Positions 1 to 64,000 of a stretch of DNA of 64,000 nt are shown here, in pieces (the stretch's first letter is position 1; every line of letters begins with the position of its first letter). A program made the translations under genes and the position numbers. Under the pieces are notes generated by a model. It worked only from the letters and a program-made list of their open reading frames with translations. It was not told the DNA's origin and ran no database searches. Where the stretch lies: positions 1 through 64,000 of IMG/VR virus record IMGVR_UViG_3300035703_000009; one strand, 5' to 3'.

Positions 1-13
1 GTTAGTGGTAATT

Positions 14-277
14 TTAATCTTTGTATCTACTCCATACCGCAGAACCATCAATACCATCTTTCCACATTCCTTCGTCATTTTCCTTAACAGTTTTGAAGAA
101 TTCTTTAACTAAATCCAACACTTCTTTTTTATCCATTTTTACACCTTCGTAATATACATCATCTCTTTGATTTCTGAAGAATTCTTCAAAACGATTAAAA
201 CTACCACTAACATCAGATATACGCAATTCTTTTTCTGCGTTTTCCGAAGTTTTGTCTTTATTATTTAAGTTTTCCAT
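14..277 (-). CDS. hypothetical cassette protein (87 aa)
   Basis: ORF starts inside the loop of attC-like site 1; its leader ends ...LRISDVSGS. Confidence 0.7.
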   Translation of the reverse strand: MENLNNKDKTSENAEKELRISDVSGSFNRFEEFFRNQRDDVYYEGVKMDKKEVLDLVKEFFKTVKENDEGMWKDGIDGSAVWSRYKD

Positions 278-328
278 ATCTATTTAATTTTGTGTTAGAA
301 CTGCGTATATCTACAACAGTTATAGGCA
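202..328. mobile_element. attC-like recombination site 1 (integron-type cassette boundary)
   Basis: TACCACTAAC (202-211) and GTTATAGGCA (319-328) cores flank a 16-bp inverted repeat, AGATATACGCAATTCT (215-230) / AGAACTGCGTATATCT (297-312), 15/16 match. 202-211 is the exact reverse complement of 1-10. Confidence 0.7.
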
Positions 329-520
329 ATGTCTGATGAAGTTCACAGAAAGTATCTCGTATGATGGAAATTTTCGTTTTGCTTTACCTATTGCTCCTTT
401 ATCCGTTTTGGCGAACACTACAATGTCATAATGGGCATAATCCCACCTCATTTTAACCAAGAAGGCACTGCCTATAACAGCAGGTTGCTTCAATGGCTTA
501 GTTTCGTTCTTTTTTGACAT
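320..520 (-). CDS. hypothetical cassette protein (66 aa)
   Basis: ORF starts inside the loop of attC-like site 2; its leader ends ...KQPAVIGS and its stop lies in the TAAC core. Confidence 0.65.
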   Translation of the reverse strand: MSKKNETKPLKQPAVIGSAFLVKMRWDYAHYDIVVFAKTDKGAIGKAKRKFPSYEILSVNFIRHCL

Positions 521-607
521 ATCTTCGTTTATTTAAAGGTTGTAATTCTAATTAAGTTTATCGGTTAAAGTCGCCACTAAAGCAACCTGCAAAACGTTAT
601 GTGTAAT
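469..607. mobile_element. attC-like recombination site 2
   Basis: TGCCTATAAC (469-478) and GTTATGTGTAAT (596-607) flank a perfect 11-bp inverted repeat, GCAGGTTGCTT (480-490) / AAGCAACCTGC (580-590). 469-478 is the exact reverse complement of 319-328. Confidence 0.7.
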
Positions 608-620
608 ACTATTATACTAA
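608..620 (-). promoter_or_regulatory. -10-like box (TAGTATAATAG) pointing into the cassette array
   Basis: ATTATA at 611-616 on +, between the upstream terminator and the first attC-like core. Confidence 0.55.
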
Positions 621-628
621 GTTAGATT

Positions 629-660
629 AAAAAATAAAAAAGGGATCCTAAGATCCCTTT
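629..660 (-). terminator. intrinsic terminator
   Basis: AAAGGGATC-CTAA-GATCCCTTT hairpin (639-660) followed by a T-run on the minus strand, downstream of 684..1442. Confidence 0.8.
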
Positions 661-683
661 AGAGCCTGAAATTAAAATGCGTG

Positions 684-1442
684 TTACTGTTTAGCACCGC
701 AGCTGGGACAGAACTTCCAGCTGGAATTTTTCATCCTGGTGCCGCAGTCGGTGCAATAGTTGCGAATGCTCTGCACTTCTGCTGGCTTGCTCGATTCTGG
801 CAGGATCTGCATCACGATCGATTTGCTAAACCATATAGAATAACTCGAAGAGTCCTGCACAAAGCTTTGGTCGGAGCTCTCGCCCTTTTCAGCTCTGCCG
901 GTCTCGATTGTGCTCTTGCTTTTCACCGAGTTAGTAGACATCAGGGTTCCTGAAGAGTTCGAGGTGGTCGTAAAGCTCCCACCAATTGACTGAGAAGTGC
1001 TTGAGTAATAGCAGTTTACCGTTGTTCCGCCGAATGGAGGAAAACCTGATCCGTTGTAAACGTAGCCAGTCGACCAGTTTGAGGATGGCACGATTTCGTC
1101 ATAGAACTCGATGAGTACCTTGCCGTTCTGCTCGATTGCCTTGGCGGCTTGGGTAGAGTTCTCGACATCATATGTCTCAAATAGGAACTTCTTGGCCTCA
1201 TCGATCCAACGCTCTAAGAAGACGCGTTGGCCTGGACGAAGCACGATCCCTGCAGTCGAGATGGCGACTCCATTCAAGTAGATCTTGGCTAGAACTTTTG
1301 TTTGTTTTGGGTTAAATAACTCGATCTCGAACTGGGTTCCGTTCTTAAGATAGATCGAAGTGCCGTATTGTTTTAGGCGATTGCGATTCACTGCAACGTG
1401 TGCAGTAGGTTCACCCGAACCTGTGGTTGTTGTTTGGTACAT
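684..1442 (-). CDS. conserved phage protein, beta-rich N-domain with C-terminal zinc ribbon
   Basis: 252-aa ORF; C-terminal CTDC...CPSC zinc ribbon; Ser/Thr-rich linker. Confidence 0.75.
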   Translation of the reverse strand: MYQTTTTGSGEPTAHVAVNRNRLKQYGTSIYLKNGTQFEIELFNPKQTKVLAKIYLNGVAISTAGIVLRPGQRVFLERWIDEAKKFLFETYDVENSTQAAKAIEQNGKVLIEFYDEIVPSSNWSTGYVYNGSGFPPFGGTTVNCYYSSTSQSIGGSFTTTSNSSGTLMSTNSVKSKSTIETGRAEKGESSDQSFVQDSSSYSIWFSKSIVMQILPESSKPAEVQSIRNYCTDCGTRMKNSSWKFCPSCGAKQ

Positions 1443-1467
1443 AGTTTACCTGATTATTTTTAATTTA

Positions 1468-1539
1468 AGCTAACGTCTTTGCGGCAGGTACCGCTCCAAA
1501 GCCACTGGGACTCGACGCCAACTAGAGTTTCAGGCTCTA
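1468..1539 (-). ncRNA. candidate structured 5' leader RNA (three-way junction)
   Basis: Minus strand: P1 AGUUGGCGUC/GACGUUAGCU, P2 GAGUC/GGCUU, P3 GCGG/CCGC, plus a 5' hairpin UAGAG/CUCUA. GC-rich stretch in an AT-rich intergenic region. Confidence 0.5.
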
Positions 1540-1624
1540 TTACTATATACTCTGTTAAACATCGTTGGTTTTGGAGCAATCAATTGCGTAACAAAAAATA
1601 AGGAAGCAATTAAAAGGCTTCTTT

Positions 1625-2353
1625 TCATGGTTTTGTCAGTTTTTGATGAGCATCGAGCTGTTTAACTAACTCGTTTATCCCAAAGTCAATAGGGCCGTAC
1701 TCTTCGTCTGAGCAGTCAAATACTACGCGATCGTCCACTAATTTTAGGCATGCACGACGGTTCCACTTCGATTCACCAAAATGGACCATGGTCACTACAC
1801 CACCTGAAGTCTCCTCCTTTTCTTGTAGGCCAGCTAAGATATTTTGCAAATCGCTAGTTGTTTTCCAGGACTCTTTAAAGTCAGGCTGCAATACTTTAAT
1901 TCTTTCAATCAGCTCAGCTTTGTAACCTTTTCTATAAACATACTGCTCAATTGCATCTGCTAGGTTCTGTAAGTATTGAGGAGCTGAAATATTGATACGT
2001 AGATCGTAATCGGACCATTTCGTCTTATAGTCCCACATCATGATGCCGTTAGTCAGTCTTTTTTCCAAGTTATGTAGGAATCGGTTGCGTACTCTAACGA
2101 TGGAGTTGTCGCTGCCAAATAGGTGTAAAAAACGAAGGAACCAACGAGGACACCACCAAGGTTTCGCAGCATGGTCCATTGCAACAACCAACGCCTTAAG
2201 CTCGCTCATCCCATCACCATATGGAACAGAGCCTAAATAATGATACTTCTCCCAAAAGTTCTTGGGGAAGAACACCGCTCTGATGTGATCAAGCTCAATA
2301 TCCATTGTGTGTACTGGGCCCACTTTTGCCTTTTTTCCTTTAAATATTTTCAT
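1625..2353 (-). CDS. hypothetical protein
   Basis: 242-aa ORF in a tightly packed minus-strand run. Confidence 0.7.
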   Translation of the reverse strand: MKIFKGKKAKVGPVHTMDIELDHIRAVFFPKNFWEKYHYLGSVPYGDGMSELKALVVAMDHAAKPWWCPRWFLRFLHLFGSDNSIVRVRNRFLHNLEKRLTNGIMMWDYKTKWSDYDLRINISAPQYLQNLADAIEQYVYRKGYKAELIERIKVLQPDFKESWKTTSDLQNILAGLQEKEETSGGVVTMVHFGESKWNRRACLKLVDDRVVFDCSDEEYGPIDFGINELVKQLDAHQKLTKP

Positions 2354-2356
2354 AAG

Positions 2357-2650
2357 TTATTCTTTATTTGCTAATTCAAATAAAACGTCTGCGTGACAGG
2401 CTTTTGGATGACACCAACACGCGAGTGTCTTACCCTTCAATTTAGGTAGGTGTTCCAGTAACCACTTGCCTTCGCCCTCAGTGATCCACTCACGATACTT
2501 TTCAACAGCTTCTTCTCTGGTCGCAACTATGTGCTTAGCGAGAGTCTTCTTATCGGCCAGGTGGGTGAACGGGTTCCCCCATTGGGTTGGGCGTCCAACA
2601 TAGACGTCGTAGGCTTCCTTTTTAATGTGTACTACTTTAGGATGATTCAT
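2357..2650 (-). CDS. DUF4326-family protein
   Basis: Motifs YDVYVGRPTQWGNPF and LACWCHPKACHADVL; start revised to MNHPKVVH at 2650. Confidence 0.85.
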   Translation of the reverse strand: MNHPKVVHIKKEAYDVYVGRPTQWGNPFTHLADKKTLAKHIVATREEAVEKYREWITEGEGKWLLEHLPKLKGKTLACWCHPKACHADVLFELANKE

Positions 2651-3086
2651 ACTTTTCTTTTTCGGCCGCATCAAGCAGGCCCTTACCAAATTTTTCTACT
2701 CGCTCAACATATCGAGTTTTCACCCGGTCTGAGATGGCAAGCGGCGTGCCCTCATCATCGATGCGAACGAAGGTGATGTTGGTGTGCACCACTACTGCCT
2801 GCTTACCAGTATAAACGTTGTGCTTGCGAACTTCTAAGTAAACTTTGATTGATGTAGTGCCGAACTTTACCACCTCGCCGTAGATCTTTAGGATGTTGCC
2901 GATCTTTACAGGTGTCTTGAACACCAGCTCATCGATCTTTAGGGTGACGATTCGCTGAGTATCACAGATCTGTGAAACGTAAGATGCAGCCGCATCATCG
3001 ACGATCGAAAGTATTGTGCCCCCAAACATATTGGAGTGGACTCCGATATCGCTGGCTTTGCAAATATATGTTGTGATTAGTTCCAT
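2637..3086 (-). CDS. hot-dog fold acyl-CoA thioesterase
   Basis: NMFGGTILSIVDDAA, VTLKIDELVFKTPV, GTTSIKV and ITFVRID motifs of YciA-type thioesterases. Confidence 0.85.
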   Translation of the reverse strand: MELITTYICKASDIGVHSNMFGGTILSIVDDAAASYVSQICDTQRIVTLKIDELVFKTPVKIGNILKIYGEVVKFGTTSIKVYLEVRKHNVYTGKQAVVVHTNITFVRIDDEGTPLAISDRVKTRYVERVEKFGKGLLDAAEKEKYESS

Positions 3087-3090
3087 ATAG

Positions 3091-3438
3091 TTATTTTTTG
3101 ACTACTTTAAAAAGTGCTTTTTCGATGTAGAAACCGTTATTGATGAAATACTTTAAACTATCGACGTTACAGTGCGCGTAAACGGTTTTTTGAACATCCT
3201 TTAATTTAGCATCTCGATAGTTCCATAACATTTTATAGATTCCTCGACTTCTATATTCTTCTTTTACAAATGCATGGCATAAATAAATCACTGTTTCTTG
3301 TTCAACATATGAGACTATTCCTACTAACTCTCCTTTTATGAAACATCCATAATAGGTGGCGATTGCATCAATCAAGTCAGGTTTGATTTCGCTAAATTCC
3401 TTTTTTACTTTAGAATAATCTACTTTTTTTATTTCCAT
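3091..3438 (-). CDS. GNAT-family acetyltransferase
   Basis: FVKEEYRSRGIY acetyl-CoA-binding motif; YFINNGF. Confidence 0.8.
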   Translation of the reverse strand: MEIKKVDYSKVKKEFSEIKPDLIDAIATYYGCFIKGELVGIVSYVEQETVIYLCHAFVKEEYRSRGIYKMLWNYRDAKLKDVQKTVYAHCNVDSLKYFINNGFYIEKALFKVVKK

Positions 3439-4094
3439 TAGCTTTGAATGTTTGAACCAAACGACTTGTCCTGCACAACTTGGTTAAAGGGTAGCACCAC
3501 TCTAATGTTATACTTACCGGATTGGTTATGGTTATAGCTCATGTGCTGTAGTACTTTCGCATAAAAGTTGTCGATCTCCATGCCGGACCGCGCTCCCATC
3601 TCCAAGATGTCGAGGTAAGTCGTCGACTTGAGAGCGTATGCGTGCGCACACACTATCTGATTACGAAAGAACGGCTCGACAAGGCCTCCAAAGTACAGCT
3701 GGTCCCAATCGTTAAGTATCGATTGATTGATAGTTAGCAGCTCATTAGGGTCTGTCAGGAATAGAGCATCGTCCTCTAAGATGAGGACTCTATCCCAACT
3801 CTTGCTCTTAGCCAGCTGCACGCACTTGAGGTGGCTCGCTCTACAGGAGAGGGATCCCAACCTGTACTTCATGTCGTGCTTGATAAAGTTACGATACTCG
3901 ACCTGGTCAGGTAGCTGAGTGAGCTCGACCGCTTCTACTCTCTCAAAGTTGGTGATGTTCCACTTCTTAAACTGCTGTAGCAGACTAGCCATGCGACTCG
4001 TCTCACTAGCTCGGTTAATGTAGAGAACTCGATCAAAGTAGGAGTCGATTGATGTTGCCCGATAGGTAAAGTCATGCATCATCTCCTGTTCCAA
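3438..4094 (-). CDS. GT25-like glycosyltransferase
   Basis: YINR...R start, SCRASH and LILEDDA motifs, AHAY. Confidence 0.8.
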   Translation of the reverse strand: MEQEMMHDFTYRATSIDSYFDRVLYINRASETSRMASLLQQFKKWNITNFERVEAVELTQLPDQVEYRNFIKHDMKYRLGSLSCRASHLKCVQLAKSKSWDRVLILEDDALFLTDPNELLTINQSILNDWDQLYFGGLVEPFFRNQIVCAHAYALKSTTYLDILEMGARSGMEIDNFYAKVLQHMSYNHNQSGKYNIRVVLPFNQVVQDKSFGSNIQS

Positions 4095-4291
4095 ACCACC
4101 TCACCATTTACTTTGACTTTCGTGATTCCCTTGCCGCGAGAGAGCAGAGCGTTGACGTATTTTCTGGGACTCTTGATCTTATCATAGACTCGAGAGTTTC
4201 CTTTTTCATAGATGACAGTCACAGTATCGCCGCCTGGTAAGAGGCTCAATTCGTTGATTCTGTGCTCGTCACTGACGTGTATTGTGCTCAT
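4079..4291 (-). CDS. hypothetical protein
   Basis: Overlaps its operon neighbours. Confidence 0.65.
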   Translation of the reverse strand: MSTIHVSDEHRINELSLLPGGDTVTVIYEKGNSRVYDKIKSPRKYVNALLSRGKGITKVKVNGEVVWNRR

Positions 4292-4632
4292 AGTTCAAAT
4301 TTTTTCTTTAGGAATTTATAGGAATTGGAATGACGAATTGGGTGCAACTCTTCAGTGAATTGGTCGATAAGTAAGATCAGAGAAGCTGTATGCGCATCAA
4401 TCAGGTCGACCTTCCTTTGGACAGTGACGTTTAGTCGTTCATCGATCTGCTCCTCAAGCTCTTCTTCGATCCATAGGTTGTCCTCAAGTTGGTGCTTGAA
4501 CTCGTCCATGTGCAAGTCCTCATAGACCCTGCGTGAGATGCCGTCCAGGATCAGCACTCTGGGCACGTGTGCGTACTGTTGTTCAGCGATGAGCGAGTCC
4601 TTTCCGGTGTATTTCCAACTTTTATACGGCAT
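4288..4632 (-). CDS. hypothetical protein
   Basis: Operonic 114-aa ORF. Confidence 0.65.
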   Translation of the reverse strand: MPYKSWKYTGKDSLIAEQQYAHVPRVLILDGISRRVYEDLHMDEFKHQLEDNLWIEEELEEQIDERLNVTVQRKVDLIDAHTASLILLIDQFTEELHPIRHSNSYKFLKKKFEL

Positions 4633-4634
4633 GT

Positions 4635-4904
4635 TTACTTTATTTGGATCATTGATACCGATTCTACTCCGCGATAGATCAAAAGGTTTAGCGTGTCGTT
4701 GACCTGCACTAGGTTTAGACCATGGTCAACTTCGTGAGTCAGCCTGGTAATTTCGATGCCCTTTAGGGTCACGGCGTTGGTGCGGCCGATCTCTTCCACT
4801 TGAGTCGGCAGTTTCTTTGATTTCATCTTAATAAAGTAGGAGATTCCGATCGATGTTAATATTGAGAAGATTAAGATTAAGATAAACGGTTTTAGGTTAT
4901 ACAT
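4635..4904 (-). CDS. hypothetical membrane-anchored protein
   Basis: N-terminal hydrophobic segment FILILIFSILTSIGISYFI. Confidence 0.65.
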   Translation of the reverse strand: MYNLKPFILILIFSILTSIGISYFIKMKSKKLPTQVEEIGRTNAVTLKGIEITRLTHEVDHGLNLVQVNDTLNLLIYRGVESVSMIQIK

Positions 4905-5427
4905 GGGCCTCTTGGGTTTTATTCTGGTGATTTAAGATCCTGTCTAAATGTTTCCACATCGCGCTGGCTTCGAGGTGTTCAGGTGTGAACAGGTTATCCC
5001 TAAAGTCCTGGTATTCTGAATAGTACATCTTCACGATGTCGTTGCCCATTCGTTGGCCGTGCTCGATGTTTGCGATGCGATCGGCTAGCTTCACGATGAT
5101 GGCTAACTCACCGCAAGCCCTAATCTTAGGATAGGTTTTGGCCTTGCGCTCCTTACGATTGCGACCTAGTTCGTCAGTGACTGCGAAGACTATCTCTGCC
5201 ACCCTGGTGCCAAAGGCTTGCTTGATCTTTGAATATGTTAGGTCGCCGTCCTCGATCGAGTCGTGCAACCAGCCGGCAATTAGGGCATCGCCGCTGTGAC
5301 CATACCGCTTAAGCACGTCGACCACATCGCGTAGGTGCTTTTCATATGGAAAAATATCGTATGTCTGGTTTCTGTGGGTCAACAGTGATACCATCTCAGC
5401 TTCGTGATATAGTTTTGCGTAATTCAT
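4897..5427 (-). CDS. HD-domain hydrolase, RelA/SpoT hydrolase (Mesh1/SAH)-like
   Basis: H.NQ..PY..H, AGWLHDSIED, FG.RVA.IV..VTD and VKLADRIAN motifs. Confidence 0.85.
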   Translation of the reverse strand: MNYAKLYHEAEMVSLLTHRNQTYDIFPYEKHLRDVVDVLKRYGHSGDALIAGWLHDSIEDGDLTYSKIKQAFGTRVAEIVFAVTDELGRNRKERKAKTYPKIRACGELAIIVKLADRIANIEHGQRMGNDIVKMYYSEYQDFRDNLFTPEHLEASAMWKHLDRILNHQNKTQEAHV

Positions 5428-5720
5428 AGTTTATCCTTTAGTTTAGAGTAGCTTTTTTCTATTTTTTCAATGAGACCTAAGTCAACTGTTATCTTTTTTA
5501 AGTCGCTGATCGGCATCGGAGCGTAACAACGTTTGGTTCCTCTTATTTTTCGATACTTAATTCCGAGGCGAGATGTCGTCCAGTGCTTTTTAAGCGAGTC
5601 AGTGTGGCCTAAGTTAAAAGCATCTTCACTACACAAGACCAGAAAACCGACTTGTAAATCCTTTGCCATGAGCAAGGAGTCGTCTATCCAAAGGTCTGTT
5701 AAAATGAGCTGATTGTTCAT
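5424..5720 (-). CDS. hypothetical protein
   Basis: 98-aa ORF with an upstream TAGTATCAT -10-like box. Confidence 0.55.
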   Translation of the reverse strand: MNNQLILTDLWIDDSLLMAKDLQVGFLVLCSEDAFNLGHTDSLKKHWTTSRLGIKYRKIRGTKRCYAPMPISDLKKITVDLGLIEKIEKSYSKLKDKL

Positions 5721-5761
5721 GTGTTTAATATATGATACTAAAAATAGAGACTAATTAAAAC

Positions 5762-5788
5762 AAAAAAGGAGCGATTGCTCGCTCCTTT
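5762..5788 (-). terminator. intrinsic terminator
   Basis: AAAGGAGCGA-TTGC-TCGCTCCTTT hairpin downstream of the SPFH gene. Confidence 0.8.
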
Positions 5789-5806
5789 GTAAAGATAACT
5801 CATTTA

Positions 5807-6988
5807 TTATTTTCTGTCCTCAAGCAACTTCACTCCAAGTAAGCTTTCCAATAGGTTGGCTTGACCGTTTCCGTTGCTGCCTGAAATGTAGGTATTAGGC
5901 AGAGTAACTTTAGATAGTTTTTCAGCAACTCCGACTTTCGTCTTGTACTCCCATTCAGCTTTCTCCTGTGGAGTAAGACCGGCCGCTACTAATTTTGCGT
6001 TCTGATAAGATTGAGCATCAGCTAAGATCTTAATTTTTTGGTTTTCCAACTCAGCTGCCTCTTTTTCAAGTTTAGCAACCTCTTTTCTAGTTTCAGCGGT
6101 AACTACCTGTTTAGTTTGATCTTGTTTTTGTTCATATTCTATCTCCACGAGAGCTTGTTCACCCTTTGCCTTGGCTGTGAGGGCCTGTTGTTGGGCAGTC
6201 ATCAATTCCTGCTTGGAAACGCTAGCCTTAGTCGATGCGGCAACTTTCTTTGAGATCATGTCGTCCACTTGCTTTTCATAATCAACATCAGTGACCTGAG
6301 CGTCAGCTACTGTGATATTGTATTCTTTGATTGAGGAAGTTTTACGTTTGTATGTGCCGTCTCCGTTCTTTTGGATCTCTGTCTTATACACTCGCTTGTC
6401 TTCTTTCTCGAGAGAGTCGAACACAAACTGCTCGCTGGTCATCAAGAGGAAGGATCCATTCTTTAACTGATCGATGAAGTCCTGGGCCATCTGTGCTCGA
6501 CCTCCGGAGTAGTGCATCTCTGAGCTCATCAGCTGGGCTGAAGACTGCAAGCACTCTTTGGTATAAGGAGAGAGGCGTTTGGTCACCAACGACTGCGGAG
6601 TACGATGCGTGTTGTGGATGAGTACCATGTCCTTCTCGTCATTCGGCAAGATGTACTGGGTGATACCTTTCACATTAGCAGTAGTCGCGTCTCCACCAAA
6701 TCGAATGTTAATCACTCCGATCTCGATTGAGTTGTCGTTAAGATCTAAGTCGGCTTCGTTTTGCTGGTACGAAACTGAGATTTGGTTTGGCCATGCGGTC
6801 TGCTTTGCAAAGAAACCTGCATAGTAGACACCGGACTCAAACTGAACGAATTGCTTTCCACTTAATTGCTGGACAACGGTACGTTCACCACCATCGTTCC
6901 AGGAGAATGGGTTGATTATCGAAACTACGATTAACCCTACGATTGCAAGACCGGCAATCACGGCATACTTGATTGGACTTTTTTCCAT
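5807..6988 (-). CDS. SPFH/band-7 (prohibitin/flotillin-like) membrane protein
   Basis: N-terminal TM helix, GERTVVQ, ITVADAQVTDVDY and an Ala/Glu-rich coiled-coil tail. Confidence 0.8.
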   Translation of the reverse strand: MEKSPIKYAVIAGLAIVGLIVVSIINPFSWNDGGERTVVQQLSGKQFVQFESGVYYAGFFAKQTAWPNQISVSYQQNEADLDLNDNSIEIGVINIRFGGDATTANVKGITQYILPNDEKDMVLIHNTHRTPQSLVTKRLSPYTKECLQSSAQLMSSEMHYSGGRAQMAQDFIDQLKNGSFLLMTSEQFVFDSLEKEDKRVYKTEIQKNGDGTYKRKTSSIKEYNITVADAQVTDVDYEKQVDDMISKKVAASTKASVSKQELMTAQQQALTAKAKGEQALVEIEYEQKQDQTKQVVTAETRKEVAKLEKEAAELENQKIKILADAQSYQNAKLVAAGLTPQEKAEWEYKTKVGVAEKLSKVTLPNTYISGSNGNGQANLLESLLGVKLLEDRK

Positions 6989-7007
6989 TTTATTGTTGTT
7001 TAATTGT

Positions 7008-7280
7008 TTACAGATGTGATATTTTGCTCTTTAGGTCTTGAGCACGAGTGAGCTGATTTTTATAGCTCTCAAGGCGTTGTTCTGCCTCGATGACGCCGTT
7101 TGCAGAGTCAGCTTCTGCCTCTTCAATACGCTTCTTCAGCGTCTCGATGATCTGATCGATGCTTGTAGTGTCTGCCTTTTGCTTTGCTGGTGCCAAGTAA
7201 AACTTAGCAATGTTCCAGATTGCCCAAAAGAAGAGTAGGCTAAAACCTACGATGATGAATGTTACTAATAGTTTAAACAT
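7008..7280 (-). CDS. small membrane protein with coiled coil (likely SPFH partner)
   Basis: N-terminal TM helix; lies directly upstream of the SPFH gene. Confidence 0.65.
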   Translation of the reverse strand: MFKLLVTFIIVGFSLLFFWAIWNIAKFYLAPAKQKADTTSIDQIIETLKKRIEEAEADSANGVIEAEQRLESYKNQLTRAQDLKSKISHL

Positions 7281-7291
7281 AGTTTGATTGG

Positions 7292-7717
7292 TTATACGGT
7301 GTGCTCAATTCTTACTCTAACGCAAGTCTGAGGTTTATGAAAATTCATGAAAAAGTTATTGATGTAGCCCATTATGTTAGCTGAGCCGATTGGATTTGCC
7401 GAGTGGGTGTATATTGTTGGAAAATATCCACGTTGGTGAGGGTGCCTGACCTCAAACCAGTGTTCAACTAGCCATTTAGCGCAGTCATATCCGGTCTTTT
7501 CCTTGATGTTGTCGTAATTGAGAGTGTAGTTAGGAGAGACGTTTGTGTAATATTCCTGCATCGCAGAATCTCCCAAGTCATGGTCTAACGAGATGGTCTC
7601 TATGTTGTCCAGCCCAAGTTCATTGACTTTAGCTACGAACTCATCGTAACTTCTCACCACTATCCACTCAGGATCGATGGGAGTCCTGACGTCATCTAAA
7701 TAGATTTTATGTTTCAT
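7292..7717 (-). CDS. cyclic-phosphate-processing receiver-like domain protein
   Basis: IYLDDVRTP, ISLDHDLG, TGYDCAKW and HSANPIG motifs; start revised to MKHKIYLDD at 7717. Confidence 0.8.
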   Translation of the reverse strand: MKHKIYLDDVRTPIDPEWIVVRSYDEFVAKVNELGLDNIETISLDHDLGDSAMQEYYTNVSPNYTLNYDNIKEKTGYDCAKWLVEHWFEVRHPHQRGYFPTIYTHSANPIGSANIMGYINNFFMNFHKPQTCVRVRIEHTV

Positions 7718-7773
7718 TGGAGCTATTATACTAACTTGAACTACTACTTTAAAATTTGTTTTGTGCAATGCGA

Positions 7774-7780
7774 ATAAATA
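7774..7780 (+). promoter_or_regulatory. late promoter ATAAATA
   Basis: T4-like late consensus, 18 nt before ATG 7798. Confidence 0.7.
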
Positions 7781-7797
7781 ACTAAAAAAGAAGCAAT

Positions 7798-8448
7798 ATG
7801 TCAGAACGAGTACTAAATTTCTCAGAATTCTTCACAAAATACTCAAAGGAAGGACACGTAGACCAGGCAAGCCTTGATAACTTTACAGGAGCAGCCGCTA
7901 ACTTTGAAGAAGGATTTGACAAAGACACATACGACCAAGCTCCACTGGGTCCAAAAAAACCGATCGCATCAAGCACTGAGACAACTCCTCCACAACCTGG
8001 AGAAGTAGGAGCTCCTACCTTTAACGCAGAAACAGAAGAAGACATGGTCGCGCCAGACGAGATCGTTGCTGCCGATGAACCTGAAGGAGATGCAGAAGAG
8101 CCAGCCGAAGAGGCTGATGAATCTGATGAGCCGACAGAAGAAAAAGAAGAGAATGATGAGACACCAGAACCGGAAGCCGGCGCTAATCCTAAGAAGAAAG
8201 AAGAAAAGGTAGAAGAAGGATTAGTTGTAGATTTCGCTAACTTCATCAATGAAGAGTTCGATGACTTTGAATACGAAGGAGATGATCACTATCATGAAGA
8301 GCAAGAAGAAGACGACTTATTGGGAGCTAATCCATTTGACGAAGACGATGACTTTGGCCATGAAGAAGACGAATACGAATATTGCGATCAGTGTGACGAA
8401 CCTATCTATCACACGGTAGAAGGAGCAAGCTGCGGATGTAACATGTAA
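7798..8448 (+). CDS. acidic low-complexity late protein, putative internal head protein
   Basis: Late promoter; N-terminal VLNFSEFF and internal VVDFANFINE motifs; D/E-rich; C-terminal CxxC...CxC. Confidence 0.7.
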   Translation: MSERVLNFSEFFTKYSKEGHVDQASLDNFTGAAANFEEGFDKDTYDQAPLGPKKPIASSTETTPPQPGEVGAPTFNAETEEDMVAPDEIVAADEPEGDAEEPAEEADESDEPTEEKEENDETPEPEAGANPKKKEEKVEEGLVVDFANFINEEFDDFEYEGDDHYHEEQEEDDLLGANPFDEDDDFGHEEDEYEYCDQCDEPIYHTVEGASCGCNM

Positions 8449-8460
8449 AAAACTTAACGA

Positions 8461-9054
8461 ATGACTGGAATAATTATTGCATTCTTAGCAGGAGCGACGG
8501 CCGCAACATCTGCCTTGCTTGCCAAAAAATACTTGGCAACTAAAAAAAGACCTGACCTGATCGCTGACACAGTGAACAACGCTAACGTGATACACGATCA
8601 ATTAGATAAAATGCTAATAGAGTTTGAAGCCAACCGAATTTGGATAGCACAGTTTCACAATGGCGGACACTATTATCCAACCGGTAAGTCAATCCAAAAA
8701 TTTAGCTTCTTTTTTGAAGTAGTAAAGAACACAAAGGACGCTATTCAATCTAATTTTCAAAACATACCAGTGAACCTGTTTAGCAGAGCGCTAGGACAGA
8801 TACTTGAGAACGACATAATCGCTATCCCAGACTATAAAGACAAGAAGGTCGCTACCTATGGATTAAAATATGTGGCTGAGACCCACAAGTCAAAGAGCTC
8901 ATACCTTTTTGCCATCCGCAACGTTGACAACCGACTGATTGGTGTCATCGGGATCGACTATACCGAAAAAACTAAAAAACTTGATCCTCTTGATGTGACC
9001 CTACTTAAGTTAGAGGCAACCAAGATCGGTGGAGTGTTGATGAGTCACCTATGA
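8461..9054 (+). CDS. TM + GAF-like domain protein, putative T4 gpT-type holin
   Basis: Single N-terminal TM helix followed by ANRIWIAQFHNG...LIGVIGIDY, a GAF-fold pattern. Confidence 0.6.
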   Translation: MTGIIIAFLAGATAATSALLAKKYLATKKRPDLIADTVNNANVIHDQLDKMLIEFEANRIWIAQFHNGGHYYPTGKSIQKFSFFFEVVKNTKDAIQSNFQNIPVNLFSRALGQILENDIIAIPDYKDKKVATYGLKYVAETHKSKSSYLFAIRNVDNRLIGVIGIDYTEKTKKLDPLDVTLLKLEATKIGGVLMSHL

Positions 9055-9326
9055 GACTATTAGAAAGCTTTATGGAGTTCATTCAATCTGCTGCAGTGCA
9101 CCAACAACCCGATGCATATTCATATTATGGCAGCAATCCACGTAGAGCAGGAAAACGACTGATTGATAACTTACGAGAATTTTCTCAATCGTCAAACTCG
9201 TCATCATCAAAATCGTCTAAGTCTCCAGTCGGAGCAGAAGGCACTGAACCTAGTGTAGGAAAGTCCCAATTGAGCAAGACGTCGTCTAACTCATCGCTGA
9301 CCATCGTCAAGACTTGTAAGTCTTGA
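9051..9326 (+). CDS. hypothetical late protein (3' half overlaps an antisense gene)
   Basis: ATGA-coupled to the upstream gene; N-terminus MRLLESFMEFI. Confidence 0.45.
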   Translation: MRLLESFMEFIQSAAVHQQPDAYSYYGSNPRRAGKRLIDNLREFSQSSNSSSSKSSKSPVGAEGTEPSVGKSQLSKTSSNSSLTIVKTCKS

Positions 9327-9442
9327 ATCGCATGCCCGCTACTCTTCGTTAAAACTCGAGTCTTAATGGCTTCAAGCTTTTTTAAGATCTCATTTTCAAT
9401 CTCTTTAAGCGCAATCTTGATTTCTGGTGATTCTTGTGACAT
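9185..9442 (-). CDS. hypothetical protein with acidic tail
   Basis: Own AAAAC-N18-TACTAT promoter ending 5 nt before the ATG. Confidence 0.65.
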   Translation of the reverse strand: MSQESPEIKIALKEIENEILKKLEAIKTRVLTKSSGHAIQDLQVLTMVSDELDDVLLNWDFPTLGSVPSAPTGDLDDFDDDEFDD

Positions 9443-9478
9443 GTTCTATAGTACTAGTAAAAGTTTTTCGAGTTTTAG

Positions 9479-9485
9479 ATAAATA
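9479..9485 (+). promoter_or_regulatory. late promoter ATAAATA
   Basis: 18 nt before ATG 9503. Confidence 0.7.
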
Positions 9486-9502
9486 ATCAAGACAAATAAC
9501 TT

Positions 9503-9895
9503 ATGAACATGCTTAAACTTAGAAGACTAGTAGAACAAGATGAACCGATGTCAGCAATGACTGCACCGGCTCAGCCTGACATGCAAATGCCAGCCATGCC
9601 AGCTGACTTACCTGCACAGCTACCTACTCCAGCTCAATCGACTGTACCTGTTGATCCGATGACAATGACTGTTAGGGACTTTTTAGATAAGTGCAAGTCA
9701 CTTGACCCTCTAGTTTGCATGGGCATAGAGTCATTCATAGAAAAAAATACTGAAGCTTTCGGCGCAGATCAAGCACAAAGTGAGCCAGACCTTACTTTCT
9801 CAAATGCAGTTCAACCTGCAGCACCTCAAGCACCAGCTCAAGTTGAACCATTTTCCCTAGATCAAGCACCGGACGCTCTTAACTTCCCGGGATAA
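9503..9895 (+). CDS. Pro/Ala-rich late protein
   Basis: Late promoter; N-terminal LRRLVEQ. Confidence 0.65.
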   Translation: MNMLKLRRLVEQDEPMSAMTAPAQPDMQMPAMPADLPAQLPTPAQSTVPVDPMTMTVRDFLDKCKSLDPLVCMGIESFIEKNTEAFGADQAQSEPDLTFSNAVQPAAPQAPAQVEPFSLDQAPDALNFPG

Positions 9896-10179
9896 TGAGA
9901 GCAAAGAACTTCGATCAATACTTAAATGAAGTGCTAGGAGCAAATTCGATGGAAACCGACCCATTGGACTTAATCTTACGTCCAGACATTATTAGGCCCA
10001 ACCCAGTGACTTTGGGAGCTGGCTCAAGCTCGACAATACCTATGCATTGGAACAACTCACCATTTCTATCAGGAAGCAGGCTGACCAGTGCTTTTGGAAT
10101 AAATCCAAAGGCTCCGACTAGAAAGAAAGCATTACGCTTCCATGAGTTCATAGGAGCAGTTAAGAAGCTCACTAAATAA
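9895..10179 (+). CDS. putative internal head protein
   Basis: N-terminus MRAKNFDQYLNE; C-terminal LRFHEFI. Confidence 0.65.
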   Translation: MRAKNFDQYLNEVLGANSMETDPLDLILRPDIIRPNPVTLGAGSSSTIPMHWNNSPFLSGSRLTSAFGINPKAPTRKKALRFHEFIGAVKKLTK

Positions 10180-10182
10180 ATA
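10176..10182 (+). promoter_or_regulatory. late promoter ATAAATA
   Basis: 15 nt before ATG 10197. Confidence 0.7.
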
Positions 10183-10196
10183 ATAAAAAGAAGACC

Positions 10197-10562
10197 ATGG
10201 CATACGTCTCAAACTTTAAGAAATTCATCAAAACAGAAGAAAAGAAAACGACTGAAACTGGTGCGAACCCATCAATAGAGGAACAGGTTACATCGACTGA
10301 ACCTACTACTGATACTCCAGACACGAATGCTGCTCAGACCGAGACTCCGGCTGCTCCGGCAAGCGTAGAAGCAGATCCTGCGGTTGCAGCAGCTCGTCAA
10401 TCAGTCGCTCAAGCTATCGCAAATCGTGATAAGACGGTAATGGCAAAACAGGCTGAACTAGATAAACTAAAGACTGATCAGAATAACTTGGTTAACACAG
10501 CTAACACTAACTTAAATAAAGCCCTGCAAGACGCAGCTAAAAAACAAACAACTCAAGCCTAA
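10197..10562 (+). CDS. putative internal head protein, Thr/Ala-rich
   Basis: N-terminus MAYVSNFKKFI; late promoter. Confidence 0.65.
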   Translation: MAYVSNFKKFIKTEEKKTTETGANPSIEEQVTSTEPTTDTPDTNAAQTETPAAPASVEADPAVAAARQSVAQAIANRDKTVMAKQAELDKLKTDQNNLVNTANTNLNKALQDAAKKQTTQA

Positions 10563-11005
10563 TGGAACCCGTAAAGTCATACTCTGAGTTCGTCAACGAA
10601 GGCACCAAAGAAGTGGTGTACCCTACCAACTTTAAGGGCATGGTACAGAGCACACTAGCCAGCGTTTATACATCAGTGATGGCGATTGCCCAGGAACTAG
10701 CTAACGAAAAGGCAGCTCGTAATCCTTCGCGATATACCGGCACTATCGAGGAAGTTGACATCACCAGAGCGTTGAACATGATCTTTCACAGCGACTGGAA
10801 AAAGAAGCTAAAGCAGAAGGCCCTAGGCCAAATGATGTTAAAATCGGCGGAACGCGCCGGCAAGCAGGACGCAGTCGTCGCTAAGAAGAATCAACGTGCG
10901 ATGGGTAGAATGCTTGGAGACAAGAAATTTAACCTGGAAGTCGATAAACAGAGCGTTCGTTTTAGCGACGAACGTGGAGGTTTTGGACCCGGCTCAAACC
11001 AATAA
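10562..11005 (+). CDS. putative internal head protein
   Basis: N-terminus MEPVKSYSEFVNE resembles the T4 capsid-targeting sequence. Confidence 0.65.
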   Translation: MEPVKSYSEFVNEGTKEVVYPTNFKGMVQSTLASVYTSVMAIAQELANEKAARNPSRYTGTIEEVDITRALNMIFHSDWKKKLKQKALGQMMLKSAERAGKQDAVVAKKNQRAMGRMLGDKKFNLEVDKQSVRFSDERGGFGPGSNQ

Positions 11006-11011
11006 AGAGAA

Positions 11012-11746
11012 ATGACTGAACATGAACTCATACGCGACATAAACGACGAGATCACCTTCTCAGGCTCTCTACCTTACTCTTTGCCAGAAAGGGAGATCAA
11101 ACGTATCCTTACTAACGATTCTAGGTTCTTTTGGGACAATTGGAGACACGCAGTTGAGAGTAGATACTTACTCTTACCGACTGAGTTATTTGATACTCCA
11201 CAGTTCAAGAAGCATCGCCAGCTTCAACTACCAGATTGCGTGCAGTTCGTGGTAGACTTTAAAGAGGCCAAGGGTGGATCGATCTTCGCAACAATAGACC
11301 GCGACTTCTCAGAACAAAAATTTATTGGTTCCGAGATCTACTTGACCCCATTCATCGGCGAGAGCATCATGTATCGTACTGTGATCTTCTCATTTTTAGA
11401 CCTAACTAAGGGTCTAATGCTCGATACTATCGCATATGACTATAATAAGAATACCAAGATGCTTGGAGTATTAGGTAGGACTCCAAAGACTAATGCAGTA
11501 CTTAGGATCTATAAAAAGCTAGAACAGGAGAAGCTCTTTGAGGACGAACTCTTTCAGAGATATGTGCGTGCCCATGCAAAGGTAAGACTATCTCACATGC
11601 TACAGACATTTAACTATACCTTACCTGGAGACGTCACTGTGAACTATGCTAACATTGTCACCACTGCTGAAAAGGAGATGGAAGACGTTAAAGCTATGAT
11701 GAAAGGTGAGAATACGCCGGATTGGCTGTACCTTTATCATCAATAA
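11012..11746 (+). CDS. neck/head-tail adaptor protein (T4 gp13-like)
   Basis: C-terminal FQRYVRAHAK...FNYTLPGDVTVNY...AEKE pattern resembles gp13; late operon. Confidence 0.65.
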   Translation: MTEHELIRDINDEITFSGSLPYSLPEREIKRILTNDSRFFWDNWRHAVESRYLLLPTELFDTPQFKKHRQLQLPDCVQFVVDFKEAKGGSIFATIDRDFSEQKFIGSEIYLTPFIGESIMYRTVIFSFLDLTKGLMLDTIAYDYNKNTKMLGVLGRTPKTNAVLRIYKKLEQEKLFEDELFQRYVRAHAKVRLSHMLQTFNYTLPGDVTVNYANIVTTAEKEMEDVKAMMKGENTPDWLYLYHQ

Positions 11747-11755
11747 TCTATTAAA

Positions 11756-12133
11756 ATGCCACAAATTAGAGACTTTTACTTTAGAGACCAAACTGATCCT
11801 GCTTTTAGAGCTGACCAGCTAGAAGTATACGATAGCTTAGAAGAGACTCTACAGCAGGTGAAGATGACTCTGTTTACTCGTAAGGGCGAGGTGCTCGGCG
11901 AACCTAACTTTGGGATCGATGTTGAGAAGTATCTCTTTGAGTTTACAGTAGACCCTTTTTCCCTTTCTAAAGAAGCGACTGACCAGCTCAACACATATGT
12001 TGGTGAAGGTCGCTCTCGCAATATCACGACCCGCCCTGCAACCTATAAAGATTCCAGAGCTGGTCGTGAAATTTTCGTTCTTCTAATTGATATTCCTGAA
12101 TTGAAGAATCCTCTTTCTATTTTTTACGATTAA
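11756..12133 (+). CDS. baseplate wedge/sheath initiator (T4 gp25-like)
   Basis: LFTRKGEVLGEPNFGIDVEKYLFE motif. Confidence 0.8.
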   Translation: MPQIRDFYFRDQTDPAFRADQLEVYDSLEETLQQVKMTLFTRKGEVLGEPNFGIDVEKYLFEFTVDPFSLSKEATDQLNTYVGEGRSRNITTRPATYKDSRAGREIFVLLIDIPELKNPLSIFYD

Positions 12134-12135
12134 AT

Positions 12136-13845
12136 TTATAGAGCGCCTGCGCCTTTAGTTTCTCCGCCTTCTATGGTCTCAGCTCCTGCGGCAGGCTGTT
12201 CTGCTGTTGCTGCTGGTGCAGCAGCTGATGCACCTCCTCCTGCTGGAGCAGCCGCTTCTGATGCTGCAGCTTTTTCTTCAGCTGCCTTGCTCGCATCGAT
12301 CCAGTGTTTGTTAGAATCAATTTCGTCAGCAGTTAACCTTAGTTCTTTTCTAATGAGGTATTCGGTTGAGAAATATGGTGTACCATCGTCCTTCATGATT
12401 CCTTTCTTCGCAGTAAACGAAGCGATTCTCTTGGATTCAAGCTCATTCTGCTTCATTTCTTCAAAGACGTTATCGTTATTGAAAGTTATTCCAAGACCAT
12501 TACCGAACTTATAATCAGTCGCAAGATCAGGAAAGTCTAGGCACATCTGCAGGTAAAAAGGTTTAGTAATTAGTTCGGCAAAGACCGTACGCAGACGTCG
12601 AACGAATTTCTGATAACGAATCTCCTCACGAGTGATGCCCTCAGCGTTTAGCGTGAAGGCCCCCATACCGCTCTGTCCTTCCCAACGTGAGTAAGGAATC
12701 TTGGAGTCCATCTTCAGTTTCTTATAGAAGTAGTTTAGCAATTCAGAACCAGATAAGTTTGGGCCAGGCCATTGTAGAGGTTCGATCTTTACTTGTTGGT
12801 TCTGGTCATTGACTGGTAGCACATAGTTCTTATAGAACATCACGTTCGGCTTGCCCTCAACGCTCAGCTCACCAGTGTCACCGTTAAAGTAGATGTCCTC
12901 CTTAAGCAAGTTCATGAACTCTCTAACGTCTTCCTGACTCTTCTGTAAGCTCTTAGAACCAATCGGCACAGTAGTCGTCAGACGAATCGGTGCGTTCATC
13001 ACGTGCCAAATTACTTTGCTGTGTTCGATGATGCGTAATAAGTTAAAAGACCTGATCAAGCGCTCGGTGAAAGAGACGCGTTTGGTCCTAAAGTGGTTTG
13101 AGTAGGAAAGGTAGATGATTTGTGAGTCGTTTAGCACTCTAGTCGAACCGTTTGACTGGTCGTACTGTACCCATTGCAAGAATAACTTGCCCTTAGCATC
13201 CTTTTGTAACTGAGGAGCTAGACTCACAGGATCAAGCTCTTTAAAGCCGATGATCTCGGTAGGTTTCTGTAGGTTGTCATACAGAATCTCAAAGGCCAGG
13301 TGACCCTCAACCAGGAACTGGAAGGCGTACTGCCATGCCGTGATAGCTGTGTCAAACCCCCAAGCTGTATAGATCTTCTCAAAGTTCTCGTTGTACTTGG
13401 TGACAACCTTTTCTTGATAGTTTAGACGCTCGTCCTTAGTATTACCTTGATAGATCATCTTACCGGTAAGGTCTCGGCTGTAACAAAACCTGTTCTCCTC
13501 GTCATAGACGATCATGTCGTCGACGATGGTTTCGAGAATGAATTCAATCTCGCCATTGGCCGCAACGTCACGTAGTCGTTCACGCTTGACAGCATAGTCC
13601 AATTGGAAAAAGGCGATCGCTTTGGTCCTCAGCTGGGAGGTAGTATCGGCGATTGCCATCGAAAACTTGAGCAGGTCTGAGCTGTCTGCGCTAAGCTTGT
13701 TTGAGCGAGCTGCGATCTGGCTCTCGATGAAGCCGATCGCCTGTGAGTTTTTTAGGAGAAGGTCCTCGTATCGAGTGCCGAACTTACTAAGTCCTTCAAG
13801 CGCTCCTCCTGCTCTGTTTTTACGTACGTCTAAGAATCCTGCCAT
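12136..13845 (-). CDS. gp20: portal protein (T4 gp20-like)
   Basis: EIEFILETIVDDMIVYD, FLVEGHL, YFYKKL...KIPYSR, ITREEIRYQKFVRRLR and EEMKQNEL. Confidence 0.9.
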   Translation of the reverse strand: MAGFLDVRKNRAGGALEGLSKFGTRYEDLLLKNSQAIGFIESQIAARSNKLSADSSDLLKFSMAIADTTSQLRTKAIAFFQLDYAVKRERLRDVAANGEIEFILETIVDDMIVYDEENRFCYSRDLTGKMIYQGNTKDERLNYQEKVVTKYNENFEKIYTAWGFDTAITAWQYAFQFLVEGHLAFEILYDNLQKPTEIIGFKELDPVSLAPQLQKDAKGKLFLQWVQYDQSNGSTRVLNDSQIIYLSYSNHFRTKRVSFTERLIRSFNLLRIIEHSKVIWHVMNAPIRLTTTVPIGSKSLQKSQEDVREFMNLLKEDIYFNGDTGELSVEGKPNVMFYKNYVLPVNDQNQQVKIEPLQWPGPNLSGSELLNYFYKKLKMDSKIPYSRWEGQSGMGAFTLNAEGITREEIRYQKFVRRLRTVFAELITKPFYLQMCLDFPDLATDYKFGNGLGITFNNDNVFEEMKQNELESKRIASFTAKKGIMKDDGTPYFSTEYLIRKELRLTADEIDSNKHWIDASKAAEEKAAASEAAAPAGGGASAAAPAATAEQPAAGAETIEGGETKGAGAL

Positions 13846-13848
13846 GTA

Positions 13849-14469
13849 TTAAAGTGTTGATTTTTCTATGAATTCCTCAAAGACTAGCTCCATGTTTAGC
13901 ATTTCTGGAAAGAGCCCAAGTGGTGAGAACTTTGGTCGAACTAGGAGCCCAAATTGATCGAAATCAATGAGCCGAGCTTCGACTACGTCCTCTATTTTAT
14001 ATTTATTTATAGCATAGTCGAGGTTTGTTGCTCCAATCGACTGTGCAAGTAAGCTGGGTGGAAAGAGATAGAACCTCTTGTCAAGGAGACGACGTTGTTC
14101 GATCGGAAGTAAATTACCGTCTTCGAAAAGAGTAGGCAGGCCATTTCGTGAAGCTAACTCATAGTATGCCTCAAGTAGTTTAGATGCGATTTTTGCCGGA
14201 ATCACCTTCAAGTTTAGCATCAACATCGTCTGTTGCCAGTTATCATGATAGAGTAGCAGACCAGTCGGCATCATGTCATAGTATCGCCGACCTCTGGTGA
14301 GAGTCGGTACTGTCTGTTCAGTAAGGGCGACTGCTGGGCTGATCATAGTAAGCGAATAGAATCTTCCAGGAATGATCTGCAGCTTTGGCTGCGGAATTCC
14401 GACCTCCTGGCCTACTGCTGTCAGGGAAAGGCGTCCGTCGTTCTTTTTTATTTGGCTAAAGGTCTTCAC
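13849..14469 (-). CDS. putative DNA end protector (T4 gp2-like)
   Basis: IPGRFY, YYDMMP and LNL motifs; located next to the gp4-like gene as in T4. Confidence 0.5.
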   Translation of the reverse strand: MKTFSQIKKNDGRLSLTAVGQEVGIPQPKLQIIPGRFYSLTMISPAVALTEQTVPTLTRGRRYYDMMPTGLLLYHDNWQQTMLMLNLKVIPAKIASKLLEAYYELASRNGLPTLFEDGNLLPIEQRRLLDKRFYLFPPSLLAQSIGATNLDYAINKYKIEDVVEARLIDFDQFGLLVRPKFSPLGLFPEMLNMELVFEEFIEKSTL

Positions 14470-14481
14470 TAATTATTTCTT

Positions 14482-14982
14482 TTACATGTTATTGAACAGA
14501 AAGTTTTCGGTGATGATACCAAACTTCATGTTTTGACTCAACGCATACGCTTGAGCGGCCTTAAACTTTGCAGTATTGATGATATACATCTTCGCATGAC
14601 GCGCATAGTTTAATGTCTGTTTTTCAGTGAGCCGAGTAGGAGGCTCAGGTGGAGTCAAGTACTTGTTGGGTTTGATCTCGATAAGCCACTTCGTCACAGA
14701 ATCATCCTGGTTCCTCGTGCACATATAACAGTCGATCCAATATGTACTCTCCTTTTTGAGAATCGGATTAAAGTAAGGGATCCCGTGAGGTTCTGAGGCA
14801 TACTCAAGGACTCGGATATGATTGTCACAGTACTCTAAGAACTTAAATTCCCAGCTAGAACGATAGATGATCTTAGTAAGGTCTCCCTTGTACTTTTCTG
14901 GGTTCTTGGGAGTAAAATAACCCTGACGAACTCTGCCGTTTTGCGGCTTGAGAAAATCATGGATGTCCTTTTTAGCTTTCAT
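14482..14982 (-). CDS. gp4: head completion nuclease (T4 gp4-like, TnsA-N fold)
   Basis: PKNPEKYKGD...IIYRSSWE.KF..YCD, IPY, IEIKP, N.AK..AA and IITE. Confidence 0.85.
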   Translation of the reverse strand: MKAKKDIHDFLKPQNGRVRQGYFTPKNPEKYKGDLTKIIYRSSWEFKFLEYCDNHIRVLEYASEPHGIPYFNPILKKESTYWIDCYMCTRNQDDSVTKWLIEIKPNKYLTPPEPPTRLTEKQTLNYARHAKMYIINTAKFKAAQAYALSQNMKFGIITENFLFNNM

Positions 14983-14989
14983 ATAGGAT

Positions 14990-14996
14990 TATTTAT
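14990..14996 (-). promoter_or_regulatory. late promoter ATAAATA (gp4-gp2-portal operon)
   Basis: GGATAAATAATCC on the minus strand just upstream of gp4. Confidence 0.65.
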
Positions 14997-15000
14997 CCAA

Positions 15001-15031
15001 AAATAAAAATGGAGCCGACTTGGGCTCCATT
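15001..15031 (-). terminator. intrinsic terminator
   Basis: AATGGAGCC/GGCTCCATT hairpin followed by a T-rich tract on the minus strand. Confidence 0.7.
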
Positions 15032-15051
15032 CAGTTATCTGTGAGTTAGGC

Positions 15052-15363
15052 TTAACCTACGTTGTCTGCGATGAATTGGTCTGCGTCCTCTGGGCCGATT
15101 TTGCCCTGCTCAACGAGCTTTAGGATTAGTGAGGCAATCGCCAGCTTTTCAGGCACTGCGTCCTCGTCGATCTCTACTTCATTACGTTCGAAAGCGGCGA
15201 CTAGGTCCTCGTGAGCTTCCTTTGCGGCAGCCTCAACTTCTTCTTCAGAACCAACTAGCTCAACCAGTTCGTCCAGCATTTGAGTGTCTAGGTCGAGCGC
15301 ATTTTCCTCATCCGGATTGGCACCAACCACATAATTTTCATCGAGTCTAAGTAACTTAACCAT
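15052..15363 (-). CDS. acidic late protein
   Basis: Late promoter at 15380-15386; N-terminus MVKLLRLDEN. Confidence 0.7.
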   Translation of the reverse strand: MVKLLRLDENYVVGANPDEENALDLDTQMLDELVELVGSEEEVEAAAKEAHEDLVAAFERNEVEIDEDAVPEKLAIASLILKLVEQGKIGPEDADQFIADNVG

Positions 15364-15379
15364 GGTGGTATGTTTTTAT

Positions 15380-15386
15380 TATTTAT
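15380..15386 (-). promoter_or_regulatory. late promoter ATAAATA
   Basis: 17 nt before ATG 15363. Confidence 0.7.
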
Positions 15387-15395
15387 CAACCCAAC

Positions 15396-16544
15396 TTACG
15401 CTAAAATGAGATCAAATGCCGAGTCTGAAAAGTATTGAGCGAGCATGGAATTAAAGCTCACAAAGGTTAAAGAAGAATCTCGAATCGAGAGGAAGAGGTA
15501 AAGGTCATTGATGTCTTTCACATCAAGCAAGAGTCGAGCCGATTGGGGATATTTCTTCTTTAGGTCGCTTATCAGCTTGGTCCACAAGAAGACTTGATAT
15601 CCCTGCTTCAGAAGCTCAATCGATTGCTGCTTACCGGCCTTGTCGTTGTCGAAGAGAATACGAGAGTTCTTTTTGGTGACCAAGTTACCGAGTAAGGCCT
15701 TGCTCTTTGTCACGCCGGTGGTGGCGATCGAGTTGTCAAGGAACATCGAATCGATCTGGCCCTCAGTAATAATTATGGGACGCGAGAAGTCAACGTTCAG
15801 CACGTTGAAGTAGTTATTTAACGAGTCGATTTCTTGAATCAGGCTGTCCTCCAGGTCCCTCACGAGGCCGTTCTTTTTGAGTTCAGAATAGTTCTTGATG
15901 TTGTACTTTGGTCCGGGCATGGAATCATCGAGCTTACGTAGGGCAAAGCCCAGCATTCGGCCCGACTTGAGGTCTAGGTTGAATAAGTACACCTTGTCCT
16001 GTCGAGAGTCATAATAACAACTCGACTCAAACACAGGTAGACTGTCAATCTTACGCTTTTTGACGAATCGGCCGACTGGGCTCTCAGGATCGGCCTCACT
16101 GCAAGGTAACAGAGAAAACCTCTCGACTAGGTCATCAAACATTAGCAGTTTCTGACCGATCTCACGATTGATGAGAAGCTCTATTAAAAAGCCTCTCTTC
16201 TTTAGCGTGGTCTCAGGCTTGAACTCTACTCGCTTCTTCTCTAACCCAGGTAGGGTCAAGTTATACTTGGTTGAAAAGTGGGAGATGAACTTTGCAAGCG
16301 GCACCCACACCATGCAACCGTCGTTGTAACACTTATAGGTATGGGTTTTGAGGTAGAGGTTACCTCGTTTCTTGTGTGAATCGGATGCGGAGTCGCCACA
16401 GTAAGGGCAGGCAATGTTTATCTTGTCTCCGTCTGACTCATATATCTCTTGCTTAGTCAACTCGTTTGGAAACCTTCGCTTCAGTACTGCCTTACAGAAC
16501 TGTTGCAGAGAGTAGTCGGTCTTCAGGTCCAGTTGGTTATTCAT
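15396..16544 (-). CDS. gp61: DNA primase (T4 gp61-like)
   Basis: Zinc finger CPYCGDS...YKCYNDGC and TOPRIM motifs ITEGQIDSMF and FDND; likely start MNNQLD at 16544. Confidence 0.88.
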   Translation of the reverse strand: MNNQLDLKTDYSLQQFCKAVLKRRFPNELTKQEIYESDGDKINIACPYCGDSASDSHKKRGNLYLKTHTYKCYNDGCMVWVPLAKFISHFSTKYNLTLPGLEKKRVEFKPETTLKKRGFLIELLINREIGQKLLMFDDLVERFSLLPCSEADPESPVGRFVKKRKIDSLPVFESSCYYDSRQDKVYLFNLDLKSGRMLGFALRKLDDSMPGPKYNIKNYSELKKNGLVRDLEDSLIQEIDSLNNYFNVLNVDFSRPIIITEGQIDSMFLDNSIATTGVTKSKALLGNLVTKKNSRILFDNDKAGKQQSIELLKQGYQVFLWTKLISDLKKKYPQSARLLLDVKDINDLYLFLSIRDSSLTFVSFNSMLAQYFSDSAFDLILA

Positions 16545-17973
16545 CGTCAGTGTCATCTTCTCCATTTTCAGCCTCGACTAGTGCGGCTTGTTTCTTCTTA
16601 GTGAGTCGTTTAATGTATTTGTCCAGCTCAAACTTCGGCACGATCACCGAGTTTAGGCCGTACTTTGTGATGGTCGCAAGGTACTCTGGAAAGTCATCCT
16701 CTGAGACTTGAGTTTCAGGATTACCGATTATCTTCCAGAACTTTTGTGGAGTCTCAATGTATTCTAGAGAGTCTTGGTTGACCACATAAAGCGGATAGAT
16801 CTGATCATCCGTGAGATCTTTTTTAGACTTAACAGTCACAACTTCGACTGCTCTTTTTAGATGCGTGTCGATTGAGCTCATCTTCATCGCGACGAGGAGT
16901 CGATTGATGGGTTCGACGATTAAGGTAAAGAATTGTTGGTCACGATCCATAGGCGGAGCGAGCTCAGTAGGATAATTTTCAGGAGCATAGGCAAATACAT
17001 CAAAGTTGTGCTCGTTTGGAGCGCAATAGTAGAACTTGATCTTGTCCTTTTCGCGAATGAGCGAGTACTTTTGGTTGAGTCCGCTCTTAAGCAGAAGATA
17101 GTTATAGTAAGCCGATGCTCGAGGATAGATTGAGATACCCTTCTTAAGGTTTAGGGTCGTAATGTCCTCGACATACTTGTTATAGACTCGCACGTTAAAG
17201 TTAAAGGCTAATTCAGTAGGGTGGAGTTCCATGAACTCTTCCTTAAGAGCTTGTAGCTTGGGAATGAGGTCACGCTCAATATTCAGCTTCTTACCGATCT
17301 CGAGGATGTATTCATCTAGCTTGATCAGGTTCTTACGAGCCCAGTCAGGATAGGAACCTTTGATCGGTTCTAAGCCCTTGATGACTAGGTAACGTTTTTC
17401 TTTAGGCATCAGTGCCAAGTTAGGATTCGGATCGTAAGCTACCTTGATCGCATAGTTCTTTTTCTTGAGCCAGATGCCATACTCAGACAGGTTCTCAAGC
17501 TTGAACTTGAGACGGTTCTTCGTGTTGAAGATCTTTCCGTACTTTTCAAAGCACTGGTCAAAGTATTTCGATAGTCTGTGATGGTCGATGGCGACACAAA
17601 TCGCTAGGGCTTCTTCACGAGTGAATGAAGCGCCTTCTATCGAATCGATAGCTGATTCAAACTGCACGTAAATGGAGTCAGTATCAGTGTAGATTGCAGC
17701 TTCACGCTCGATCTTATTGATCTTGTATCCGTCGATTTTCAATATCTGGTGAAGCTCAGTATCAAGGTGCCACTTTTCTTGAAAGTAGTAGTTCACTGCC
17801 TTGATGGAAAACTTGATCAAGTCTTGGCCCTGTAAAGTTATAGATTGGGCGATGTCTGGGTTGTAAAAATAGAACCACTTGTTACCAAAGGCTCCATAGA
17901 TTGAGTTAATTAAGATCTTGACTGCGTTTTGCTTAAGGTCTAACTTTTTGATCTGCTTTGTTATGTCTTCCAT
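16537..17973 (-). CDS. family B DNA polymerase, C-terminal subunit of a split polymerase
   Basis: Starts at motif B (KILINSIYGAFG) and contains YTDTDS, KKKNY and KGLE; no exonuclease domain or motif A. Confidence 0.88.
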   Translation of the reverse strand: MEDITKQIKKLDLKQNAVKILINSIYGAFGNKWFYFYNPDIAQSITLQGQDLIKFSIKAVNYYFQEKWHLDTELHQILKIDGYKINKIEREAAIYTDTDSIYVQFESAIDSIEGASFTREEALAICVAIDHHRLSKYFDQCFEKYGKIFNTKNRLKFKLENLSEYGIWLKKKNYAIKVAYDPNPNLALMPKEKRYLVIKGLEPIKGSYPDWARKNLIKLDEYILEIGKKLNIERDLIPKLQALKEEFMELHPTELAFNFNVRVYNKYVEDITTLNLKKGISIYPRASAYYNYLLLKSGLNQKYSLIREKDKIKFYYCAPNEHNFDVFAYAPENYPTELAPPMDRDQQFFTLIVEPINRLLVAMKMSSIDTHLKRAVEVVTVKSKKDLTDDQIYPLYVVNQDSLEYIETPQKFWKIIGNPETQVSEDDFPEYLATITKYGLNSVIVPKFELDKYIKRLTKKKQAALVEAENGEDDTDDE

Positions 17974-17981
17974 ACATGGGT

Positions 17982-18010
17982 ATTGTACTTGCTGTTTCCA
18001 TGTAAGTTTA
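17982..18010 (-). promoter_or_regulatory. TAAAC-N18-TACAAT promoter
   Basis: Recurrent bipartite motif; ends 8 nt before the polymerase ATG. Confidence 0.65.
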
Positions 18011-18109
18011 TGAAAGCGCTAAGTAAAAAAATTTTTAATTGTTTTGAGCAAGTTCGGCCCATCTGAATAAGATTACTAAATTATAGTGGTGAATTAAAAT
18101 TGACCTTCA

Positions 18110-18116
18110 ATAAATA
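18110..18116 (+). promoter_or_regulatory. late promoter ATAAATA
   Basis: 18 nt before ATG 18134. Confidence 0.7.
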
Positions 18117-18133
18117 ATAAAAAGCCACTCGGC

Positions 18134-18754
18134 ATGGTCGAAGAAGAACTGGAAAGTATTTCAGAGATATGTGACAGCTTACCTTTTATGCAGTCTTTTC
18201 CATTTAGAGACTATGCAATAACTTTGCAAGACACACCTGATCAGTCCACCCAAGACTTAGGCATTGATCCAATACTCATAAAAACATTCGGCCACCTCGA
18301 ACTCAGCAAGAGGGTACACTTTAGCTATGTAGAAGGCGACTCGACCATCATGGTCAGCTTTTACCTAGACGACCTAAAGTTCATCGATGTAAACCAAAAG
18401 AGGATCACCAAGCTGGACTCGGTTCGTGCAGAACTTGAACATGGGCTCGCTTCAAATGACGTTGATACTAAGATCAAGATGATTAAGAGGGGCAAGAGCT
18501 TCGTAAAGAAGTTTAAGTCTTCGATCCTAGACTCACCGTCTTTTGAGAGAATACTGATGGACCTTTGCGAGATAAAGGAGGCCCACCTGGCGACTAACGT
18601 GATGTTAGACTTGCACAAGTTGAATCCTAATGACTCACTTAAACATGGAGACTTTTCAAAAAGAGATCGTGAGACCATCGCAGCATATCTCAATTTTCAA
18701 CTGCACTATGCTAAGATTATCTTAGGAATCGTAATTGCAGCTAAAATATACTAA
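18134..18754 (+). CDS. hypothetical late protein
   Basis: 206-aa ORF behind a late promoter. Confidence 0.7.
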   Translation: MVEEELESISEICDSLPFMQSFPFRDYAITLQDTPDQSTQDLGIDPILIKTFGHLELSKRVHFSYVEGDSTIMVSFYLDDLKFIDVNQKRITKLDSVRAELEHGLASNDVDTKIKMIKRGKSFVKKFKSSILDSPSFERILMDLCEIKEAHLATNVMLDLHKLNPNDSLKHGDFSKRDRETIAAYLNFQLHYAKIILGIVIAAKIY

Positions 18755-18758
18755 TTAC

Positions 18759-19523
18759 ATGGCAAAAACAAGAGGACGCAGAGAAAAAGAAGAACTAGAA
18801 AATCTCGATGACTGGGACAAGAAAAACATCGCTGATCGTATGAAGGCGAGTTTTTCCCAAAAGATCGATATTAAGTGTAAGTCTAACGCACAAAAAGAAG
18901 TTCTTAATGCTATTGAACAGAATTTTATCACCATTATCACTGGTCCTCCAGGCACAGGTAAGACTTACTTATCTTGTGCAAGAGCTCTAAAATACGTAAA
19001 AGATCACAATGAACCCTATCAAAAGATAGTGTTAATTAAATCAGTTAATGTGCCAAAGGACGAGGAGATCGGTTACCTAAAAGGCACTCTCGAAGAAAAG
19101 ATGGAGATGTACATGTACCCGTTCATCTCAAACTTTCACAAGGTCATCGGCAAGACTGCAACCGAAGAGCTTAAGGCTAATGGAGTGATCGAGATCCTGC
19201 CGATCAAGTTTGCGCTTGGAGTCACTCTTGATAACTCGATCGTGCTCATCGACGAGGCTCAGCAGATTGCAAAGGATCACCTTCACACGCTCTCAACCAG
19301 AATAGGAACTAATTCTAAAATGATCTTCCTTGGGGACATCAAGCAAAAATCAGTCAATAAATCCCAAAAGAGCGCGCTGGAAATACTAATGGAACACTTT
19401 GACGGGCACGAAGGAATAGGTTCAGCGAAGCTAGGAGTCGATGACATAGTGCGCCATCCAATCATAAAAACTCTTGAGGAGATCTTCCAAAAGATAGAAG
19501 ACGCCGAGAAGCTTAATAAATAA
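18759..19523 (+). CDS. phoH: PhoH-family ATPase
   Basis: GPPGTGKT, IGYLKG, IDEAQ, GD..Q and DIVRHP; start revised to MAKTRG. Confidence 0.92.
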   Translation: MAKTRGRREKEELENLDDWDKKNIADRMKASFSQKIDIKCKSNAQKEVLNAIEQNFITIITGPPGTGKTYLSCARALKYVKDHNEPYQKIVLIKSVNVPKDEEIGYLKGTLEEKMEMYMYPFISNFHKVIGKTATEELKANGVIEILPIKFALGVTLDNSIVLIDEAQQIAKDHLHTLSTRIGTNSKMIFLGDIKQKSVNKSQKSALEILMEHFDGHEGIGSAKLGVDDIVRHPIIKTLEEIFQKIEDAEKLNK

Positions 19524-19527
19524 CTCT

Positions 19528-19872
19528 ATGAAAACATTCGTTCACTCTTTTAATTCTTTTTCTCTTAATGAGATGGCAATCAAGTCTCGAGAAGAAATGT
19601 ATCGCCCTGAAAAGATCGAGATCGATCTTTCTGGTCCAGAAGGCAACGCTTTCTACCTCATGGGTTTAGCTAGAAAGTTATACCGTCGAAAATATCCGGA
19701 GCAAAAGGAAGGATTTAACGTTTCTCAAAAGCTTGCCAAAAAGTTCGATCCAGAGATGGAACTAAAATCGGCTGAGGAACTTTTTATGGAGGAGATGATG
19801 AGTGGCGATTACGATCACCTATTAAAGGTGTTTGATGATGAGTTTGGAGACATGGTAACTTTATATCGATAA
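19528..19872 (+). CDS. conserved small phage protein with capsid-targeting-like leader
   Basis: MKTFVHSFNSFSLNE leader, then IDLSGPEGNAF...MMSGDYDHLL; ATAAATA at 19516-19522. Confidence 0.7.
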   Translation: MKTFVHSFNSFSLNEMAIKSREEMYRPEKIEIDLSGPEGNAFYLMGLARKLYRRKYPEQKEGFNVSQKLAKKFDPEMELKSAEELFMEEMMSGDYDHLLKVFDDEFGDMVTLYR

Positions 19873-19959
19873 CCACGAGAACTGGTTAAGGAGTCTTAGT
19901 ATTGAATAGTATTCTCAAATAATTTTTCATAATGTACTTAGAAGGTGTAATAGTGTGCG

Positions 19960-21573
19960 TCAATTATGCGGACTTTCTTGCGCACACACTTCCACAGATT
20001 CCTTGGAATTTAATTTAGTTAGGTCAACCTCAATCTTCGCCACCTCAAACTCCTGTTCGTGATAGATCTCTTCACGGATCTTTGCGTGCTTTTCCATGTA
20101 TCCATCGAGCAGATCAATTAGATCCCAAATGATTACCTTGTTCTTTTCGGCAAGCTTACGCATGCCTCGGCCTATAGACTGTCGAATGGTGACCTCAGCT
20201 TTAGTCGACTCTGCAAAGACGATGTGATGTACATTTTTGAGGTCTATTCCAGTAGAAAAAGTGCCGAAGCTTGCTACAATTATCACGTCATTATTGGATT
20301 CCATGATGTCCTTGAATCGATCACGGTCACTGGAGTCGACCTCGCCGTCAATGTAAAAGGTGTTTGGGTTCCACTCAAATAGTTTCTGTTGGATCTTTTT
20401 ACCATAGCCGTTCTTCACGTCAGAAAAGAGGATGAGAGTGTTTTTACTTAGCTTTCGAGTAAGCGAGTCGATAAAGTCTAGCCGTTCTTTGCTCTCAAAG
20501 ATGAATCCACGTTCAATATTAAGCATGTCACGACCATAGTCCTTAGCGCTGTTATACATGGCTTTGCCGTCCTTCTTAAGCGCCCAATACTTTTGTAAGT
20601 ATTGACTCTTGCGATCGTACTTTAGGCCGACTGCCTTTATCTTGATGTTTGGTGAGTAGCCATTGTCGATCAGGTGCTTTGCTGAAAGCACCATCACTAG
20701 CGGACCAACATTCTCTTGCACTCTAAAGAAGTCAGAGTACTGCTCGTCGATTTTTACCGTGCCAGAAAGACCAAGTCGGTACGTCCAATTGACACAAGAC
20801 AGCAGGATGTTACGAATGACGTTGCCTCTGGACTTGTGCACCTCATCGACACACACAGTATGAAATGATTGGAACATGGAGGGTTGCCAGTTCTGTAGGC
20901 TCTGGTAGGTGGAGACCACCACCTCGCTCTCGTCAAACCTCTTCTGGTCGAACTTATCTTCTCCGCCGATAGTGCAGACCTTCCACTGTCTCTTACCTAC
21001 GGAATAGAGCTCGAATTTCTCGGCTGTCTGGCCGACTAGCGAGATGTTTGGGACTATAATTAGCGACTTTTTACTGGAGTCGATCTTGCGACCGTCTCGT
21101 AAAAAAGAATTGAAGATGTAAAAGATTAAGGTCTTACCAGCAGAAGTTGCCAGCTCTTGGGTGCAGAACTTATATTTGATAGCACGGTAGGCTCCCTCGA
21201 TCTGGTAGTCTCTAGGCTTAATTAAGTTGCCATGCTCATCTAGCACTCCATCAAGGAGCTTATTAACGTACTCTAGGTAACGCTCTCTAGGTAAGTTTAG
21301 GTTGAGTAGAGCGTCGATTCCATCGATCTCACAGTCGTAACCATATCGATTGGCACAGTTGTAGACTTCTTTCCACAGGCCGACTGCGATGCGACCCTCT
21401 TTGGTGATGAACTTGTCCTTTCCGTCCCAGATTCCTCTGTCAACTAGAGGATTAAAGTCTCCCTTCTTTGACTTGCGCTTAAAAAAATTGAATAGGTCAT
21501 TGCGCTCAGAATTGAGGTCAAAATCGACTAGAGATATGAAACGTAGGTCGTCGGTTAGCTTAAACTTGAGCAA
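19960..21573 (-). CDS. uvsW: SF2 DNA helicase UvsW
   Basis: PRDYQ, ATSAGKT, DEVH, GLSGT, FSTGID and QSIGRGMR. Confidence 0.9.
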   Translation of the reverse strand: MLKFKLTDDLRFISLVDFDLNSERNDLFNFFKRKSKKGDFNPLVDRGIWDGKDKFITKEGRIAVGLWKEVYNCANRYGYDCEIDGIDALLNLNLPRERYLEYVNKLLDGVLDEHGNLIKPRDYQIEGAYRAIKYKFCTQELATSAGKTLIFYIFNSFLRDGRKIDSSKKSLIIVPNISLVGQTAEKFELYSVGKRQWKVCTIGGEDKFDQKRFDESEVVVSTYQSLQNWQPSMFQSFHTVCVDEVHKSRGNVIRNILLSCVNWTYRLGLSGTVKIDEQYSDFFRVQENVGPLVMVLSAKHLIDNGYSPNIKIKAVGLKYDRKSQYLQKYWALKKDGKAMYNSAKDYGRDMLNIERGFIFESKERLDFIDSLTRKLSKNTLILFSDVKNGYGKKIQQKLFEWNPNTFYIDGEVDSSDRDRFKDIMESNNDVIIVASFGTFSTGIDLKNVHHIVFAESTKAEVTIRQSIGRGMRKLAEKNKVIIWDLIDLLDGYMEKHAKIREEIYHEQEFEVAKIEVDLTKLNSKESVEVCAQESPHN

Positions 21574-21588
21574 TCATCATAGATTATT

Positions 21589-22035
21589 TTACAAGCCAAG
21601 CGTCTTTTCGATGTCGAGGCGAGTCTTGATGCCAAAGATCACATTATCGATTGTTTTGATCGACTCGGTGAAAAAAGAGACCTGGTTCTCAAATATCTCA
21701 AGGAATTCCTTGGTCGCAGAAGTCTTTCCGTCGATCACCATGTTCTTTTCGTTGGCTTGATAACGCAGGGCTAGATTTCTGGAAAGTGTTTCCATTTCAG
21801 CTGCCTTTTCTTCTCGCATCTTCTTACGTAGGGAGGTCAAGTGTTCAAGTAGGGAGTGATTGTCCTCTAAAAGCTGCTGACGTAGTGATAGCATGTTCAC
21901 TTGAGCGTCCTTTAGCGTCTTAAGGTTAGATAACTTTTCTATATTTGCGTAAATTGAGCTAGAAACTTCCTTTCTACGTGCTTCGAACTTCTTTGAGATG
22001 CGGTCTTTGGTCGTTTCTTGGTCTTTTTCTTCCAT
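21589..22035 (-). CDS. uvsY: UvsY-like recombination mediator
   Basis: Helical 148-aa protein adjacent to uvsW; C-terminal IKTIDNVIFGIKTRLDIE. Confidence 0.6.
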   Translation of the reverse strand: MEEKDQETTKDRISKKFEARRKEVSSSIYANIEKLSNLKTLKDAQVNMLSLRQQLLEDNHSLLEHLTSLRKKMREEKAAEMETLSRNLALRYQANEKNMVIDGKTSATKEFLEIFENQVSFFTESIKTIDNVIFGIKTRLDIEKTLGL

Positions 22036-22051
22036 ACAGTGAAATTTACCT

Positions 22052-22079
22052 TTTATACTAAAACTGGAGCTAAAGTTTA
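22052..22079 (-). promoter_or_regulatory. TAAAC-N17-TATAAA promoter (uvsY-uvsW)
   Basis: Recurrent bipartite motif. Confidence 0.6.
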
Positions 22080-22562
22080 ACCCTGAAAGTCGTAGAATTT
22101 ATAGCAAGTGGAACCTACTCTAAAGTATTCATCATTCTCAAAGTCCATTGGTTCTATCGTGGAAATGATTTCGTTGCCTAGTTCCACTGAACTGCCGTCT
22201 GGTGAGTACATTTTTGCAGTATCAACGTTGGCTTGACCCGCAATGATTAGCTTGAGGTCATACTTTTCGTAAAGACGATGTGCGGTATCCGAATAGTCTA
22301 CGTCTGAATTAAGGATGATGAAAACTGACGGGTATTTGATCTTTTTACCTTCCTTGTCAAGGGTAGCGACCTGCTTGATGATGTTTTCTTGAGCTTTATT
22401 TTCCTCTAAGTAGCTTAAATAACTGCTCCTGGTCCTAAATACTAGGATGGCAAACGGTCTTTTCATTTGCAAGGTGTCGCGGACCTCAGTCCAAGTCGGA
22501 GAAGGAGTCTCTTGCTGTTCATTAAGATAATGCTGGAAGGTTTTTAGCTTTTTTTGAGCCAC
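22077..22562 (-). CDS. putative internal head protein
   Basis: GTG start, MAQKKLKTFQHYLNE; late promoter 19 nt upstream at 22581-22587. Confidence 0.7.
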   Translation of the reverse strand: MAQKKLKTFQHYLNEQQETPSPTWTEVRDTLQMKRPFAILVFRTRSSYLSYLEENKAQENIIKQVATLDKEGKKIKYPSVFIILNSDVDYSDTAHRLYEKYDLKLIIAGQANVDTAKMYSPDGSSVELGNEIISTIEPMDFENDEYFRVGSTCYKFYDFQG

Positions 22563-22624
22563 TTGGACGAAACTTTTTATTATTTATCAATACAAGATAC
22601 TGAAATCTAATTAAGAAATTTAAC

Positions 22625-23185
22625 ATGATTACTCAACTTGACATATATGACTTTGACGAGACGTTAGTCAGAGCTCCAAGCTATACAAACAAAAAAACAG
22701 TAGAAAGAGCTCATCCTGAGCATAATTTTGACACGCCGTATGCCTTTTACGATCACTCAAAGTCCCTGTGTGAGGACTTACACCACATACAGCTCATTGC
22801 ACCAGTATATGAGTGTTGGGGTCAGGCAAACCAAAACCCATCGGCAATCACAGCATTGGTCACGCACAGAGTAGAAAGCCTAGCGGATGAAGTAAAGGAC
22901 GTGTTGAACAGACGTGGCGTATCAATGGACTACTACTTCTTTTATGGAAGGGCTATCCCAAAGTTCAAAGCGATTGAGGAACTGCTCGAAAGGTTTCCAA
23001 ACATCAAGAAAGTAAGGATATTTGATGACTCATACGAACAGATCGACATCTACTTGACATACATTAACATCATCAAAGAAATAGACCATGACATTGAATA
23101 TGAGTTGTGGGCAGTAGACAAGACCAAGATATTTAAAGTAAACTCGCTAAACATTAGCGAACCTAAACGTATAAGTCTGATATGA
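22625..23185 (+). CDS. HAD-superfamily phosphatase (RNA-repair 'Swiss army knife'-like)
   Basis: DFDETL motif I, VTHR motif II, K, FDDS motif IV. Confidence 0.8.
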   Translation: MITQLDIYDFDETLVRAPSYTNKKTVERAHPEHNFDTPYAFYDHSKSLCEDLHHIQLIAPVYECWGQANQNPSAITALVTHRVESLADEVKDVLNRRGVSMDYYFFYGRAIPKFKAIEELLERFPNIKKVRIFDDSYEQIDIYLTYINIIKEIDHDIEYELWAVDKTKIFKVNSLNISEPKRISLI

Positions 23186-23778
23186 TAGTGATGATAGAAG
23201 GCCCACGTAACGTCGGCAAGACCACACTTATGTCCTCTTTTCTTGAAAAGAACAAGGATTCTAACGTGATCTATTACAAGTTTCTCTTTGCAAAGTACAT
23301 CGATCAGTTTAACATGCGAGACCAGGAATCTGGACCAGGCATGCACTACTTTAGCTTAGGCAACATACTTAGCATCTTTGAGCTTAATCAGACTCTATTT
23401 AAAGACAAGATCATCTTATTTGACCGATGCATCCACTCAGCCTATGTCTGGGCGATCTATCGAGAAAGGTTAGGTCGTGAAAAGTTGTTGGCTGAATACT
23501 CAAAGATACTCAACAGTGAGCTCTACACCGATTGCTCTACCTTTTACATCAATCGTCGAGAATCTATCAAGACTAAAACTAGAGGAAAGGACTTATTTGA
23601 TAACTTTGAAAGTCATGATAAAGAGTTGGCCCTGTTTGAAGAGCTGCTCGACTTAAACATGAAACCCGTCTCAGACGCCAATAGAGGAAATCACTTTGTG
23701 AAGTTCATCAATGATTTTAACGATGAAAGCATTAGAGATTTCAACTACGTACTTGGTGACTTGATAAAGAGAGGGTAG
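23182..23778 (+). CDS. P-loop nucleotide kinase (dNMP/thymidylate kinase-like)
   Basis: EGPRNVGKTT Walker A; LFDR...S.YV. Confidence 0.8.
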   Translation: MIVMIEGPRNVGKTTLMSSFLEKNKDSNVIYYKFLFAKYIDQFNMRDQESGPGMHYFSLGNILSIFELNQTLFKDKIILFDRCIHSAYVWAIYRERLGREKLLAEYSKILNSELYTDCSTFYINRRESIKTKTRGKDLFDNFESHDKELALFEELLDLNMKPVSDANRGNHFVKFINDFNDESIRDFNYVLGDLIKRG

Positions 23779-23787
23779 TTTGCCTTA

Positions 23788-23794
23788 ATAAATA
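23788..23794 (+). promoter_or_regulatory. late promoter ATAAATA
   Basis: 19 nt before ATG 23813. Confidence 0.7.
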
Positions 23795-23812
23795 ATAAAA
23801 AACCAAGTAAGG

Positions 23813-24382
23813 ATGCGTAAAGAACTTAGATCCTTTGACCAATATTTAGTCGAACAAGCGGAGACAGCAGTCGCTAACCGTCCGTTAAAAGGATATACTG
23901 CCGAACAAATGATCACCAGGATCGGAGAACTAATGGAAGTTCTATCTGATGACATTCGATTTGGAGTTCCATCTGACACTCTTGGTAGAGTCACTACTTA
24001 TCGTGATGCAAACGGTGCCATCCAAAAGATCCAAGACATGCAGCACTACTATTCAAGCAAGGGCGAAGAAGTTCGCTTCTATGCATGGTCAATCAGTTAT
24101 TCAGGTAGCTGGAAGGCGACCAAGAATCTAAAGAGTAAAATCGAGGCTGCTGGAGGGTTTGGAGAAGAGAAGCTAAATATGAATCTTAAAAAGATCATAG
24201 ACTACTTTACTGAGAACGCAGAGGACTCCGACAACGTTCGTAGCATATCGATCAGCATGGACGCAGAGAGCATTCGCAAGGCCATGCAAAAGCCTGCTGA
24301 AAAACCAGAAGCCGCTGAGACTCCAGCGCCGACTGAAACCGCTAAATCTGAAGAAAAACCAGCTGAAACACCGGCTGAATAA
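23813..24382 (+). CDS. putative internal head protein
   Basis: N-terminus MRKELRSFDQYLVEQ; Pro/Ala/Glu-rich tail. Confidence 0.7.
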   Translation: MRKELRSFDQYLVEQAETAVANRPLKGYTAEQMITRIGELMEVLSDDIRFGVPSDTLGRVTTYRDANGAIQKIQDMQHYYSSKGEEVRFYAWSISYSGSWKATKNLKSKIEAAGGFGEEKLNMNLKKIIDYFTENAEDSDNVRSISISMDAESIRKAMQKPAEKPEAAETPAPTETAKSEEKPAETPAE

Positions 24383-24385
24383 TCT

Positions 24386-26296
24386 ATGGCAGGAATAAAC
24401 AACTTACGAGAAATACGCGACAAGCGCGGGGATGACTTTTTAAATGGCATGATGAATAATTACGTCATCATCAATGAGAAGGTCGATGGCACATTCTTTG
24501 GAGTAAAAAAGACTAAAGGAGACCTATTTAAGTACTTCAAGAAATCGGGAGAGATCAGCTATGTCGATCGAGTGCTGATGAAGTACTACAACCACGTGAT
24601 CGCATATTTTGAGTCGATTCCTCTCGAGAAGAGGCAACGTATTCCAACAAATTTCTTTTTTGGATTCGAGTACTTGACCAAACGTGACGCAGCGGCAAGC
24701 CGATACTCAAGGATGCCAAAGAATGGCTTGGTTCTTTCCTACATCCATAAGTTAGATGATGCTGGAAACGTCATTGCTACAGTTCAAACAAAAGAACATC
24801 TTGATAGATGGGCGGACTATCTAGGAGTAGAGAGACCGCCGATAATCTTTGAAGGCAAGCTCGACGACGAACAAAGAGCCGAGATACTTGAGTTCGTCTA
24901 TGCACCAAACGATAAGTTATACGAAAAATTCAAGACCAAGTCCTTTACCAAGTACATCATCTCGGTTCTAAACAAGGATTATGAGTCGGCCTTCTTAAAG
25001 AACTCTAAGGAAGCTGGAATCGAAGGAATCATTTTTAGGTTCTATGATCAGAACTCTGAAAACCCAGAAGCAAACGTCTTCCTAGCAAAGTTGATAGATC
25101 CGCTATTTCAAGCAAAGGTAAAAGAAGGCGAGCCTGCTCGTAAGAATTCCTCGCAAGACTATATCTGGCTGATCGTCATCGACCTAATGAACCACTTTGA
25201 GATGTATGACCTTTCCGCATTAAAGGAAATGGCAAGCACACCAGGATCCTTTGAAGAAAAGTACGTGCAAATCATCAATTCCATATTTAAAGACTTTATT
25301 AAACAATACGCTGGCAAGTATGCAGGTCTGCATCTAGAGGTTCCAGAATACTTAAATCGACCTGAGTTCAACCTTGATTTTAGCCTAATCCAGGATCCAG
25401 AAGTAAAGAAGTTGGTCGAATCCAGCGAGACCTATGCTGAGATCTATAAGATCTTGCTCAACTTTTTCAGAAAGGCTCGTAAGAAATCGACTTCGGGTTT
25501 CTTCACCAACGAGTTACTGACTCAACTCAACCTCATCGTCGCAAAGATTCGTAACGTGATCATGGGAGACGAGGTGTATGAGGGACTCTTCCCAAGCTTT
25601 AGCGAGTTTGTGGGATCAGCAAACGATGAGTACATGCTGAGCGAGAAAGAAGTCGCTGAGCGCAATAGCAAAAAAGTCGAGGCTAATGAGGTCAATGTTC
25701 TAATTGGAAGCTTTCAGCCAGTGACGATGGGTCACATCAAAGCGGCAAAGAAGCTAAAGGAAAAGAACGGGTTACCGTGCGTCTTTGTTGCGATAAAGCC
25801 TCAATCGCCCACCGCAAAGTCACCTTTTTCTCCACGCTTAACTAAAGCACTATTAGACAAGGTGCAACAGGAGTTTAACGACCTGATAGTCGACGTCAAG
25901 ATAGTCGACTCTGGCCAGATTGAGGATGTAGTAGGCACATTGACTCCAAACTATGAACCTGCTCTTTGGGGAACAACTGAGCGTCGTCTTAAGGACTTTG
26001 CTCTGCAATTAGATTACATCAAAAAAAGAAACATTCCAATAAGGCTCTCTTCGAACCTAAAGTTGACTGAATTACCAGTCTACGTTAGATCAGAAGAAGT
26101 TATTGCTGCCATAAAGAGCTCAGACTTTGCTGAATTCAAAAAGCTAGTGCCAATATCTGTCGCATCAGAGTTCTTTAACTTACAAAAAGAGCTCGGATCG
26201 AAGATTGATGAAGCGACTAATTCAATGCAGAAGATATTTGAATCCGCAGAGATCTCGATTGAGATCGAGGATCCAAAGCTAAAGGAATCGGACTAA
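24386..26296 (+). CDS. RNA ligase (Rnl2-like) fused to a HIGH-class nucleotidyltransferase domain
   Basis: Ligase motifs I EKVDGT, III FGFEY, IV EGIIFR, V LAKL; C-terminal GSFQPVTMGH (T/HxGH)...SPF...FKKLVP. Confidence 0.75.
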   Translation: MAGINNLREIRDKRGDDFLNGMMNNYVIINEKVDGTFFGVKKTKGDLFKYFKKSGEISYVDRVLMKYYNHVIAYFESIPLEKRQRIPTNFFFGFEYLTKRDAAASRYSRMPKNGLVLSYIHKLDDAGNVIATVQTKEHLDRWADYLGVERPPIIFEGKLDDEQRAEILEFVYAPNDKLYEKFKTKSFTKYIISVLNKDYESAFLKNSKEAGIEGIIFRFYDQNSENPEANVFLAKLIDPLFQAKVKEGEPARKNSSQDYIWLIVIDLMNHFEMYDLSALKEMASTPGSFEEKYVQIINSIFKDFIKQYAGKYAGLHLEVPEYLNRPEFNLDFSLIQDPEVKKLVESSETYAEIYKILLNFFRKARKKSTSGFFTNELLTQLNLIVAKIRNVIMGDEVYEGLFPSFSEFVGSANDEYMLSEKEVAERNSKKVEANEVNVLIGSFQPVTMGHIKAAKKLKEKNGLPCVFVAIKPQSPTAKSPFSPRLTKALLDKVQQEFNDLIVDVKIVDSGQIEDVVGTLTPNYEPALWGTTERRLKDFALQLDYIKKRNIPIRLSSNLKLTELPVYVRSEEVIAAIKSSDFAEFKKLVPISVASEFFNLQKELGSKIDEATNSMQKIFESAEISIEIEDPKLKESD

Positions 26297-26298
26297 AT

Positions 26299-26327
26299 TA
26301 AAACCTTTTATCAAAAAAGGATATAAT
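26299..26327 (+). promoter_or_regulatory. TAAAAC-N17-TATAAT promoter
   Basis: Recurrent bipartite motif. Confidence 0.7.
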
Positions 26328-26360
26328 ATTGGTAAGCAAAAAAAAGCTTTACTCGACCGA

Positions 26361-27932
26361 ATGAAGTATACAGAACTCGAAGAAGCTGACATAGATTACA
26401 TTTCTGAAATCTATTTCAACAAGGAAATTTCATGGGATCAGCGACTTCGCATGCTCTCTGAACGCTATAAAAGATCTGAGCGCACGATTCAACACTGGAT
26501 CTCAAAGCTAGGATTTAGCACCAAACAACAAGAAGAATCTCCGCAGCTGATCGCTGCCAAGTCCCGAGAGCTAGATCGAAGCAAATCGAAGTTCATCATC
26601 ACCTGGGCACAAAACAATACTGACGTTCACGAAAGGTTTATCACCAACCTAGAAGCATATGCTGCTGAGCTGGATGCCAGCATTCACGTGATTGCAGGTA
26701 GATACAAGAACCCAACATCTGTGTTTACCGATCGCAAGTATGACGTATGGTCAGACCGAATCGAAAGGTACTTGGACGCGAATCGTCATGATGTGCATAA
26801 GTACGTCTCAATCATGTCTGACGTGAAGATACAGCCGACTGCGGTCGATCCGATGACGGGCTTACAGGGCATGAGCGGTATCAATTCCTGCGTTTTTGGT
26901 TCGCCTAAGGTGCAGATGGAAATGATCCCAGTTTTGACTGGCAACAGACCAAAGATGATGGTAACTACTGGCGCATGCACAGTGAAGAACTACACCGACT
27001 CAAAGGCCGGTAAAAAGGGCGAGTTTCATCACACTCTAGGATTTGCCATCATTGAGATCAAGGACGATGACACTTTTTTCATAAGACAAGTAACAGCTTC
27101 AGATAACGGAGACTTTAACGACCTATACTTTAACGTAAAGTACTCTGAAGGTGAGGGTAAGAGCTCAATTAGTCGTAACTCATCGATCGCTGCACTAGTG
27201 TTAGGCGATCTACACTATGGTCAACATGATCCTCAAGTATTAGACCAATCATTTAACCTGATGGCCAAGTTAAGTCCCGATCACGTCATCATCCACGACG
27301 CGTTTGACGGAACCTCAATCAACCATCATGAGACCAAGGACCCATTTGTCCAATACCAAAAGGAAATGGCTGGCACAAACTCGCTAAAGAAGGAGATAGA
27401 TGCCTTGTTGCTTGGCCTTGAAGACTTTCAAGACTATAACGTGGTCATCGTTCGCAGCAACCACGACGACTTCATCGATCGTTGGTTAAAGGACACCGAT
27501 TGGAGAAAGACTGTCACCCCAAAGAACTCTCTCGAATACATGCAATACTCGGCAGCCATACTAAGCGGCCAAGCTCCAAACGGAGTCATTCCATACCTGA
27601 TCAACCAAAAGTTTCCTCACTTTAAGACACTAGGCAGAAACGATAGCTACCTGGTGAAGGGCTGGGAACTAGGTCAGCATGGAGATATCGGTTCGAGCGG
27701 AACCAGGGGATCGCTATTACAGTTACGCAAGCTCAACACCAAGATAGTGGTAGGCCACTATCATGCTCCAGGCAGAAAAGACGGTGCTTTGTCAGTTGGA
27801 ACCTCGACCAAGCTTCGCCTAAACTATAACCTAGGCGCTAGCAGTTGGTTACAGTCTCACGTAATCATCCATCAAGACGGAAAAGCACAACACATTAACT
27901 TTATTAACGGCGAATTCACTACTCTAGAATAA
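26361..27932 (+). CDS. HTH + calcineurin-like metallophosphoesterase (T5 A1-like)
   Basis: N-terminal HTH (SERTIQHW); GDLH, HD.FD, SNHD, QHGD and GHYH metal-binding motifs. Confidence 0.75.
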   Translation: MKYTELEEADIDYISEIYFNKEISWDQRLRMLSERYKRSERTIQHWISKLGFSTKQQEESPQLIAAKSRELDRSKSKFIITWAQNNTDVHERFITNLEAYAAELDASIHVIAGRYKNPTSVFTDRKYDVWSDRIERYLDANRHDVHKYVSIMSDVKIQPTAVDPMTGLQGMSGINSCVFGSPKVQMEMIPVLTGNRPKMMVTTGACTVKNYTDSKAGKKGEFHHTLGFAIIEIKDDDTFFIRQVTASDNGDFNDLYFNVKYSEGEGKSSISRNSSIAALVLGDLHYGQHDPQVLDQSFNLMAKLSPDHVIIHDAFDGTSINHHETKDPFVQYQKEMAGTNSLKKEIDALLLGLEDFQDYNVVIVRSNHDDFIDRWLKDTDWRKTVTPKNSLEYMQYSAAILSGQAPNGVIPYLINQKFPHFKTLGRNDSYLVKGWELGQHGDIGSSGTRGSLLQLRKLNTKIVVGHYHAPGRKDGALSVGTSTKLRLNYNLGASSWLQSHVIIHQDGKAQHINFINGEFTTLE

Positions 27933-27945
27933 ATAACTAAAAGAG

Positions 27946-28143
27946 TTGCTAGTGAAACACGTCAAAGCTAAACCAGAGAGCTGGTCAAACGTCGAAAAAT
28001 ATCGTAAGGGTAAGGCTCGATTAGAGAATGCAGTGATGCAACACCCAGAAGACGATCCAAAGACCTCAATCTACGATTTTGTGAAACGCAACATCAAGCG
28101 TAAGCTTTGGGTCATTCCTTATGACAAGCTTAAGGCAAAGTAA
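27946..28143 (+). CDS. small hypothetical late protein
   Basis: ATAAATA at 27929-27935 upstream; start uncertain (TTG or GTG). Confidence 0.55.
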   Translation: MLVKHVKAKPESWSNVEKYRKGKARLENAVMQHPEDDPKTSIYDFVKRNIKRKLWVIPYDKLKAK

Positions 28144-28158
28144 ATAATTAAACGATAG

Positions 28159-29853
28159 ATGCGACACATCACTAGAATATTTGAATCCTTTGACCTTTCA
28201 GCAATCAAGTCACAGCTTGAAGGCAAGGTCGGCGGCAACATACAGGATGATAAGACCAAGATCACTTCCTTTGAAGGACTGGAAAAGGTGTTTGACCTCA
28301 TTCCTTTAGAGCTGACTGAGTCTGCAAATTCACCGGAGATGAATGACCTAGTCGGGTTGTTGATCGATAAGGATCGAATTGACTTTCTAAAGGCATATGT
28401 CGAGAAAGAGGCCAAGGTTGTCAATCAAATAGCCAATGACCTAAAGCCGATCTTCACACCAAAGGACGAGCTCAACTTTGCTCGTTCGATCCAAGCATAC
28501 ACTACAGTCTCACAAAGACTTCTTAAGATCCATAACCTAATGAGTCCGGCTCCAGCAAAGGCTAACGAGTCGAGGCTGGTTGAGGAGTTAAATCCCGACG
28601 AAGACACAAAGAAAAAGATGGAGGAGATTGCGAGAGTGAGCAAGGAGAGCCTAGCGAACAGCTACGCCAAGATCTTTAACATTCAGACAAAAAACATTGA
28701 GTCGATACCAGAGACGGGTGAAGGCGCTGACAAGCTAGAGAGCCTCATTGAGTTATTAAGTTCGCTTGGAGTGCTATCCCTAGTTAAGGAAGAAGCGGCA
28801 AAGAAAAAGAGTCGCATGCCCAAAGAAGAGTCCCTCTCCACCAAAAAGAAGAAAAGGATTAGCGTACGACTACTTAGAGCGATAGCCATCTCGCAGTTGC
28901 CGGCAATCTCAAACCAACAGATAGACAAACCCGGTGACTATTTTAGACTATTCAAGTCATTAGAGTCCCAAAACCCAGCATGGATGGACCTTTCAATCGA
29001 AAAATACGTCTTTGGTGGAAACGCCAAGGAGGTATCTGACTTCAACGCTACTGCTCGTGGCACTGAAAGCGCGACCGAAGAGAACCAGATCAACTACTTG
29101 CGAGCGAATCGTTCATGGATCCTAAGCTACATCAAGAGCGACAAGGACGGAACCTTGACCGATAAGGAAGAAAATAATTATGTCTCACAGCTTGAGACCA
29201 CCTGCACTGAAAAGGAAAAGGAGATCAAGAACTATTACTTGTCCCGTGACTTCAACATCAGTAACGTGAGCGGCATACAAATTAAGCCAGAGATTAAGCT
29301 TCCTCTCTACTCAAAAGTAAGGTTAGCTGTGTCTGAAAGCGACAGGCTAAAGGAAAGCCCGCTTAGAAACATCGTAGGAGGAGCTCTGGCAATAGTCGGT
29401 GGACTCTTTTCAAGAATAGAGGACAAAGTTGACTCAGGAGCGCTGGCTGCATCCAAAGCTAGAAACGAAGCCATATTCAAGGGAATTAGTGCAATCGCTA
29501 AAGGAACTGTAACACTAGTCGGTGGCAAACAAGCCGGTCGAGACTATGAAGCTGGCCTAGAGAAGATAAGTTCTAAGTTAAACCCAGAACGCATCACCCT
29601 ATCCCAAGACGAAAGGAAAGGTAGAGTTAAAGAAGATATGATCGCGACGACTGATGCGACAGGATATGCTCCAGTGAATCCAGAAGCACCAGGTCAGTTC
29701 ATGCAGACTCCTAATTCCATGGCAGGTACCATGGACACTTTCTCACTACTTGGTCCAGGTAAAAAGAGCGAGGCTAAGAAAAAGTCAAAGACTGCAGGTT
29801 CAAAGGTGTTAACCTTTGCCGATTTCATCGATAGTAAAAGCAAAGTTGATTAA
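28159..29853 (+). CDS. large late protein, putative internal head/ejected protein
   Basis: N-terminus MRHITRIFESF, C-terminal VLTFADFID, hydrophobic Gly-rich helices; GTAAATAAT upstream. Confidence 0.7.
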   Translation: MRHITRIFESFDLSAIKSQLEGKVGGNIQDDKTKITSFEGLEKVFDLIPLELTESANSPEMNDLVGLLIDKDRIDFLKAYVEKEAKVVNQIANDLKPIFTPKDELNFARSIQAYTTVSQRLLKIHNLMSPAPAKANESRLVEELNPDEDTKKKMEEIARVSKESLANSYAKIFNIQTKNIESIPETGEGADKLESLIELLSSLGVLSLVKEEAAKKKSRMPKEESLSTKKKKRISVRLLRAIAISQLPAISNQQIDKPGDYFRLFKSLESQNPAWMDLSIEKYVFGGNAKEVSDFNATARGTESATEENQINYLRANRSWILSYIKSDKDGTLTDKEENNYVSQLETTCTEKEKEIKNYYLSRDFNISNVSGIQIKPEIKLPLYSKVRLAVSESDRLKESPLRNIVGGALAIVGGLFSRIEDKVDSGALAASKARNEAIFKGISAIAKGTVTLVGGKQAGRDYEAGLEKISSKLNPERITLSQDERKGRVKEDMIATTDATGYAPVNPEAPGQFMQTPNSMAGTMDTFSLLGPGKKSEAKKKSKTAGSKVLTFADFIDSKSKVD

Positions 29854-29875
29854 TTATCACCTGCTTCTTATCTCA

Positions 29876-29882
29876 ATAAATA
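29876..29882 (+). promoter_or_regulatory. late promoter ATAAATA (baseplate operon)
   Basis: 20 nt before ATG 29902; sits inside a GCTTCTT/AAGAAGC hairpin. Confidence 0.7.
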
Positions 29883-29901
29883 ATAAAAAGAAGCGCAGCT
29901 C

Positions 29902-31773
29902 ATGAGAAACATAATTAAGATGGGTCAGAACTCAAATCCTACTGGAGGAGAGAATGAGCCAGCATTTGGAAAGTCTCTTGATAGCCTGCTCAATGTTGAT
30001 CAGGACACCTTTAACCACCTGGCATCCACATATGATCCCAACGTCAAGCCAATCGGCGTGACTGATGGACCAGGAGCAGAAGGAATCACGGTCGAGGCAG
30101 CTGACTCTATTTTCAACCCATTCTACCTATTTAGATACGCAAAGTATGGAAATGTTGCAGGTGCATCTAAGGGTTATTCAACTGAGTATCACCGAGATGT
30201 CAATCCAATTTCTCAGAACTCAAACAGTGCTGTGCAGAAGGATACCGTTACCTTAATCAACGAAAACAAGAAGTTCATCAATAACCCGACTGCAAGTCAA
30301 ATCATCGAGTGGGCAGCAAATGATGCCGATCGCAAGACAGCAAACACTTTGGGTCCGACTCCATATCAGTGGAACGACTTTTTATGGTGTAAGTGGTATG
30401 GTCGTATACCAAACAATCGTCTATTGACTCTGCGTAGGTACCCGATTCCGGTAGAAGATAACCTGCTTATCGCGTCTGAAAAGATGCCGCTTGTTCCAAT
30501 CGCTCAAGCTGTGACTTGGTGGGGAGGAGAGACTGAAAACTCGTTAGACAACATACTTGGTCTATCATATGGTTTTAATTGGACGTCAAAGACCGCTGAA
30601 GTCACTGATGCTAACGGTAATGAGATTTCAGTCGACGCGTTAAATGGATCGCTCGGAATAGAAAATAAGACTTTGCGACAGTTCTTAAACGCTGCTCTTG
30701 GAGGAAGTGATAATCCGTACGCTGCGACTGGCTTGGATAAAAAGTTACAAGACTGGGTCAAAGAATCATACACGAAGGGACCGTATTGGAACCGAGTGTT
30801 AGGTCCGATTAACGTGATCAACAAGACTCAAATCAGAGACACTGGCTATACTTTCACTCACCAAATCCAATTAAAGTTTTCCTATGCGTTAAGGTCATTT
30901 AATAACATCAATCCTAAGATCGCGATGTTGGACCTAATTACTAACTTTTTAGCTTTGACTTACAATAAAGCTGAGTTCTGGGGAGGCAGCATACGTTATT
31001 TTAAACAAACAGGCTTGCTCTTACCGGGTTTGCCGCAGGCTGATTTTGAAAAAGGCGACTACATCACTGGAATCAAGGAAACGCTCAAGGCTCTCTTACA
31101 AAGGGCTCAAGAACAAGCAAAAGATGTTTCAACGCTAATCGGAAAGGTGGTTGCCAAAGAAGAGTCTATTGATGCAGCACTGGCTAAGGTTGAGAGCTCA
31201 CAGATAGCTCGAAACATTGCCGGCTCTTGGGTAAAGGACTTGATTCAGGGACCGATTGCGATGCGTGCTATCCTAGACGGCAGGGCCGTTGGTGAATGGC
31301 ACTTAACAGTTGGCAACCCAATCGATCCGATCGCAGTGATTGGGAACTTGTGTCTAAAGAACACTAAAATAAAGTTTTCTGACGCTCTTGGACTAGATGA
31401 CTTTCCTACCGAAGTAAGCTTCACGGTCACGTTAGAGCCAGGCAGAGCCAGAGCAAAGCAAGACATTGAGTCGATGTTTAATGCTGGTGGCGGAGACATG
31501 TCATTCACTCCACTACCTCTTCCTTCTTCTGCATACAACTCATATGGAGAAAGAAACTCAATTGTTGCAAACTCGCTTAGGGCTGGAAACAATGCTGACC
31601 CTAATGCAAAGGATGCATACACTGGATCAAACAAGTCAGTTACATCAAACCAATCTGGAGCAGAAAACATTGCAAACTACTTTAGAACAAACGTCACTAA
31701 GGCATACGGTTCAAAGTTTGCAGCATCGCCTGTGTTAGATGACTACTTTTTACAACTAAAAACTAAGGACTAA
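29902..31773 (+). CDS. baseplate/tail-tube initiator-like structural protein
   Basis: Late promoter; tube-like HLTVGNP...DDFPTEVSFTVTL segment; precedes the gp53-like gene. Confidence 0.55.
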   Translation: MRNIIKMGQNSNPTGGENEPAFGKSLDSLLNVDQDTFNHLASTYDPNVKPIGVTDGPGAEGITVEAADSIFNPFYLFRYAKYGNVAGASKGYSTEYHRDVNPISQNSNSAVQKDTVTLINENKKFINNPTASQIIEWAANDADRKTANTLGPTPYQWNDFLWCKWYGRIPNNRLLTLRRYPIPVEDNLLIASEKMPLVPIAQAVTWWGGETENSLDNILGLSYGFNWTSKTAEVTDANGNEISVDALNGSLGIENKTLRQFLNAALGGSDNPYAATGLDKKLQDWVKESYTKGPYWNRVLGPINVINKTQIRDTGYTFTHQIQLKFSYALRSFNNINPKIAMLDLITNFLALTYNKAEFWGGSIRYFKQTGLLLPGLPQADFEKGDYITGIKETLKALLQRAQEQAKDVSTLIGKVVAKEESIDAALAKVESSQIARNIAGSWVKDLIQGPIAMRAILDGRAVGEWHLTVGNPIDPIAVIGNLCLKNTKIKFSDALGLDDFPTEVSFTVTLEPGRARAKQDIESMFNAGGGDMSFTPLPLPSSAYNSYGERNSIVANSLRAGNNADPNAKDAYTGSNKSVTSNQSGAENIANYFRTNVTKAYGSKFAASPVLDDYFLQLKTKD

Positions 31774-31774
31774 T

Positions 31775-32362
31775 ATGTTACTAGGCAGAATACTAAGGGC
31801 AAAACGAACTTTCACGACTAAGCTAAACGATGTCATCATTGACTTAATTAGCTCTACGTTCAATTTTGAAGCGGCCAGTGGACCTGCTCAAGGTTACGTT
31901 AGAGTAAAAGAGTTTGAAGTGATGCGTCCAGACCTGATCTCGATTAGGATGTATGCCGATCACCAGTACTATGAGCCATTGTTAAAGTACAATGGAATCT
32001 CCAATCCTTTTTCCCTAGACGTAAACGAAGTGTTACTCGCTCCGCCATTTAAGAACTTAGACGCGATGGTGGTTGCACCAAAGAGTGTTGTCGAAAAAGG
32101 ATTAGAGCTTGCAGCAAACAACGAGTCTAAACTAGTCGTGCCAAAAACAGTTAAAGATAAGAAGAGACTTGATGCTCTCAAAGATAAGGTAAAGGAGATA
32201 GTTCCACCTAATGTTAATACCTCAGGAAACAAAAACGTGAAAGTAAGAGATGGAAAGGTCATATTCGGTGAGGACGTGACCCAAGTGAACAAGGATAACT
32301 GTCCGGTGCCAATATCAAGAGCAAGACTCATTCAACAACTCACAAAAGCTAACCTATTCTAA
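31775..32362 (+). CDS. baseplate wedge protein (gp53/LysM-like)
   Basis: RPDLIS..Y...LLKYNGISNPF motif. Confidence 0.75.
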   Translation: MLLGRILRAKRTFTTKLNDVIIDLISSTFNFEAASGPAQGYVRVKEFEVMRPDLISIRMYADHQYYEPLLKYNGISNPFSLDVNEVLLAPPFKNLDAMVVAPKSVVEKGLELAANNESKLVVPKTVKDKKRLDALKDKVKEIVPPNVNTSGNKNVKVRDGKVIFGEDVTQVNKDNCPVPISRARLIQQLTKANLF

Positions 32363-33855
32363 TGTCATTTAACCAGACCATAAAAGGCACGGTGTTGCCA
32401 AAGGTTCCCTTAAAAACTCTGTTTGAGGAGGACACTTCAGTCGATAGCCAGAGCGATGCCTCAAGGAAGGCTCCAAAGTACATGCCGGACTCAGGGCAGC
32501 TGACTGGCGCAAGGGAACCCTATGTCAAAATAGGAGGACAGATCGTCAAAGGGATTGACATGTTGACAATCGATGAGACTGGATTTATCCCTACTGTCTC
32601 AATGACGTTCGTCGATCCATTAGGCGAGTTTGCCGGCGATTACTTTCCAAAGACGAATCTTATCATGAACGTCTACCTAAAATCAGGTAGCGAGAAGTTT
32701 AAGCCGATTCGCTGTGATTTCTTAATCAAGTCAGTAAAATCGATTCCGCCTAAGTTTACAGGTAAAAAGGATGCGATTGCAATGGGCACCACTTACATGG
32801 TAAAAGGAGAGCTCTACATTCCTAACATCTATCGTAGCATCTCAAAGAGTTATGCTAAGTTGAACTCTAAGGACGCCTTAAAAAAGATATGTGATGAGTT
32901 AGGCTTAGGATTTGCAGAAAATGAGAGCAAGCCTGCCGATTCAATGACTTGGATCAATACTAACATGAGTAATCTACAGTTCATCCAAAAGATAGTTGAA
33001 CACTCATATCAGAGCGATGACACTTTTTTCATGGCATTCATCGACAAGTACTATTACTTAAACTTTATTGAAGTCAATGAGCAGTTAAAAGTAGGTGAAG
33101 CACAAAAGACATTCATCACTTCAGGCAATGCGTTATTGCCTAGTTTTAACCAAAGATCAAAGGACGATGCAGGTGCGGCTGCCATTCAAGACGACACTAC
33201 TTACAACTATTTGACTACTGAAGTCGACTATAAGAACTCGATAAACTACATTCACACATTGAACTTGGTCTCGGCACAAGGGGACGTTTTAAAAAACCAG
33301 GGATATAAAAAGGAGATCTACTATTATGATCACCTTAAAAAAGCAGACACGCCGAGGGACAAGTTCATCAACTTCTTCATGGCTCCGCTACGTAGTCAGG
33401 ATCGAGATACCTCGACTTTTCTAATTCCAGAAGAGCAAAGCCTAGCTGAAAACAAGATAAAAAAGTGGATGAACATTGACTACGGTAACACTCACATCCA
33501 TTGGAACGCGGCTAGAGTCATAAATAACCATAACTTGAAGGAGTTGGAGAAAATTAAGCTAAAGGTCGTGCTAAATAACATTAACTTTCAAGCTATTCGA
33601 GGATTCATGATACCTGTGGCGATAACCGTTCAACAGGCTGAAAAGATATTAAAATCAACTGAATCTGGCGATGAGGCTAATCAAAAGGCTAATGTTAGAA
33701 CTAATCTTAATGACCAAGCGATTGACGAACAACTTACGGGTTACTACTACATTAGCGGAGCAAAATATCACTATGACGCATTGCACCCGAATGGCCTCTA
33801 CACTGAGCTTTTCCTCGCACGTAGAGAGTGGAGACCTTCGAAAAAAACTAGTTAA
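32362..33855 (+). CDS. baseplate hub protein (gp27-like)
   Basis: Position between gp53-like and gp5-like genes; C-terminal LTGYYYISG...TELFLARRE. Confidence 0.6.
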   Translation: MSFNQTIKGTVLPKVPLKTLFEEDTSVDSQSDASRKAPKYMPDSGQLTGAREPYVKIGGQIVKGIDMLTIDETGFIPTVSMTFVDPLGEFAGDYFPKTNLIMNVYLKSGSEKFKPIRCDFLIKSVKSIPPKFTGKKDAIAMGTTYMVKGELYIPNIYRSISKSYAKLNSKDALKKICDELGLGFAENESKPADSMTWINTNMSNLQFIQKIVEHSYQSDDTFFMAFIDKYYYLNFIEVNEQLKVGEAQKTFITSGNALLPSFNQRSKDDAGAAAIQDDTTYNYLTTEVDYKNSINYIHTLNLVSAQGDVLKNQGYKKEIYYYDHLKKADTPRDKFINFFMAPLRSQDRDTSTFLIPEEQSLAENKIKKWMNIDYGNTHIHWNAARVINNHNLKELEKIKLKVVLNNINFQAIRGFMIPVAITVQQAEKILKSTESGDEANQKANVRTNLNDQAIDEQLTGYYYISGAKYHYDALHPNGLYTELFLARREWRPSKKTS

Positions 33856-33857
33856 CG

Positions 33858-34916
33858 ATGCATAATTTTTTGGGAATAAGATATAAGACCGATAACTTTC
33901 GTAAGGGAGTCTTTACTGATCCTTATGATGAGCCTACTTTCTTGACCTTTGCCATCGACTTTAAGTTTGAAGACACAGCGGCTAGCGTCATCACCAGTCA
34001 CCACCTATGGGACTCTCCTCTCTTTAACGAAAAGAGTGGCAGCGCCCTTAAGTTCTTAGAGAATCGAGGATACGCAGATGACGCGCATGGAGTCAAGGTC
34101 TTTAAGGAGATCCTACGTTACTTGACGTTTGATGCACCTTGGTACTTTCAGTCGATTTCCGGTCTGAATGGAATGTGGAAACAGGCGACTGACATGGCTT
34201 CAGGCAACAAGACTAAGGGCACATCTCTTACTATCGAGACGCTAGAGGCAGTAGATCTACGCATCACTGAGCTGGCCAGCATCTATCGCAAGGCCATGTT
34301 CGATAAGGTCCACATGCGTGAAAAGGTTCCAGATAACCTGCGATGGTTTGCAATGGACATCTACATCGCAGAGGCACGTAATCTTAGGTATCGTCTACCA
34401 GGCATAGGTCAAAACACGGCTCAACTCTTTGGTGTAAACACGGCGGCAATCGGTAACGTGCTAGGAGGAGGCAACATCTTATCCAACGTGTTGGAGCAGT
34501 ATGGCTACGTCAAATTTAGGTGCAGACAGTGTGAGTTTGACTTTTCAGACTCTTTTGCCGGAGGCAGCAAGCTCGACGTCACCACGACCAATAAACCGGC
34601 GACTAACTCATTTAAGATCAATGTAGGTTACTTTGAGGAGGAGACTAGGTTTGCAGACGGCTCGAGAATATTCGATGACCTAATCAGGTCTGAGATCGAG
34701 AATCCATGGAGCTTACGCAATGTGGGAACTGACATCAAGAATGCAGGTTCGTTCTTGTCAGGCTTACCCCTGATCGGAGACGACATACAGAGGGCAGGTC
34801 AGAAAGTACAGAATGCTTTTGCTCAAGTCGGAGGACTCTTGAATCCTGCGCTGGGTGCAGCCTCTCAATTCATTGACCCGCCAGTAAAAACGCTAGGTAA
34901 CGCATATCGTCGATAA
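33858..34916 (+). CDS. tail-tube-like/baseplate protein (gp19/gp54-like)
   Basis: WYFQSISGL, IETLEAVDLRI, FRCRQCEFD; structural operon context. Confidence 0.5.
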   Translation: MHNFLGIRYKTDNFRKGVFTDPYDEPTFLTFAIDFKFEDTAASVITSHHLWDSPLFNEKSGSALKFLENRGYADDAHGVKVFKEILRYLTFDAPWYFQSISGLNGMWKQATDMASGNKTKGTSLTIETLEAVDLRITELASIYRKAMFDKVHMREKVPDNLRWFAMDIYIAEARNLRYRLPGIGQNTAQLFGVNTAAIGNVLGGGNILSNVLEQYGYVKFRCRQCEFDFSDSFAGGSKLDVTTTNKPATNSFKINVGYFEEETRFADGSRIFDDLIRSEIENPWSLRNVGTDIKNAGSFLSGLPLIGDDIQRAGQKVQNAFAQVGGLLNPALGAASQFIDPPVKTLGNAYRR

Positions 34917-34942
34917 AACTTTAGTGCTTAACTTGATATAAT
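34914..34942 (+). promoter_or_regulatory. TAAAAC-N17-TATAAT promoter
   Basis: -10 box ends 6 nt before ATG 34949. Confidence 0.65.
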
Positions 34943-34948
34943 TAAAAG

Positions 34949-35743
34949 ATGGAAGAACGTTATCATGACATTAACCGCCGGGAGATTGACCTAATCGACA
35001 AACAATTCTTGGGAGTCGTCGAAGACCCAAACGATCCTCGAAAGGAGGGCCGTGCCAAAGTAAGAGTAGTCAGCATATATGACGATATTCCAGTCGATGA
35101 CCTACCTTGGGCATATCCCAAGCAGAAGAGCGCCTTTTTTGGTAAGGAAGGCAGAGGCGGGTCGCTTTCAGTGCCGAAAAAAGGCTCGATAGTTGCAGTT
35201 AGGTTCGATAACGGTAACCCATACTGTCCAGAGTATTACTCGCTACATGAGATTGCTGAAGACGTTCGAGAAGAACTGGGCAAGAACGGTGAGTATTTAG
35301 GTTCTCACGTGGTTCTCTTTGATGGAGATGAGGAACTAAAGATTTGGTTTACCATCTCAAAGGGAATCACCATGCAGCTTAAGGGATCCCGAGTAAATAT
35401 AGGTCGAGACAAGGCCATCACCATTGAACACGACCAGACTCAATCGATCATCGAATTACGAGGAGGTAATATCTCTATACACGCGAATTCAAGAGTCGAG
35501 GTGACCTCCGGAAGCGAAATAGAGGCGGCCTCCAACGACATATGGATTAACGGTAATTTCGTGAAGGTGGGTCATAATCCAGTAACTGGACCAGCTGTGC
35601 TCGGAGACACTTTATTTTTGCTGCTTAGTGCCATGGCCAGCGCAATCGACGGCAAGTTCCCACCGACTCCAGGTGCGGTCACAGCAGCGGTCAATGCCGC
35701 AAAGGAGGCGGTCCTCTCTAAGACCGTTAAAGTCTCAATGTAA
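34949..35743 (+). CDS. baseplate central spike (gp5/GpV OB-fold), no lysozyme domain
   Basis: GVVEDPNDP..EGRAKVRV...LPWA...VPKKGS.V.V.F..GNP, followed by a short beta-helix. Confidence 0.85.
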   Translation: MEERYHDINRREIDLIDKQFLGVVEDPNDPRKEGRAKVRVVSIYDDIPVDDLPWAYPKQKSAFFGKEGRGGSLSVPKKGSIVAVRFDNGNPYCPEYYSLHEIAEDVREELGKNGEYLGSHVVLFDGDEELKIWFTISKGITMQLKGSRVNIGRDKAITIEHDQTQSIIELRGGNISIHANSRVEVTSGSEIEAASNDIWINGNFVKVGHNPVTGPAVLGDTLFLLLSAMASAIDGKFPPTPGAVTAAVNAAKEAVLSKTVKVSM

Positions 35744-35747
35744 GAAT

Positions 35748-36101
35748 ATGGAAAAATTTGAAATTAGACCTTGGGGCTGGTTTGAAGTGTTAACTGAAGA
35801 CGTTAACTATAAAGTTAAAAGATTAGTAGTATGTCCAGGCAAAAGACTCTCATATCAATACCATAATAAAAGAAAAGAACATTGGGTTGTTGTGCAAGGA
35901 GATGGAGTTTTTATCTATGGAAATGATAATTCGACTTTTGAAAAAACTGTGGAAACAGGTAGTTCAATTTTTATTGAAATTGGTGAGTATCATCGTATAC
36001 AAAATACAGGAGAAAGTGATCTGATCATCATTGAAACCCAATTAGGTCAGTGTGATGAAGAAGACATTGTAAGAATAGTTGACGACTTCAATCGAGTCTA
36101 A
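35748..36101 (+). CDS. mannose-6-phosphate isomerase type II cupin domain
   Basis: RPWG, VKRL.V.PG.RLSYQYH..R.EHWVVV, HRIQN, IETQLG and EEDIVR; start revised to 35748. Confidence 0.88.
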   Translation: MEKFEIRPWGWFEVLTEDVNYKVKRLVVCPGKRLSYQYHNKRKEHWVVVQGDGVFIYGNDNSTFEKTVETGSSIFIEIGEYHRIQNTGESDLIIIETQLGQCDEEDIVRIVDDFNRV

Positions 36102-36694
36102 CGATATAGAGTTTCAATGCTCTCATACCTTAAAAAAGAATTAAGGCTTGAATTTGGATTGACTGAAACCATTGAAATCCCTTTACTTTTAAGCAGCTGC
36201 ATATTGAATTTAATCTTTTCAAATCTAGGTAGATACCAATCAGCTCCAACTGAATGGCCGATTTGATTTGAGGAGGAGTTGGATTTTTTCCAAAAATGAC
36301 TGGGGTCTTGCCACTTCAATGAGACTCCAGCAATGTAAAAAATTGAATTTGGAATGTAGTTTGTGTTGAAAAGATCAATTGCGTTTGAAATTGAGTCAGG
36401 AAAGAGTCTCGTATTTTTTCTAGAGTAAACTTTAGTCCATCCTGGTATTTTATTTTTGATGTTCTTTTGTAACCAGTCACTTGAATAAATTGTGGAATTT
36501 CTTTTAAGCTCTTCTAGTTTTTCAGGATAGCGCGAAAGTTCATTTGAAATGATAAGATCAGAAAAAAAGAAATAATTAGGAATAAATTTAAGCCAAATTC
36601 GATTTACACCGAGCGTCACAATGTTTGGATGAATTTTCTCAAAGTCAATTGAATTGATTTGTGGATCGTTACCTAAAACTAAAACTTTAGCCAT
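36098..36694 (-). CDS. sialyltransferase-like (Maf/DUF115/GT42-type) protein
   Basis: VLVLGN.P, TLGVNR, P.Y.FF.D and IAGV pattern. Confidence 0.55.
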   Translation of the reverse strand: MAKVLVLGNDPQINSIDFEKIHPNIVTLGVNRIWLKFIPNYFFFSDLIISNELSRYPEKLEELKRNSTIYSSDWLQKNIKNKIPGWTKVYSRKNTRLFPDSISNAIDLFNTNYIPNSIFYIAGVSLKWQDPSHFWKKSNSSSNQIGHSVGADWYLPRFEKIKFNMQLLKSKGISMVSVNPNSSLNSFLRYESIETLYR

Positions 36695-36986
36695 TCAACC
36701 AGTCTCTAGAGTTCATATTTTTATCGTCAATGAAGACATCATATGCTGGCTTACCAAACTTTAGTTCGTGATACTGGACACCCCAAGTCCTAAGTTGTTG
36801 CTCAGTTAATTGTCTCCAATCGATTCCACTTTTAGTGCCCCTGGCAGTCCAGAAAACGATCTGGTGACCTTCCTCGTATAAAGCATTGACTTTTGCGATT
36901 GCCTGAGGAATCGGAGTCGCAGTTTCATACTTTAGGGACTCAGCTAGAGTGCAGATGGTGTCGTCAATGTCGATGTAGTAGGTCAT
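36687..36986 (-). CDS. capless HAD phosphatase (capsule-biosynthesis type)
   Basis: IDIDDT, WTARG and GKP..DVFIDDK. Confidence 0.85.
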   Translation of the reverse strand: MTYYIDIDDTICTLAESLKYETATPIPQAIAKVNALYEEGHQIVFWTARGTKSGIDWRQLTEQQLRTWGVQYHELKFGKPAYDVFIDDKNMNSRDWLNG

Positions 36987-37266
36987 CTATCTTAATGTTG
37001 TTTTCTTCTTTGAACTTTTCCCAAGCAGCCGCATCCATCATGTCTGGAAAGCGTGAGCCTCCATTGCAAGACTCCTTTACATAGATCTTGCCGGGAAAGG
37101 AACATCCGCAATTGATGCAAAATTCATATACGGCACAGTCATTCTTACAGACCTGTGAACGATAAAAGACTTGCTCTTTTTCGTGCTTAGGCAAGAGGTG
37201 GAACTGGTCGCCCAGCATCTTTAGGTTGCCCTCAATGAACTGGTAGATTTTCTTAGGGGTTATCAT
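36964..37266 (-). CDS. Cys-rich hypothetical protein
   Basis: CxxxC...CxxCGC...C metal-binding pattern. Confidence 0.65.
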   Translation of the reverse strand: MITPKKIYQFIEGNLKMLGDQFHLLPKHEKEQVFYRSQVCKNDCAVYEFCINCGCSFPGKIYVKESCNGGSRFPDMMDAAAWEKFKEENNIKIDDLLHRH

Positions 37267-38153
37267 TTTCCTCTTAATGTTTTTCTTTTGTCAAGTTCAG
37301 ACTTAAGAACTTCTCTGGGGCCGTAACCTCCTCTAGCGCTTTCGATATCACGAATGCTCTTTATCAGCTTAATGAGTCCTTGGGGCTCGACTGAAGCTAT
37401 TTGATCACTGCCCCAAAGAGAACGATCGACTGTGATGTGACGTTCGATCCAGGTGGCTCCAAGCAAAGTTGCAGCAATGGTCGTAGTAAGTCCAAACTCA
37501 TGACCGGAATACCCCACCGCAAATGACTTTGGAAAGTCTTTACCCTTACTGATGTGGCTCAAGTAGGTGATATAGTCGAGATTAAGTTCATGATTTGGAG
37601 CAGGATAAGTAGAGTTAGTATGAAAAACTACATCAGGTCTACATTCAACTACTGCTAAGTCTATTTCCTCTTGTGTGCTCATACCGGTGGAGATAAGGAG
37701 AAAGTCTGAACAGTCTCGTGCGTATTGAATTAGCTCGAGGTCATGGATTAGGGCCGATGGTATTTTCATCATCACTCCCCACTTGCCATTAGGTAAGAGG
37801 GTCTCAAATTTTCGCGCAAAGTCAACTGACTTTTTGTCCCACACTGAGGTAAACCAACGCATTTTTCGAGCTTCGCAATAGTCATCTATTTCCTTGTACT
37901 GTTCATGGGAAAGCTCAATGTCGAGTTTATATTGAAAGTAAGTGGTCGCCTCTTTGCGCCAGGGCACCCTTTTTGTTTTTGACCTTTCCGCTTGAGGAAC
38001 ACACGATTCAGGATCACGTTTTTGAAACTTTACATAATCAACTCCGGAAACTGCCGCAATATCAATAAGTTTTTTTACATTATTGATGAATTCCTTCGTA
38101 GAGGAACCATATGCATAATTTATGCCTATTTCTGCAATTATCGTGGTTTTCAT
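37263..38153 (-). CDS. neuB: N-acetylneuraminate/nonulosonate synthase lacking the C-terminal AFP/SAF domain
   Basis: IIAEIGIN, VKFQKR, KIPSA, ISTGMS, STYP, GYSGHE, IERHIT and GSDQ; start revised to 38153 (ATGA overlap). Confidence 0.92.
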   Translation of the reverse strand: MKTTIIAEIGINYAYGSSTKEFINNVKKLIDIAAVSGVDYVKFQKRDPESCVPQAERSKTKRVPWRKEATTYFQYKLDIELSHEQYKEIDDYCEARKMRWFTSVWDKKSVDFARKFETLLPNGKWGVMMKIPSALIHDLELIQYARDCSDFLLISTGMSTQEEIDLAVVECRPDVVFHTNSTYPAPNHELNLDYITYLSHISKGKDFPKSFAVGYSGHEFGLTTTIAATLLGATWIERHITVDRSLWGSDQIASVEPQGLIKLIKSIRDIESARGGYGPREVLKSELDKRKTLRGK

Positions 38154-39184
38154 GAGTTTACTAGAGAGTTTATCCAAGAAAAAGTTTTTTTCATTCCATC
38201 TACTAAAGGCTGGGAGACTTTCCAACCCATTTTTTCTTCATAAAGTTGGTTGTCTGAATTTCTACCTTTGACTCCAATTGGACACTTGAATCCGTACTTT
38301 TTCTTGAATTCTTCGCCTTCTATATTTTCAATAGAGATATTTTTATTTGAGATTAAGATCGCCATTTCAGCAAGTTGATTAATTGTAACCATCTCTTCAG
38401 AACCGATGTTGACAGGTCCTAAGAATCCATCTTGTCTCATGAATCTAAGAACTGCTTCAACACAATCATCAATGTACAAAAAAGAGCGAGTCTGCATACC
38501 GTCTCCCCAAACTTCTATGATACCTCCGCTCTGGGTTTCTGCTACTTTGCGGCACATTGCAGCGGGAGCCTTTTCCTTACCTCCTTTCCAAGTTCCATAG
38601 GGGCCAAATATGTTATGGAACCTGGCAATTCGCACGTCTAGCCCGTAGTTTCTATGAAAAGCTAAATAAAGTCGCTCACTAAAAAGTTTTTCCCAACCGT
38701 ATTCTGAGTCAGGATTTGCTGGATATGCTGATGACTCTTCACAATTTGGGTTATTTGGATCGAGCTGATTGTGCTCTGGGTACATGCACGCAGAAGAGCT
38801 ATAGAAAATCTTCTTTACTGATTTTTTGACGGCTTCATGTGCAACATTTAAGTTTATTAGAGATGAGTTATGCATTACATTAGCATCGTTATTACCTGTA
38901 AAAATATAACCAGCTCCTCCCATGTCAGCAGCAAGTTGATAAACTTCATCGAAAGATTTTTCTCTGTCCCCTTCAAAAGTTTGATTAGGAGATAACATGA
39001 CACAACTTACAAACTTAGGGTCTCTAAGATCACCTAAAATAAACTCATCACAAAAATCATCTTTATCAAAGTACTCATGAACTTTAATGTCAACTGCTCT
39101 GACCCAAAAGCCTTCTTCCTTTAATTTTTTAGCCAGGTGGCCTCCTATGAAGCCTCCTCCACCAAGTACTAGTGCCTTTTTCAT
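38150..39184 (-). CDS. NAD-dependent epimerase, GDP-mannose 3,5-epimerase-like
   Basis: GGGGFIG, QLAADMGGAGYI, YSSSACMYPE, YGWEK, RFHNIFGP and EKAPAAMCRK. Confidence 0.88.
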   Translation of the reverse strand: MKKALVLGGGGFIGGHLAKKLKEEGFWVRAVDIKVHEYFDKDDFCDEFILGDLRDPKFVSCVMLSPNQTFEGDREKSFDEVYQLAADMGGAGYIFTGNNDANVMHNSSLINLNVAHEAVKKSVKKIFYSSSACMYPEHNQLDPNNPNCEESSAYPANPDSEYGWEKLFSERLYLAFHRNYGLDVRIARFHNIFGPYGTWKGGKEKAPAAMCRKVAETQSGGIIEVWGDGMQTRSFLYIDDCVEAVLRFMRQDGFLGPVNIGSEEMVTINQLAEMAILISNKNISIENIEGEEFKKKYGFKCPIGVKGRNSDNQLYEEKMGWKVSQPLVDGMKKTFSWINSLVNS

Positions 39185-39921
39185 AATTTTCTTTTATTTT
39201 TTTCAAAAATTTTGTCTCCTGGAAAGGAGGCTGTATTTATGAATCCTTTTTGAGTTAAGAAAGCCATCATTTCATCTAGTGAATTTCCTGCCTGAACCGT
39301 ATGCTTTTGGTCCCACTCAATTATAAGAGTAAGGTTATTTGCTTTTTCTAAAAAATCGCTCATACCTTTTAATACATTCATCTCAAACCCTTGAACATCA
39401 ATTTTTATTAACCCAATATCGTAACTTGGATTTTCAAGTAAAAACGTGTCTAATTTTTTACAGACAACTTGCTCAGTAATGTAATTTTTAGAATTCATAT
39501 TAGAGATCGCAACCTCTTTGTTAAAGGAAGCATTGTCTGAGCAATAAGGAATGAATATTTCTTGAGTAGTATCAGAATCAAATAGAGCAAAGTTTAGAAT
39601 TTGCATGTTTTTACAAGAGTTTGCACTTTTACTCTGCTCTAACAATGAAACATTCATACTAAGCGGCTCAACTGATAGTACGGAATAACCATATTTTTCA
39701 GCAGGTATTGAAAACATTCCGCAATTTGCACCAACATCTAACACAGACCTAGATTTATCCATTTTTCTTACAAGATTAAGCATCATAGTGTAATCCTTCA
39801 TCTCATTGAGGTTTGTTCTAGCTTTTATTTTATAGTCAGTGACAAAATAGTCAAAATTAAAGATTACGTATTCAAAATTAGCGTTTTTAAAAATAAATCT
39901 TTCAGGTTTAGTAGAAATCAT
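39181..39921 (-). CDS. FkbM-family methyltransferase
   Basis: LDVGANCG, VEP and IKIDVQGFE. Confidence 0.85.
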   Translation of the reverse strand: MISTKPERFIFKNANFEYVIFNFDYFVTDYKIKARTNLNEMKDYTMMLNLVRKMDKSRSVLDVGANCGMFSIPAEKYGYSVLSVEPLSMNVSLLEQSKSANSCKNMQILNFALFDSDTTQEIFIPYCSDNASFNKEVAISNMNSKNYITEQVVCKKLDTFLLENPSYDIGLIKIDVQGFEMNVLKGMSDFLEKANNLTLIIEWDQKHTVQAGNSLDEMMAFLTQKGFINTASFPGDKIFEKNKRKL

Positions 39922-39932
39922 GAGCGTTTAGA

Positions 39933-40715
39933 TTATTTGAAGTAAGAATCATAATTAAAATCAGATAACTTATTTGAATAGTAATGAGGTCCTATTATTT
40001 TTAAGAATGCGTTTTGGTCCTTGATTCCACCGTCAGTGTCGCTAGCATTAGTCAACTGATTAGCCATACCGGGAGTAAATGAATAGCAGTTTAACGAAGG
40101 CTCAATTAGTATGAATGAGTGATCTATTGCTCGAGATCGGTGCACACACGCGTCCAGTAACTCTACTATTTTAGGTATTGAACTTGGATTAATTAAATAT
40201 GAGTGGCCGCAAAAAGAACCATATACTCGGTGTATGTACTTGATTCCAGTTAACTCATAATCCCCTCCTTTATTCCAACGACTGGGATCATTGTTTAGAT
40301 GATAAAAAGAAGAAAGGAAAAATATGTCCCAATCTAGGTTAAATTTTTCTTCAATGTACTTAAATCTTTCGTTAAAATCTTCGCAGAGAATGACATCATC
40401 TTCAAATATTCCAAGTATCTTATCACTGCTAGTATCGTATTCTTTAATTAGAGTGTAGTGGGAGCGATAGCATTTTTTCTGTCCTTCAGAAAAGGCTGAA
40501 CTAAATGGTATGCTGCAGCCAGATAAGTCTTCGTACGCTCTAAATTTTTTAGCATCGATGTTATGCTTTTTTAATTCAGAATTAACGTGGGCAAGTCTGT
40601 CTACTCTTCTGTCTAAATTTATGAAATAGAAGTCAATGTTCTTTCTTTCTATTTTTAAGAAGGTTTTTGTGTGAGCCATATACTTATGTATTATTTTTGT
40701 CTTATTTTTATCCAT
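39933..40715 (-). CDS. GT25 glycosyltransferase
   Basis: INLDRRVDR, CYRSH and IFEDD. Confidence 0.82.
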   Translation of the reverse strand: MDKNKTKIIHKYMAHTKTFLKIERKNIDFYFINLDRRVDRLAHVNSELKKHNIDAKKFRAYEDLSGCSIPFSSAFSEGQKKCYRSHYTLIKEYDTSSDKILGIFEDDVILCEDFNERFKYIEEKFNLDWDIFFLSSFYHLNNDPSRWNKGGDYELTGIKYIHRVYGSFCGHSYLINPSSIPKIVELLDACVHRSRAIDHSFILIEPSLNCYSFTPGMANQLTNASDTDGGIKDQNAFLKIIGPHYYSNKLSDFNYDSYFK

Positions 40716-41530
40716 CTTTCTGGAGTCAAAGCATTAGTATCAAAGCTTTGATAGTCTGGTCCAAACCACTCATCTGGATAAGGACAGTAAACAAGCTTAT
40801 CCGTAGATTTTGATAAATATGCAGCCCACCATGAAAAAGTACTGTTTGCAATAATGAAGTGGTCACACAAAGACTGAGCTATGAAGTCACTAATATAATC
40901 ATCGCTATAGTCAAAATAAGTAATAGGTTTTTGATATTTTTCAAATTTTCCAAATATGAATTCTTTAGTATCTTCATTATCAGTAAAGATGCATATTTCA
41001 TCGATGCTTTTTTTAGATAAAATGTCTTCTATACTTCTTTGATAGTATTCTAAAGTAAGAACTGGGTGTCTATGCTCGACACCTTTATGCCCTCCTCCAA
41101 ATTTACGATCATACTGATCACCCCAGCGTATGTGAATCGAAAGTTTCTTTGAGTTCTGATTCATTTTACTATTAACCTTTTCTATAATAGTTGGGTCAAA
41201 GACCAAATACTCAAGTACTTTTTTTTCATAATCATCAAAAAACAAAGAGGACTGAAAATATCCTACTATTTCTACTAATTTATCACTAGTTGGAATATTG
41301 TGGATTCCAAATTTAGATTCCTTATGAGTCAGTGAAATATTTGACTTTATTTTGACAGAGGAACGTGTAGGTAGATTTGGAAAAAGCTTTGCGTGCTCCC
41401 ACTCAGATGGAACAAAAAAGCTACTGTTGTTCTTAATTGCTTGACCAATAATAGTCGCAACTCTAAACAATTGATTGCCAAGGCGTCCATGACGATGGTC
41501 TAATATTTGCAAAGTAGTGAAACCTTTCAT
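40691..41530 (-). CDS. GT11 alpha-1,2-fucosyltransferase-like
   Basis: GRLGNQLF, GYFQS, HIRWGD and IIANSTFSWWAAYL. Confidence 0.9.
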   Translation of the reverse strand: MKGFTTLQILDHRHGRLGNQLFRVATIIGQAIKNNSSFFVPSEWEHAKLFPNLPTRSSVKIKSNISLTHKESKFGIHNIPTSDKLVEIVGYFQSSLFFDDYEKKVLEYLVFDPTIIEKVNSKMNQNSKKLSIHIRWGDQYDRKFGGGHKGVEHRHPVLTLEYYQRSIEDILSKKSIDEICIFTDNEDTKEFIFGKFEKYQKPITYFDYSDDYISDFIAQSLCDHFIIANSTFSWWAAYLSKSTDKLVYCPYPDEWFGPDYQSFDTNALTPERWIKIRQK

Positions 41531-41546
41531 ATTTAAAAATTGTTTT

Positions 41547-42464
41547 TTATGAGTTTTGTACTACACTAGACTCAATGAGTTTAGACGGAAGCATTATTTT
41601 CGGTTCACTGAAACTTGCACTTTTAAAAAATTTATCATTATAATTGATAGTGTTTCGAGTAAGTGTGTGATGAAAGATTCCATCGTAATAGCTTTGGCTA
41701 TGATATACACTAGCTACATAGCTAAGAGAACTCTTTGACATTATGAATGCATCTGATTTGATTATTCTATCTAGCGTTTTTACAGGGTGCTCATCTAAAT
41801 GAAAAAATACTTTTCCATGCGCATTAAGTTCATTAAAATATTGAAAATCTAAAATGTCACCTTGAGAGTAAATATGAAATTGAATATTTTTATTAGTGGG
41901 CATGATTTCTTTAACGAAGTCAATGGAGCCGTTAGGAATATTGGGGTAATAATATCTACGCCATTCGGAGAAATCAGTGTCCTCGTCAGTAGCTCGTCTA
42001 ACATGAATAGAAATAATGAAATCTGAATTTTCTTCTCTTGGGTATTTTTTAATTAACTCTTCTTGAATATTGTTTAATAGAAAAATGTTATGGTCAGTTA
42101 GTGTCTTTAGATCTGCCCAGTGAAGATTAACTATTGATTTTTCTAAAGAGGAAGGATTATATATTAAAGTGTCTAACAATTCATATACACTCAGCTCTAC
42201 TACAGGAAGCGAATCAGACTCAGTAATCGAGTCTCTTAATAAAAAATCTCGAGTATATTCAAAAAAATGAAGATCCCATTCTTCTTGAGAAAAATTAAAT
42301 TTTTGAATGTGTCCAACGTTTTTCATTGGAGTTAATAAAAAATCAACTCCATAGTGTTTAGCCAATGCATAGCCGCCTAATTGAAGTTGAAAGGCAGAAC
42401 CAAAACCTTCGTTGTGTCCAGGAAGGTATAAATTTGAACAATCTATCTCACATTTTATTATCAT
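41547..42464 (-). CDS. GT11/GT23-like GDP-sugar transferase
   Basis: EGFGSAFQ, IHVRR, FHIYSQG and MSKSSLSY. Confidence 0.65.
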   Translation of the reverse strand: MIIKCEIDCSNLYLPGHNEGFGSAFQLQLGGYALAKHYGVDFLLTPMKNVGHIQKFNFSQEEWDLHFFEYTRDFLLRDSITESDSLPVVELSVYELLDTLIYNPSSLEKSIVNLHWADLKTLTDHNIFLLNNIQEELIKKYPREENSDFIISIHVRRATDEDTDFSEWRRYYYPNIPNGSIDFVKEIMPTNKNIQFHIYSQGDILDFQYFNELNAHGKVFFHLDEHPVKTLDRIIKSDAFIMSKSSLSYVASVYHSQSYYDGIFHHTLTRNTINYNDKFFKSASFSEPKIMLPSKLIESSVVQNS

Positions 42465-43171
42465 TACATTCCTCCAGTAAAATTTGAAAAATCTTTATTT
42501 AAAATTATATTATTCTGAAAACGAAGATTTCCATCAAAAGTTTGATAAAAAGTAAAATTTTGAGTTTTCATAAAATCTAATATTTCTTCTCTAGAAGAAG
42601 CATTTTCATACTGATATCGACAATCGTCTTCCATGTCCAAAAATTGAACTCTACGCAAATGTGGACCTAAACTCTTTGTAATATCTAAATCTTTTCCTTG
42701 AGCATCTATTTTTATTAATTCGATGTGTTCATATACTAGTGAGTCCAATAACATCTTAAGAGAAAAGGTTTCCACGTCAATTTCGCAATCTATTTCACAC
42801 TCTGGAATATTTTGCAATTTTGGAGTCAATAGACTAGAACAGCCAACATTTCCACTAAGAAGGTAAAATTTACTTTCACGTAAGGTGTCAACATTATCAC
42901 AAGCACCAATTATATGATAATAGTTTTCTTTTTGTTCATTTTCTTTAAATACATCTAATATGTTCCAGGTTTTTCCATCCCACTCATTTATTCCATCCAA
43001 ACAATAAGGATTAGGTTCGATTCCAATTACAAAAATATTTTTGACATTAGAGAACCACTGACGTGTGACTGGAGCGCTTATTGACGTGCCTATGTCAAAT
43101 CGCAATTTTTTATTTTTTAACTTTGAATTTAGTAATTTAAAATCACAATTTGAAAATTTACTAAAATTCAT
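42464..43171 (-). CDS. FkbM-family methyltransferase
   Basis: DIG, GIEPNP and IKIDAQGKD. Confidence 0.8.
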   Translation of the reverse strand: MNFSKFSNCDFKLLNSKLKNKKLRFDIGTSISAPVTRQWFSNVKNIFVIGIEPNPYCLDGINEWDGKTWNILDVFKENEQKENYYHIIGACDNVDTLRESKFYLLSGNVGCSSLLTPKLQNIPECEIDCEIDVETFSLKMLLDSLVYEHIELIKIDAQGKDLDITKSLGPHLRRVQFLDMEDDCRYQYENASSREEILDFMKTQNFTFYQTFDGNLRFQNNIILNKDFSNFTGGM

Positions 43172-43809
43172 TTTGTAAAAATATAATTTTCTCCATCAAA
43201 AACTTCTTTTTCAAAATATCCTATTGACTCCAAGTAATTTTTAGCATCTTGAATAGTATGACCTCGCTTTTCAAGAGCGTGATTGAGCTCTATGATAATT
43301 AAAGGAGACTGCTCTCTTAAAAACTTTTCACCGCCTAAGAGCACTTCATAATCATAGGAGTCAACATCAATTTTTATTAAGTCTATTTTTTTTCCAATTT
43401 GTTCAACAAAAGAATTTAGAGTTATGAAATCATGTTCGCGATCATCAGTTATACCTTGAGACCAAACTTTAAAAATTTTATCTAGTTTAAGGCCATCTTC
43501 TTTTCCAAGAGGTCTATTAATTAGAATTACGTTCTCTTTACAGTCATTGTATGCCAAGTTTTTCTCTAACATATCGACAATATCAGTAGGTTCAAATGCA
43601 TAAACTGTTCCTTTTGATGCAAGTTTAGAAAAAGGAATTGTGTACATTCCTATGTTTGCACCTGCGTCTATGATATTAAATTCAGGCTTTACGTAAGAAT
43701 GTATAAACTTTTTAGTGGAAATCTCAGCAGAAGAAAACCAGCCGGCGTCACATTCGTTATATGATGGAAAAGAATATGAAATTTCTGAAGTATATTGAAT
43801 TGAGATCAT
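43168..43809 (-). CDS. FkbM-family methyltransferase
   Basis: IDAGANIG, AFEP and IKIDVDSYD. Confidence 0.85.
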   Translation of the reverse strand: MISIQYTSEISYSFPSYNECDAGWFSSAEISTKKFIHSYVKPEFNIIDAGANIGMYTIPFSKLASKGTVYAFEPTDIVDMLEKNLAYNDCKENVILINRPLGKEDGLKLDKIFKVWSQGITDDREHDFITLNSFVEQIGKKIDLIKIDVDSYDYEVLLGGEKFLREQSPLIIIELNHALEKRGHTIQDAKNYLESIGYFEKEVFDGENYIFTK

Positions 43810-44366
43810 AGTTGTGGGGTTATGTAAGCTACACCGCTATTTGTGAGGCTAGACGTGCTAAAGGTTACAGTATAATTAAGTTTTCCATAAATTTCATCTA
43901 GCGAGTTGTTCACGTAGCTCAAATTAAGAGGTTGGCCTCGATAGATATCGTATCCGAACTTAGGATTTTCATTTTCATCAGGAACAAAAAAATCATGAAT
44001 AGCAATAACTGGGATTATTTGCTTTTTTTTAATCTCAAAAAGTTCATCTAAAAGAGGCCAGTACTCTTCCCAATGCGCATCTAAAAAGAAAAAAGTATTT
44101 GAAGTTAAGGATTTGCTGCGTATAATTTCTGGGCTATTTCCTAAAATTAGCTCACAATTTGTAATCTCTTTTAAAGTCTGTTCAGCTATCTTGTAGTTTT
44201 GCAAATCATTTTCTACTGTAAAAACCTTGGAAAAATACGGCGCAACTATCCTGGCAGATTCTCCAAGATAAGATCCAGTTTCAAAAAAAACATCTATTTT
44301 GTATTTTTTGGATAAGTTAATAGTCCACTCTAATAGTTGAGGATCTGAATACGCAGGTCTAGTCAT
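43806..44366 (-). CDS. class I SAM-dependent methyltransferase-like protein
   Basis: FFETGSYLG, GNS, FFLDAH and IHD. Confidence 0.75.
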   Translation of the reverse strand: MTRPAYSDPQLLEWTINLSKKYKIDVFFETGSYLGESARIVAPYFSKVFTVENDLQNYKIAEQTLKEITNCELILGNSPEIIRSKSLTSNTFFFLDAHWEEYWPLLDELFEIKKKQIIPVIAIHDFFVPDENENPKFGYDIYRGQPLNLSYVNNSLDEIYGKLNYTVTFSTSSLTNSGVAYITPQL

Positions 44367-44376
44367 CGTAGTTCAT

Positions 44377-45138
44377 TTATTTTTTAAACACTGGGATGTT
44401 TTGCATCTTGTGTGAATTTTGAGTGTTAAAACTTCGGTAAATCCCTATTACTTCTTTTTCTCTAGCTGAAAGCTTGTCCAGATCAGCGGCAGTAAAATAA
44501 GGATTTTTTTCTAAAAACTGCATAGCCCATTCAAGTTCAGCATAGGAAGCACCTATTTGATCTTCATCGCTTCGTCCGTCTTCCCAGAGTCCATCAGTTG
44601 GTTTTGCTTTAATAATTGATCTAGATATTCCCAAATCTTCCCCTAGCTCCCATACCTCAGTTTTTAATAAATCAGCAATAGGGCTAATATCTACTCCTCC
44701 ATCTCCATATTTTGTAAAGAAACCGACTCCAAAGTCTTCTACTTTGTTGCCTGTTCCAACAACCAGCCCATGATTCTCAGTAGCGATTTGATAGAGAGTC
44801 ATCATTCTGAGTCTTGACCTAGAGTTAGCCAACGCAAGTTTGTTATCTTTTGTAAACAACGACTTAAAATTTTCAAAAACTTGGGTAAGATTCAACTCAA
44901 TTGATTCAACATTTGAGAAGTTGCTCTTTAACCAAGAAATGTGTTCATCTGCTCTAGTTAACTGATCTGGCGCTTGATGAATAGGCATGCTTACAACAAT
45001 GGTTTTTATTCCGGTCATTGCACAAAGAGTAGAAACAACGGCAGAGTCTATTCCTCCAGAAACTCCTATAATAAATGTTTTAAGATTAGCCGATTTTAAA
45101 TAATCATTCAACCACTTTGAAATTTGTTGTTGTAACAT
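44377..45138 (-). CDS. nadE: NH3-dependent NAD+ synthetase
   Basis: GVSGGIDS, NSRSRLRM, GTGNKVE, GFFTKYGDGG, PTDGLW and DEDQIG. Confidence 0.93.
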   Translation of the reverse strand: MLQQQISKWLNDYLKSANLKTFIIGVSGGIDSAVVSTLCAMTGIKTIVVSMPIHQAPDQLTRADEHISWLKSNFSNVESIELNLTQVFENFKSLFTKDNKLALANSRSRLRMMTLYQIATENHGLVVGTGNKVEDFGVGFFTKYGDGGVDISPIADLLKTEVWELGEDLGISRSIIKAKPTDGLWEDGRSDEDQIGASYAELEWAMQFLEKNPYFTAADLDKLSAREKEVIGIYRSFNTQNSHKMQNIPVFKK

Positions 45139-46204
45139 TCTTGATTTGATTTTTTACTTCTTCTCGATTATCTAATACTAACACTTCATATCCAAGTTCT
45201 GCTAAAGCTACTGCGTATTTTAGCTGTTGAGACTCCTCAATTAAGGTACTTTCTGCCTTATATGTAACGTATGGTAACTCTACTTTAATTGATTTATCGG
45301 GATTAGCTTTAATAAAGTCCTCGATTTGATATTGTAAATGTTTTTCATTCATTTCATCGGTTGCTTTAGAGATTACTGCATCGATTCCTACTTCTTCGCC
45401 ACACTTAGCTAGTGCTCTATTATCCCTAGGAAAACAGGGACCTCCGAATCCAAAACCAGGTCTTAAATATTTGTTTCCAATTCTTGAGTCAGTTCCGATC
45501 GCCTTTAAAACGACATCTGCATTGCACTCTAGTCTTTTTGCAATATCGCCGACCATGTTTGCAAAACTGATCTTGGTTGTCAAAAAGCAGTTTACTGAAA
45601 GTTTAGTCAATTCAGCTTCGGTGCAGCTCATCCTATTAAAAATTGGGCTAGAATCACACAGTCTTTCGTAAACTTGCTGTATACGATTGCCTGCATCAAG
45701 GTCAGCTTGCCCAATCAATACGTTATCACAATTTAGTTGATCTTTAATGATTGTGCCTTGTGCTATAAATTCTGGATTATAGGAGACTTTATAATTGTAT
45801 TCAGATAGCTTATTTTGAAGAGTCTCGCAATATCCAGGAAAGGTGGTACAATTTATTATTAAGTCTTTTCTTGTTTCTTGTTTTCCAAAAGAGATTAGCT
45901 TTTCTGCAATCTGCTCTATTTGTGAATGGTCATATTTCCAATCGTTAGTTGAAGGAGTTCTGACCACAACAAAAATGAGATTACTCTCTAGCGCTCTTTC
46001 CAAATTAGTTGTAAATTCTACATTTTTAGATTCAATCAAAAATTCATTTACGTATGGTTCTGATGTTCGAAAAGACTTTGAAGAAAGAGCATCTATGTAA
46101 TCTTGAGAAACATCTACGCCTAGTACAAAATATCCTTTTCTCTCTAAATTTAAAGCTAAACATAAGCCAAGTTTACCTACTCCGATTATCGAAATTTTGT
46201 TCAT
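45104..46204 (-). CDS. ugd: UDP-glucose/GDP-mannose 6-dehydrogenase
   Basis: GVGKLG, YNPEF, KISFAN and GFGGPCFPRD. Confidence 0.9.
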   Translation of the reverse strand: MNKISIIGVGKLGLCLALNLERKGYFVLGVDVSQDYIDALSSKSFRTSEPYVNEFLIESKNVEFTTNLERALESNLIFVVVRTPSTNDWKYDHSQIEQIAEKLISFGKQETRKDLIINCTTFPGYCETLQNKLSEYNYKVSYNPEFIAQGTIIKDQLNCDNVLIGQADLDAGNRIQQVYERLCDSSPIFNRMSCTEAELTKLSVNCFLTTKISFANMVGDIAKRLECNADVVLKAIGTDSRIGNKYLRPGFGFGGPCFPRDNRALAKCGEEVGIDAVISKATDEMNEKHLQYQIEDFIKANPDKSIKVELPYVTYKAESTLIEESQQLKYAVALAELGYEVLVLDNREEVKNQIKNVTTTNFKVVE

Positions 46205-46868
46205 TTTTTACCATTTTTTGATTATTTATCGTTTTTTTAGTTAAGTGCTTAGTATTTTTGATAAAACGATCTATTATGAAATCGTAATTTACTTCTTTTT
46301 TTTCTATGTCGCTATGTCCTGGAATCTGAATAGCAGCTAACGGATAGCTACCGAAACACTCAAACTTACTTTGAACATTTTTTGCGAGCCATACATCAAT
46401 TATTTCGATGTTATTATTTTCAAAAGCATGCAATATAAAGTCAAATATTGTAGAATTATACGCTATTGCGTGTGCAGCATAACAGTTAGTTATTTTTAAG
46501 AGGTTTGGGCTCACTTGACTAAGTGAGGAATGACTATTATATCCAAGGTAATAGAGAGCCCAATGAGTCCTCTGTAGCTGATCTATCGCAGGAGGAATAA
46601 AGTTAATATTCATTAGTTCAAAGTCATCTTCGAAGACCAAAACATTTTTTAAGCCTAATGCTTTTGCTCTTTTGATTGTTTCTATGTGAGAAAGTAGACA
46701 GCCTTGACGACCGTTGCCGTCTGGAGGAACTATGCCTGAGAGTCTCTCAACGCGATCAGCTATTCCTAGCTGGTTAAAAATAGTCAACGCTCTAGCTAAG
46801 CGATCTGGTCTAGAATCTAAATTAATTAAGTAAATCTTTTGAAAATAATTAAATGCTTCCTTTATCAT
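46173..46868 (-). CDS. GT25 glycosyltransferase
   Basis: INLDSRPDR, GCLLSH and VFEDD. Confidence 0.85.
   Translation of the reverse strand: MIKEAFNYFQKIYLINLDSRPDRLARALTIFNQLGIADRVERLSGIVPPDGNGRQGCLLSHIETIKRAKALGLKNVLVFEDDFELMNINFIPPAIDQLQRTHWALYYLGYNSHSSLSQVSPNLLKITNCYAAHAIAYNSTIFDFILHAFENNNIEIIDVWLAKNVQSKFECFGSYPLAAIQIPGHSDIEKKEVNYDFIIDRFIKNTKHLTKKTINNQKMVKNEQNFDNRSR
46223..46229 (-). promoter_or_regulatory. late promoter ATAAATA inside the glycan island
   Basis: GATAAATAAT on the minus strand, 19 nt before the ugd ATG, matching the spacing at structural genes. Confidence 0.6.
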
Positions 46869-47482
46869 GCGTCAATTTTACCCAGATGACAAACAACGTA
46901 ATCTGGAGTATCTATTTTATAGTGTTTTTCCTTTAAGATATGACTAATACTGGTCCAATCATGGCCATATCCGTCCGCCCATTGAAATGAGCAAGCACGA
47001 CGGTGGCAAATTGAACTTGTACCGATCCTATTTGCCTTGGGCTCGACCGTCCTTTTCCATTTTTTTTCTCCATTAAAGATATAATCGTCATAGTAACACC
47101 AAACATACTCTGAATCTTTAAAGCCACTAAGTATCTCAAGGTGTGTACTTCCAAAATAATCATCACTGTCTAAATAGCACACAATCTCGCCTGTGGATTG
47201 AGTTAAACCGGCTTGCCTAACTGTTCCGCTAAATAAGGGTTGTTTTGGAAGTTCAATCAAACGCACAGCTGAAAAATTAGAGTATTTTTCTCGAGTTATT
47301 TTTGAAGTTTTTTCGCAGCCGTCACTCACAATTATGAGCTCAGCACTCTTAAAAGTCTGGTCCAAAAAAGAATTTACTGCGCGTCTAAATTTGAACTCAC
47401 GATTTGAGGCAGCTTCAAACCCTCCACTAGTGTAGTGATCTAAATATGAAGCCATGATTACAGTTATCCTTGGAGAATTCAT
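46865..47482 (-). CDS. GT2 glycosyltransferase
   Basis: ITVIMASY, ELIIVSDG and YLDSDD. Confidence 0.85.
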   Translation of the reverse strand: MNSPRITVIMASYLDHYTSGGFEAASNREFKFRRAVNSFLDQTFKSAELIIVSDGCEKTSKITREKYSNFSAVRLIELPKQPLFSGTVRQAGLTQSTGEIVCYLDSDDYFGSTHLEILSGFKDSEYVWCYYDDYIFNGEKKWKRTVEPKANRIGTSSICHRRACSFQWADGYGHDWTSISHILKEKHYKIDTPDYVVCHLGKIDA

Positions 47483-48195
47483 GACAGTTCGTTGATTTTT
47501 AAAAAAGTTGGCTTAAAAGCACATAGATCAAAACATACATCCAGCTTTCCATGAGAAAAACCCATCTTTTTATACTCAGAAACATCACGATTTGAGATCC
47601 CAGGAATCCTAGGAGTTATTCCTTGAAAATGTATTATTGGAGAACTAGTAATGATTGCAAAATTCCATCCTTTTCTATAGAGCATATCATATAGGTAATC
47701 ATCTCCGCAAAAAAAGTGCAGATTTCTTGGAATTTGAGAGTATGCGGACCTACGCATGGTAAAGTCCCAACCTTGACGGTACTTACCATGAAAAATTCGA
47801 TATTCAAGTTGTGTACAAGACTGATAATTTGGGTGATTTGTTGAGTGAGCAACGCAGCCTACTCGCGGTTCTCTTTCAAAGACGTCAAGAGTGTCCTTAA
47901 TGAAATTTTTTGGAATTATTAGGTCGTTATTTAAAAAACAGCACAACTCATAATTATTTTTAAGAGCAAAATCGTTCCACACGTGGTTTAGTGGACGATT
48001 TTGTCCTGTATATTCTATCTTCTTTAAAAAGGAAAAAGAAAGTTGATCTAGGGACTCTCTAGTGCCGGGCTCAGTAGACCCATTATCGACGACTGTCAAC
48101 TCGAAATCCAGGCAACTCTGAACCGACAGTTGCGTAATTAGATCAATTGTATACTTTATATGATTTCTGTTAATTATTATTACGCCTAATTTCAT
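47479..48195 (-). CDS. GT2 glycosyltransferase
   Basis: VVDNGS, FLNND and GDD. Confidence 0.85.
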   Translation of the reverse strand: MKLGVIIINRNHIKYTIDLITQLSVQSCLDFELTVVDNGSTEPGTRESLDQLSFSFLKKIEYTGQNRPLNHVWNDFALKNNYELCCFLNNDLIIPKNFIKDTLDVFEREPRVGCVAHSTNHPNYQSCTQLEYRIFHGKYRQGWDFTMRRSAYSQIPRNLHFFCGDDYLYDMLYRKGWNFAIITSSPIIHFQGITPRIPGISNRDVSEYKKMGFSHGKLDVCFDLCAFKPTFLKINELS

Positions 48196-49052
48196 AAAGA
48201 ATCGTATATTTTAGTAAATTCGTTTACTATTGTTTGAGGATGCCAGTGTTGTTCCATCCAACTCCTACTTTCCTTTCCTTTTTCAAGAATAAAATCAAGA
48301 CCGGCATCGACTATTTTGTTTAGTTCCGTCTCAAGGGAATTGATCCAAACGTTGAAAAAAGGAGAAACTTGAGCACCAGAGGAAGAGAGTAGTATTTTTT
48401 CAACGTCTGGAGAAAGAGAGCATATTGTGAGTTTGCCAAGTGCAAGTCCTTCTAAACCTGATCTATGATAGCTTGAAGTAACGCACTCATCTATAATTAT
48501 GTTGCATTTTGATTTGCGAGCAATACAAGCATCAAGAGAGACTCCAGTTATCACATCAATTTCTACAGAGGTGCCATACTCTCTTTTAATCTTGTTAAGT
48601 ACTGCAAGAGTCTGATCATATCCCTTATCGTGCCACTTACCGAGTTTTTTTGTTCGGCTTGGAGAAAAACCTATTTTAATTGCATGTGAAACCTGCTGAG
48701 AAGAATATTGCGGAGTTGTGAAGTCAATCACATTTCTAACTATTGAGCAGCCTGAATACTCTGGCAGAGTTGCATGATATTGAGAAATTACTAACTTGCG
48801 GTCAACTCGGCTTTTTAGGTCTACTTGAAAAGGTTCGCTATGGTATTGCAAAACAGTTTTGATCCCATGCCGATTGCCAGGTAAGAGATTATGAGCATGT
48901 AGAATACTACCTGCTGGGAAGGCACGCATAGCCGGTGCACCTAATCCTGCCATCTCGCATCGATAGCCTTGACCGAATTTATTGATGGCTTTAGCTAATT
49001 CTAAAGGAGCTTGAGCAATAGGTGTTTGTCTATAGTGATAAACTATTTTCAT
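48192..49052 (-). CDS. GT-B (GT4-like) glycosyltransferase
   Basis: KG...NIIIDE...SGLEGLALGK C-terminal GT-B motif. Confidence 0.65.
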   Translation of the reverse strand: MKIVYHYRQTPIAQAPLELAKAINKFGQGYRCEMAGLGAPAMRAFPAGSILHAHNLLPGNRHGIKTVLQYHSEPFQVDLKSRVDRKLVISQYHATLPEYSGCSIVRNVIDFTTPQYSSQQVSHAIKIGFSPSRTKKLGKWHDKGYDQTLAVLNKIKREYGTSVEIDVITGVSLDACIARKSKCNIIIDECVTSSYHRSGLEGLALGKLTICSLSPDVEKILLSSSGAQVSPFFNVWINSLETELNKIVDAGLDFILEKGKESRSWMEQHWHPQTIVNEFTKIYDSL

Positions 49053-49055
49053 TAT

Positions 49056-50513
49056 TTACTTTTTTTTTAATATTCCTGGTTCGCCTTTTTCAAATTTACA
49101 AGTAAGATACTTTAACTCTAACAAGTAATTATGCACACTAGAAATATTCTTATCTGAATTTGATCTAAATATTGAATTTAATCCGTTTGTGTAGCCGTTA
49201 AAACCAAACAGGGACAGTGAATAGTGCGGAATCTTTAACTCCTCTAATAACAAAATCATGCTAAGTCCACTAGTTGGAAGAAGATAGCTTTTTTTTAAAG
49301 CGGCAGATATAGAAATTAGAGCAGGGTAGTGGTAGTTTAGTATTTTCTTGCTAGGATAACTAGCACAAATGTCACTGACTGCTTTGTGCCAAAGATCAAT
49401 AGGTTTTGAGAAAACTATCAAATAATCTGAGGGTTGGTCTAAATTAAATCTAGCCTGCCGAAATATGCAGTGAACGCTTGTTTTAGTGCCGGTGTGAGTA
49501 GGTTCGATTGGATAACCGTTGAATCTAATAACTACATCATGTGAATCAATTAGTTCTCCATGTTGGTGTTCTAAAAGTTCTGAAGAATTTGCGATTATTG
49601 CTATTTTTTTGCCAGTTAAATACTCTTTGAATGAACTTAATGAAGTTAACTTAGATTTAAGTAAAAATCTGTTTTCAGAAGATCTATTCAGTGTAATTGG
49701 TATTGAACTATTTTGCTGTTTTACATGAGGAATCGGCCTAGGTTGTTCTTCGGCATTTATAGTTTGTCTATCAGAATTAAAAGAACTCGGCTGGACTAAA
49801 AATTGGCTACTTTCTTTGTTTTTAAAAAGCCACACTTGATTGATTTTAGAATATTGAGCTGAGTTGTTTAGAGTTGTGAAAAGAATTACATCTTTAGACT
49901 CTAAGGAAGCTCGCATAGTTATAAATTTAGAGTCTAAGTATTCATTTGAAAAAGAAATGTTAGCTTCAGAATAAAAACTAGGATTTAGACAAGAATTCAA
50001 GTGATTATTTAGTTGTAAATCTAACGAATTGGAAGTTAACATTCTATTTGAGAGTTCATGGTAAACTTCTTCAGATAATGATATTTTTTCACTTAGGTGA
50101 AAAAAGAGAACTGAATTGAGCGCTTTGCCTAACTTATTTTCAGATATGAAATTACAGCTTTTTTGAAAAATTGAATAGTTAGAAAAGTATAGTAAACTTT
50201 CGTTTTCTGTAGATTCATTAAATACTGTCCATTTTAGAGCAGAGTTCACCAGTTCAAAATATTGCACTCGTCCCTTATATTTGTCTATTACACTAAAAAT
50301 AGGATGCGACGTTTGTAATTTTATTGCGAGCTTTGGATAAATTTTAAGAAGAATGTCATAATTCCTAGTGGATAATTGATCCATAGGATGATCGAGTAGG
50401 TTAATTGTACCAGTAAACCATGGATTGTTTTTTATAAAAGAAAAAATACTGGTTCTAAGTAGGTGAAAATTTTTGTTAGTGGCCTCAGTATACGCATTAA
50501 CTATCTTATCCAT
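49056..50513 (-). CDS. two-domain protein with C-terminal GT29 sialyltransferase-like domain
   Basis: IAIIANS..LL...GELIDSHDVVIRFN...GTKT (sialylmotif L), PTSG...LFGF (S) and VH (VS-like). Confidence 0.75.
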   Translation of the reverse strand: MDKIVNAYTEATNKNFHLLRTSIFSFIKNNPWFTGTINLLDHPMDQLSTRNYDILLKIYPKLAIKLQTSHPIFSVIDKYKGRVQYFELVNSALKWTVFNESTENESLLYFSNYSIFQKSCNFISENKLGKALNSVLFFHLSEKISLSEEVYHELSNRMLTSNSLDLQLNNHLNSCLNPSFYSEANISFSNEYLDSKFITMRASLESKDVILFTTLNNSAQYSKINQVWLFKNKESSQFLVQPSSFNSDRQTINAEEQPRPIPHVKQQNSSIPITLNRSSENRFLLKSKLTSLSSFKEYLTGKKIAIIANSSELLEHQHGELIDSHDVVIRFNGYPIEPTHTGTKTSVHCIFRQARFNLDQPSDYLIVFSKPIDLWHKAVSDICASYPSKKILNYHYPALISISAALKKSYLLPTSGLSMILLLEELKIPHYSLSLFGFNGYTNGLNSIFRSNSDKNISSVHNYLLELKYLTCKFEKGEPGILKKK

Positions 50514-51151
50514 TTTACTTGATCTAAGTCTTTTTGAGTGTCGACGTCAACTACATCTTCGATCGGGTAGAACACGGTAGACGGGCCGTACATATTCTTA
50601 TTTAATTTATAGAGAGCAGAAGCTCTAAAGATGCACATGTAGTGACTGATCTCAAAGCACTTTGGATAGTCTTGGCGTCGGTATAGATCGTGTTCAAGTA
50701 AAGGCTTGCCGAAAACGCCGTCTGCTCCATGCTCCTGTAACATGAGATAAGGTGAGACTTTAAGTTCCTTCTTACATAGCATAGAATCAGCAAGACCTAA
50801 GTCAGCAAACTGACAGTAATATTCATAAGCCGCGTAAATCTCTTTCCAGGTCCTCTCTGGATAGGTTAAGTAGAGCATTATTACTTCAGCAGACATGGGA
50901 AGCCCGACGTTTTTTACGGCGTGTTGCATCACGTCCCGAATGTTAGCAGAGTCGTCTGATAGTTCAGAAGGACGATCGATTGCACAACACCCATGCTTAA
51001 TGGCTAACTGAAATATCTCAGGGTCGTCGGTCGTCACAAAAACACGTCTACGAAGAGACTCTGGAATCGAGTCTATTGTCGCTTTAAAAAGCTTACGGTT
51101 CTTAAAGGGTAGGCCCTTGGAACCCAGTCTGGCTGGAATGATGATGTTCAT
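50501..51151 (-). CDS. neuA: CMP-nonulosonate (acylneuraminate) cytidylyltransferase
   Basis: IIPARLGSKGLPFKN, VTTDD, RP.ELS.D, RRQD and DVDT..D. Confidence 0.92.
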   Translation of the reverse strand: MNIIIPARLGSKGLPFKNRKLFKATIDSIPESLRRRVFVTTDDPEIFQLAIKHGCCAIDRPSELSDDSANIRDVMQHAVKNVGLPMSAEVIMLYLTYPERTWKEIYAAYEYYCQFADLGLADSMLCKKELKVSPYLMLQEHGADGVFGKPLLEHDLYRRQDYPKCFEISHYMCIFRASALYKLNKNMYGPSTVFYPIEDVVDVDTQKDLDQVKWIR

Positions 51152-51765
51152 AGTTGATCGAACTCTTTGAGAGTTATTTTTGGAATCTGTAGGTTACTAG
51201 ACTCGCTCAAGTTGTAAAAAGATACTCCGCGCCTTTCAAGCTCAGCTCTAAGCTTTTGATAAGCAAGATTGACCTTAGTCAGGTGCTTAGTCTTAACGAC
51301 ACTGTGCGCTCCATCCTTGGGATTATAAAAGTGCCCGTCTGTAAAGTCGACACCAATAACGCCGATGTGTTTTGCTCCCAATCGATACGCTAGGCAGACC
51401 GCACAATACGGCGAATTCAAATAGTGATCGAGATGGTTCTTTTTATCTAGACAAGTCAGCTCTCGAGTACCTAACTCAAAATAGATTAGGCTAGTGTGTC
51501 GCCAGCCCCTGGCGCAAGTAAAGAGGTGTTTTGACTTTGACTGTACTACTAGGTCCTTGCGTTTACCGACAAACCGTAATGGGCTGTCTGTGACTAGTAA
51601 ATAGGTCGGAGTAAAAAGGGCCGGCACGTCGTTGACTCCGATCGTGGTGTATCGTTCCGCATGTTCAGCAAAGCCCAGCAGAGAAGTGCCACAGCCACAG
51701 ACTATGATCTTTTCACCTGAATGCGGACGGTCAATGTCCTTAAGAGATTTGATTAAGCTAGACAC
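51148..51765 (-). CDS. sialyltransferase-like (Maf/DUF115/GT42-type) protein
   Basis: VCGCGTSL, TIGVND and AYRLGAKHIGVIGVDF...HFY. Confidence 0.65.
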   Translation of the reverse strand: MSSLIKSLKDIDRPHSGEKIIVCGCGTSLLGFAEHAERYTTIGVNDVPALFTPTYLLVTDSPLRFVGKRKDLVVQSKSKHLFTCARGWRHTSLIYFELGTRELTCLDKKNHLDHYLNSPYCAVCLAYRLGAKHIGVIGVDFTDGHFYNPKDGAHSVVKTKHLTKVNLAYQKLRAELERRGVSFYNLSESSNLQIPKITLKEFDQL

Positions 51766-51799
51766 TTAGATAAATTATTTTAAAACCTAGTCTTCAATT

Positions 51800-51828
51800 T
51801 TTATACAAGATCAGGAACATAAGTTTTA
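51800..51828 (-). promoter_or_regulatory. TAAAAC-N17-TATAAA promoter for the glycan island
   Basis: Recurrent motif; overlaps a divergent TAAAAC-N17-TACAAG site facing dnaJ. Confidence 0.6.
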
Positions 51829-51830
51829 AA

Positions 51831-52826
51831 ATGGATCATTATTCAACCCTTGGTGTCTCTAAGAACGCAACAGACGATGAGATTAAAAAAGCCTATCGTC
51901 AAATGACGTTAAAGTACCATCCCGACAGAAATCAGGACGATCCAGGAGCGGCTGACCAGTTTAAGAAGATAGCGGCTGCTTATGAAGTGTTAAGCGATTT
52001 AAAAAAGAAGGCAGAATACGATGGAGCTGCACAAAAGGCCTCACATGACTGGAACTATAACTTTAACGACGATTTTACCACCTTTTCAAATAACTTTAGG
52101 AACTCAGAGTTTAGAAGAAAGTCAAACGAACGTGCTAGAGCCTCACAGGGCAAGACCCACATGGGTCCAGTCGATACTTCATACTTGGACATCAATTTAA
52201 ACTGTGAAATCGATTTTAAAGAGACTGTCTTGGGTAAAAAGGTCGACATCACGTTTACTCGCAAAAAAATCGTCTATACTGGAGCGGCTGGCAACTTACT
52301 TAAGTACGTCAAAGAGGACGAAGAGAAGGAGATCAAGGTAAACTTTGACTTGCGTAAAACCTATTTACAGATCAAAAAGGAGGGACAAAACTATGTGGCT
52401 AAGGTCCGAGTGAGTAAGTTCGGTAACGAGGACGTCTCAGTAAGACCCAACATCTGGGGAGACATGGAGCAGTATCCTCTTACTGGAGAGTTATACATCA
52501 CAGTAACTATCATTATGCCTCCAGGAGTCGAACTTGAAAACAATAACATCATACACAGGGTTGAGATCCCACTATATAAGGCAATCATACCTGGAGAAAA
52601 AGTAGAGATTGAGACCGTCCTAGATAAAAAATATGAGGCTGAGATCAAGAGCCCAACTCACCTAAACGATCTTAAGCTAGTGATTAAGGAACAGGGCATA
52701 GCCGACTCATTTGGCACGATCGGTGATTATATCGTTAGATTCTCCATACTGGCTCCAAGAGTTGCTGATTTTAGTAAATCCAAAGTAGAGAGTTTGCGTA
52801 CAATATTGGTTGACTCCGGCGCATAA
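51831..52826 (+). CDS. dnaJ: DnaJ-family co-chaperone (class B, no zinc finger)
   Basis: J domain with YHPD and AYEVLSD; C-terminal substrate-binding domain. Confidence 0.88.
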
Positions 52827-52851
52827 CTTAAAAAATCTCCCAAAAGCCTTA

Positions 52852-52858
52852 ATAAATA
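52852..52858 (+). promoter_or_regulatory. late promoter in the loop of a 10-bp hairpin
   Basis: AAAGCCTTAA (52843-52852) / TTAAGGCTTT (52869-52878); 19 nt before the TTG start. Confidence 0.75.
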
Positions 52859-52876
52859 ATAAAAAAATTTAAGGCT

Positions 52877-54856
52877 TTGACAAGTACAAATTTAAGCTTC
52901 AATGGAGACAATCAGGACTGGGTCCTTATTGTTGAGAACATCGGCGAGACACTGGCTCAAGTCAAGTCTGGCGAAAACAACTCAGTTCTCGAAGGAGTCT
53001 GTGCAGTATTCGGCAGAATGAACAACAATCGCCGCGTTTACGAAAAAGAAGAATATTTACCCCACCTTTCATACTTAAAGGATAAGATCGCAAAACGACA
53101 ACTTGTCGGAGACTTGGATCATCCACCTCACTTTGATGTTAGCTTAAAGAGCGCATCACACATCATCGAAGAGCTTAAATATGATGGCGGAGACAAGGTT
53201 TACATTAAACTACGTATCCTCGAAAACACTCCAAACGGAAAAATTGCAAAGGCACTATTGGATGGCGGAGTTCAACTTTCGATCTCATCCAGAGCAGCCG
53301 GTCAAGTCTTTGAAGGCGGCAAAGTAAAACTACAAAGAATCTTTACTTACGATCTAGTAGGAGAGCCTGGATTCACAGAAGCGATCCTTAGAAAAACAGT
53401 TAGCGAGTCACTTAAGCATGACTTTCAGATGATAACTGAGAGCTACAACCACCTTAAAGAGGAGTCAGTAGTACAAACTCAAAACTTGACAGACATTTCA
53501 GAAAGTCTCAATTTTTCTGAAAATTTCAAAGTCTACAAGATAAATAAAACTAATGAAGATCTAGGATTAAACTTCCAATCGTCTTCAATTCAACAAAAAA
53601 ATAAAACAACCATGGTTGAATATGTAACTAAAGATCAGATGGATCAGTACTCTGAAGTATTAAAGAACCAGTTCGCCGGTCTTAAGAAAGAAATCAAATC
53701 TCAAAAGGAGCTACTTGAGTCAGCTAACTCATCTAATCCTACTGACATTAAGTTAGTTGGTTTTGTGAATTACTTGGCAGAACAACTCGAAGGAGTTGTA
53801 AACTATGCTAACTACATTTCAGGTAAGCTTAATGAGTCGATCAAGTACTCAGAGCACGTTGCAGAGACCACTAACAATTCTATCGCGTACTCAAGCTATG
53901 TTGGTGAACAGCTAAACAAATCGATCCAACATCAAGATCACATCGCTGAAAAGCTCAACCAAACTATTAACTATTCCGAGTACATCAAGGAAAACTTAAA
54001 TAACTCAATCAAATATCAAAACTATTTAGCTGAAGAGATAGACAAAGGAATCCAGTACACTGAATACGTTGCTGAAGGCTCAAACCGCGGCTTAGAATTC
54101 TCTGACTACTTAGCAGAACAACTCAACCTTAACCGCGATTACGCAGGCTATATTGCTGAAAAGCTTGGTCAGAGCATTGGTTATACTGAGTATATCGTTG
54201 AGTCTCTAAACGAAGGCACAACTGTTGGAAGCAAACGAAACGTTCTAAACGGAGTTGAAAAACTCGATGAGTCAGTTTCAGTTGACGCTCTAATCGCTAA
54301 GGTTGACCAAGTGATAACTGAAGTAAGCGACAAGTCTTCTAAAGCGGTTCTTGAAAGCAGATACCCATTCTTAAAGGTAATGAGTGAAGCTAAAAAGAAA
54401 GCATTCTTCGCTCTTGAAACAGACACTAAACAAGCGATTGTTGAAGCCCTAAACGGAGCTATCTGGTTCAACGAAAACGATGTAGCTGGAATCATGGAAG
54501 CAGTGGTTGATCATAAGACTCAAAACCTACCAGTTCACATAAGATTTATGCCTGCTGACTACAAAGCACTATGGAACGAGATGCATGAGAGCGAAAAGAA
54601 TCGCATCCACGCTAAGTCTCAGATGTATGACATTCGTACTCCATACCAAGCAAAAGCTTTCTGGGATGAAATGGACCTAAGAGGAGTTCAAGAAAGAATC
54701 GCAATCGAAAAGAATAACACAAAAATACAAGCACAGCTCAACGAAAGCCAAAGTACAGAAGGCCTAATACCTGTAAACCAGGTGGTTGAGATGCAGAGAG
54801 GTTACTCTCAAAACTATCTCGAGAAACTCCAACGCCAGGCGGACTATCGTAGATAA
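52877..54856 (+). CDS. gp21: prohead protease (gp21-like) fused to scaffold/core protein (gp22-like)
   Basis: N.NRRVY, GDLDHP, TPNG.IAK, ISSRAAG and YDLVGEPGF, then about 400 aa of helical repeats; directly upstream of the capsid gene. Confidence 0.88.
   Translation: MTSTNLSFNGDNQDWVLIVENIGETLAQVKSGENNSVLEGVCAVFGRMNNNRRVYEKEEYLPHLSYLKDKIAKRQLVGDLDHPPHFDVSLKSASHIIEELKYDGGDKVYIKLRILENTPNGKIAKALLDGGVQLSISSRAAGQVFEGGKVKLQRIFTYDLVGEPGFTEAILRKTVSESLKHDFQMITESYNHLKEESVVQTQNLTDISESLNFSENFKVYKINKTNEDLGLNFQSSSIQQKNKTTMVEYVTKDQMDQYSEVLKNQFAGLKKEIKSQKELLESANSSNPTDIKLVGFVNYLAEQLEGVVNYANYISGKLNESIKYSEHVAETTNNSIAYSSYVGEQLNKSIQHQDHIAEKLNQTINYSEYIKENLNNSIKYQNYLAEEIDKGIQYTEYVAEGSNRGLEFSDYLAEQLNLNRDYAGYIAEKLGQSIGYTEYIVESLNEGTTVGSKRNVLNGVEKLDESVSVDALIAKVDQVITEVSDKSSKAVLESRYPFLKVMSEAKKKAFFALETDTKQAIVEALNGAIWFNENDVAGIMEAVVDHKTQNLPVHIRFMPADYKALWNEMHESEKNRIHAKSQMYDIRTPYQAKAFWDEMDLRGVQERIAIEKNNTKIQAQLNESQSTEGLIPVNQVVEMQRGYSQNYLEKLQRQADYRR
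53612..54856 (+). CDS. putative nested in-frame scaffold protein (414 aa)
   Basis: Internal ATAAATA at 53540-53546 and an A-rich tract before an in-frame ATG (codon 246). Confidence 0.55.
   Translation: MVEYVTKDQMDQYSEVLKNQFAGLKKEIKSQKELLESANSSNPTDIKLVGFVNYLAEQLEGVVNYANYISGKLNESIKYSEHVAETTNNSIAYSSYVGEQLNKSIQHQDHIAEKLNQTINYSEYIKENLNNSIKYQNYLAEEIDKGIQYTEYVAEGSNRGLEFSDYLAEQLNLNRDYAGYIAEKLGQSIGYTEYIVESLNEGTTVGSKRNVLNGVEKLDESVSVDALIAKVDQVITEVSDKSSKAVLESRYPFLKVMSEAKKKAFFALETDTKQAIVEALNGAIWFNENDVAGIMEAVVDHKTQNLPVHIRFMPADYKALWNEMHESEKNRIHAKSQMYDIRTPYQAKAFWDEMDLRGVQERIAIEKNNTKIQAQLNESQSTEGLIPVNQVVEMQRGYSQNYLEKLQRQADYRR
53771..54211 (+). repeat. about 10.5 copies of a 14-aa repeat (Y/H-x-AE-x-LN-x-SI-x-Y-x-E)
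   Basis: YLAEQLEGVVNYAN, YISGKLNESIKYSE, HVAETTNNSIAYSS and following units. Confidence 0.85.
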
Positions 54857-54883
54857 TCAAAAACTAAAAAAATCAACTCAAAA

Positions 54884-56554
54884 ATGGCACGTACTAAAAT
54901 TTTCAGACGTTCAAGTGATAAGAACTTGGCCGCAACCTGGAAGCCAGTCCTTGAGAGCTATGGTGCAAATGTTGAAAAGACACCTTGGTTAGCAGAATAT
55001 GCTCACAACCACGGAATCTTCGACAACACTACTCCATTGTTCGAACAGGCTACTGCTCCCGGTCTATTCTTCCAACAACCAGCCTCTTTAGGCGGCTATG
55101 CTGGACAGATCTCCGCACCAACTAACTCGATGACTCCGTTCTCGGGTGGTGCAAAAAATGCATACGGTAACGTAGGCGACACCGTAGGTTCTGGTGACAA
55201 ATTTCCTTCATTGCTTCCTGTAGCTATCCAAGTTGCAGCTAAGACAATTGGATTTGACCTTGTTCCAGTTATCCCAATGGATTCTCCAGTAGGATTCCTT
55301 CCTTATCTTGATTACTTGTACACAGGTGGTCGTACAGATAAAGCATTTGATCCTTACATGGTAAAAGTTGTAGGAATCAACGCGAATGACTTCCCAGCTG
55401 GTCCAGCGTATGGTGATTCAATCACTGTATCTGGTAGTGGAGCTGGCGATTTCGATCTAGAATTCGTAGGCTACTCTCGTGTTGACGGTAACTTGATCAT
55501 CAAAATAGTTGCAGATAATGGCTCAAACATCATCGCTACTTCTCTTGAAGGTAACACTTTGACGATTGGAGTTGATACTTCAGCTACAGTTGATGCTGGT
55601 GCAGTACAATTAGTTTCTGCTCTTGAAAACCACATCTCTGGTTTCACTTCAGTATCTGATGATGACTATGCAAATTCTGGAAACTTTGTTGGTCCTTACC
55701 TTCCAACTACCGGAGCAGTTCCTGGTTCAATGAAGCGTGAAGCTTCTGAGCTTTCTAAGTTCCGTCAAATGGGCTTAAGAATGTTTACCAAATTCGTTGA
55801 GGCTGAAACTGATCAAGTTGCTATCTCTGCAACTGTTGAGCAGATCCAAGACCTTAACCGCGTTTGGAACTATGACGTTATCTCAATGCTTGAGAACGTT
55901 GCAGTTAACGACATCGCTCAATCAATCAACAAGCGTCTTGTAGACCGCGTGTTCACCCTTGCTGACGTTCACTCTAATGAAATCGATCTAGTTGAAGGTA
56001 CTGGAATCACTAACCTAGACTTAACTGCAGGTTCTGGTGGTTTCGAAAACATCTCAACTTTACAACGTAGAGTTGTTACCAAGATCCTTGAACTTGCTAA
56101 CTTGATCTACCACAGAGGTCGTTTCGGAGCAGCTTCTTACCTTGTTACCACAGGTCGTGTTGCTTCTGCTCTTGCAGACGTAGCTGGTTACTCAATCGCT
56201 CAAGTTCCATCTGACATGTCAACTACTGCAGGTCAATTGTACCCAGCAGGTAAAGTGTATGGCGTTCAGGTATATGTTGATCCTAACTTAAGTTGGGGAG
56301 ATACGCGTATCGTTCTTGGACGTAAGGGTGCTGACGAAGAACCAGGTGTTAAATTCATGCCTTACATCATGGCGGAATCACTTCAAACTATCGCTGAAGG
56401 AACAATGTCTCCTAAGATCGGTATGAAGTCGCGTTACGCTATCACCGAGGCTGGATGGCATCCTGAGACTCAGTATGTTAGCATGAACCTTCAAGGTCAA
56501 GACCTTGGTGTTCTAACTGGTAGCATCGCTCCACAGCCAAGCGGCACGCTATAA
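54884..56554 (+). CDS. gp23: major capsid protein (T4 gp23-like)
   Basis: W.PVLE, FDLVPVIPM.SP.G, EQIQDL, RGRFGAA, VYVDP, FMPY and SPKIGMKSRYA. Confidence 0.92.
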   Translation: MARTKIFRRSSDKNLAATWKPVLESYGANVEKTPWLAEYAHNHGIFDNTTPLFEQATAPGLFFQQPASLGGYAGQISAPTNSMTPFSGGAKNAYGNVGDTVGSGDKFPSLLPVAIQVAAKTIGFDLVPVIPMDSPVGFLPYLDYLYTGGRTDKAFDPYMVKVVGINANDFPAGPAYGDSITVSGSGAGDFDLEFVGYSRVDGNLIIKIVADNGSNIIATSLEGNTLTIGVDTSATVDAGAVQLVSALENHISGFTSVSDDDYANSGNFVGPYLPTTGAVPGSMKREASELSKFRQMGLRMFTKFVEAETDQVAISATVEQIQDLNRVWNYDVISMLENVAVNDIAQSINKRLVDRVFTLADVHSNEIDLVEGTGITNLDLTAGSGGFENISTLQRRVVTKILELANLIYHRGRFGAASYLVTTGRVASALADVAGYSIAQVPSDMSTTAGQLYPAGKVYGVQVYVDPNLSWGDTRIVLGRKGADEEPGVKFMPYIMAESLQTIAEGTMSPKIGMKSRYAITEAGWHPETQYVSMNLQGQDLGVLTGSIAPQPSGTL

Positions 56555-56583
56555 GCGAACCTTTTAGCTAAACTAGCTATATC

Positions 56584-56614
56584 AAAAAAGAGGACCCGTA
56601 AGTCCTCTTTTTTT
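56584..56614 (+). terminator. intrinsic terminator after the capsid gene
   Basis: AAAAAAGAGGAC-CCGTAA-GTCCTCTTTTTTT. Confidence 0.88.
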
Positions 56615-56625
56615 GTTTTAGCGGG

Positions 56626-56632
56626 ATAAATA
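56626..56632 (+). promoter_or_regulatory. late promoter ATAAATA
   Basis: 20 nt before ATG 56652. Confidence 0.72.
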
Positions 56633-56651
56633 ATAAAAACTTACAGATCAC

Positions 56652-57020
56652 ATGGCAACTATCATGTCAACTTTTTTGGGAATACAAGCACAGTTTAAAG
56701 TGCTACACTGGCAGACCCAAACCTACTCAAAACACATGGCCTATGGAGGCATATACGAGACTCTTGACGGACTAGTCGACGAGTTCATGGAAACTTACAT
56801 GGGCAAGCATGGTCGTATCGCTCTAGAAGGAGAAAAAGACGCAATCATCCTAAGCAACATCGGCGAGATGAAAATCGAGGACTTCCTAGAAACTCTTACA
56901 GGTTTCTTATTGTCCTTTAATAATCAACTAGATAGTAGCAAGGACAGCGATCTCCTGAACCTTAGGGACGAAATGTTAGGGGCAGTCAACAAGCTAAAAT
57001 ACTTGCTCACCTTAAAATAA
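56652..57020 (+). CDS. Dps/ferritin-like four-helix protein (DUF5856-type)
   Basis: LHWQT..YSKH.A....YE.L..LVDEF.E and NLRDEM....NKLKYLLTL. Confidence 0.8.
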   Translation: MATIMSTFLGIQAQFKVLHWQTQTYSKHMAYGGIYETLDGLVDEFMETYMGKHGRIALEGEKDAIILSNIGEMKIEDFLETLTGFLLSFNNQLDSSKDSDLLNLRDEMLGAVNKLKYLLTLK

Positions 57021-57029
57021 TAAGAAAAG

Positions 57030-57278
57030 ATGTTTGCAATACTCATACAATATGGAGCGCTTGGTGTCCTGATCCTTGGGTTGGGTGCAGCACTCTGGTA
57101 TCTACTTAAAAGGCAGATCGAAAACGAAGAAAAACTAAAGGCTAGACTCGATGCAGTCGAGCAAGACCTAGGCGATTATCTTAGAGCTGATCAGGGAAAG
57201 ATGCTGCAGGTGATTGAAAACAACACTAAGGCGCTAAAGGAACTAAGAGAAATAATCGTCAAATCCAATGAAGAATAA
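57030..57278 (+). CDS. putative holin-like membrane protein
   Basis: QYGALG-containing TM helix followed by a coiled coil; late operon. Confidence 0.5.
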   Translation: MFAILIQYGALGVLILGLGAALWYLLKRQIENEEKLKARLDAVEQDLGDYLRADQGKMLQVIENNTKALKELREIIVKSNEE

Positions 57279-57729
57279 AGTACTACTTCCGATCGTCTTT
57301 TTTGCGACCATTGCTGTTGCCATCGGGTACATAGCGGTCAGCGGTAAGAATCACGTAGATGCGGTCCAAGAGTCGGCTGTTCTAATTGAGCAAAGGGCTC
57401 AATTGAAAGACTCAGTCGTTAGCCTAGAATGCGTTAAGAAAGAGTCGATCAAAAAGCTAAAGGAGGCAGACTCAGTTCTCACTTCCCAAAATGAGCTGAT
57501 CACCAGCCAACAGAAAAAGATCGTCTCGCTCGACAAGGAGGCGAAGGTGGCAAAGGCCCAACCCAAGTCAGTGATGGCTATTGAGCCCAAGATAATCTAT
57601 GTGCACGACACGGTGTTCGTCACCGAAAAGAAAAACTTTTGGGGCAGGACCAAAAAGACAGTCGTCTCAGTGCAGGCCATCGACAGCGTGTTCAGCGAAG
57701 AGCAGGTCGATAGCTTAGAGACCAAATAA
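57268..57729 (+). CDS. membrane-anchored coiled-coil protein (i-spanin-like)
   Basis: N-terminal TM helix, long coiled coil, follows the holin-like gene. Confidence 0.45.
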   Translation: MKNKVLLPIVFFATIAVAIGYIAVSGKNHVDAVQESAVLIEQRAQLKDSVVSLECVKKESIKKLKEADSVLTSQNELITSQQKKIVSLDKEAKVAKAQPKSVMAIEPKIIYVHDTVFVTEKKNFWGRTKKTVVSVQAIDSVFSEEQVDSLETK

Positions 57730-57745
57730 AATAATTAACTAGCCA

Positions 57746-59518
57746 ATGTACTCATCTGGAATCGAAATACCTAAAGTCCAATTTTCTCTGATCGCTTTTA
57801 GCCAGATCGAGCCCGGAAGCTTTTTCTTGGGCTTTGACCTGGACAATGCAGGTACGCTATCAAAAATAGACAATACTGGAACCATTACTGTGATCGAGGG
57901 AGCCGGCGGAGGCAGCTCAATTATGATTGAGGACAGTGGGTTAGGCTCAACTGTTCGTATCAATAACTGTAATTCAGCAAGCAGTTGCTCTTCAACAGTC
58001 AGTGGCGGTTATTCAAACACTGCATCGGGTAATTATGCCACAGTTAGTGGCGGTTATTCAAACACTGCATCGGGTAATTATGCCACAGTTAGTGGCGGTG
58101 AGAGCAATACCGCATCGGTTTATCATTCCACAGTTAGTGGCGGTTTTGGCAACACGACATCGGGTGGTGCTTCCACCATTGGCGGCGGGTGTAGCAACAC
58201 GGCATCGGGTTATATTTCCACAGTTAGTGGCGGTAGCCAAAATACGGCATCGGGTTATAATTCCACAGTTAGTGGCGGTATATGCAACACGTCATCGAGT
58301 AGTTCTTCCACAGTCGGCGGTGGTGCGAGCAACACGGCATCGGGTTATTGTTTTTCCACAGTCAGTGGCGGTGTGGTTAACACCGCATCGGGTGCTGCTT
58401 CCACAGTGGGTGGCGGTAGCCAAAATACGGCATCTGGTGCTGTTTCTACAGTCGGTGGCGGATGTAACAACACGGCATCGGGTTGTTCTTCCACAGTGGG
58501 TGGCGGTAGACAAAACACGGCATCGGGTTGTAATTCAACAGTCAGTGGCGGTTGCGGTAATACTATTAATGCTTTTACAACATGTTTAGGTTATAGCGTA
58601 GTTGGAAATACCATAGGCGGTGGTCAACAAAATACAATAAATTCAAATAGCGCTTATAATGCAAATGCTGGTGGTGTTACAATAGCAGGCGGTTTTAACA
58701 ATACAACATGTTCAGGTTCTTATGGGTTTAATACCATAGGTGGTGGTCGTAGCAACACGTCATCTGGTGATTATTCCACAGTAAGCGGCGGAAATGCCAA
58801 CATGGCATCGGGTTATTTTTCCACATTAAGTGGCGGTTTTAGCAACACGGCATCGAATTCTTCTTCCACAGTCGGTGGCGGTAGCCAAAATACGGCATCT
58901 GGTGCTGTTTCAACAGTCGGTGGCGGATGTAGAAACACGGCATCAGGTTATTGTTCAACAGTCGGTGGCGGTTTTTGCAATAATGCATCGGGTGCTCGCT
59001 CTACTATTGGAGGAGGGTGTCGCAACACGGCATCGTGTACTTATTCTACAGTCGGTGGCGGTAGGAGCAACACGGCATCGGGTGCTTATTCCACAGTCGG
59101 TGGCGGTTTTTGCAACACGACATCGGGTTCTATTTCCACAGTTGGTGGCGGATATTGCAACACGGCGTCGAGTAATTCTTCCACAGTGGGTGGCGGATGT
59201 TGCAACACAGCATCTGGTGCTTGTTCCACAGTAAGCGGCGGGGTTAACAACACGGTATCGGGTGGTTATTCCACAGTCGGTGGCGGATGTAGAAACACGG
59301 CATCGGGTTGTAGAAGTTTTGTTGCAGGTGGTCAATGTAATAACACAAACAGTTGCAATGACGCTATGATAGTGGGCAGCTGTATCACGGCTGATCGCGC
59401 ATGTGCTACATTTGTCAATAACCTATCAATCAAGAGCATACCTACTTCGAGCGCGGGCTTACCTAGCGGCTCAGTCTGGCGGTGCACAGCTGACAATACT
59501 TTGCGTATCATTGCATAA
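57746..59518 (+). CDS. fibre/adhesin-like protein with Gly/Ser/Cys-rich beta-roll repeats
   Basis: About 29 copies of the 15-aa unit STV(S/G)GGxxNTASxxx; C-terminal PTSSAGLPSGSVW. Confidence 0.8.
   Translation: MYSSGIEIPKVQFSLIAFSQIEPGSFFLGFDLDNAGTLSKIDNTGTITVIEGAGGGSSIMIEDSGLGSTVRINNCNSASSCSSTVSGGYSNTASGNYATVSGGYSNTASGNYATVSGGESNTASVYHSTVSGGFGNTTSGGASTIGGGCSNTASGYISTVSGGSQNTASGYNSTVSGGICNTSSSSSSTVGGGASNTASGYCFSTVSGGVVNTASGAASTVGGGSQNTASGAVSTVGGGCNNTASGCSSTVGGGRQNTASGCNSTVSGGCGNTINAFTTCLGYSVVGNTIGGGQQNTINSNSAYNANAGGVTIAGGFNNTTCSGSYGFNTIGGGRSNTSSGDYSTVSGGNANMASGYFSTLSGGFSNTASNSSSTVGGGSQNTASGAVSTVGGGCRNTASGYCSTVGGGFCNNASGARSTIGGGCRNTASCTYSTVGGGRSNTASGAYSTVGGGFCNTTSGSISTVGGGYCNTASSNSSTVGGGCCNTASGACSTVSGGVNNTVSGGYSTVGGGCRNTASGCRSFVAGGQCNNTNSCNDAMIVGSCITADRACATFVNNLSIKSIPTSSAGLPSGSVWRCTADNTLRIIA
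57992..59346 (+). repeat. 45-bp (15-codon) degenerate tandem repeat in two blocks of about 13 units
   Basis: 58001-58045 is exactly duplicated at 58046-58090; the other units are degenerate. Confidence 0.9.
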
Positions 59519-59522
59519 AAAT

Positions 59523-59550
59523 AAAAAAGGAGAACTTAACGTTCTCCTTT
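59523..59550. terminator. intrinsic terminator between convergent units
   Basis: AAAGGAGAAC-TTAAC-GTTCTCCTTT hairpin; the longer T-run is on the minus strand. Confidence 0.8.
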
Positions 59551-59562
59551 GTATTATAAGGT

Positions 59563-59744
59563 GGGCAGCCTTTAACTTTGGAAATTAGAGATTATAAATG
59601 ATTTTTGAATTCTTACAGTTATACTCTTTGAAATCTTGAATCTTGAAGTTTGTACGGCAATATCATATCCGGCATCCTGATCAAGTATTGTTAAAACCAA
59701 ACGGTTTCGACGATAATTCTAGTTGCCTCAGTCTCCGGCTACCC
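59563..59744 (-). ncRNA. candidate about 180-nt RNA with closing stem and UUCAA repeats
   Basis: Ends GGGUAGCC / GGCUGCCC pair over 8 bp; internal UUCAAGAUUCAAGAUUUCAAAG...UUCAAAA; lies between a stop codon and a terminator. Confidence 0.5.
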
Positions 59745-59750
59745 TTTTCT

Positions 59751-60182
59751 TTAAATTTCTGTGGTATGATTAAACGTGTCCAGCTTTTCTTGGATAGATT
59801 CAATAGTCTGTTCCAACACCTCAACTTGTGTGTCCTTCCACTTGATGTCGAAGTGTGCTACCATTTCGATAGGTGTAGCTGAATCATAACGATTCGTTTG
59901 CTTACCCTTGTTTGTGCTGACTGATTGAATACGATTCATGTGGCTCTTTAGCTCAGACAAGGAAAAGATCTCAGATCGAACTGGAGCTGACGCCAGGTGA
60001 ATACGTGTCTTTAGACTGATTAGCTCGGAGGTCTCCTTATTGAGTTCTTCCCAAACTTTGTCCAGGTCATATGGAGTCTCAGACTCAGCTATTACTGAGT
60101 TGTACGAATAGATTTTCTGCCACAGCTTATTGATCTTAGCTGCCTTCTTGTTTTTCTCCTTTAGAGCTTGTGCGATTGTCAT
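59751..60182 (-). CDS. DIP1984/septicolysin-like helical protein
   Basis: MTIAQALK.K, L..LKTRIH and IESIQEKLDTFN..TEI. Confidence 0.65.
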   Translation of the reverse strand: MTIAQALKEKNKKAAKINKLWQKIYSYNSVIAESETPYDLDKVWEELNKETSELISLKTRIHLASAPVRSEIFSLSELKSHMNRIQSVSTNKGKQTNRYDSATPIEMVAHFDIKWKDTQVEVLEQTIESIQEKLDTFNHTTEI

Positions 60183-60197
60183 GTTTATTGATGGTTT

Positions 60198-60482
60198 TTA
60201 GTTTTCGTTGATTTTAGTCCATTCACCGGCTGGAGGAACCACTACTTCTTCATAATTTTTCCAAACACAAGGAGTTCCCTCCTTAACGGTTTCAGCACCA
60301 GTCGGTACTGCTAATAAGATCTGGCCGGTGTCGTCCTTAGCGATTGCCAAGAAGCCGAATCCTTCGCAAATGATCTCGGTGTATTCTTCGTTGTTTAAAC
60401 CATCCGCGATTTCAAGTATATCAAAGTCGTGCGGCATTTCTGGATCGTGTAGTTCGCAATACTGCTTGGAAAAGTCTGCCAT
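60198..60482 (-). CDS. hypothetical protein
   Basis: MADFSKQYC...ICEGFG; preceded by TAAAC-N17-TACAAT. Confidence 0.7.
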   Translation of the reverse strand: MADFSKQYCELHDPEMPHDFDILEIADGLNNEEYTEIICEGFGFLAIAKDDTGQILLAVPTGAETVKEGTPCVWKNYEEVVVPPAGEWTKINEN

Positions 60483-60500
60483 AGTTATGAGTGTTTAGCT

Positions 60501-60528
60501 ATTGTACTTGGTTTGGGTAAAGAGTTTA
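60501..60528 (-). promoter_or_regulatory. TAAAC-N17-TACAAT promoter
   Basis: Recurrent bipartite motif. Confidence 0.65.
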
Positions 60529-60580
60529 AATTTTGGCTAAAAATTATTAGAGATTACCGGTTAGGCCTGAGTCTACCGGA

Positions 60581-61942
60581 TCAATATGACTTAACTGCCA
60601 CTTTTTTAAGGTCTAGAAGGTCCTCCTTGTACATCTGGGAAGGATCCTTCTGCTTAATTGAGTCTAACTCTTTTTCTTTTTGAGCCACCTGTACGAGCAG
60701 TTCCTCGTATTTTTCCTTAGTCAAGGTATGGATCGGCATCGAGAGCAAGTATGAATAGGAACCGTCAATCTCGTCAAAGCCATTTGTTTGTAGATAAGCG
60801 ATGATGTCCTTACGTGGCACGTTATTGATCTTTAGCTTGCCATCAATGATCGATTTGATGAAGTTTGCACGGTTAGTGAGCAAGCTCAGCTCGGCTGAGA
60901 TGGTCGAGATTAGGTATGCCTTACGCTTATGATAGTAAGTCAGTCTAAACTTCACAAAGTAGTCGATGATCTCAGATGCAGAATTAAAGACTTTAAGCTC
61001 GCCGTTCTCGTCAAGCACCGTGAAATTTTCGCTCTGCTTTTCTTCCATCTTCAAGAATCGATCAAGTCGACCGCTGTCTTGTAACTGCTTAAGGTCTTCA
61101 CGACGAAACTTTAGCGTGTAGCTGATGTTTGACTTGCAGTTGTTTTCGTAACCAGCGACCCGTCGAGAGTCTTCTAAGTCGCTCAGATAGTTGTCAAACT
61201 TCTCATAAGTCATTGAAGGAGGTAGCTCAGAGATCTCGACAGTCGAGGTATTTTTTACCTCGTACTTGCCCTTAAATATCCACGACTTTTCGGTTTCTTC
61301 CACCTGAAAGCATCCACCGCTAAATCCATTGAACCATGGAGCAGGGTCCTTAAACGTTTTGCCCTCAAGCGATTTTAAGCAGGCTTCGATGAGCTCGACT
61401 GGGTTACGGTTTAGGATGTTAGTCGCAAAGCCGACTGCGATACCGCTGCCGCCATTAAGCAATATCGTTGGAATTACTGGCAAGAAGAACTTAGGTTCGA
61501 TCTCACAGCCCTCTTCCCAACGCGACTCCAGCAACTCAAAGTCCTTGTATAGAGACCTAAAGTTAGGGTGCAGTTTAGTTGAGATGTAACGTGGAGCGCC
61601 GGCTTCAGGCGAACGCAAGGAGCCGAACTGGCCGATTGCATCAAGCACTGGCATCGAGTTCTTAAAGGACTGGGCCATGCCGACTATCGCGCCGTTGAGC
61701 GAGCCGTCACCGTGATGGTAGTGAGCATCACTCGCGACTTTACCGGCCAACTGAAAGATCTTTAACGGTTTTTCGCTGCCGCTTTTCCAGACCCTATCGG
61801 CCACAAAGATGACCTTACGTTGAGTTGGCTTGAATCCATCGATCACTGATGGAATGGCGCGTTCTTCGACCACATAGATCGCATATTCTCGATAGTCTTG
61901 ATCGAGATATTGGGTGACTGTTTTTATTTCAGGCTTTTGCAT
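60581..61942 (-). CDS. gp52: type IIA DNA topoisomerase, breakage-reunion subunit (T4 gp52-like)
   Basis: RAIPSVIDGFKPTQRK, YHHGD, GAPRYI (catalytic Tyr) and GIAVGFAT. Confidence 0.93.
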   Translation of the reverse strand: MQKPEIKTVTQYLDQDYREYAIYVVEERAIPSVIDGFKPTQRKVIFVADRVWKSGSEKPLKIFQLAGKVASDAHYHHGDGSLNGAIVGMAQSFKNSMPVLDAIGQFGSLRSPEAGAPRYISTKLHPNFRSLYKDFELLESRWEEGCEIEPKFFLPVIPTILLNGGSGIAVGFATNILNRNPVELIEACLKSLEGKTFKDPAPWFNGFSGGCFQVEETEKSWIFKGKYEVKNTSTVEISELPPSMTYEKFDNYLSDLEDSRRVAGYENNCKSNISYTLKFRREDLKQLQDSGRLDRFLKMEEKQSENFTVLDENGELKVFNSASEIIDYFVKFRLTYYHKRKAYLISTISAELSLLTNRANFIKSIIDGKLKINNVPRKDIIAYLQTNGFDEIDGSYSYLLSMPIHTLTKEKYEELLVQVAQKEKELDSIKQKDPSQMYKEDLLDLKKVAVKSY

Positions 61943-62264
61943 CAGTTATAGGTACTTTAAAATAGTTATTTTTTACTAGATACTCATAAAGACCCTTAAG
62001 GTCTTCACAGATCGGAGTTTCGTCGTCGTGTGCAGTAAGATCAGCACGACCGACACCATCACCAACATAATCCTTTTCGTACATGAACCACATGAACCAA
62101 TCGAACCCATGGTCAGTTAATATACACGACCATAATTTGTGAACCAGATCGGCATATTGCTCGGTAAAATCATATAACTTGATGCCGAGTTGAAGTGCAG
62201 AATCTGTCCTTTCTGTTTGTTTTACCATGAGATCGGTAAGTTCTTTGAAGTGAGTAAACGTCAT
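61929..62264 (-). CDS. hypothetical protein between the topoisomerase subunits
   Basis: 111-aa ORF overlapping both neighbours; DWFMWFMYE. Confidence 0.7.
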   Translation of the reverse strand: MTFTHFKELTDLMVKQTERTDSALQLGIKLYDFTEQYADLVHKLWSCILTDHGFDWFMWFMYEKDYVGDGVGRADLTAHDDETPICEDLKGLYEYLVKNNYFKVPITDAKA

Positions 62265-64000
62265 TATTCTTGAGGTATGTTTAAAATTCTTTCTTTACGA
62301 GGAGCAGAGTCAGCACCGAACCACACATTTAAGGAGTCGCGGTGAGCAATGTCGTTTTTGATCTGCACGATCTTGGGATCCTTAATGATCTCAGCATACT
62401 CAAAATCTTCGAGTGCAGCTAATCCTTTCTTATATTCTATGTTCCAACCTTTTGATTGGCTTTTTTGTGACCATTGGTCAAACTCCTGATTAGTATAAAA
62501 ATTGAGCACGTCCTTGCCTTTTTTTGCGACTACTAGCGGAGTCATCACCTTGTAGACTCTGCCTTGGTCGAAGAGCTCTGGCCAAAATCGGTTAAAGAAG
62601 TTGATGAGTAGAGCAGCGATCGAGTTTCCGTCTGGATCGGCATCAGTGTAGATGTAGATGCGGCCATATCGTAAGCCTCGAGGCTCTTCTCCAAGCTTTA
62701 GTCCTAATGATGCCATTAGCTGAACTGCCTCGTCGTTCTTGATGATCTCTGAGCTCTTCATTTCGCTAACGTTAAGGAACTTACCTTTGAGAGGAAAGGC
62801 TCCCTGGGTTTGAGTATCGCGAAACTTGCGCACTGCGGAAAGGGCTGAAAGTCCTTCATAGATTCCCAAGATGCAGGGACCACGGTCTCCTTTCTTTTGA
62901 GCGTCGATTAACTTTGGAATCTTCGTCTTATCTAACGTGCTGTTGAGCTTACGTAGCTCTGCACGTTCTTGGGCAAGTGCTTTCTTTTCTACCCAGTCAA
63001 GCACCGATTGAATAATCTCCGACTTAAATATCGCTTTAGCTAGCTTGTCGCTAACCTCGTGCGAGGTCTCGAACTCCTTGGGCTCGGTGATCAGCTTTTC
63101 TTTGGTTTGTGAGCTAAATGCGGAGTTGACTATCGTGCAGTCTATAAAGACCATCATGTGTTGGCGAATGTCGCTGGGTTTTACGTCAACTTTGTGCTTC
63201 TTTTTGATCATCTCACGCAGCTGTGCGATGAGCTGATTGGTGATGTACTCGACGTGAGTACCTCCGTCTTTAGTGTGGACAGAGTTCACAAAGCTTACGG
63301 TAGCGAACCCCTTTTCAGACTTAGCAAAGCCTATGTTCCAGTCCTTTGACTCTTCGTAATGGAAGTCGGTCGTGTAGAGCTTGATGTACTCTTCAAAGCT
63401 CTTAAACTTGATCGTGTGTTCCCAACTCTGACCATTGTCAGTCTTTGCAAACTTTAAGGTCAGCTTAGGGTTGCAGGCAACCACGTCCAAGCAGCGCTTA
63501 AAGATCATGAAATAAGTAGTCTCATCGATTGAGCTCATCTTAAAGCGCTCAAGGTCAGGTTGATACACGATTTGGGTAAATCCGCGCTTGGCTGGAGTGA
63601 TCACTGCTTTGCTGCGTTTGTGCATGTTATCAGTGAACTCCTGCTCAAACTTATTTTTTCCATCACAAGTAGCGATGAAGAAACTCTTACTGAAGATGTT
63701 GGTGAGAGTCGCACCCACGCCATTGGTTCCAGCAACAGTTCTCTTTTCAGAGTCATCGAAGTTTGAACCGGCCTTGAGATTGGAAAAGATCATTTCTGGA
63801 ATCCACTCTTTGTGCACTCGGTGTTTCTCGACTGGAATTCCACCATTATCCATCACTGAGATGGCGTTGGTGGTCATGTTGATTGCTACCTGGATCTCAT
63901 TGAGCTTTGGATTGCGACGATGTTCGTCGACCGAGTTAGAGATGATCTCATCGAAAAGCTTAATAAAGCCTGGATTGTAGGTCACCTCTTGCGACCAAAT
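62264..64000 (-). CDS. gp39: type IIA DNA topoisomerase, ATPase/TOPRIM subunit (T4 gp39+60-like), 5'-truncated by the window
   Basis: EIISNSVDE, DNGGIP, GTNGVG, EGLSA, PLKGK, DADPDG and YKKGL; the frame is open to the window edge. Confidence 0.93.
   Translation of the reverse strand: MWSQEVTYNPGFIKLFDEIISNSVDEHRRNPKLNEIQVAINMTTNAISVMDNGGIPVEKHRVHKEWIPEMIFSNLKAGSNFDDSEKRTVAGTNGVGATLTNIFSKSFFIATCDGKNKFEQEFTDNMHKRSKAVITPAKRGFTQIVYQPDLERFKMSSIDETTYFMIFKRCLDVVACNPKLTLKFAKTDNGQSWEHTIKFKSFEEYIKLYTTDFHYEESKDWNIGFAKSEKGFATVSFVNSVHTKDGGTHVEYITNQLIAQLREMIKKKHKVDVKPSDIRQHMMVFIDCTIVNSAFSSQTKEKLITEPKEFETSHEVSDKLAKAIFKSEIIQSVLDWVEKKALAQERAELRKLNSTLDKTKIPKLIDAQKKGDRGPCILGIYEGLSALSAVRKFRDTQTQGAFPLKGKFLNVSEMKSSEIIKNDEAVQLMASLGLKLGEEPRGLRYGRIYIYTDADPDGNSIAALLINFFNRFWPELFDQGRVYKVMTPLVVAKKGKDVLNFYTNQEFDQWSQKSQSKGWNIEYKKGLAALEDFEYAEIIKDPKIVQIKNDIAHRDSLNVWFGADSAPRKERILNIPQE

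What the first reader, a model, noticed from the sequence alone, without database searches (positions are those of the whole stretch)
52877..54856. Protease-scaffold fusion with a nested scaffold gene driven by an internal late promoter
Seen: a single 659-aa ORF with a weak TTG start. After the gp21-like domain there is an internal GATAAATAA (53539-53547), an intergenic-looking A-rich tract (CAACAAAAAAATAAAACAACC) and an in-frame ATG at 53612. The capsid gene has no ATAAATA directly upstream. Known: T4 encodes gp21 and gp22 separately, while lambda C/Nu3 and herpesvirus UL26/UL26.5 use nested protease/scaffold genes. Inference: rare protease-scaffold fusion plus abundant free scaffold, with the internal promoter also driving the capsid gene.
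Basis: partly seen in the sequence, partly recalled or inferred. Interest (0 to 1): 0.68.

Follow-up and report, generated by a model that had tools for sequence, protein, structure and literature searches.

The report
Nested scaffold gene inside phage protease gene
In a 207-kb lake phage the head protease and the head scaffold are one reading frame, and comparison of 52 relatives shows that a late promoter and a second start codon are kept inside it, so that free scaffold (and capsid protein) can be made in excess over the protease, the arrangement known from lambda and herpesviruses but not reported for T4-type proteases.

Summary
ORF 52877-54856 (659 aa, TTG start) has a T4 gp21-type protease domain, a variable linker and a 414-aa all-helical C-terminal part, followed after 27 nt by a gp23-type capsid gene.

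- ATAAATAA is the phage's late-promoter core. 45 of 70 copies lie in the 6% of the genome that is intergenic, mostly 17-22 nt before start codons, including tail sheath and baseplate genes. A gp55-like late sigma factor is encoded.
- Among 49 distinct homologues (45-80% identity) the internal ATAAATAA is the longest invariant nucleotide run of the gene, synonymous sites included.
- A second clade uses GATATATAR as promoter and carries that motif at the same internal place.
- The internal ATG is kept in 52 of 52 sequences, behind a conserved A-rich leader. The full-length ORF starts with TTG or GTG in 45 of 52.
- In T4 and an Alishewanella phage the same junction promoter contains the protease gene's stop codon. 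Here it is read in its only open frame.

No transcription start or protein end was mapped. I rate it a new variant of a known kind, widespread in lake phages and present, as a fusion, in huge phages.

The parts
52852..52859 (+). Upstream late promoter core ATAAATAA, followed by TAAAAA, 18 nt before the TTG start
   Evidence: Genome-wide motif analysis. The same motif lies 17-22 nt before the start of the fusion gene in all relatives of the ATAAATA clade.
52877..54856 (+). Full-length ORF, 659 aa, TTG start: protease-linker-scaffold fusion
   Evidence: Thousands of homologues of about 656-660 aa. A single open frame in all 77 IMG/VR loci. Start codon TTG 39, GTG 6, ATG 7 of 52 distinct sequences.
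52877..53476 (+). gp21-type prohead protease domain (about aa 1-200); His82 and Ser137 align with T4 gp21 His85 and Ser140
   Evidence: Pfam PF03420 41.7 bits and PF20034. PDB 5JBL E 1e-6. BLASTP against T4 gp21 E 8e-13. H82, S137 and S138 are invariant.
53504..53611 (+). Variable linker (about aa 210-245) that keeps intergenic-type signals while being translated
   Evidence: Indels and low residue conservation, except for the promoter codons and the A-run.
53540..53547 (+). Internal late promoter core ATAAATAA, read as ATA AAT AAn, the only frame of the motif without a stop
   Evidence: Longest invariant nucleotide run of the gene among 49 sequences, and GATAAATAA is the lowest-entropy 9-mer. 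I222 is always ATA and N223 always AAT, whereas other invariant Ile and Asn columns use 2-3 codons. Replaced by GATATATAR in a second clade. PWM rank 57 of 414,000 positions.
53591..53611 (+). A-rich translation initiation region of the nested gene (A-run at 53595-53603)
   Evidence: Fourth lowest-entropy 9-mer of the gene. The genome's start sites lack Shine-Dalgarno motifs and are A-rich at -17 to -11. The capsid gene leader has the same A7-T block 10 nt before its ATG.
53612..54856 (+). Nested in-frame ORF from Met246, 414 aa: inferred free scaffolding protein
   Evidence: ATG in 52 of 52 distinct homologues. All-alpha model. Lies between protease and capsid gene.
53783..54214 (+). Ten tandem 14-residue repeats (aa 303-446), each ending in [IVL]-x-E; predicted long helices
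   Evidence: Register printed. [LI]xE is enriched: 15 observed against 6.1 +/- 2.2 in shuffles for the nested part. Helices 44-115 and 122-200 of the nested protein. Only generic coiled-coil fold matches. More repeats in 642-735-kb phages.
54359..54751 (+). C-terminal small helical domain (aa about 495-625), the only confidently folded part
   Evidence: pLDDT 72-84. Conserved block in the alignments.
54737..54745 (+). Leu621-Asn-Glu623, the most conserved gp21-type cleavage motif; inferred site that releases the last 36 residues
   Evidence: [LI]xE kept in 51 of 52 sequences. The cleavage itself is inferred from T4 gp21 specificity.
54884..56554 (+). gp23-type major capsid protein gene, co-transcribed
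   Evidence: Pfam Gp23 E 2.2e-34. 16-35 nt A-rich spacer in all 48 loci where the gene could be read, with an ATAAATA in the spacer of only one.
56584..56613 (+). Intrinsic terminator that closes the protease/scaffold/capsid unit; the next ATAAATAA follows at 56626
   Evidence: 12-bp stem plus T-run. No terminator-like site between 52927 and 56583 on the + strand.

Best explanation
Genes in the positions of T4 genes 21 (protease) and 22 (scaffold) are joined into one reading frame, and the signals that once lay between them still work inside the coding sequence. Two messages and two proteins result. From the upstream late promoter (52852) a message is made on which a weak TTG start gives a little full-length protease-scaffold. 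From the internal late promoter (53540), recognised by the phage's gp55-like sigma factor, a second message starts inside the linker. On it (and probably also on the long message) the ATG at 53612, behind an A-rich leader of the type this phage uses instead of a Shine-Dalgarno site, gives the 414-aa scaffold alone. Both messages run on through the capsid gene to the terminator at 56584, so scaffold and capsid protein are made in excess over protease. The shared scaffold part then carries the protease into the prohead core. After assembly the protease is expected to cut at the many [LIV]-x-Glu sites, one per 14-residue repeat. It is also expected to cut at Leu-Asn-Glu623, detaching and degrading the scaffold.

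Shown here: the anatomy, the promoter motif and its genome-wide use, the conservation of promoter, leader, ATG and weak start, and the co-variation of the internal site with the lineage's promoter type.

Inferred: the actual transcription start, use of Met246, the stoichiometry, the scaffold function of the C-terminal part and the cleavage sites.
For: Promoter identity:
- ATAAATA occurs 70 times in 207 kb. 45 copies are in the 6.2% of the genome that is non-coding, mostly 17-22 nt upstream of a start codon on the same strand, with consensus A-ATAAATAA-taAAAA.
- Genes behind it include tail sheath, baseplate wedge and head closure.
- A gp55-type late sigma factor is encoded at G000 114025-114423 (phrog_234, E 3.8e-16; T4 gp55 hits the same family).

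Internal site:
- In 49 distinct homologues of 45-80% identity the 8-mer is the longest invariant nucleotide run of the 1,977-nt gene.
- Only 6 of 110 invariant degenerate residue columns use a single codon, and two of them are the adjacent Ile222 (ATA, the rarest Ile codon at the four other invariant Ile columns) and Asn223 (AAT).
- The next residue varies between K and N but always begins with AA.

Co-variation:
- Lineages at about 36% identity have no ATAAATA. They have GATATATAR both 20-25 nt upstream of the gene and at the homologous internal codons (K-I-Y-K/R/S).
- In one 82-kb record the 10-mer occurs 5 times, all on one strand. The other copies lie upstream of long ORFs, and the reversed control gives 0.

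Nested start:
- ATG is kept in 52 of 52 sequences within a linker full of substitutions and indels.
- The A-run before it is the fourth most conserved 9-mer and fits the genome's SD-less, A-rich start sites.

Low expression of the long form: TTG 39, GTG 6, ATG 7 of 52.

Operon: the capsid gene follows after 16-35 nt, with a promoter motif in the spacer of only 1 of the 48 loci where the gene could be read, and the terminator comes only after it.

Origin: in T4 and in Alishewanella phage Slickus01 a TATAAATA sits at the protease/scaffold junction and contains the protease gene's TAA. ATAAATAA has a stop in two frames and is open only as ATA AAT AAn, which is the frame used here.

Scaffold character: all-alpha, with long low-confidence helices and a small helical end domain. 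[LI]xE is enriched 2.5-fold. T4 needs about 580 gp22 per about 55 gp21 (PMC9958956).
Against: - No 5' end, no ribosome or peptide data. The two lake metatranscriptomes that hold relatives give only assembled contigs, on the capsid gene and at 54771-54824, which cannot show starts or levels.
- The internal site has the core motif but a poor match to the downstream TAAAAA extension. It ranks 57th genome-wide and 55th of 70 by flanks alone.
- It lies 38-68 nt before the ATG instead of the usual 17-22 nt.
- No gp45-type clamp was found with the T4 protein (the record is estimated 81% complete).
- The C-terminal part has no detectable sequence similarity to T4 gp22 (hhalign probability 0.1%).
- The complex prediction with the capsid protein gave no verdict.
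- In the huge-phage clade the internal promoter-like site is not clearly conserved.
Confidence: 0.75

Rival explanations
1. The internal promoter is real but serves only to raise transcription of the capsid gene. Met246 is not an initiation site, and the only product of the gene is the full-length protease-scaffold, which cleaves itself as P2 gpO does.
For: The capsid gene has no promoter of its own in nearly all relatives, so an extra promoter upstream is useful by itself. P2 gpO-type single fusion proteins exist (as cited in bioRxiv 10.64898/2026.09.13.751334). The internal motif lies further from the ATG than is usual for this phage.
Against: An ATG kept in 52 of 52 sequences inside an otherwise variable linker, preceded by a nucleotide-conserved A-run of the type found before this phage's genes, is not expected for a mere linker residue. 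A 1:1 protease to scaffold ratio conflicts with the conserved weak TTG or GTG start if that start also had to supply all the scaffold.
Confidence: 0.1
2. The nested scaffold is made, but only by internal translation initiation on the single long message, as with lambda C/Nu3. The conserved ATAAATAA is kept for another reason, such as an RNA or DNA binding site or a protein constraint with codon bias.
For: Lambda Nu3 and HFTV1 gp17.5 are made by internal initiation without a separate promoter. The flank match of the internal site is poor.
Against: The invariant 8-mer equals the genome's promoter core and uses the rare ATA codon. In other clades the site changes together with the lineage's own promoter motif. 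T4 and Slickus01 have a late promoter at the homologous junction. No consensus RNA structure or slippery site is evident (one search covers a different element of the gene; the region around 53540 was judged only by reading it).
Confidence: 0.08
3. The internal motif and Met are conserved only because the residues are needed (for instance Y-K-I-N as a recognition site), and the resemblance to promoter and start is coincidental.
For: K221, I222 and N223 are invariant residues in the close clade.
Against: Residue constraint does not fix synonymous positions. The other invariant Ile and Asn columns of the same sequences use several codons. The residues differ in the second clade (K-I-Y-K-V) while the site still matches that clade's promoter.
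Confidence: 0.03

Closest known systems
Herpesvirus UL26 / UL26.5 (assemblin protease gene with a nested, 3'-coterminal scaffold gene driven by its own internal promoter)
   Same: Protease at the N-terminus. The scaffold ORF is in frame and shares the C-terminus. There is a separate promoter inside the protease gene and an inferred excess of free scaffold. A conserved cleavage-type motif lies near the common C-terminus (Leu-Asn-Glu623 here; the herpesvirus maturation site is from my own knowledge). T4 gp21 shares the assemblin fold (own knowledge; PDB 5JBL matched).
   Different: This is a bacterial virus whose promoter is a T4-type late promoter read by a gp55-like sigma factor. There is no sequence similarity in the scaffold part. 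Expression here is inferred from conservation, not measured.
Phage lambda C / Nu3 and archaeal virus HFTV1 gp17 / gp17.5
   Same: Nested in-frame scaffold inside a prohead protease gene, giving more scaffold than protease (bioRxiv 10.64898/2026.09.13.751334).
   Different: Those use internal translation starts on one message, with no internal promoter reported in that text, and a different protease family (ClpP/S49-like for lambda, own knowledge).
T4 genes 21, 22, 23 (and Alishewanella phage Slickus01)
   Same: Homologous protease and capsid protein, and the same gene order. A late promoter lies at the protease/scaffold junction (T4 locus L097 8083-8090; Slickus01 L096 about 3101-3108). The scaffold is rich in Leu/Ile-x-Glu sites and is degraded by gp21 (PMC9958956).
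   Different: In T4 and Slickus01 the promoter contains the TAA that ends the protease gene, so there are two separate proteins. Here the promoter is read through in its only open frame. The scaffold part shows no detectable similarity to gp22.
Tenacibaculum phage pT24 'prohead core scaffold' (BAV39266, 527 aa) and the uncultured huge phages LR756500-LR756504
   Same: gp21-type protease fused to a long helical C-terminal part, directly before the next large gene, which is probably the capsid gene. In the huge phages the same 14-residue repeats and end domain occur in one frame.
   Different: These are annotated only as a single protein, and no nested gene has been proposed. The internal promoter-like site is unclear in pT24 and not conserved in the huge-phage clade.

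Membership tests
Peptidase S77 (T4 gp21 prohead protease) | Match to the family profile above the curated cut-off | tested here: met
   PF03420 41.7 bits against a cut-off of 27, aa 38-146. Also PF20034 at 28.9 against 23.4, and phrog_207 at E 2.5e-38.
Peptidase S77 (T4 gp21 prohead protease) | Catalytic His and Ser in place | tested here: met
   His82 and Ser137 align with T4 gp21 His85 and Ser140 and are invariant in 20 homologues. That these are the catalytic residues is from the literature as I know it. The solved chain 5JBL has Ala at both positions.
Peptidase S77 (T4 gp21 prohead protease) | Proteolytic activity on core and capsid proteins | not testable with these tools
   Only the enrichment and conservation of [LI]xE motifs could be examined.
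T4 gp22-type scaffolding core protein | Sequence or profile similarity to gp22 | tested here: not met
   hhalign of a 22-sequence alignment against T4 gp22: probability 0.1%. No PHROG or Pfam hit for aa 246-659.
T4 gp22-type scaffolding core protein | Encoded between protease and major capsid gene; helical; many protease sites | tested here: met
   Gene order. All-alpha model. 15 [LI]xE against 6.1 expected.
Nested protease/scaffold gene pair (lambda C/Nu3, HSV-1 UL26/UL26.5, HFTV1 gp17/17.5) | Scaffold ORF in frame with and 3'-coterminal to the protease ORF | tested here: met
   ATG 53612 is in frame and shares the stop at 54854-54856.
Nested protease/scaffold gene pair (lambda C/Nu3, HSV-1 UL26/UL26.5, HFTV1 gp17/17.5) | Independent initiation at the internal start gives a separate scaffold protein | tested here: inconclusive
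   Indirect only: ATG in 52 of 52 sequences, a conserved A-rich leader, and a weak start of the long form. No ribosome or peptide data.
Nested protease/scaffold gene pair (lambda C/Nu3, HSV-1 UL26/UL26.5, HFTV1 gp17/17.5) | Scaffold in molar excess over protease | not testable with these tools
   Contigs of metatranscriptomes cannot rank expression.
T4-type late promoter (gp55-dependent) | TATAAATA-like element without a -35 element, upstream of late or structural genes | tested here: met
   ATAAATAA is enriched in intergenic DNA at a fixed distance from starts, with no information upstream of position -1. It lies before sheath, baseplate, head closure and protease/capsid genes.
T4-type late promoter (gp55-dependent) | Phage encodes a gp55-type sigma factor | tested here: met
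   A 132-aa ORF at G000 114025-114423 hits phrog_234 'late sigma transcription factor' at E 3.8e-16. T4 gp55 hits the same family at 3.4e-69.
T4-type late promoter (gp55-dependent) | gp45-type sliding clamp and gp33 co-activator | tested here: inconclusive
   The T4 gp45 protein found nothing in the 207-kb record. The record is estimated 81% complete and a divergent clamp could be missed. gp33 was not searched.
T4-type late promoter (gp55-dependent) | Transcripts start a few nucleotides downstream of the element | not testable with these tools
   No raw RNA reads were available for this phage.

The most novel reading that the evidence does not exclude
The nested arrangement (assemblin-fold protease gene with an internal promoter and an in-frame, 3'-coterminal scaffold gene) is not a convergence. 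It would be an old, repeatedly retained architecture shared by T4-type phages and herpesviruses, with the T4 state (stop codon inside the junction promoter) as a derived split. The fused form would then be the rule in a very large, mostly uncultured group of lake and huge phages of probably Bacteroidota hosts.
Probability: 0.12. Interest if true: 0.8.

Novelty: new variant of a known kind. Interest (0 to 1): 0.6.

Why it matters
It shows how a phage can set the ratio of protease to scaffold to capsid protein with three simple devices in one operon: a weak start codon, a promoter inside a coding sequence, and a second start.

It links the T4 gene layout to the herpesvirus and lambda layouts by a single frame change at a promoter that carries its own stop codon.

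For annotation, thousands of metagenomic 'Peptidase U9' or hypothetical proteins of about 656-660 aa, and the 'prohead core scaffold' genes of jumbo and huge phages, probably stand for two products, of which only one is currently called.

It is also a clean natural example of promoter and translation signals kept under selection inside an open reading frame, useful for benchmarking methods that look for overlapping functional elements.

Tried and rejected
1. RNA evidence. One search found 18 DNA runs from lakes and two lake metatranscriptomes with a 6-7% share of words. Laid on 52000-57000, these gave only short assembled contigs on the capsid gene and at 54771-54824, many from relatives. They say nothing about starts or levels.

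2. Complex prediction of the capsid protein with the last 180 residues of the fusion protein (own alignments A3 and A4) gave no verdict, score 0.00. This is not evidence either way.

3. Fold searches with the model of the nested protein. BFVD returned only close homologues plus one 389-aa protein of Virus NIOZ-UU157 (E 2e-12), which I could not fetch. The PDB-wide search returned generic coiled coils at Z about 7, below the level that means anything for long helices.

4. Search for relatives in which the scaffold part is a separate gene.
- Nearly all short hits are fragments at contig ends or are split by a run of N.
- One JGI contig has separate calls for a 190-aa S77 protease and the 448-aa P0213, in the same frame, before a Gp23 gene.
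I do not count it as a proven split.

5. A consensus RNA structure for the second conserved nucleotide block (54738-54814) was not supported: 3 pairs and no compensatory change.

6. Megablast of 10 kb against cultured and deposited phage genomes found no match.

7. Literature searches for a fused or nested gp21/gp22 found none.

8. The large representative-protein search was not used, because the claim does not rest on absence of relatives.

Full report
THE OBJECT

The window is the first 64 kb of a single 207,110-bp virus record (GC 42%, CheckV estimate 81% complete).

- ORF 52877..54856 (+) is 659 aa. Its frame opens at 52856, and the first start codon in frame is TTG at 52877.
- Residues 38-146 match Pfam Peptidase_S77 (41.7 bits, cut-off 27) and residues 17-307 match PHROG 207, head maturation protease.
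- The domain finds the solved T4 gp21 structure 5JBL (E 1e-6).
- His82 and Ser137 align with His85 and Ser140 of T4 gp21 and are invariant among homologues.
- The next gene (54884..56554) is a gp23-type major capsid protein. The gene before it is a DnaJ homologue.

THE MOTIF IS THIS PHAGE'S LATE PROMOTER

- ATAAATA occurs 70 times in the genome. 45 copies are in the 6.2% that my simple gene model leaves non-coding.
- Most copies lie on the strand of the next gene, 17-22 nt before its start codon. The consensus is A-ATAAATAA-taAAAA, with no information further upstream.
- Genes directly behind it include tail sheath, baseplate wedge and a head-closure protein.
- The genome encodes a 132-aa protein of the same PHROG as T4 gp55, the late sigma factor (E 3.8e-16). 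A T4 gp45-like clamp was not found, which I treat as inconclusive.
- One copy sits 18 nt before the TTG of the fusion gene (52852). The internal copy at 53540 ranks 57th of about 414,000 positions with a weight matrix trained on the intergenic sites. That is within the range of the training set but at its weak end, because the downstream A-rich extension is poorly matched.

COMPARATIVE EVIDENCE FOR THE INTERNAL PROMOTER

The protein has thousands of full-length homologues of about 656-660 aa in lake and other metagenomes. I fetched 77 IMG/VR loci at 36-80% identity. All carry one uninterrupted frame.

- In 49 distinct sequences of 45-80% identity the DNA at the internal site is ATAAATAA without exception, while the codons around it vary synonymously.
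- Of 110 residue columns that are invariant and degenerate, only six use one codon throughout.
- Two of the six are the neighbours Ile222 (always ATA, which is the rarest choice at the four other invariant Ile columns) and Asn223 (always AAT).
- The 8-mer is the longest run of invariant nucleotides in the whole gene, and GATAAATAA is its lowest-entropy 9-mer.

A second clade (about 36% identity) has no ATAAATA.
- Its genes are preceded by GATATATAR, and exactly this motif stands at the homologous internal codons (K-I-Y-K/R/S).
- In one 82-kb record the 10-mer occurs five times, all on one strand, and the reversed control occurs zero times. Three copies lie before other long ORFs, one before the fusion gene and one inside it.

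The internal site therefore follows the promoter type of its lineage. A residue constraint or an unrelated DNA signal would not do this.

THE NESTED START

- The linker between protease domain and Met246 is poorly conserved and has indels of 3-12 residues. The ATG is nevertheless present in 52 of 52 distinct sequences.
- The A-run 9-17 nt before it (53595-53603) is the fourth most conserved 9-mer of the gene. Where the residues there change (Q/E, K/N), the nucleotides stay A-rich.
- Start sites in this genome have no Shine-Dalgarno signal (21 of 242 genes have an SD-like 4-mer). Instead they show 50-56% A at positions -17 to -11. This pattern is typical of Bacteroidota and fits the relatives among Tenacibaculum phages.
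- The capsid gene leader has the same A7-T block about 10 nt before its ATG.
- By contrast, the full-length frame begins with TTG in 39, GTG in 6 and ATG in only 7 of 52 sequences, always 17-25 nt behind the promoter motif.

THE TRANSCRIPTION UNIT

The capsid gene follows after 16-35 A-rich nucleotides in all 48 loci where it could be read (three loci end too soon). Only one of them has an ATAAATA in the spacer. In the window no terminator-like site lies between 52927 and 56583. A strong one (12-bp stem and T-run) lies at 56584-56613, followed at once by the next promoter. Both promoters therefore feed the capsid gene.

RELATION TO T4

- In T4 a TATAAATA lies at the 21/22 junction, 27 nt before the gene 22 ATG, and includes the TAA that ends gene 21. 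A second one lies inside gene 22, before gene 23.
- The unfused Alishewanella phage Slickus01 has the same layout: the protease gene ends TAT AAA TAA.
- ATAAATAA contains a stop in two of its three frames. The only open reading is ATA AAT AAn, which is the one used here.
- The fusion is thus the T4 layout with the junction promoter read through. The 'intergenic-looking' linker is an intergenic region that is now translated.

WHAT THE C-TERMINAL PART IS

- It has no Pfam or PHROG family of its own and no detectable similarity to T4 gp22.
- The AlphaFold model is entirely helical. It shows very long helices at low confidence across residues 44-200 of the nested protein, and a small helical domain at pLDDT 72-84 near the end.
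- Fold searches gave only generic coiled coils.
- Residues 303-446 are ten 14-residue repeats in perfect register, each ending in [IVL]-x-Glu. Leu/Ile-x-Glu is the known cleavage motif of T4 gp21 (own knowledge).
- The nested part has 15 such sites against 6.1 +/- 2.2 in shuffles. The best conserved is Leu-Asn-Glu623 (51 of 52 sequences), 36 residues from the end.
- Position, helical repeat structure and site density fit a scaffold that the protease degrades, as gp22 is in T4 (PMC9958956). This is an inference.
- Huge phages of 462-735 kb have the same fused protein with more repeats.

WHAT IS KNOWN

Nested protease/scaffold genes are established for lambda, HSV-1 and, by ribosome profiling, the archaeal virus HFTV1. 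I found no report of this layout for gp21-type proteases. The cultured relative pT24 is annotated with a single 527-aa 'prohead core scaffold'.

LIMITS

- No transcription start, no initiation site and no protein were observed. The RNA data were contigs only, and the complex prediction gave no verdict.
- The gene model used for the motif statistics is a simple longest-ORF model of my own.
- The homologues are related, so counts of sequences are not counts of independent events. The control for this is the behaviour of other invariant columns in the same sequences and the change of motif between clades.

Noticed in passing
window 54738-54762 (aa 621-628, LNESQSTEG), continuing to about 54783: A second block is conserved at nucleotide level. 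Third-position entropy is 0.13 over codons 622-626 against a gene mean of 1.26, with Asn always AAC, Gln always CAA and Ser as AGC. It covers the most conserved [LI]xE motif, about 120 nt before the capsid ATG. A short hairpin (CCTG..CAGG, 54771-54783) shows a possible compensatory variant (TCCG..CGGA) in two loci, but RNAalifold found no supported structure. Unexplained.
   Followed up: partly
window 52877 and the homologous starts in loci L002-L082: The non-ATG start (TTG 39, GTG 6 of 52) of the protease-scaffold frame is conserved across 45-80% identity, always 17-22 nt after the promoter core. Late messages of this phage would therefore have leaders of only about 10-15 nt.
   Followed up: yes
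whole genome G000 (start sites of 242 modelled genes): There is no Shine-Dalgarno signal, G is depleted upstream of starts, and there is an A-rich peak at -17 to -11. Together with relatives among Tenacibaculum phages this points to a Bacteroidota host. The runs that hold the sequence are mostly lake water metagenomes (18 DNA runs, 15 studies).
   Followed up: partly
window 51831-52826 (+): A full DnaJ homologue (J domain plus C-terminal domain) is encoded directly upstream of the head morphogenesis operon. In T4, by contrast, the portal, gp67 and gp68 genes lie upstream of the protease gene.
   Followed up: no
window 56652-57020 (+) and 57746-59518 (+): After the capsid gene's terminator comes a DUF5856 / 'starvation-inducible regulator' type protein with its own ATAAATAA promoter. 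It is also found next to the capsid gene in a relative (L104). It is followed by a 590-aa protein with UspA1-type adhesin repeats and a beta-roll match, possibly a fibre or decoration protein.
   Followed up: no
G000:C1:114025-114423 (outside the window): A gp55-like late sigma factor gene of only 132 aa (T4 gp55 has 184-185 aa) lies just upstream of a 1,066-aa gene that has an ATAAATAA promoter.
   Followed up: partly
loci L099, L100 (LR756502, LR756501; 642-735 kb phages) against the window: The number of 14-residue repeats in the scaffold part is larger in the huge phages (about 13-14 against 10 here), and extra acidic or Gln-rich inserts are present. This could mean that scaffold length scales with capsid size.
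   Followed up: no
JGI contig carrying P0213 (sample 3300050338; no DNA served): Gene calls show a separate 190-aa S77 protease and a 448-aa homologue of the nested scaffold, in the same frame and 84 nt apart, before a Gp23 gene. This is either a natural split form or a stop caused by error. Its closest IMG/VR relatives are fused.
   Followed up: partly
T4 record NC_000866, locus L097 934-2505: T4's own annotation lists internal transcription and in-frame translation products for gene 17 and an internal start in gene 21. Promoters and starts inside late genes therefore have precedent in T4 itself.
   Followed up: no
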